DNA from: Candidatus Cloacimonadota bacterium
Lineage (GTDB): Bacteria; Cloacimonadota; Cloacimonadia; Cloacimonadales; TCS61
Direction: 5' to 3'
NCBI GenBank assembly: GCA_030628755.1
Contig: DAOVQH010000001.1
Location: 1-27,310, forward strand
DNA: 27,310 nucleotides
The translations under genes and the position numbers were made by a program. The notes under the pieces were generated by a model. The model was not told the origin of the DNA and made no database searches. It worked only from the letters and a program-made list of their open reading frames with translations. This document shows, piece by piece, positions 1-27,310 of this stretch; position 1 is the stretch's first letter, and each line of letters begins with the position of its first letter.

Positions 1-846
1 GCAGCCGGGAATCTCTCAAAAATATTTGAATCAAAAGTAAAAACAGACGAAACAGTTGTTCAACGATATATGGAACTTACAAAGGGTGATGAATTTACTT
101 ATGAAGACCAGACAGATGTTACAAAAAGAGTAAATATCCAATCAGAGCAAACTCTTTTCAATATCCAATTTGCAGAAAGCTATACGAACGAAATGGGGAG
201 AGTTTTTGTATTGGCTTATCTGAACAGGATGAAAACAGCAGAGATATATGGAGAAAAAATTAACAAGAATACAGAGAGTGTAACTTATTTTACAAAATTG
301 TGCGATGGTTCTGATGACCCGATGATGAAATATGCAGCAATGAGTGCAGCATCAGCGGTTGGTATGAGCAATGAAGTTCTTCTTGAACAGCTTGGAATAA
401 TCTTTCCTACATCAAAAGAAATGCTGGAAATTAACTATAATTACAATGATCTGATGAAGAAAACCGCAGAATTCGCAAAACAGATAAGTTTCAAGATCGA
501 TATCAAAAATGATACGGAGAATAAAATCAGCATACTTGTGGAAGAACTTCTTACTGATCTGGGTTTTGTACTGTCAGATGAAAACCTGTTAAATGTAGAG
601 GGAGAGGTTTTTTTTGAAGAGACTGAACTTCAACGAGAAAGTGAGTTTGTTCGTTATGAATTGAAATTGAAGGTAATTGATTCTGAAAATACAACGATAG
701 TTACTTTATCTGAAAAAGGAAGGGAAGGGCATGTTTCAAAATCTGAAGCACAAGCTCGGGCAGTTCGAACAATTGAAAAGAAGATCAAAAAGACCTTTAA
801 GAAAAAGCTGATAGCATACTTTGATGGGTTGGTGGCAAAAGAATAG
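1..846 (+). CDS. LPP20-family-like lipoprotein, 5'-truncated by the window edge
   Basis: Frame 1 is open from base 1 (AAGNLSKIFESKVKTDETVVQRY then the listed M70), so the ORF-track start is internal. The A-NLSKIFESKV segment and the overall layout resemble LPP20-type lipoproteins (recognition only). Stop TAG at 844-846. Confidence 0.5.
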   Translation, partial: AAGNLSKIFESKVKTDETVVQRYMELTKGDEFTYEDQTDVTKRVNIQSEQTLFNIQFAESYTNEMGRVFVLAYLNRMKTAEIYGEKINKNTESVTYFTKLCDGSDDPMMKYAAMSAASAVGMSNEVLLEQLGIIFPTSKEMLEINYNYNDLMKKTAEFAKQISFKIDIKNDTENKISILVEELLTDLGFVLSDENLLNVEGEVFFEETELQRESEFVRYELKLKVIDSENTTIVTLSEKGREGHVSKSEAQARAVRTIEKKIKKTFKKKLIAYFDGLVAKE

Positions 847-963
847 CACACGGATGACACGGATTTAACGGATTAGCACAGATAAGAAATATAGCTTTTT
901 GTCTTTGTGGTGAATTAAATGAAAATCATATTAAATCATAAAAAATCAGTGTGAATCAGCGTC
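847..963. repeat. CACGGAT/CACAGAT-type short repeat element (tandem left arm, loosely inverted right arm)
   Basis: 847-883 cacacggatgacacggatttaacggattagcacagat (ACGGAT x3). 945-963 atcagtgtgaatcagcgtc is an approximate reverse complement of the left-arm unit. Confidence 0.55.
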
Positions 964-978
964 AAAAAAGGAGAACAG

Positions 979-1395
979 ATGAAATCCTTTCGCAAAGAAC
1001 TCTGGTTCAATACTCCAAACAGAAGACAGCTTATTAATATCACTCCTCAGGTAGAGGAATGTCTTGTTGAAAGTGGGGTAAAGGAAGGTATTTGCCTTGT
1101 TAATGCCATGCACATCACAGCAAGTGTGTTTATAAATGATGATGAAATAGGTCTCCACAATGATTTTGAAAAATGGCTGGAGAAACTGGCACCGGAAAAA
1201 CCATATTCACAATACCAGCACAATAGGTTTGAAGACAATGCTGATGCTCATCTAAAAAGAACAATTATGGGCAGGGAAGTAGTTGTGGCTATCACGAATG
1301 GCAGGTTGGACTTCGGACCCTGGGAACAGATATTTTATGGTGAATTTGATGGAAAACGTAAAAAACGAGTTCTAATAAAGATTATTGGAGAATAA
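979..1395 (+). CDS. yjbQ: YjbQ/UPF0047 family protein (secondary thiamine-phosphate synthase family)
   Basis: Motifs [43 protein letters not shown] upstream. Confidence 0.93.
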
Positions 1396-1502
1396 AACAG
1401 GAGAACTTCCAGAATAACCCGGGAAAAGATAAGACTATCTGGGGTGATTCGCGGGAAAAAAAGGAAGAAAGAATTTAAGAATAAATTATAATAAATCAAA
1501 AT

Positions 1503-2039
1503 TTATCTTTTATGTTTCTTTTTCCATAAACGGCGTTGTTGTCTATTTAGACCAGAATGTTTCAAATTATAATCATTAACAAGAGGATTAAAATCAATTT
1601 CAGCTAAAGAAGGAAGACAAAAAGATAAAGTTGTTTTATTGTTCTTATTTGTTATTGCAAAATCACCGAGTCCAATAATATCCATGCCAATGAGCATTTT
1701 AAAATCACTTGAAAGTGCGCTACATTCAGTTACTTTAAGAGCTTTAACGACTACTTTATTTGGTAAATAAATATCTAATAAATATGTATCCTCAATTGAT
1801 GTGGAATTTACTCCCTTAACAGTAACTTTTCCAACAGGCTTTAATTTTAAATTTGTAGCTAAAGCTTTTGTTATTGTTGTATTTGTTGCTCCAGTATCCC
1901 AAATAGCTTTAATTTTATGTATGGTCTCTTTTTGATTACTATGTATAGTTGGTAGAGAAATACCAAGATCAGTGAAAATAACATTAATTTTATTACTATA
2001 TCTTGTTGTAAAAGAATGTAATTGTTTAGGTTCTGTCAT
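1503..2039 (-). CDS. Retropepsin-like (clan AA) single-domain aspartic protease with a basic C-terminal tail
   Basis: AIWDTGATNT catalytic motif and LIGMDII (psi-psi-G-x-D) motif. No signal peptide. The ATG overlaps the upstream stop (TGATG). Confidence 0.85.
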   Translation of the reverse strand: MTEPKQLHSFTTRYSNKINVIFTDLGISLPTIHSNQKETIHKIKAIWDTGATNTTITKALATNLKLKPVGKVTVKGVNSTSIEDTYLLDIYLPNKVVVKALKVTECSALSSDFKMLIGMDIIGLGDFAITNKNNKTTLSFCLPSLAEIDFNPLVNDYNLKHSGLNRQQRRLWKKKHKR

Positions 2040-2275
2040 CAGCTAAAAACTGCTCGTGAATGAAACATTTGGGGCTGAACTTTTTTTTCAGGAATACAAT
2101 ATTGAATTAAAAAAGATCCAAGTTCATATAATTTAATACTATTCGTATAGGCATCAATTTCTGTATCATATGAACCAACAACTTCTTCACCAACAATAAC
2201 GATGTATTTTCCTTTATATTTTTTCAGTAAAGCACTAAGATTTTTAATATAAAAATCATATTCTCTCTCTAACAT
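2039..2275 (-). CDS. Small DUF5678-like protein (78 aa)
   Basis: LLKKYKGKYIVIVGEEVVGSYDTEIDAY pattern resembles DUF5678. Start moved from TTG 2287 to ATG 2275, which follows a GGGGG RBS at 2281-2285. Confidence 0.7.
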   Translation of the reverse strand: MLEREYDFYIKNLSALLKKYKGKYIVIVGEEVVGSYDTEIDAYTNSIKLYELGSFLIQYCIPEKKVQPQMFHSRAVFS

Positions 2276-2298
2276 ATTTACCCCCAATTACAATTTAT

Positions 2299-2336
2299 AA
2301 TTTAAATATTTCTTTTTATGCGTCAATACTTTTTTA
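2299..2336 (-). promoter_or_regulatory. Putative sigma70-type promoter for the DUF5678-protease pair
   Basis: Minus strand: A-tract, TTGACG (2326-2321), 16-nt spacer, TAAATT (2304-2299), about 25 nt before the ATG. Confidence 0.35.
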
Positions 2337-2473
2337 TTATACTTTTGAAATTAGTTACCTTTTAATGAATTGCAATTTAATTAAAATAAAATCATAATAG
2401 AATAAAGAAGTCGTCCCGATAATCTAATATGACAGTACGATCTCATGTTTTATGACAAACTGCTTACCCACTT

Positions 2474-3618
2474 TCATATCATTATTTTCATGTCGATTAA
2501 TATCATCGACTCATTTTTTATTGGTACTCTGAAAAGATAATTATAATCATTGTAAGAACCTCCGAAGGCTATACCGACTCTTCCAAGTATATTTTCGAAA
2601 GACAACTTCCAGGAATACCCGAGTAATGCTTCATCAAAAATACATTTCGAGTATGATGAACCCAATTTAAAGAAATGTAAAAATCTTTTTTATCGTAAAC
2701 AGGTTTACCTGTGTACTTATCTTTAAAGACAAACAATGTCATATCCATTTGAGCATAACTCAGATCGTTCCATTTGTCTTTCTTATAAATATCCCAGAAC
2801 AGATCGAACTTGAATGGTAAAAAGCTTATTAACTTGTCATTTTTATATTGGAAACCGGTCTGAACGGTTTTTTAATGTTTATAATAATTTAGACCAAGTT
2901 CAAATTCTCCGTATCGCTTATTTTTAAGTTCTTTATTTATTTCAAACAGATTAATTGAACTTTCCTTAAATTCATAAAGTGTTCTTACTTCATATCCGTA
3001 TGCAGTTCCATTCAAAAAAAGTTCTGTCTGTTCTTCGTATGTTCTCCATTCCTCTATAGGTGGTTCATCAAAATAAGGAATGCTGAAAACTTGATTACCC
3101 AGACTATCTAATGTAATATAAGGTGTTTGTTGGATCAATGCTCCAATGGTGACATCGATATCTTTATTGAATTCCAGATGAACAGCAATTATATATTTTC
3201 TGCTTTTCCAACCATATAAATCACCATAGAGACTATCTACAGAGGTGAGTTCCAGATGAATATTTTCATCAATCTGAAGGTCAATTCCATTTACAAATGC
3301 CAAGAAGCCAAACGATAAAGAATCTCTGGGTTGCCATTTCCAATATAATGCCATATCCATTTGTATGGGACCAACTGTAATATCACCCAGGGTTGTGGGA
3401 ATAATATAATTGTCCCAGAATGTTTGAACAGACCTGGCATCGAACAGGAACTTCGGTTCGTAATTATCTATTAAAGTGTTGTAATACTGATATGTATCCA
3501 TGATATTTATAGAAGTTTTTGCCATCCATTCAAAACTATCAGGTGTAATCTGGCCTTTTTGTGCAAAAGATTGATTAATAGAAATTAAGATTATTAAAAT
3601 AATGAATATGGATTTCAT
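2474..3618 (-). pseudogene. Disrupted exported beta-strand-rich protein (possible outer-membrane barrel), about 381 codons if repaired
   Basis: Signal-peptide-like start MKSIFIILIILISINQSFAQ with a GAGG RBS. After the TAA at 2874-2872 the same frame continues KTVQTGFQYKNDKLISFLPFKFDLFWDIYKKDKWNDLSYAQMDMTLFVFKDKYTGKPVYDKK. A -1 shift near the A6/T5 runs (about 2675-2694) joins the 2474..2665 frame ending ...MILIDMKIMI*. Confidence 0.7.
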
Positions 3619-3656
3619 TTATACCTCATATAAGGACAATTCCACTTTTTTCTCCT

Positions 3657-3724
3657 GTCATTCCCAACTCGATTGGGAATCTATTTTCTTTATGTTCATG
3701 GATTCCCGCTTTCGCGGGAATGAC
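3657..3724. repeat. Inverted doublet of GTCATTCCC...GGGAAT REP/dRS3-like palindromes
   Basis: gtcattcccaactcgattgggaatcta (3657-3683) and tggattcccgctttcgcgggaatgac (3699-3724). Each has an 8-bp stem. Confidence 0.85.
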
Positions 3725-3735
3725 ATTATTCTGCT

Positions 3736-3760
3736 CATCACGAAAGTCTCTTTCGTAATG
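3736..3760. repeat. Palindromic element CATCACGAAAG-tct-CTTTCGTAATG
   Basis: 10/11 inverted match. On the minus strand it resembles the CATTCCCAAAG...CTTTGGGAACGAG family at 15239-15302. Confidence 0.65.
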
Positions 3761-3870
3761 CAATTCAAACCCCCTTTAACCTTGCTACGCCAAAGTGGCT
3801 ACTCGATTCGTTGATTCATAAGGTTGCTAAAAACTGAACTCAACGATAACATAGTTTACAAGTTTAAGTT

Positions 3871-3936
3871 CCCTCTCCCGTTTATGGGAGAGGGTTCTGC
3901 CTTCGCCAAGGCTATGGCAAGACAAGCAGAGTGATG
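3871..3936. repeat. CCCTCTCCC-N6-GGGAGAGGG palindrome whose tail carries a CCTTCGC...GACAAG insert
   Basis: Perfect 9-bp stem 3871-3879/3886-3894. Insert at about 3897-3927. Confidence 0.8.
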
Positions 3937-3937
3937 G

Positions 3938-6808
3938 TTACTTTATCAAAATCATCTTCTTAACTTTTTCGTAATTACCCGCTTTCAATTTATAGAAATA
4001 GATTCCTGAACTGACTCGATTTCCATTGGAATCTCTACCATCCCAAATAGCATAGTGCTCTCCTGCTGAAAGCTGACCGGCTGAACTGCTGACAAGCTGT
4101 TTCACCTTCTGTCCCTTAATATTGTATATTTTAAGCTCTACATCACTGCTTTCTGGTATATAATAACTAATCACTGTTTTAGGACTGCGTCCGGCACCTG
4201 ACGGATTGAATGGGTTTGGATAGTTCTGGTAAAGTCTTGCTCTGGCAATTTCTGCTGATGGGAGTAATGGTTCTTCAACATTGGTGACTGTATGACAACA
4301 TGTGAAGATAACTTCCCTGGTTTCTCCTATCACAAGGTCAGGGTCTCCATTATTCCAGATATTAAGTAGAACGAAGTTATCTGTAACTACTGCATTATGA
4401 GCATTTGTAGAGATGATTTCAGGGTCAACAATATCAAATGCCGGCAATCCGAAAGCCGGGTTTCCTCCATAATTCCAGGGATGACCATCTTCCAGAATTG
4501 TTATTTTGAATAATACAGTATCGCGATCTGCTGGACCGGGAGTTACTATAAATTCTTCGCTGTAAAAAGGATCCCTGACAGGGAGTAATCTTGCTTCGCC
4601 AGCAGGATCACCATAGAATGCAAACTCGTCTCGTTCATAGGAAATATTTCCCTGGTCAACACCCGGTGTATTATTGATCTGGTCAAAGAGCAATGACTGG
4701 TTACTCAGAAAGGTAGCTTCTGCATAAGTAAATTTATCCTGCTCATGCCATAGGTATTCGTGTACACCTTTTCCATTATAACAATACCCGATAGTTACCA
4801 GATAACCTGTGTATTGATAAGCTCCGGCAGTATGAAACCAGGCAGGTACCATTGAACCCATGTTCTGGATTTTTCCTATGAGACAGGTGTAGGGATTAAA
4901 TACGATCTTGGGATTGATGGAATTCACATCTATATTTGGTCCGGAAAAAGGATCACCATATAATTGACCTGCAGATGATCTGAAGAATCCTTCCTGTCCA
5001 GAAGATGGATAATGGCGCTGCCACTCATTATGGTTTCCATGTCCGGCAGTCATGAATAGATCGATTTCATTTGTATTAAGAAGTGCAACGAGCGTATCCA
5101 CACAGTCAGTGGGTCCAAAAAGTGTATCAATTATTCCATTTTCATATTTGACAACCATGTGATTATATAAGTGACAGGCAAAGTAATAACCTTGTTGTGC
5201 ATAATTCAAAAGACTGCCGCAATCATTGAGTATAATATTTGAGATTGTCATACTGACAGGTCCAGAAGCTACATTAAAAGCATCCTGTGCATCATATCCG
5301 GTTATAACTCCCCAGATTGCATCACCGTATGGATCTTCATCTAAAGCTCTCATCAGCTGGTGTGCAGTATTTATAAAAGTTTTGGATGCATCCAGAGGTT
5401 TAGCCACGAAACCAACGTGAGTTGGATGATATTCTCCTAATTCTGTTTGAACGTCCCATACATTTGTTTCATAGGTGAATACTGTTCCGCTATATTTCAT
5501 CAGTAATGTATCTACAACAGGTGTCCAGTCAGGGTCCTGATATGTGGAATTCTTTACTACCACAGCATAGGTGACAGGTGGTGGTTCTTGATAATAAATC
5601 GTAAAATTGGCGTCTGAAATGTCTTCTGTACAATTATCACATCCATCGAATACTATCACTTTTATCAGGCATTCTTCAGATGGTGTGTTGGGAACTTGCC
5701 AGGAAAAGCTTTGTGGGTTTCCAGTATGCGTGGCAATCAAAGTCCAATCTGCACCATCATTGATAGAATAAAAGACACTGTCTCCAACAACACCAACATT
5801 ATCGTCTGCAATCCATGTTATAGTTTGCCATTCAAATGTTGCCCAATTTTCTCCACCGTTTGGTGAGGTTACGGTAACTGAAGGTGGGGTTGTATCTTCC
5901 ACAATAGAAAAACACCCATCTGATTCATCTGAAGCAGAATTATTGCCCCAATCAAATACAACAACTTTTACCTTACATTCATCTGAAGGTGTATTGGGAA
6001 TTGTCCATGAATAAGTTTGTGGGTCACCTGTCTGAAAGATTATGGGTATCCATGATGTTCCGTTATCGATGGAATAATACAGGCTATCTGCAACAACACC
6101 AACATTATCACTATCTGCCCAGCAGATTTCTTGAATCTCACCTACATACCAGTTCTCTCCTCCATTAGGAATTAAAAGCTCAACTATTGGTGGTATGATA
6201 TCATCTTCTGTAAATAATAGAATATCATCAGCTCTCATCAATCCATAAAATGGACCTCCACTGTTTCCCCTACTATTTGCACCAAATTCTATGCCAGTAA
6301 CCTGACCGGTAGAAAAGCCGACAATGTCATCTAATATGTTTCTCTGCAAATTGTTCCAGGCTGCCTGAGTTCCTCCTGTACAATCAATATATTTGATCAA
6401 ATCTGTAGATTGTGGAATTGTATAATTGTATGTATCAAGCCAGTACTCCACTTGCCTGCCATCAGATAAATGTAAAACTATTTTCTCAAAAGTATAATCA
6501 AGATTACCGCTTCTATCGAAATAGTAATAAAGATCCAGGAAAATAGCAGGAAAATCAATGGTATGGTAAAGACCTGTCCAGCCTCCCCAACCACCAAATT
6601 CCTGGTGATGTTTTGCCTGAGCAGAGTAAACGGAATTATAACCTTCCTCAAAAGACCAGGTACTGGGTGGTGTTTGCAGAGTACCGGTTTGTACCCAATC
6701 ACCCCATTGACCTGATTCCCAATCTTCAAAAAACGTTTGTGCCAGCAAGACCAATGGTAAACAAATAAGCACAAATAAGCTCAAAATAACTCTCATTCTA
6801 ACTTTCAT
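3938..6808 (-). CDS. Secreted multidomain protein: N-terminal beta domain, two tandem PNGGE Ig-like repeats, putative His/Cys clan CD (gingipain/C25-like) peptidase domain, FlgD-Ig/T9SS-like C-terminal domain
   Basis: GGAGG RBS and signal peptide. 102-aa repeats start at 6202 and 5896. LFMTAGHG (His about 590) and FNPYTCLIG (Cys about 642). CTD motifs QNYPNPFNP, IYNIKGQKV, WDGRDSNG, SGIYFYKL. Confidence 0.75.
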   Translation of the reverse strand: MKVRMRVILSLFVLICLPLVLLAQTFFEDWESGQWGDWVQTGTLQTPPSTWSFEEGYNSVYSAQAKHHQEFGGWGGWTGLYHTIDFPAIFLDLYYYFDRSGNLDYTFEKIVLHLSDGRQVEYWLDTYNYTIPQSTDLIKYIDCTGGTQAAWNNLQRNILDDIVGFSTGQVTGIEFGANSRGNSGGPFYGLMRADDILLFTEDDIIPPIVELLIPNGGENWYVGEIQEICWADSDNVGVVADSLYYSIDNGTSWIPIIFQTGDPQTYSWTIPNTPSDECKVKVVVFDWGNNSASDESDGCFSIVEDTTPPSVTVTSPNGGENWATFEWQTITWIADDNVGVVGDSVFYSINDGADWTLIATHTGNPQSFSWQVPNTPSEECLIKVIVFDGCDNCTEDISDANFTIYYQEPPPVTYAVVVKNSTYQDPDWTPVVDTLLMKYSGTVFTYETNVWDVQTELGEYHPTHVGFVAKPLDASKTFINTAHQLMRALDEDPYGDAIWGVITGYDAQDAFNVASGPVSMTISNIILNDCGSLLNYAQQGYYFACHLYNHMVVKYENGIIDTLFGPTDCVDTLVALLNTNEIDLFMTAGHGNHNEWQRHYPSSGQEGFFRSSAGQLYGDPFSGPNIDVNSINPKIVFNPYTCLIGKIQNMGSMVPAWFHTAGAYQYTGYLVTIGYCYNGKGVHEYLWHEQDKFTYAEATFLSNQSLLFDQINNTPGVDQGNISYERDEFAFYGDPAGEARLLPVRDPFYSEEFIVTPGPADRDTVLFKITILEDGHPWNYGGNPAFGLPAFDIVDPEIISTNAHNAVVTDNFVLLNIWNNGDPDLVIGETREVIFTCCHTVTNVEEPLLPSAEIARARLYQNYPNPFNPSGAGRSPKTVISYYIPESSDVELKIYNIKGQKVKQLVSSSAGQLSAGEHYAIWDGRDSNGNRVSSGIYFYKLKAGNYEKVKKMILIK
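5591..6202 (-). repeat. Two tandem 306-nt intragenic repeats encoding Ig-like domains
   Basis: DxxPPxVxxxxPNGGENW...W..DNVGVVxDSxxYSIxxGxxW...PQxxSWxxPNTPSxECxxKVxVFD occurs in both units. Confidence 0.9.
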
Positions 6809-6816
6809 TTTTCCTC

Positions 6817-6855
6817 CTTGTCACGACGTATCAGGCAGCTGCCGGAGAAGCCGGA
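6817..6855 (-). repeat. Variant of the ...GACAAG short element abutting the RBS
   Basis: Minus strand tccggcttctccggcagctgcctgatacgtcgtgacaag, with an internal perfect palindrome ggcagctgcc (6834-6843). Confidence 0.5.
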
Positions 6856-6889
6856 CTGTTTTATTTTATTAATATTTTCCTTCATATTT

Positions 6890-8749
6890 TTAACGAAGAA
6901 GGATCATTTTCTTAATCGCTTTTGTTTTATTGTTAACTACTAATTTATATAAGTAAATCCCTGAGCCAACGGGTTGGTTATTTTCATCGGTGCCGTTCCA
7001 GATAACCTCTCTTGTTCCTAAACCCCTGTTTGGGAACAAATCAAAAGTTCTTACCTTCTGACCTTTGATATTGTAAATTTCAAGATTCACAAACGGGAAT
7101 CCGTCTGAGCCAGACACAGCGCTTTGTGTTACAGAAAAATAAATCGTTGTTGTCAGTTTGAATGGATTAGGATAATTAATTACATAATTAATATTATCTT
7201 GAATTGAATTTTCCATTGCTGAAGAAGTATCAAGAATCTTGAAATCGGAAACTACAGGTAAGTGGTCAGAAGCATTGGTAACATCATCGGGGAATAGCCC
7301 ATATGCTGCTAATGTATCTGCTTCCATTTCAGGAGTAAATAAAACAAAGCTGTTCTCAGAATAGAGCACATAATCGCTGTAGATCATGAAATCCAAACGT
7401 CCAGGAGAATACGAGCTGGATTCGGAAAACCAGGTATAATACATCAGTAATTCCGTCTGACGTGGCGTTAGATCCCAAAAATCACTTCCATCCCAGTCCG
7501 GGGAAAAACTGGGTCCAAATTGCGGGTTAACGATTTCTCCGGTAATCAGTGTTTCCAGTTGTTGAGCATATCCCACCAGATTCAAATCACCTGAAATTAA
7601 AATAGGTGTATTCTCTACCAGTTCAAGAACTCCTCCGGGTTCTTTAGCTTCTCGAATAAATGCCATCAACTCATCAATTTCCAGTTGGCGTTCGATGTTC
7701 TGATTTCCCGAAGATAGATGAGCAACAATGAATAAAAGCTGGCAGTTATCTTGTGAGGATAGATCGATAAGAAAAGCACCACTTCTGTTTATCTCATAGG
7801 ACTCAAGTATCGGAAAACGACTGACTGCATAAACATCATCATTATATATCAAGGAGCAATACCACTGCTCTTCCGGTCCTGAAGGTAACATTGATTCTAC
7901 CAATGCTTGAACTTCCTGAGCTGTATAATAATAAATTTCCTGGAAACCGATTATATCAGGATTTATTGCGGAGAGGATTCTATCATAAGTATCATATAAG
8001 GAAGGTTCGAATATACTGTTATTTAAAACATTGTAGGTTAAAACTCGAAAATCCGTATCAGGTGCTCGTTGGAGGGAGATCTTTGTAATTGGTGGAAGAG
8101 GAGTTTCATCAAAATCATAGGAAATGGTTTCTTCAGAATTTGGCAGCATATCCTGACCGGGACCAGCATCATGGAATACAATTTTAAAAGAACTCTCAGG
8201 AAATAAATTATAACCGAATGGAGTAGAAGTTCTATCAATTGCTATTTCAAAAATGTTTGAAGATACAGTGGGAGCAGTAACGATTCCAATATGTTCATGG
8301 TAAATCGTATATGAATTAGAGGATATGAAAAATAATCCTTGCCGATCACCAAAATCCCATTTCACATCCGCACCGATTCCATTGATCTGGATGCCTGTAT
8401 TTTCATTGTTATCAGTATCCAGAAAAAGTGAAATCTGGTTGTCATTTTGAATATTGAGCTCTTCTCCGATTTCGATGTATAAAAACAGGAAACGTTCATC
8501 ATTGGCAATTTTTAATTCTCCAAAATCAAGAACTCCATATATTTGGTCTCCAATTGTATCGGAATAAAGTGTAGAAAGCGAATCCCAATCAGTGAATTTC
8601 CCCTCCAACCAGATTCGTGCTGATTGACCTCTGAGATTTGATTTTTTATTAGAAAATAAAAAAGATTGTCCATCCTGACAAAGATATGATCGTGAAAGAA
8701 ATATGGTTATAATTGTTACAAAAAGAAACGAAATATAAGTTTTTTTCAC
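6890..8749 (-). CDS. Secreted endonuclease/exonuclease/phosphatase (EEP) family protein with an N-terminal beta-sandwich-like domain and a FlgD-Ig/T9SS-like CTD
   Basis: GTG start with AAGGG RBS and a hydrophobic N-terminus. EEP motifs TYNV, DIIGFQE, HLSSG, GDLN, RLDFM, SDHLPV. CTD motifs NYPNPF, IYNIKGQKV, SGIYLYKL. Confidence 0.88.
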   Translation of the reverse strand: MKKTYISFLFVTIITIFLSRSYLCQDGQSFLFSNKKSNLRGQSARIWLEGKFTDWDSLSTLYSDTIGDQIYGVLDFGELKIANDERFLFLYIEIGEELNIQNDNQISLFLDTDNNENTGIQINGIGADVKWDFGDRQGLFFISSNSYTIYHEHIGIVTAPTVSSNIFEIAIDRTSTPFGYNLFPESSFKIVFHDAGPGQDMLPNSEETISYDFDETPLPPITKISLQRAPDTDFRVLTYNVLNNSIFEPSLYDTYDRILSAINPDIIGFQEIYYYTAQEVQALVESMLPSGPEEQWYCSLIYNDDVYAVSRFPILESYEINRSGAFLIDLSSQDNCQLLFIVAHLSSGNQNIERQLEIDELMAFIREAKEPGGVLELVENTPILISGDLNLVGYAQQLETLITGEIVNPQFGPSFSPDWDGSDFWDLTPRQTELLMYYTWFSESSSYSPGRLDFMIYSDYVLYSENSFVLFTPEMEADTLAAYGLFPDDVTNASDHLPVVSDFKILDTSSAMENSIQDNINYVINYPNPFKLTTTIYFSVTQSAVSGSDGFPFVNLEIYNIKGQKVRTFDLFPNRGLGTREVIWNGTDENNQPVGSGIYLYKLVVNNKTKAIKKMILLR

Positions 8750-8840
8750 AGGTTTCCCTTTTAAAAATAAAAAATAATTTTTAAATTCAATATCAAACTG
8801 AATTTTTTAACGTTTACGAATTTCTTAATTTTTAAAGTAT

Positions 8841-8856
8841 TGTCAAATATTTTTTA
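8841..8856 (-). promoter_or_regulatory. Possible -35 box with upstream A-tract for the EEP gene
   Basis: Perfect TTGACA at 8846-8841 preceded by an A-tract. No convincing -10 at 16-18 nt. Confidence 0.2.
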
Positions 8857-8876
8857 AAATCAGGTTTATATGAGAA

Positions 8877-9719
8877 TTAGTATTTTTTTAAAGTTAAGAA
8901 AAGTTTTTTATTATTCAGAATAAGTCTAGGATCGATGCGTTTACTTTTCCAACCAACACCCCAATGCAGGTGATTTCCAGTTGAACGTCCAGTAGAGCCC
9001 ACCTCGCCAATTTTATCGCCTTTGAGAACATAATCTCCCTTTTCCACACAAATCCTGCTCATATGAATGTAAATGGAGCTTAAACCAGAACCATGATCCA
9101 TTAGAACGAATTTTCCATTGTAGAAATAATCACCTATAAGAGCAACTACTCCTGTGCTCATAGCTTTAATTTCTGTTCCTTCTGAAGCAGCGATATCATA
9201 TCCATTGTGGGGAGAAATAGGAATACCATTAAGTATTCTATTACTACCAAAAACCCCGGTTACCTTTCCATTTTCAATAGGTATAGTAAAATTCTCAAAG
9301 TAGATGTTAGAATTTTTGTAGAGCTTTTTCCTTGTTTTTTTAAGAGTATCAGATTCACTTTCGAGCCTGTTTATCAGTTCTTCTTCTGTCGGTTCTTCAA
9401 GATACTTTGCTGGAATGCCATCAATTCTTTGAGTATCATATTCCCGTTTGGTTATGAAGAACTTAATAGTTTCCATTTTGCCATTTTGCAAAACAAGAGT
9501 GAGGATGTGTCTGAGTTTTTCATCCCTATCGAAACCGATTATGAATTCATGCTCTGAGATTGGAATTTCTTCATAATTTAGAAAGACTTTTTCTATATTC
9601 TCATGGATATTTCCTATTAGAATTCCACCTTGAATTGCGTTTCCGTGCAGAGTTAGAAGTTCATCAGCATAAATTTGAATAGAAATTAACAGCAGACAAA
9701 GAATAAACAATCTTTTCAT
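8877..9719 (-). CDS. M23 family metallopeptidase
   Basis: HNGYDIAA (HxxxD), YIHMS, GSTGRSTGNHLHW (HxH). N-terminal signal peptide. Confidence 0.92.
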   Translation of the reverse strand: MKRLFILCLLLISIQIYADELLTLHGNAIQGGILIGNIHENIEKVFLNYEEIPISEHEFIIGFDRDEKLRHILTLVLQNGKMETIKFFITKREYDTQRIDGIPAKYLEEPTEEELINRLESESDTLKKTRKKLYKNSNIYFENFTIPIENGKVTGVFGSNRILNGIPISPHNGYDIAASEGTEIKAMSTGVVALIGDYFYNGKFVLMDHGSGLSSIYIHMSRICVEKGDYVLKGDKIGEVGSTGRSTGNHLHWGVGWKSKRIDPRLILNNKKLFLTLKKY

Positions 9720-9728
9720 AAATTAGAG

Positions 9729-10493
9729 TTATAATTTAATTCTTTCAAAAGTTTCGATCTTTATCCAACCACCGAGACCAATGGGAAGTTTTATCAGACA
9801 CCAATCATTTTCCTGTCTTTCAATTTCGAAGGTCATTCCTTCGTGGATTGTGAATACTCGAGTAAAATCATTGCTGGGTCCGCTGTAACCTATTGCAGAA
9901 AGAGCAAGCAGTACGCCCTCATTTTCTATATGATAATCTCTCCATTTCAATAAACTTAAAATCAAGAATATAAACAGGAAAAAGATTAAAATAGTTGTAA
10001 TAAAGAGAGGAACGGTTTTTTCCCGCTCTCGATAGAAAAGGATTGTAAGACAAATCAATAGGATTATCAAACTAAAAATTATGATTGTAATAACTGCCAG
10101 AAGGTTTATTGAAAAGGAATCAAATAGTCTTTTCCAGAACGACCTGATAACATCCTCAGAACCGGAGTCCTGTTTGTCTTTTGTGAAGGTAAGAACGAAT
10201 TCCAGATTTCTACGAGCAGGTTCATGGTTAGATTTAACTTTGAGCGCTTTTCTAAAATAGAGAATAGATCTTCCAATCTCATTCAATCGGAAATAGCAGT
10301 TCCCGATGTTATAAAAGAGGTTGGCATTGATAATTCCTTCATGTTCAATACTTCTGAATTTATTTAACGCATTTTGATAATCTCTTGATTCAAAGTCGTT
10401 CAAAGCTTCTTTAAAAATATTATCAACCTGTGAATTTGCAAGTAGTCCTACTGTTAGTAAAAAGAGGAAAAATACTGATACTGATTTTCTCAT
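9729..10493 (-). CDS. batE: BatE-like protein (TPR + membrane helices + SH3-like C-terminus)
   Basis: LFYNIGNCYFRLNEIGRSILYFRKAL TPR, two hydrophobic helices, C-terminal IHEG...WCLIKLPIGLGGWI. Position in the operon fits. Confidence 0.85.
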   Translation of the reverse strand: MRKSVSVFFLFLLTVGLLANSQVDNIFKEALNDFESRDYQNALNKFRSIEHEGIINANLFYNIGNCYFRLNEIGRSILYFRKALKVKSNHEPARRNLEFVLTFTKDKQDSGSEDVIRSFWKRLFDSFSINLLAVITIIIFSLIILLICLTILFYREREKTVPLFITTILIFFLFIFLILSLLKWRDYHIENEGVLLALSAIGYSGPSNDFTRVFTIHEGMTFEIERQENDWCLIKLPIGLGGWIKIETFERIKL

Positions 10494-10500
10494 CGAGCCC

Positions 10501-12279
10501 TCAGATTTTCATTTTTGAAATATCACTTACAATTTCTTTCAGGAGTTTGTAGTCGTTATCAATGTTTTCTTTGGAAAAACCACCCGGCATAAAACGAGCC
10601 TGGTTACATTTCTCAAAAATGTTTTTGATTTTATCCATAGTTTCATCAGGAATTTCCCCTTTTCCAATTTCCGAAAGAAGCTGTTCTGTAGAACTGCCAC
10701 GAGGGATTTTCAATTTATCTGCAAGGTAACTGCTCAAACCAACCTGAGCAGCCAAGTAGAAGTCTATATCTACTTTTATAACGTGTTCGGAAGCTTGCTT
10801 CATATATTTCTTTAAAATCTTATTTGCCTGCTTTTGACGAAGGTAATCTATATTATATGCAAGTTTTCTCTGTTCATTTGAATATACCATAGAAGCTGGT
10901 ATTAACATCAACAAAATAACCCAGATCAGCCAGTAACCGAATCTATCCAGATAAACGATACTCGTTCTCATTTGTGTATCTGTAATAATAAATCCAATAT
11001 CAGAGCCTTCCATCTCCACGATAGATTGAGCAGTACTACTGGGAATAAAAGTTACATCTCCTTCCTGGACATTGATATTATATGACCTTGTGTTTTTGGT
11101 AATATATTTCTTCTGTGATGTATCGAAATAAGAAAAGCTGATCGATGGTATTATAAATTCTCCTTTTTCCTGAGCAATAACAAGATACTTGATTGTCTTA
11201 GTTCCGGAGATTTTATCTTTATTTATTTTGGTTGAAACTTCGGGATCGATAAAACGCAGGTTCTGGATTTCAGGTAGAATTGGAGGGTCAAACTGCTTTA
11301 AATTTCCTGAACCTGAGATTTTCAGAGTATAGGTAAAAGAATCTCCAACTTTAATATCTGTCTGGCTTGTGGTACTTGATATCCTGTAACTTCCCACAGC
11401 ATCGGAAAAATTGATTGGTCTGTTTTCTATTGGAAGTTCTTTAATGTTTATCGCTATTGGTTTGCTTCGTATGGTATATCGTTTGGTTGAGCCAAAATCA
11501 AAAAAGCTGTAGGATTGTGTTCTAATATCAACCTGAAGTTCTAATGAGGGAATTTCCAATCTGCCGGTACTCGTTGGGAATAAAGCAGTTGAGCGCATCA
11601 GCATCACATTGAACATTCTTCCATCATATTTTTCACGCTGGAAATTTATGTTTTCAGGCAAGAAAATATCTTCCTTCCAGAATCCATTGAAACTCGGTTC
11701 TGAACTAAAGGAAAGATTAGCAATATCGTAACGGGAATAAAGTTTATAATTAACGATTATAGGTTCATTTTTATAGACATTTCGTTTATCTACTCTGGCC
11801 AGCAGTAACAGGTTATCACTGAGATTTGTCGATTCCTGAGCATCTCTTTCTTTGAACCTGTTTGAAGGTGGAGGAGCAGGTTCTGTGCTACCTTTAATAA
11901 CTTTGATTCTTATCGGGTCAGTTGTAAAAACCTGTTTTTTATATTTTATGGTGATTGGCGGGATAATAAAGGTTCCGGTTTTTCTGGGTTGCAAAGTATA
12001 GGTGTAGCTTTTCGTGATCTCAGCAGTCATTCTACCATTAATTATAGAGTAAGATGAAGAAGAGGAACTGGAAGTTCCAAGGCTTTTAAAATTATCGATA
12101 TCAGGTAGTTCCGGTGGTTTAACATCGCCTGCTTTTTCCCCTGAAATCTCAATTGTGTATTTTAAATATTCTTGAATGCCAATTTTTGTTTTATCAACAT
12201 AAGTTTCGATTGAGATATCATCTGAAAAAACAAGTTGGGTTGCGAAAATCAAGATTATAACAAAAAGGTATTTTTTCAT
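10501..12279 (-). CDS. batD: BatD family protein
   Basis: Signal peptide, repeated Ig-like BatD segments (YTLQPRKTGTFIIP, DAVGSY, ISGSGNL), C-terminal TM helix and ARF motif. Confidence 0.9.
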   Translation of the reverse strand: MKKYLFVIILIFATQLVFSDDISIETYVDKTKIGIQEYLKYTIEISGEKAGDVKPPELPDIDNFKSLGTSSSSSSSYSIINGRMTAEITKSYTYTLQPRKTGTFIIPPITIKYKKQVFTTDPIRIKVIKGSTEPAPPPSNRFKERDAQESTNLSDNLLLLARVDKRNVYKNEPIIVNYKLYSRYDIANLSFSSEPSFNGFWKEDIFLPENINFQREKYDGRMFNVMLMRSTALFPTSTGRLEIPSLELQVDIRTQSYSFFDFGSTKRYTIRSKPIAINIKELPIENRPINFSDAVGSYRISSTTSQTDIKVGDSFTYTLKISGSGNLKQFDPPILPEIQNLRFIDPEVSTKINKDKISGTKTIKYLVIAQEKGEFIIPSISFSYFDTSQKKYITKNTRSYNINVQEGDVTFIPSSTAQSIVEMEGSDIGFIITDTQMRTSIVYLDRFGYWLIWVILLMLIPASMVYSNEQRKLAYNIDYLRQKQANKILKKYMKQASEHVIKVDIDFYLAAQVGLSSYLADKLKIPRGSSTEQLLSEIGKGEIPDETMDKIKNIFEKCNQARFMPGGFSKENIDNDYKLLKEIVSDISKMKI

Positions 12280-12411
12280 TTTGAAAAATATTTTAATTCT
12301 ATTTCTTTTTCATTATAAATAGATATTTAAAACCCCTTAAATAAAAATTGAATTTTCTGGCCCGATGATGCCAGATTCCTGTGTTTGAAGTATTATATTT
12401 GCAGAAATAAA

Positions 12412-12714
12412 TTATGTAAAATCTAACCTGCAAATATCTTCATCAGTTAATCCATATTTTTTTAACATATCAGAATGTTTCAGTAGAACAGCTCTTTCTT
12501 GATGATAATTTTCAGGATGATAATCAATTACAGCTTCGCCGAAGCTATCAATCAATATAAGTAATTCATCTTTTTTCATTAAATCTAATTTAATATCTAA
12601 TTCCCATTCATTAATAGTTTCAATTAATCTTCTTAAAACATCTTCTGCAGAAATGCTCAGAGCAGAATAATCAAAATTTATTCTTTTTTGTTTTAATATA
12701 TCAATCGCATTCAT
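12412..12714 (-). CDS. Hypothetical acidic helical protein (100 aa)
   Basis: Strong AAGGAG RBS and a clean ORF. No family recognised. Confidence 0.7.
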   Translation of the reverse strand: MNAIDILKQKRINFDYSALSISAEDVLRRLIETINEWELDIKLDLMKKDELLILIDSFGEAVIDYHPENYHQERAVLLKHSDMLKKYGLTDEDICRLDFT

Positions 12715-12784
12715 AATTTACTCCTTTATTGTTCTGTTATCTTTATATCATTTTTTTTTGAAATTATTTTGTCATATCCATCAT

Positions 12785-13384
12785 TTATTTATTCCATTCA
12801 ATGTGACTATTTATGTTAAACTTTTCATAACCATTTAACATATACTCACAGAATACTTTGAGTTCAGCATCATTATATTTATTTGCAAATTCATATAGTC
12901 TAATAAACATTTTCTTTCCGGTTTCAGTTTGTTTCAAGTTTTTCTTTTTAAAATTACATCGGGCACAAAGAACTTGTCCATTTTCAATAGTAGCTTTTCC
13001 ACCTTTATCTTTTGGTTTAATATGATCGATGTGTAATTCGACTCCTTCTTTTAATCCTCTTCCACATTGAACACATTTATAACCATCTCTTTTTAGTATT
13101 ATTTTTTTCTGTGCTTCAGTAAAATCTTCCAATTCTCTATTGGATACAAATTCCGGGTCATACATATAAATACCCTTTTTGACTTTTATTAGAAAACCCT
13201 TTTGATATAATTGTCTTATACCACGCCAAGTATCTCTTGGTTTTTTCCCATATAATTTTCGATATTGCTTTTCTACCCAATCTACTACTGGTCCGTGAGC
13301 TAATTCTTGTTTTGGGTGTTTTTTAAAATATTCAATAATTAAGTCATTAATGGAAATTCTTTTACTTTCATTTAATTCTTTCAT
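12785..13384 (-). CDS. HNH endonuclease with N-terminal winged-helix-like domain (putative restriction endonuclease)
   Basis: CVQC...LHIDHIKP...GG...ENGQVLCARCN: HNH motif with two CxxC pairs. ATG directly follows the methyltransferase stop (TAAATG). Confidence 0.85.
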   Translation of the reverse strand: MKELNESKRISINDLIIEYFKKHPKQELAHGPVVDWVEKQYRKLYGKKPRDTWRGIRQLYQKGFLIKVKKGIYMYDPEFVSNRELEDFTEAQKKIILKRDGYKCVQCGRGLKEGVELHIDHIKPKDKGGKATIENGQVLCARCNFKKKNLKQTETGKKMFIRLYEFANKYNDAELKVFCEYMLNGYEKFNINSHIEWNK

Positions 13385-14179
13385 TTAAAACTCCAATAAA
13401 TTTGTTTCTTTTAAAATTCTTTTTTTTGCTAATTCACAATAGTTAATGTCTATATCTACACCAATTCCAATCCTATTATTATTTGCTGCTTCTATTAAAG
13501 TTGTTCCACTACCAACGAATGGATCGAATACTATATCTTTTTGGTAACTAAATAATTTTATCGCTCTATAAGGAAGTTCACGAGGAAATGGTGCTGGATG
13601 ACCAATTTTTGATTTTTTTTCACCGCTGAAAGTCCAAACACCATTTGTCCATTCCATAAACTCTTTTTTAGTCATATCTGAAATTTTAGAACCTCGTGTT
13701 TTTTTCCATTGGTCTTTATAAAGTATAAGAATTAATTCAACTGGAGCAATTACATAAGGTGCTGAAGCTTTCATCCAAGAACCCCAAGCTGTTCTTCTTG
13801 AAATATTTCCTTCATTCCAAATAATAGTTGAATGATATTTCCAACCAATTTTCTGAGCAATAATTGTTAAATCAGCCCCTACACTTCTTTGTCCTCCTTT
13901 ATTTTTATCCAAAGGTATATTTAGGATAAACCTTGCTTGCTTTTTGCTCCAATTATAACAATTCTTCATCCATATTTCGGAAAATTCTAAATATTCTTCA
14001 TAACTCAATTCATCATCATTTGATTTATAGTTAATTCCAACATTGTAAGGAGGTGATGTAACAATCAAATCAATAAATTGTTTGTCAAATAAATCCTTAT
14101 TTCTTACATCTCCAAGAAAAAGAACGATTTTTTTATCTCTAAAATATTCTTTTCTTTCATCAAATTTAATTTGATCCAT
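13385..14179 (-). CDS. Beta-class amino (N4-cytosine or N6-adenine) DNA methyltransferase
   Basis: Catalytic DLIVTSPPY precedes the SAM-binding DPFVGSGTT. GHPAPFP motif. GGGAG RBS. Confidence 0.93.
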   Translation of the reverse strand: MDQIKFDERKEYFRDKKIVLFLGDVRNKDLFDKQFIDLIVTSPPYNVGINYKSNDDELSYEEYLEFSEIWMKNCYNWSKKQARFILNIPLDKNKGGQRSVGADLTIIAQKIGWKYHSTIIWNEGNISRRTAWGSWMKASAPYVIAPVELILILYKDQWKKTRGSKISDMTKKEFMEWTNGVWTFSGEKKSKIGHPAPFPRELPYRAIKLFSYQKDIVFDPFVGSGTTLIEAANNNRIGIGVDIDINYCELAKKRILKETNLLEF

Positions 14180-14323
14180 TTTTACTCCCCAATAATTTCA
14201 TTCAAACCATTATTAATTTGATACATTTCTATTTTATCAGCTTTCCCAATTTTCTTACCATTCTGATAACTACATTTATAGTACTTTTTTAGTCAATTAA
14301 AAATTGTGGTTTTGTAGAAATTT

Positions 14324-14398
14324 GAGATTGCTTCCTCCTTCGCTGAAGCTTTGGCGGGACAAGTCGTTTGTAACAGCAAGAAGAAACCTCGCAATGTC
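14324..14398. repeat. GAGATTGCTTC..GTCG...CCTCGCAATG REP-like element interrupted by a 28-bp CCTTCGC...GACAA insert
   Basis: gagattgcttc | ctccttcgctgaagctttggcgggacaa (14335-14362) | gtcg...cctcgcaatgtca. Confidence 0.65.
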
Positions 14399-14404
14399 AT
14401 CCTG

Positions 14405-14481
14405 ATTCAACAACTTCTAAACTTCACAAATCTTTGAGATTTGTTAAGTTTCCCCAGTTCAACCAATTCAACGAATTCAAC
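14405..14481. repeat. 33-bp hairpin within a 9-nt-period TTCAAC array
   Basis: aaacttcacaaatct-ttg-agatttgttaagttt (14419-14451, 14/15). TTCAAC at 14406, 14458, 14467 and 14476. Confidence 0.8.
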
Positions 14482-14485
14482 CGAT

Positions 14486-15157
14486 CTACCAATACTTTCC
14501 ACTTCTGGTTTTGTCAACACTCAATTTCTGTTTCTCTTTCTTCATCTCTTCTTTTTCTTTTTGCAAGAGTGCTTTCAGCATTTTTTCAGCATCTTCTTTT
14601 TTCTGGTCTTTCTTTTGTTGTTCTTGTTCTTCATCCTTTTTTTGTTGTTGGTCTTGCTGTTGTTGTTCTTTTTGTTCGTCTTTCTTCTCTTTGTCGTCTT
14701 TACTTTGCTGTTTTTGCTGCTGTTGACGATTCATTAATCTTGCAGTGAGTTCATAGTTATACCTGGCATCTTCATTAGACGGGTTTTCAATCAGGGCATT
14801 TCGATAGTTGTTAATAGCATTTTTCAGGTCTTTCTGCTGGAATTTTACATTTCCAAGATTCTGATAGGCTTTTGATTTATCTTTGAAATTTTCGTCCCGT
14901 AGAGTCATGGAGTAAGCATTTTCAGCTTCTTCTAATTTCCCGTTTTTGTATTGTGCATTCCCCTGGTTAAAATGAAGTTGACTATCTTTCGGATAATTTA
15001 TTGAATTTTCAGAGAATTTTTTCTCGGATTCTTCGAAATTGTCATTATTGTAGAATTTTATTCCCTTTAAATTCGTAAAAACTTTATCATAGGTTAAAAC
15101 TTCAGCAAACAAATTGAAACTAATCAATATAAATAAAAATATTAATAAATTTCTCAT
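14486..15157 (-). CDS. batC: BatC-like TPR protein with Q/K/E-rich low-complexity C-terminus
   Basis: TPRs LHFNQGNAQYK and AYQNLGNVKFQ, NPSNEDARYNYEL, C-terminal KYW. Start corrected to ATG 15157 (MRNLLIFL). Confidence 0.88.
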   Translation of the reverse strand: MRNLLIFLFILISFNLFAEVLTYDKVFTNLKGIKFYNNDNFEESEKKFSENSINYPKDSQLHFNQGNAQYKNGKLEEAENAYSMTLRDENFKDKSKAYQNLGNVKFQQKDLKNAINNYRNALIENPSNEDARYNYELTARLMNRQQQQKQQSKDDKEKKDEQKEQQQQDQQQKKDEEQEQQKKDQKKEDAEKMLKALLQKEKEEMKKEKQKLSVDKTRSGKYW

Positions 15158-15238
15158 AATCCTTAAATAAAATATCCTTTTGAAAAATAATTCAATAATC
15201 CACGAAACACACAAAAATACACGAAAAAAAATCTTTTA

Positions 15239-15302
15239 CATTCCCAAAGAGGGAACAGTTAAATTTGCTTCGCATTTAACGTCCTAAAGCTTTGGGAACG
15301 AG
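15239..15302. repeat. CATTCCCAAAG...CTTTGGGAACGAG palindrome containing a nested GTTAAAT...ATTTAAC hairpin
   Basis: Outer arms 15239-15249 and 15290-15302. Inner 7-bp stem 15258-15264/15274-15280. Confidence 0.7.
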
Positions 15303-15313
15303 TAGATGCCCAA

Positions 15314-15376
15314 TTCAACCAGTTCAACTGATTCAACCAAATAAAACTTAACAAGTTTTCGAAACTTGTTAAGTTT
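15314..15376. repeat. TTCAAC x3 (9-nt period) plus a perfect 15-bp-stem hairpin
   Basis: TTCAAC at 15314, 15323 and 15332. aaacttaacaagttt-tcg-aaacttgttaagttt (15344-15376). Confidence 0.85.
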
Positions 15377-15383
15377 ATACTTT

Positions 15384-16397
15384 TTATATAACTCTTTTAA
15401 ATTTAACTTTCTTTTTAAATATAATAAGTGATTCGATTATCAAAAGCAACAAAGCTGCAATTACAAAATATTTGTATTGTTCTTTATAACGAACGAATTC
15501 TCTGGAATCGAATTTCTTTTTTTCAATGGCATTTATATTCTTCATAATTTCGAAGATCTCTGACTGTTGAGGTGTAATAGGGAAGAACCTGCCATTACCT
15601 ATTTTTGCGATGCGGGTCAACGTGTTGATATCAAGTTTCGTAAAAATTATATCTCCTTTATCGTCTTTAGCATAAACCACATTGCCGGTTGCTTCCTTAA
15701 TTGGTATAGTGCTTCCTTCAGGGGAGCCGATACCCAGGGTATAGATTATTGCATTCTGTTTTGCTGCTTCATTAGCGATTTTAATGGCGTTTTCTTCTAA
15801 ATCTTCTCCATCACTTACTACAATTATGACTTTATGTTTTTCTTCTTTCTTAAAAAGAGTGACAGCATTTGAAATTGCTCCACCGATATCCGTACCATAA
15901 GAGGGGACAGTTTCCGTATCGAGTAAATTTAGAAACAACTTTGCTGCACCGTAATCATTTGTAAGAGGGCATTGTACAAAGCTTTTGCCAGCAAAAGCAA
16001 TTATGGCAATCCTGTCTCCTTTAAGCTGATCGATAAAAAGCGATATCTGGTCTTTTGCTCTATCGATGCGGCTGGGTTTGATGTCCTGTGCATCCATACT
16101 TTTTGAGACATCGATGCAGACAACGATATCAATTCCTTCTTTTCTCACTATTTGAACTTCTTTATTCCAGCGTGGTCTGGCTATGGCAATGATCAAAAAG
16201 AATATCGCAAAGATAAAAATCACATTTTTCAGAGACCAGTGAAATGTGGAAAATTCCTGCATGTAATATTCATAGAACTTACTCTCTGCAAACTTTTCAA
16301 AGTTCTTTTTCCGCTTGTGATTAGCAATCCCGAGATAAACAAGAAAAATCGGAATTAACAGTAAAAGAAATAATAAATATGGATTTCCCCATTGCAT
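15384..16397 (-). CDS. batB: BatB-like von Willebrand A domain membrane protein
   Basis: N-terminal WGNP BatA-like TM segment, ARPRW, MIDAS DVSKSM, SDGED, C-terminal TM helix. Confidence 0.88.
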   Translation of the reverse strand: MQWGNPYLLFLLLLIPIFLVYLGIANHKRKKNFEKFAESKFYEYYMQEFSTFHWSLKNVIFIFAIFFLIIAIARPRWNKEVQIVRKEGIDIVVCIDVSKSMDAQDIKPSRIDRAKDQISLFIDQLKGDRIAIIAFAGKSFVQCPLTNDYGAAKLFLNLLDTETVPSYGTDIGGAISNAVTLFKKEEKHKVIIVVSDGEDLEENAIKIANEAAKQNAIIYTLGIGSPEGSTIPIKEATGNVVYAKDDKGDIIFTKLDINTLTRIAKIGNGRFFPITPQQSEIFEIMKNINAIEKKKFDSREFVRYKEQYKYFVIAALLLLIIESLIIFKKKVKFKRVI

Positions 16398-16442
16398 TAA
16401 AATCTCCGATCACATTTTTTTTGATAATAACATTTCGTTATG

Positions 16443-16493
16443 GTCATTCCCGACTTGCCTGCTCTGTTGAATAATGAGGTTCGGGAATCTATT
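16443..16493. repeat. GTCATTCCC...GGGAATCTATT palindrome with a 22-bp insert in its loop
   Basis: Removing 16458-16479 gives a 29-mer that is 25/29 identical to 3657-3685. Confidence 0.75.
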
Positions 16494-16554
16494 GTTGTTT
16501 ATGGAATGACATTTTAAATTTTTCATTTTATTCTTCCTTTTAATTTCACAAACC

Positions 16555-16725
16555 AAGGGTTCTGCAAAATAAAGTGTTTGTCATCCTGAAGAATTCTACT
16601 TGCTGTTGCCTTGAAGGATCTCCGCTTATAATGAGACTGTGTCCGGCTCAGACGGATTCTTCGAAGGTTTGCCTTTGTAAGTTTTCCTCAGAAAGACATA
16701 TATTTTCCTATTTTGCAGAACTCCT
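16555..16725. mobile_element. Putative 171-bp MITE with 17-bp imperfect TIRs and an 11-bp target-site duplication
   Basis: Left TIR aagggttctgcaaaata (16555-16571) matches the reverse complement of 16709-16725 (aggagttctgcaaaata) at 15/17. Identical tttcacaaacc flanks both ends (16544-16554, 16726-16736). No coding capacity. Confidence 0.75.
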
Positions 16726-16726
16726 T

Positions 16727-16752
16727 TTCACAAACCTGAGGTTTGTGTTACA
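16727..16752. repeat. TTCACAAACC-TGA-GGTTTGTG-TTACA palindromic element (MITE target)
   Basis: Inverted arms cacaaacc/ggtttgtg. The same flanks (ttcacaaac, tttgtgttaca) occur at 7086-7133. Confidence 0.75.
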
Positions 16753-17742
16753 TCACGGTATTTCCTTCCTTATCACGATTCTAAAAGTAAATTCTAATAA
16801 AATTATCACAAAAGCAAAAATTAAATATCTCCAGAAAAGTTCCTGGTAGATAAAGTAATCATTAATCTTCAATTCTGTTTTTTCCAGTTTGTCAATATAT
16901 TCGATGATAGCTTTTAATTCTTCTGTATTTGTAGCTAATCTTGCTTTTTCTGTTCCTGTCATTTTGGCAATTTTATTCAAAGTTTCCATATCAATATCGA
17001 TTTTAACCTTTTGATATCGTATTCCAAATTGTGTTTGAAACGGGTAATCAACCAAACCTTTACTACCAACTCCGACTGTGTAGACCTTAACCCCGAATGT
17101 GGTTGCAAGCTCTGCTGCGGTAAAAGGATCGATTTCACCAGCATTATTTCGTCCATCTGTTATCAGAATAATTACTTTTGACTTAGCTTCGGAATCTTTA
17201 AGACGGGCAACAGCTGTAGCAAGCCCCATCCCAATAGCAGTTCCGCTGGCATCTTCGTTGATTTTCATCTCTTGCATAATTAACATCAGGATGTTATAAT
17301 CCAGTGTTAAAGGGCATTGAGTATATGCATTCTCGGAAAAAACAATTAGACCAATTCTATCGTTCCGACGGTGATCTATGAAATCGATAGCTACTTTTTT
17401 TGCGGCTTCCAGACGGTTTTTTGGTTTGAAGTCTATCGCTTTCATACTACCACTCACATCGATGGCAAGGATAATATCAATACCCTTTCCTGTGATCTGT
17501 TGCCTTTTATGCGAAAATCTTGGACGAGCCAGAGCAATAACTAAAAGAACAATCACAAGCGTTCTCAAAACTACAGGAATAAATTTTAAAATGCTGCTTT
17601 GCCCTGCGACTTCCTTTAATAAATCTACTCTGCTGTGTATCAGGCGAACTCTCTTTTTTCGCTTGATTATTAACTCAAAAAGAATATATGGAATTAAAAT
17701 CAGGAAAACCCAAAACCAGTTTGGATAAACAAACTCAAGCAT
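16753..17742 (-). CDS. batA: BatA-like von Willebrand A domain protein
   Basis: Start corrected to ATG 17742 (MLEFVYPNW, GGAGG RBS). LARP, MIDAS DVSGSM, TAIGMGLATA, LITDGRNN. Confidence 0.9.
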   Translation of the reverse strand: MLEFVYPNWFWVFLILIPYILFELIIKRKKRVRLIHSRVDLLKEVAGQSSILKFIPVVLRTLVIVLLVIALARPRFSHKRQQITGKGIDIILAIDVSGSMKAIDFKPKNRLEAAKKVAIDFIDHRRNDRIGLIVFSENAYTQCPLTLDYNILMLIMQEMKINEDASGTAIGMGLATAVARLKDSEAKSKVIILITDGRNNAGEIDPFTAAELATTFGVKVYTVGVGSKGLVDYPFQTQFGIRYQKVKIDIDMETLNKIAKMTGTEKARLATNTEELKAIIEYIDKLEKTELKINDYFIYQELFWRYLIFAFVIILLEFTFRIVIRKEIP

Positions 17743-18658
17743 TTTTATCCTCCTTGGTTTCGGTTTCCTTTTCAAAAGATCTGAGATAATTCTCCAGCCA
17801 CAACAATGATTCTTCGGATTCTTTCGTTTTAGGTATAAATTTCGCAAATTTGACTTTGTCTGTAAATGTTAGGAAATCGAGAATCTGTGTTTTTTCTTTG
17901 AAATTTTCAAGCTGGAGGTTTTCTCTAATTTCATTTGTTGTCATTTCAACAGCATTTATTCTGTAATGAAGTTCAATGAAAAGCCTTAAAATAAAGGAGA
18001 GTTGATAATAGAAAATCAGGAAGTCACCCTTTTCAAGCAGTTTATCATTCTTAAGTTTTTCCAGAAGTTCCAGTGCAATTTGATGTGGAGGTCGCTTATC
18101 TATAATTTCAGGAACTATTGCTTTTTTGGGCTTTTTCTTCAATAATTTTATTAAATATTTAATTATAATAATGATAAGAAGGAGAGCAATTATCGGTAAG
18201 AAATAATCCCAGAAACCCAGGTTCAGTTTTAATGGTTTTGCAATATCTTTTATGGTTTCCGAACTATCTGTGAGAACTGATTCAACATGTAAGATGAATT
18301 CTGAGGTTCTAAGAAAAGATAAACTATCACCGGTTTTAACAGCAAATTCAAGTTCAGGGAAAGTGAATTCCCCAGTATCGAATGGTTGGAAAGTGTAATC
18401 TAATTTAGTGATTTTATGTTCTTTTTCTATTTCCTCGCTGGATTTTATATCTTTTAAAATGAAAATATCAAGAGTATCGATTTCAGGTGCGAAAATGCTG
18501 TCTGCAGGATTTGTTGTGATATCGATAAGAACATGGAAAGGTGTGCCGAGATAAAGTTTTTCAGGCTTTTCTAATTTGTGCACGATTTGCTGAGCAAACC
18601 CCATAATTGGAAGTGATAGTAAAAGTATAATTAACAATACAACTTTATTTCTATTCAT
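17735..18658 (-). CDS. Bat-operon-associated membrane protein (N-terminal Ig-like domain, TM helix, C-terminal helical domain)
   Basis: Signal peptide, QPFDTGEFTFP, central TM, EMTTNEI and DKVKFAKF motifs. Located between DUF58 and batA and overlaps the batA start. Confidence 0.8.
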   Translation of the reverse strand: MNRNKVVLLIILLLSLPIMGFAQQIVHKLEKPEKLYLGTPFHVLIDITTNPADSIFAPEIDTLDIFILKDIKSSEEIEKEHKITKLDYTFQPFDTGEFTFPELEFAVKTGDSLSFLRTSEFILHVESVLTDSSETIKDIAKPLKLNLGFWDYFLPIIALLLIIIIIKYLIKLLKKKPKKAIVPEIIDKRPPHQIALELLEKLKNDKLLEKGDFLIFYYQLSFILRLFIELHYRINAVEMTTNEIRENLQLENFKEKTQILDFLTFTDKVKFAKFIPKTKESEESLLWLENYLRSFEKETETKEDKNA

Positions 18659-18698
18659 TTTTTAATTTTCATTGTTTTTCATAAACAAGATGTTTGCG

Positions 18699-19583
18699 TT
18701 ATCTTTGGCTTTTCATTCTTATCCTGAATTTGAAAAACTTCATGAGTTCAGGCACATATGGTTTATCAGTTTGCAGATTTACTAAATCCACTTTTATTTT
18801 TCTAAAACGTTCTTTTAATTCATTTTCCTGCTTTTGAACAGCCTTTACGTATTTTTCTCGAATTGTTTTATTTGAAGAATTCACACTGAAAAAATCATTT
18901 GTTTCAGGGTCTCTCAAATGTAGTAAACCAGCGTTTGGTAGTTCGCTCTCAGATTGATCAATAATTCGTAAGGCAATAACATCGTGTTTTTTGGCAAGAA
19001 GCTTTAAACTTTCTTCGTAGTCTTCATCAAGGAAATCGGAAATGATAAAGATAATACTTCGTTTTTTTATCAACCTGTAAATATATTCAACTGCTTTTTT
19101 TATGTTTGTTTTTGCACTTTTGGGTTCGAAGTAAAGGATATCCCGAAGAATTCTCAGGGCAGATTTCTTTCCTTTCCTGGGTGGAATATATTTTTCAACT
19201 TCATCTGTGAAAAGAAGTAATCCTACTTTATCGTTGTTAGAAAGAGCAGAAAAAGAAAGAACAGCTGTAATCTCAGTGATGAATTCAGATTTTAAGTAAC
19301 TTCTGGTTCCAAATAGGGTAGAGGCACTGCTGTCCACAAGAAACATTACATTTAATTCTCGAGTTTCTTCAAACTTCTTTATATAAGGATAACCATACCG
19401 TGCTGTTACATTCCAATCTATCTGTTTGAAACTATCACCGGTTTGATATTCCCGTACTTCAGAGAATTCCAATCCCTGTCCTTTAAAAAGGCTGTGATAT
19501 TCTCCTGAAAAGAGCTCATTTACAATATTTCTAGTTGTAATCTCTATCTTTCTTATTCTTTTTAATATATCTGCTGTTTCCAT
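18699..19583 (-). CDS. DUF58 family protein (MoxR-associated, vWA-like)
   Basis: GEYHSLFKGQGLEFSEVREYQTGD, IDWNVTAR, FEETRE, ISDFLD. Start corrected to ATG 19583 (AGGTGG RBS). Confidence 0.93.
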   Translation of the reverse strand: METADILKRIRKIEITTRNIVNELFSGEYHSLFKGQGLEFSEVREYQTGDSFKQIDWNVTARYGYPYIKKFEETRELNVMFLVDSSASTLFGTRSYLKSEFITEITAVLSFSALSNNDKVGLLLFTDEVEKYIPPRKGKKSALRILRDILYFEPKSAKTNIKKAVEYIYRLIKKRSIIFIISDFLDEDYEESLKLLAKKHDVIALRIIDQSESELPNAGLLHLRDPETNDFFSVNSSNKTIREKYVKAVQKQENELKERFRKIKVDLVNLQTDKPYVPELMKFFKFRIRMKSQR

Positions 19584-19640
19584 TTTTGAGCCACCTGACT
19601 TCTCCTTCAACCGCCAGATACTGCAAGGCAAGCGAATTAA

Positions 19641-19701
19641 CCCCTTTAGAAATCCTTATAATTTTTATCAACCCCGTATTTATCTAATTATCTAACGGGG
19701 T
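19641..19701. repeat. CCCC(G)TTAGA...TCTAACGGGGT palindromic element with an internal second ACCCCGT arm
   Basis: cccctttaga (19641-19650) vs tctaacgggg (19691-19700) 9/10. accccgt (19671-19677) vs acggggt (19695-19701) 7/7. Confidence 0.55.
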
Positions 19702-19712
19702 GAACACAAAAA

Positions 19713-19755
19713 AGACTCGAGTTCAGAGGAGTGTAACGAAACTGGACTTGAGTCT
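19713..19755. repeat. 14-bp-stem inverted repeat in the moxR-DUF58 spacer
   Basis: agactcgagttcag-N15-ctggacttgagtct. 12 Watson-Crick pairs plus 2 G-U pairs on the + strand. Confidence 0.7.
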
Positions 19756-19857
19756 GATGACTTTTCATTCTGAACTAAGGATATAAGGTCCAGTCCAATT
19801 ACATTCATTTTTTGACTCTTTATTTTTTTAATATTCAATATTCAATTTTCAATCTTT

Positions 19858-20844
19858 TTATGGTACTTCAATTTCATCAAAGAGTTTGTTGACTATATCT
19901 TCTTGTGTTATCTGCTCAGCTTCTGCTTCATAAGTAAGAATTATCCTATGACGAAGTATATCCTTCCCGATCGCTTTGATGTCATCAGGTGTAACATAAC
20001 CACGATGATACAGGAAAGCATGTGCTTTTGCTGCTTGAGCAAGATAAATTGAAGCTCTTGGTGAAGCTCCATATTCAATCAAGTCAGCAAGTTCTTCCAG
20101 GTTCTTGAATTTCTGTGGCTCTCTTGTTGCAAAAACAAGATTGAGAATGTAATCTTTGATTTTTGATTCCATATAGATATCTTTGATTAATTCACGTATT
20201 TGAAGAATGTCGTTTGGTTTTACAACAGCTTTGGTGGTTATTTCATCGTTAGGAACCATCTTATCCATTATTTGTAGTTCTTCTTCACGGTTGGGGTAAT
20301 CAATTAGAAGTTTAAGCATAAAACGGTCAATCTGAGCTTCAGGAAGTGGGTATGTCCCTTCCTGTTCTATTGGATTTTGAGTAGCCATGACTAAAAAAGG
20401 TTTTGGAAGTGGGTAAGTAGTATCACCTATGGTTACCTGTCTTTCCTGCATAGATTCCAGAAGAGCTGATTGAACTTTAGCAGGTGCACGGTTTATCTCG
20501 TCTGCTAGTATAAAGTTGGCAAAAAGAGGTCCCTTTTTTGGTAAGAATTCGCTGGTTTTCTGGTTGTAGATGAGTGTTCCAATCAAATCTGCAGGAAGCA
20601 GGTCTGGAGTAAATTGGATTCTTTTAAAACTTGCACTAATCGTATTTGCAGTAGTATGAACCATCAATGTTTTAGCGAGACCGGGAACACCTTCCAAAAG
20701 GATATGTCCATCAGCTAAGAGACCCACTAATATACGTTTTACAATGTATTGCTGACCTACAATAACCTTTTCGATTTCTTTGGTTATTTTATCAATCACT
20801 TCACTTTTTTCTATTACTTTCTGATTTATTTCCCCAATTTTCAT
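19858..20844 (-). CDS. moxR: MoxR family AAA+ ATPase
   Basis: Walker A GVPGLAKT, RIQFTPDLLPAD, Walker B ILADEINR, ATQNPIEQEGTYPLPEAQIDRF. Start corrected to ATG 20844 (GGAGG RBS). Confidence 0.96.
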   Translation of the reverse strand: MKIGEINQKVIEKSEVIDKITKEIEKVIVGQQYIVKRILVGLLADGHILLEGVPGLAKTLMVHTTANTISASFKRIQFTPDLLPADLIGTLIYNQKTSEFLPKKGPLFANFILADEINRAPAKVQSALLESMQERQVTIGDTTYPLPKPFLVMATQNPIEQEGTYPLPEAQIDRFMLKLLIDYPNREEELQIMDKMVPNDEITTKAVVKPNDILQIRELIKDIYMESKIKDYILNLVFATREPQKFKNLEELADLIEYGASPRASIYLAQAAKAHAFLYHRGYVTPDDIKAIGKDILRHRIILTYEAEAEQITQEDIVNKLFDEIEVP

Positions 20845-20857
20845 TTTGCCTCCACTT

Positions 20858-21355
20858 CTATTTATTAATAATTTCTTTTCTAAAAACTTTTCCATCAACG
20901 TATTTGAAACAAACAGTAATGGAATCCTTATCAATATCCATTACCACATAAGAAGGTTTGCGACCTTTGTCGGATTTTTTTCTCAGATGTCCGGGGTTAA
21001 TAAAATATGAATTTTTCTGTTTTTCAAAACTACAGGAATGAGTATGACCGAAGAGAAAGAAATCTGCTTCATTTGTAGTGTTTTTAAGATCTTCTATGTT
21101 ATGGATTAATAGGAATTTCCAACCGGAAATTTCAGTTGTTTGAATAGCTTGTAAAGATTTGTTTAAATATCCGGGATGAAAAATACCGGGGATTTTAATT
21201 ATTTCTTTTCCTTCAGTAAGGTCGAAATTCTCATCAAGGTCTTCATAATTATCGCCAAGATGAAAAATGTGGGTAATATTATCCTCGTTAGAGAAGGCTT
21301 TTCTCAATAAGACCTGATTCTTATGAGTATCCGATATAATTATAATTCTTTCCAT
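20858..21355 (-). CDS. YfcE/MJ0936-type metallophosphoesterase
   Basis: IISDTH, HLGD, LLIH, FGHTH, INPG motifs. Confidence 0.88.
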   Translation of the reverse strand: MERIIIISDTHKNQVLLRKAFSNEDNITHIFHLGDNYEDLDENFDLTEGKEIIKIPGIFHPGYLNKSLQAIQTTEISGWKFLLIHNIEDLKNTTNEADFFLFGHTHSCSFEKQKNSYFINPGHLRKKSDKGRKPSYVVMDIDKDSITVCFKYVDGKVFRKEIINK

Positions 21356-21431
21356 TTCAAAACACTCCTATTTTCAAACCATAAAAATATAATACACATT
21401 AACAAATCGGTCTTATAAAACCCTCCTTATA

Positions 21432-21456
21432 TCGTTTGTATTTTGGATATAAACGA
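21432..21456. other. Intergenic hairpin downstream of argS
   Basis: tcgtttgtat-tttgg-atataaacga, 9/10. No U-tract, so it is not called a terminator. Confidence 0.4.
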
Positions 21457-21472
21457 AAATGAACTTAAAAAG

Positions 21473-23125
21473 TTACATTTTTTCTGGAGCGGAGATACCC
21501 ATTAGATTAAGAGCAATTGCAACCACGCTCTTTATTGCAGAAATCAGGTATAACCTGCTTAGACTGAGTTCTTTATGTGTTACATCGATAATTTTATATT
21601 TCGCATAATATCTGTGAAATACACCGGCAAGGTCATGAATGTATCCTGCCAGTCTATGAGGTTCTCTGTGCTCTGCACAGGCTATTAATAAGGAAGGGAA
21701 TTCTAACATCTTTTTAATAATGAATATTTCTTCGTCCTTATTAAGCTTCTTCAAATTCTTTTTATCGAAGTCTTTGAGGGTTAGCTTAGCTTTTTTTGCT
21801 TTTTTTAGAACACTGCAAATCCTGGCATGAGCATATTGACAGTAATAAACGGGATTTTCGCTGGATTTCTTCTTAGCAAGTTCGAGGTCAAAATCCAGAT
21901 GAGCACTTGGTTTTCTGTTGAGGAAAAAGTAGCGAGCAGCATCTTTCCCAACTTCCTGGACAATATTATCCATTGTTACAATTTTACCAGCCCGTTTCGA
22001 CATCTTAACAATCTTACCATGTTTAATGATATTTATATGTTGAAGATAAATAACTTCGAGTTTTTTTATATCATATCCTAATGCTTGGATAGCTGCTCTA
22101 AGTTTGGAAACATGAGCATGATGGTCAGGTCCAAGAACATCTAAGATAATATCAAACCCGCGTTGGTATTTGGTTAGATGATATGCAATATCCGGGACAA
22201 GATAGGTTGGATTCCCATCTGTTTTTATAAGAACACGGTCTTTTTCATCCCCGAAATCAGTAGAAGAGAACCAGATAGCATCATCTTTTTCGTATGTACA
22301 ATTGGCTTCTGCGAGATAACTAAGAGCTTCTTCAAGTATTCCTTCCTGCCTTAGTTTTCGTTCTGACATCCAATTTTCAAAATTCACATCAAACTTTTTC
22401 AAGCTTGCAACTTGCATTTTATGTATTTCTTCTAATGCATAGTTCTTCATTCTTTCTAATCTGTCTTTTTCTGAGATATGGAAAAGTTTGGATCCATCAA
22501 TAATGTTTAAATTGTTAGCTAGGTCTTTAATATATTCACCGTGGTAAGCTTCTGGTGGGAAATCTTCGAATCTTTCACCATGTAGTTCACGATATCTGAG
22601 TTCTAAAGATTCAGCAAGTATATCAACCTGGTTTCCAGCATCATTAATATAGAACTCACGGAATGCTTTATATCCTACAAATTTCATTATACGATATAAT
22701 GAATCTCCATAAGCACCAGCACGGGCACTTACAATATTCAAAGGACCGGTTGGATTGGCACTGATAAATTCGAGAAGAACCTTTTTTTTCTTTCCGTATT
22801 TTGAGGAACCATATTTCTTTTTTACTTTGATAATATCTGCAAGAGCCTTATGATATATACTATTAGCTAATCTGAGATTTATAAAACCCGGTCCAGCAAT
22901 ATTAACTGATTTGTAATTTCTTTTTTTATTAAGTATCTCCGCAAGCTTTTCAGCCATATTGCGGGGTTTCATTTTATTTTTCTTTGCATTCAGAAGTGCT
23001 ACATTGGTAGAAAAATCTCCGTGTTCAATATTATGTGGAACCTCTACAGCAAAGTTCTCATTGAATTTTAAATTTAATTTGTCCAGACTATCTTTAATAT
23101 CGGAAAATATCTTACTTTTTATCAT
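21473..23125 (-). CDS. argS: Arginine--tRNA ligase
   Basis: HGDFSTN, EFISANPTGPL, EFYINDAGNQ, GDEKDRVL, KMSKR, ENPVYYCQYAHAR. Confidence 0.97.
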   Translation of the reverse strand: MIKSKIFSDIKDSLDKLNLKFNENFAVEVPHNIEHGDFSTNVALLNAKKNKMKPRNMAEKLAEILNKKRNYKSVNIAGPGFINLRLANSIYHKALADIIKVKKKYGSSKYGKKKKVLLEFISANPTGPLNIVSARAGAYGDSLYRIMKFVGYKAFREFYINDAGNQVDILAESLELRYRELHGERFEDFPPEAYHGEYIKDLANNLNIIDGSKLFHISEKDRLERMKNYALEEIHKMQVASLKKFDVNFENWMSERKLRQEGILEEALSYLAEANCTYEKDDAIWFSSTDFGDEKDRVLIKTDGNPTYLVPDIAYHLTKYQRGFDIILDVLGPDHHAHVSKLRAAIQALGYDIKKLEVIYLQHINIIKHGKIVKMSKRAGKIVTMDNIVQEVGKDAARYFFLNRKPSAHLDFDLELAKKKSSENPVYYCQYAHARICSVLKKAKKAKLTLKDFDKKNLKKLNKDEEIFIIKKMLEFPSLLIACAEHREPHRLAGYIHDLAGVFHRYYAKYKIIDVTHKELSLSRLYLISAIKSVVAIALNLMGISAPEKM

Positions 23126-23483
23126 CAGCTTTGTCTAATTTCCTTTTCATTTCTGGAGTTATTTTATACAAATCTTCAAGCTTATAATATTTCCTTTTTT
23201 CTTCACTAAAGATATGAACAATAATATCAGCAAAATCCAATAACACCCAGGTTGCATTTTCCATTCCTTCAACAGAAAGAAGCTGTATATTGTTTTCTTT
23301 TGCTTTTTGAATGATATTTTCAGCAATTGCTTTTATGTGTAATTCAGCTGATCCATGACATATTATTATTGAATCTGTAAAATCGGTTTTTCCTTTTACA
23401 TCAATATGAATTAAATCCCCGGATTTCTTATCTGATGCCCACTCTATAATTTTCTTAACTGCTTCGTCGTGTTCTAATTCCAT
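23112..23483 (-). CDS. rsfS: Ribosome silencing factor (Iojap/RsfS)
   Basis: FTDSIIICHG, VEG...WVLLDFADIIVHIF, YYKLEDLY. Confidence 0.93.
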   Translation of the reverse strand: MELEHDEAVKKIIEWASDKKSGDLIHIDVKGKTDFTDSIIICHGSAELHIKAIAENIIQKAKENNIQLLSVEGMENATWVLLDFADIIVHIFSEEKRKYYKLEDLYKITPEMKRKLDKADDKK

Positions 23484-23489
23484 ATTCTC

Positions 23490-23942
23490 CTATTTGAAAT
23501 AATCTTTATAATCTCTTCCTAAAATTATTTGCATATCTTCAATTGTATTGGGATCAAGCGCGAAAATTCTTCTTTTTATACCAGTTATTTTCATTAAATA
23601 TTTTAGTTTTTCTTCATCATCTTTTTTTATTACAATCAACGTCTTCCCATAAATGAACATGTCTCTTTCTACATTTTCCCAGGCAATTATATCCAAATTC
23701 TTAATATTCTTATTTATGAGATGCTCTTTTACATCTTTTGCTGCTCCATTAATACCACACCCATTTAGTATAGATATCTTCAACGAGGTCACTGCAATTT
23801 TATCTTCATTTATATTTGCTTTTTCTCTTTTAAGGAACAAAATAAAAAAAAAGCTTAAAATGATTATCAAGACCGTAATTGTTATTAACAACGCTTTTTT
23901 TTTAATGGAAGACAAATTATTTTTCGAGCTTCTCATTGTCAA
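23490..23942 (-). CDS. Membrane-anchored LytR C-terminal (LytR_C) domain protein
   Basis: N-terminal TM helix, ISILNGCGINGAA, C-terminal IILGRDY. Adjacent to rsfS. Exact start uncertain. Confidence 0.8.
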   Translation of the reverse strand: MTMRSSKNNLSSIKKKALLITITVLIIILSFFFILFLKREKANINEDKIAVTSLKISILNGCGINGAAKDVKEHLINKNIKNLDIIAWENVERDMFIYGKTLIVIKKDDEEKLKYLMKITGIKRRIFALDPNTIEDMQIILGRDYKDYFK

Positions 23943-24414
23943 ATTGTTCTTTGAGCATTTTATAAGCTCTATCGAAGGATTCTGGGATAACCCGTGTACC
24001 AGCAGTAGAGGTCATAAAACTTACATCACCAGACCAACGGGGAACAATATGAACATGAAGGTGTTCGTCGACACCAGCACCAGCTGCCTTACCTAAATTA
24101 AGTCCTATATTGATTCCGTCAGGGGAGTAAACTTTATTAATAACTTTTTCACAGAGTTGTACTGTTTCAAATAAATCGGATAACTCTTGTTTTGAGAGAT
24201 TGTTTAAGGCAGGAACGTGGCTATTTGGAACAACCATAAGATGACCGTTGTTGTAAGGAAATGTATTCATTATTACATATGTTAATTTGCTTCTATAAAG
24301 AATCAGATGCTTTTTATCATTTTCTTCAGAAGGCTTGATACAAAGAATGCATTTATTATCTTTTTTTGAAAGCACGTACTTTAAACGCCACGGAGAGTAT
24401 AAAATTTCACACAT
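23917..24414 (-). CDS. HIT family nucleotide hydrolase/phosphorylase (Ap4A type)
   Basis: SPWR, CILC, NTFPYNNGHLMVVP, AGAGVDEHLHVHIVPRW. Confidence 0.92.
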   Translation of the reverse strand: MCEILYSPWRLKYVLSKKDNKCILCIKPSEENDKKHLILYRSKLTYVIMNTFPYNNGHLMVVPNSHVPALNNLSKQELSDLFETVQLCEKVINKVYSPDGINIGLNLGKAAGAGVDEHLHVHIVPRWSGDVSFMTSTAGTRVIPESFDRAYKMLKEQFDNEKLEK

Positions 24415-24423
24415 AAGATCTCC

Positions 24424-25179
24424 TTACTTATCGTAGTAATCGGCTTTTTTCAAATACTCAACTTCTAATTTTTCAAGCTGTTCTATTGAATTTACTCCGG
24501 ATGCTTCAATTATATCTTCCAGTAATATTGATGTTACCAGTTTTCCTACATTATTTATGATTTCAACTGTGTCGGTGAGATAGTATTCTTTTTGGATGTT
24601 ATTATTATTTACTTTTTTTAGTGCCAAAAACAGACTTTGAGCATCGAAACAATAAATTCCGGTATTAATCTCCATAATCTGCTTTTCTGCTTCTGTAGCA
24701 TCCTTAAATTCAACAATCTTTTTTACACTATCATTTTCATTTCGTACAATTCGTCCATATCTTAAAGCATCATCCATAATTGCAGTTAGAAGCGTACAGG
24801 CAGCATTGAGCTTTCGATGGTGTCTCAATATTTTTTCCAGAGTTTGATGTCTAAGCAGAGGAACATCTCCGCAGAGTACGAGAATATTACCTTCAAAATC
24901 TTTAAAAGTATCTTCGGTCATCATCACTGCATGACCGGTTCCGTTCTGTTCTTTTTGTGTAACGAATTTAATTTTATTATTTTCCGGAACTACATCTATC
25001 ACGAGTTCCTTTTTATAGCCTACAACGATAACGATAAGAGTGCTATTTATTTTGTTTGCAGTTTCAACAACTCTGTTGATCATAGGTTTACCAGCGAGTT
25101 TAAAGATGACCTTTGGTTTATCAGATTTCATTCTGATGCCCTGACCGGCAGCTAAAATTATCGTTGCAATTTGTTTCAT
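24424..25179 (-). CDS. GlmU N-terminal-domain-only nucleotidyltransferase (UDP-GlcNAc pyrophosphorylase-like)
   Basis: ILAAGQGIRMKSDKPKV, QNGTGHAV, LCGDVPLL, YGRIVR, EINTGIY, QKEYYLTD, GVNS. Ends at 251 aa with no hexapeptide-repeat domain. Confidence 0.88.
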   Translation of the reverse strand: MKQIATIILAAGQGIRMKSDKPKVIFKLAGKPMINRVVETANKINSTLIVIVVGYKKELVIDVVPENNKIKFVTQKEQNGTGHAVMMTEDTFKDFEGNILVLCGDVPLLRHQTLEKILRHHRKLNAACTLLTAIMDDALRYGRIVRNENDSVKKIVEFKDATEAEKQIMEINTGIYCFDAQSLFLALKKVNNNNIQKEYYLTDTVEIINNVGKLVTSILLEDIIEASGVNSIEQLEKLEVEYLKKADYYDK

Positions 25180-25631
25180 TGAATATCCTCGTAAATTTTT
25201 AAAATTTTCTTGTTTAATTTTGGATGAACAAATTCAGGGCATATTTCAACCAACGATCTCAGAACAAACTCCCTTTTATGAAGCTCCGGATGTGGTATAA
25301 CTAAATAATCTTCTTTTATAATTTTATCTCCATATAATAAAATATCGATATCGATAATTCTTGGTTCCCATTTTTTTATGCGGATCCTTCTCAGTTTGGA
25401 TTCTATTTCCAGACATTTTGTTAGAAGCTCTGCTGGTTTAAGATTTGTTTCGATTTTTAGGACACAGTTTAAGAACTTTGGTTGATTTGTATTACCAACA
25501 GGGTCAGTTTCAATTATTGTACTGCTTTGTAGAACATTTACTTGAGAAGATGAATTTAAAGCGGATTTTGCTTTTAGCATATTTTCTTTGCGGTTGCCTA
25601 TATTTGAACCGAGACCTAAATAACAGACCAT
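25176..25631 (-). CDS. folK: 2-amino-4-hydroxy-6-hydroxymethyldihydropteridine diphosphokinase
   Basis: YLGLGSNIG, ETDPVG, FLNCV, PRIIDIDILLY, IPHP, REFVL. Confidence 0.96.
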   Translation of the reverse strand: MVCYLGLGSNIGNRKENMLKAKSALNSSSQVNVLQSSTIIETDPVGNTNQPKFLNCVLKIETNLKPAELLTKCLEIESKLRRIRIKKWEPRIIDIDILLYGDKIIKEDYLVIPHPELHKREFVLRSLVEICPEFVHPKLNKKILKIYEDIQ

Positions 25632-25988
25632 TTAACGACTTCTTTCCATTTCAAGTTCAACTGAACTCAGAGGACCATTGATCGGTACTGACGGTTTTTT
25701 TATTTTTACATTTGCCCAGATGATTCTTGGAAAACTTTCAAAAATTGAATCGAGAATTGTATTTGCACACTTTTCCAGTAGATAGAACTCTTTCTTTTCG
25801 AGTGTGTGTTTAATTATATTATACACTTTGGTGTAATCAATAGTATCTTCAAGGTGTTTTATTTCCTTGTCATGAGCAGGATCAGATTGGTAAGAAAAAT
25901 CTACTATGAACCTTTGTCCGAGTTTTCTCTCTTCTGGATGAACACCATGATACCCGTAAAAAACCATTTCATTTAAATGTATTTTCAT
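25632..25988 (-). CDS. folB: Dihydroneopterin aldolase
   Basis: FYGYHGVHPEERKLGQRFIVD, TIDY, LLE, KKP. Confidence 0.95.
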   Translation of the reverse strand: MKIHLNEMVFYGYHGVHPEERKLGQRFIVDFSYQSDPAHDKEIKHLEDTIDYTKVYNIIKHTLEKKEFYLLEKCANTILDSIFESFPRIIWANVKIKKPSVPINGPLSSVELEMERSR

Positions 25989-26401
25989 TGTTTCACCCTT
26001 TCAACTATTTCAAAATTAATACTATTTGCATATTTTTTATCTACAGAATGAATAATAATCCCACTTAAGAGTAACCCAATAAATGATAATAAAATCGAGA
26101 AATTCTCCGTTAGTCTGATTACGAATTTACTTATGATATAAAATATTATCATGCATATAATTGGGAATATAAAAATTAAAAACGAGGAAAATATTCTGAC
26201 TCCGGGTGAAATATGCACTCTAACCATATCTCCAACATTCAGTTTAAGTTTATTTCTGATTTTATGTATGTTTTTTCTCTCATTTGCATGACAGATTCCT
26301 CGTAATGCACAGTTATCACAAGCACCTGTTTTAATAATTTCAATAAAGACAAAATTATCTTTTATTTCTTTTACAACCGCTATATCTTCGTGTAAGTCCA
26401 T
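25985..26401 (-). CDS. RseC/MucC family membrane protein
   Basis: GACDNCALRGIC Cys cluster, LNVGDMV, two C-terminal TM helices. Confidence 0.85.
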   Translation of the reverse strand: MDLHEDIAVVKEIKDNFVFIEIIKTGACDNCALRGICHANERKNIHKIRNKLKLNVGDMVRVHISPGVRIFSSFLIFIFPIICMIIFYIISKFVIRLTENFSILLSFIGLLLSGIIIHSVDKKYANSINFEIVERVKQ

Positions 26402-26403
26402 GT

Positions 26404-26871
26404 TTATATTTTTTTGATTTTTTCAATTAAGTCTGTTGTTGAAAATCCCTCTTTGAAAATTAAACTTTTCACAATACCGCCATTCTTCATTACAATATCT
26501 GAACCAACTATTTCTTCTGGTTTCCAATCACCACCTTTAACCAGAATATCAGGTTTAATGTGCTTTATTAGCTTGTATGGCGTATCTTCCTGAAAAATAA
26601 TAATATAGTCGATTACTGTTAGACTGCTTAAAACGGTTGCTCTATCGAGTTCGGAATTAATAGGACGGTTCTTTCCTTTTAGTCTTTTAGCTGAAGCATC
26701 ACTATTCAAACCGATGATTAGAATATCTCCCAGTTCTGAAGCTTCATAAAGGTATTTTATATGACCTGCATGAATAATATCGAAACAACCATTAGTAAAA
26801 ACGATTTTTTTTCCGGATGCTTTTAAATTCTGTACAATTTCAAAAATTTCTTCCCAACTCTTTAATTTCAT
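26404..26871 (-). CDS. rfaE2: D-glycero-beta-D-manno-heptose 1-phosphate adenylyltransferase (standalone RfaE domain II)
   Basis: VFTNGCFDIIHAGH, GLNSDAS, LKGKNRPIN, LVKGGDW, STT. Confidence 0.92.
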   Translation of the reverse strand: MKLKSWEEIFEIVQNLKASGKKIVFTNGCFDIIHAGHIKYLYEASELGDILIIGLNSDASAKRLKGKNRPINSELDRATVLSSLTVIDYIIIFQEDTPYKLIKHIKPDILVKGGDWKPEEIVGSDIVMKNGGIVKSLIFKEGFSTTDLIEKIKKI

Positions 26872-26872
26872 T

Positions 26873-27310
26873 CTACCTCACTGGATAATTACCATCAAAA
26901 CAGGCATAACAATAATCTTGGGGCTTTGAAACAGTTTTTTTCAAATTCTCGATAGGAAGATATTGTAAAGTATCTGAACCAACAAATCTTCTAATTTCTT
27001 CGATTTTTTTACTGCTTGCTATTAATTCACTTCTGGTTGGAGTATCAATTCCATAAAAACAGGAAAACTTAGTCGGGGGAGAACCGATTCTGAGATGAAC
27101 TTCTTTTGCTCCGGCTTTTTTTATCAGTTTTACGAGTTTCTTAATTGTGGTTCCACGAACGATCGAGTCATCAACTAGAACAACTTTTTTTCCATCAAAG
27201 AAATTAGGCAAAACATTGAATTTCTGATAAACACTTTCATCTCGGATAGTCTGTTCAGGTTCAATGAAAGTTCTTCCCACATAATGATTTCTAATCAAAC
27301 CAAATTCAAA
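26873..27310 (-). CDS. purF: Amidophosphoribosyltransferase, C-terminal part (5'-truncated by the window edge)
   Basis: FEFGLIRNHYVGRTFIEP, PRPP-binding VLVDDSIVRGTT, CFYGIDTP, CYACFDG. Confidence 0.96.
   Translation of the reverse strand, partial: FEFGLIRNHYVGRTFIEPEQTIRDESVYQKFNVLPNFFDGKKVVLVDDSIVRGTTIKKLVKLIKKAGAKEVHLRIGSPPTKFSCFYGIDTPTRSELIASSKKIEEIRRFVGSDTLQYLPIENLKKTVSKPQDYCYACFDGNYPVR

Follow-up and report, generated by a model that had tools for sequence, protein, structure and literature searches.

The window, i.e., the whole stretch of 27,310 nucleotides that was analysed, is contig C80 of a Candidatus Cloacimonadota MAG (2.36 Mb in 324 contigs, 34% G+C, 81% complete). Here, a pair of batA- and batB-like genes is located on the minus strand, with MoxR and DUF58 genes upstream of the pair, and the spacer between the two genes harbors the features listed below together with the flanking genes (coordinates refer to the window).

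15384 to 16397, minus strand: batB-like gene (VWA and BatA N-terminal domain; Pfam VWA_2 6.9e-22)
16398 to 16407, minus strand: retained Shine-Dalgarno spacer of batB, GGAGATTTTA before the ATG (compare GGATAATTT in congeners)
16408 to 16543, no strand assigned: rest of the lineage-specific spacer, including a GTCATTCC...GGAATGAC REP-like hairpin at 16443-16510; absent in six congeners
16410 to 16526, minus strand: 38-codon open reading frame inside the lineage-specific spacer (Shine-Dalgarno sequence AAGGAAG at 16533-16539)
16544 to 16554, no strand assigned: left copy of the duplication (TSD), TTTCACAAACC
16555 to 16725, no strand assigned: MITE of 171 bp, subfamily A of the GTTCTGCAAAATA-TIR superfamily, identified from its TIRs and multi-copy family
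16555 to 16571, plus strand: left TIR, AAGG followed by GTTCTGCAAAATA
16579 to 16698, no strand assigned: MITE body, predicted to fold as two imperfectly complementary arms, GTCATCCTGA... and ...TCAGAAAGACA, around a central hairpin GAAGGATCTC / GAGATTCTTC
16637 to 16656, plus strand: 20-nt micro-repeat CTGTGTCCGGCTCAGACGGA on the 3' side of the central hairpin (boundary ambiguous by the dinucleotide GA)
16709 to 16725, minus strand: right TIR
16726 to 16736, no strand assigned: right copy of the duplication (TSD), TTTCACAAACC
16727 to 16752, minus strand: host REP-like hairpin, GTAAC-headed, TGTAAC-ACAAACC-TCA-GGTTTGT-GAA, beginning directly after the batA stop codon
16755 to 16753, minus strand: stop codon TGA of batA
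16753 to 17847, minus strand: batA-like gene (VWA and BatA N-terminal domain; Pfam VWA 2.2e-22, BatA 5.5e-10)

The ends of the 171-bp element share the core GTTCTGCAAAATA, which is perfectly inverted (13/13) at 16559-16571 and 16709-16721 and which is found twice in the window, compared to 0.14 occurrences expected by chance. The outer four bases match at two of four positions (AAGG vs AGGA), and the 17-bp TIRs proposed in a preliminary description of this DNA are therefore perfect in their 13-nt core but identical at only 15 of 17 positions over their whole length. The same description had reported a 171-bp element with a perfect 11-bp duplication, which is confirmed by the two flanking copies of TTTCACAAACC (11/11 identical). 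This word is the left arm of the host hairpin, i.e., of the palindrome CACAAACC-TGA-GGTTTGTG at 16729-16747 (8-bp stem, -7.1 kcal/mol, z = -2.9), so that the palindrome had rightly been named as the insertion target. The entire element is predicted to fold as a single long imperfect hairpin (-23.4 kcal/mol, z = -3.25). The only long frame running through it, a 91-codon GTG frame, continues into the antisense strand of batA and is not regarded as a gene.

The element is not unique in its genome. The core GTTCTGCAAAATA is found there in 20 exact copies (reversed word, 1) and in 73 copies at up to one mismatch (reversed word, 7), and pairing of inward-facing ends yields at least 25 TIR-bounded elements of 130-289 bp in addition to solo ends. 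The 25 copies have in common the end consensus A[AT]G[AG]GTTCTGCAAAATA, while their bodies are of several types. Exact repeats with a minimum length of 8 nt (8-15 nt) border 13 of the 25 copies, compared to 7 of 2000 random placements. With the TIR taken as 17 nt, the duplications in this genome are 10-11 nt long, and the words duplicated are AT-rich and unrelated. The superfamily has duplications of 8-16 nt in other genera, a range wider than that of most DDE families. The number of copies and the excess of flanking repeats support the MITE with a genuine TSD that the preliminary description had proposed.

Contigs of public genomes that bear the same TIR are mostly labelled Candidatus Cloacimonadota. 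Over this phylum the TIR family is scattered patchily, with enrichment in several genera and in a second family: exact cores number 20 in the genome studied here, 0-6 in each of eight congeners and 9-21 in genus g12, and genomes of a second family of the class contain 41-100 TIR sites at up to one mismatch vs 5-9 sites of a control word. In the literature, the TIR words were found only as unrelated primers, and no paper was found that joins Cloacimonadota and MITE.

The alignment of subfamily A also revealed at least four hot spots in the MITE body that take different small inserts. One of these holds a 39-nt hairpin just inside the left TIR, while others hold, after GTCATCCTG, GC-rich hairpins that vary (23-45 nt) and are in part nested in turn. 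Inserts are carried at site 1 by copies C77, C101 and C134:6453, at site 2 by C71, C77, C129, C131, C153, C163, C210 and C223, and at site 3 by C129. Some subfamily-C elements (body CACCTCACC...GGTGAGGTG; L179, L182, L183, G019) seem to have only one recognisable TIR and run straight into a gene start; these may be one-ended or decayed copies.

The state of the locus without the element is seen in related genomes. In all six congeners in which the junction is assembled (G001, G003, G004, G006, G007 and G008), the sequence reads TGA-GGATAATTT-ATG on the minus strand, i.e., only 9 nt separate batA from batB, and in G006 the flanks are 94% and 92% identical to the two flanks in the window. The empty batA-batB spacer that the preliminary description proposed to look for in relatives is therefore present, and the 9-nt junction implies that the MITE and the whole 345 nt (16408-16752) were gained in the lineage of the genome studied here. 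The description also considered the insertion to be recent. This part holds in the sense that the event postdates the split from congeners with 92-94% identical flanks, the only sense in which the sequences would allow "recent" to be read; the nearest other copy of the window MITE is just 91% identical, so that a very recent burst is not visible.

With the MITE set aside, the spacer shows little similarity to other parts of the genome except for the hairpin at 16443-16510 and the host palindrome, and the segment 16408-16543 has partial matches in other genomes. The motif GTCATTCCCG of the spacer hairpin is found in 34 copies, half of which are located outside TIR elements. A scan of metagenome contigs for the hairpin joined to batA did not reveal an allele in which the hairpin is present and the MITE is missing. 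The 345-nt spacer is bracketed on the minus strand by the 5-nt word GTGAT (CC-GTGAT-GTAAC... and ...AAT-GTGAT-CGGAG, with boundaries at 16752/16753 and 16407/16408); these words may have arisen by chance or may be a trace of the arrival of the first insert.

These data are, with high probability, explained by a 171-bp MITE that was moved in trans and landed in an arm of the REP-like hairpin with the 20-nt unit already aboard. The REP-like hairpin would have been added earlier, just after the batA stop codon, and the MITE would then have entered its left arm, mobilised by a trans-acting transposase (most likely of the DDE class) whose staggered cuts are 10-11 bp apart. The two insertions and further repeat DNA would have turned the ancestral 9-nt junction into the 355-nt spacer. 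The 20-nt unit is a separate dispersed micro-repeat that was part of the MITE lineage before transposition. What we infer from this arrangement is the transposase class, the order in which the spacer had grown earlier and a possible effect on expression of the bat operon.

A cognate autonomous transposase, which the preliminary description had expected, was found neither in the genome itself nor at the transposase loci of TIR-rich relatives. Both sets were searched with models PF01609, PF00665, PF13751, PF01610, PF12762 and PF00872, each returned locus was scanned for the TIR, and the inverted repeats of the locus itself were listed. The genome contains no match to the DDE_Tnp_1, rve, DDE_Tnp_1_6, ISL3, IS1595 or IS256 models, and about 60 transposase loci from the TIR-rich relatives lack the TIR and have different ends of their own. 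TIR pairs with a spacing of 0.5-4 kb, inspected in about 140 loci, showed no extended similarity and were attributed to chance, and contig starts ending in the TIR were all MITE bodies. Multi-copy open reading frames of the genome were also considered as transposases and were rejected, being metabolic genes. MAGs readily lose IS copies, and the absence of an autonomous element is therefore weak evidence.

The suggestion that the TIRs recall IS1182-like ends finds a loose skeleton match (GAG..CTG..CAAAA), but IS1182 ancestry did not hold. Elements of the IS1182 family are found in 87 of 232 genomes of the phylum, and their ends are of the GAGGCTGTCTCAAAA type; no TIR was found within two mismatches in 29 loci. 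Ten IS1182-family copies have duplications of 0-2 nt, vs 10-11 nt for the MITE, and the genome studied here lacks a DDE_Tnp_1_6 gene. With both the ends and the duplication length being different, an origin from IS1182 is not supported.

According to an alternative explanation, the whole element would be a REPIN-type doublet, moved as single-stranded DNA by a RAYT (Y1/HUH) enzyme rather than by a DDE transposase. The genome would offer such enzymes. Its 18 Y1_Tnp matches (9-13 in congeners) comprise four genes of the IS200/IS605 type and about 14 RAYT-like genes of 165-226 amino acids (for example loci L311-L315, i.e., C6:788-1351, C160:5266-5772, C70:222-806, C308:13130-13762 and C233:2623-3180), each flanked by its own hairpin family; the five that were tested all match NF047646 (REP-associated tyrosine transposase), three of them above the curated cut-off. 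The element itself is, moreover, a long hairpin. However, Y1 transposition leaves no target duplication, in conflict with the flanking repeats at 13 of the 25 copies, and the flanks of the 14 RAYT-like genes inspected hold neither the TIR nor the body motifs. The arm motifs TTGTCATCCTG and CCTCAGAAAGACA and the central motif GAAGGATCTCCGCTTATAATGA reside within TIR-bounded copies in 11/14, 14/16 and 14/14 cases, respectively, and the arm motifs were not seen as free singlets in this genome. This explanation is therefore considered very improbable: the RAYTs could plausibly drive the REP-like layers, but the MITE makes duplications and does not fit them.

The same observations bear on the REP doublet that the preliminary description had placed inside the MITE as an independent layer. 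The two internal arms of that doublet are the halves of the hairpin body of the MITE, and members of the superfamily in distant genera retain a TGTCAT...ATGACA frame just inside the TIRs. Because the arm motifs are, in addition, nearly confined to TIR-bounded copies, the doublet is not a separate layer, and the proposed four-layer nesting is reduced to three layers, i.e., the hairpin, the MITE and the 20-nt unit.

In 15 of the 25 copies, one end of the element is located 12-32 nt upstream of a start codon, mostly at 23-28 nt, while 7.4% is expected for random intergenic positions (binomial p about 2e-11, with crude ORF calls). The typical layout is a TIR, a 10-14-nt AT-rich stretch (the TSD), GGAG, 6-8 nt and ATG, and is also found in other genera (L178, L240, L248, L255 and L258). 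The common target of the TIR family is an AT-rich stretch just upstream of the Shine-Dalgarno sequence, and the bias toward start codons could reflect either target choice or retention by selection. The copy in the window fits the rule through the 38-codon frame: the left end of the MITE is 28 nt from the ATG of this frame, which stops 12 nt before the batB ATG. The frame runs across REP-like hairpin repeat DNA, has no homologue in the eight congeners and is probably fortuitous.

This fixed distance to start codons, the location within an operon and the strong structure (z = -3.25) would also be expected if the segment acted in the bat operon as an intercistronic RNA or as a regulatory element, for example as a hairpin for processing or stability or as an internal promoter, with the repeats as a by-product. 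Yet the six congeners have only a 9-nt spacer at this junction, and other copies adjoin unrelated genes. The element has no Rfam match, promoter and terminator scans yielded nothing above chance level, and the position next to an outward -10-like word varies between copies. A regulatory origin of the segment is accordingly regarded as very unlikely.

The host palindrome, in turn, is a member of a dispersed GTAAC-headed hairpin family, which looks like a REP family. A 26/26 identical copy of the hairpin is found in another genus, related GTAAC-headed hairpins are present in genera g9, g12 and g13, both single and in tandem, and about twenty copies reside in the genome studied here, some with extra loop inserts. 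At the batA-batB site of the six congeners the hairpin is absent, and no RAYT-like gene with flanking GTAAC-type hairpins was found in the 81%-complete assembly. Hairpins are not the usual target of the TIR family; only two of the 25 copies (the window copy and C210) reside in one. A GTAAC-headed hairpin of this family is also found inside a T9SS-CTD-like coding sequence (window 7086-7133), in a form that is empty in C26, C36 and C211 and filled in C75, C104, C119 and C122. That the 11-nt "duplication" is a second, partial GTAAC-type hairpin arm, joined to the element by recombination between repeats and thus no footprint of transposition, is the least probable of the explanations considered: the duplicated word does belong to a dispersed repeat family and the spacer is a patchwork of repeats, but the left copy is exactly 11 nt long, abuts the TIR in the register of other copies with unrelated AT-rich words and has no further hairpin part beside it.

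The trans-mobilised MITE thus remains the preferred explanation, and it carried the 20-nt unit CTGTGTCCGGCTCAGACGGA with it. The preliminary description had noted that this unit is also found in protein-coding genes, and it does occur in five coding sequences of the genome; a 19/20 copy in the window (7100-7119) is located on the other strand inside a coding sequence. In the alignment of subfamily A, the unit is present in six copies and absent at the same spot in eight; the empty form reads TAATGA-GATTCTTCG and is short of exactly the 20 nt. In three haplotype groups, a filled and an empty copy are most closely related to each other (C77/C163 0.98; C223/C134b 0.98; C210/C128 0.95; C153/C184 0.94 in the left arm), which would mean that the unit was gained or lost more than once at the same site or that copies have recombined. 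Filled MITE copies are common in congeners, and together with the sister copies that have or lack the unit, this observation indicates that the copy in the window inherited the unit. The claim that the unit interrupts the second arm is therefore supported in that the unit is an insert, but it arrived as part of the MITE rather than by insertion at this locus. A search for an orthologous filled and empty pair between species matched paralogous repeat families instead. In copy C153, a second insert of 19 nt, related to the unit, is located at a different position.

The unit is found in 17-18 copies in the genome, in at least four unrelated contexts; its 18-nt core has 18 copies at up to two mismatches, while the reversed word is found nowhere. 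The core is also present in three other genera, and within the genus in seven of eight species. Outside the MITE, the unit resides in a third repeat, in the five coding sequences and in the loops of GGTTCAGGTT...AACCTGAACC hairpins, the hairpins found on either side of the RAYT-like gene at C160:5266-5772. In the coding copies, the empty form GTAACACAAACGTCCTCGTTTGTGAC (three genes) becomes 21 nt longer, i.e., seven codons are added in frame; in five genes the hairpin loop carries this addition, and the encoded TQTSSFV becomes TQSAVSGSDGSSFV. The unit alone forms no significant hairpin (z = -0.6). A connection of the unit with the RAYT gene on C233 was considered and rejected, as only a partial look-alike is found 246 nt downstream. 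In a leader-like repeat family (C267:6080-6290 and C108:1-260 vs L297, L300 and L303; G006 and G004), genomes differ by a composite insert of 49 nt with the 20-nt unit at its end. A tentative possibility is that the unit is a mobile element itself, an SDR-like micro-insert outside the cyanobacteria that repeatedly enters hairpin loops or loop-proximal stems and is moved by one of the many Y1/HUH transposases of the genome or by an unknown enzyme. If this somewhat doubtful reading were correct, the hairpins entered would include REPs that flank RAYT genes, the central hairpin of the MITE and the coding hairpins of T9SS C-terminal domains, where 21 nt equal seven codons.

From a comparison with known systems, the element in the window is an ordinary kind of bacterial repeat, i.e., a MITE nested in REP-like DNA. 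Bacterial MITEs include Correia/NEMIS in Neisseria, Nezha in cyanobacteria and RUP in Streptococcus pneumoniae. As in these families, the elements described here are 100-300 bp long, lack an open reading frame, have TIRs and a TSD, number in the tens of copies and are intergenic and gene-proximal, with a body that folds as a long hairpin. In contrast to them, the TSD is 10-11 nt in the genome studied here (8-16 nt over the superfamily) and not TA, the family has no known parent insertion sequence, the body is modular with hot spots for inserts, and the ends lie about 25 nt before start codons. IS1397 and ISKpn1 are IS elements that insert into REP sequences. Insertion of IS elements into REP sequences has been described (Tobes and Pareja 2006, PMC1525189, cited in PMC3116915), and, as far as that citation describes these cases, they resemble the present locus in that a transposable element is found inside a small extragenic palindrome, but differ in that hairpins are not a general target here.

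REP and REPIN elements with RAYT transposases (Bertels and Rainey 2011, PMC3116915) are similar to the small hairpins of this genome, which are short palindromes with a conserved 5' head (GTAAC), are both dispersed and clustered, and reside in a genome with many RAYT-like genes that each have flanking hairpins of their own; the MITE body, in contrast, is no such doublet. For the 20-nt unit, the closest described counterparts, to the extent that they are presented in the same paper, are the small dispersed repeats (SDR) of heterocystous cyanobacteria (Elhai et al. 2008, cited in PMC3116915). In the terms given there, the unit is likewise very short, dispersed and nested in other repeats, with filled and empty hosts. 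It differs from the SDRs, as they are presented there, in that it comes from another phylum, measures 20 nt, has no significant hairpin of its own and is also found in frame in coding hairpins.

At batA-batB, a 9-nt operon junction has been extended to 355 nt purely by stacked repeats. More generally, the TIR family is phylum-wide and has ends about 25 nt before start codons, and such a family can be mistaken for leaders or riboswitches in the annotation of Cloacimonadota MAGs. Of the features of the locus, the 20-nt unit may become the interesting one, for the enzymology of such small inserts. With its many hairpin families and about 14 RAYT-like genes, the genome lends itself well to work on REP-type mobility beyond the Proteobacteria.
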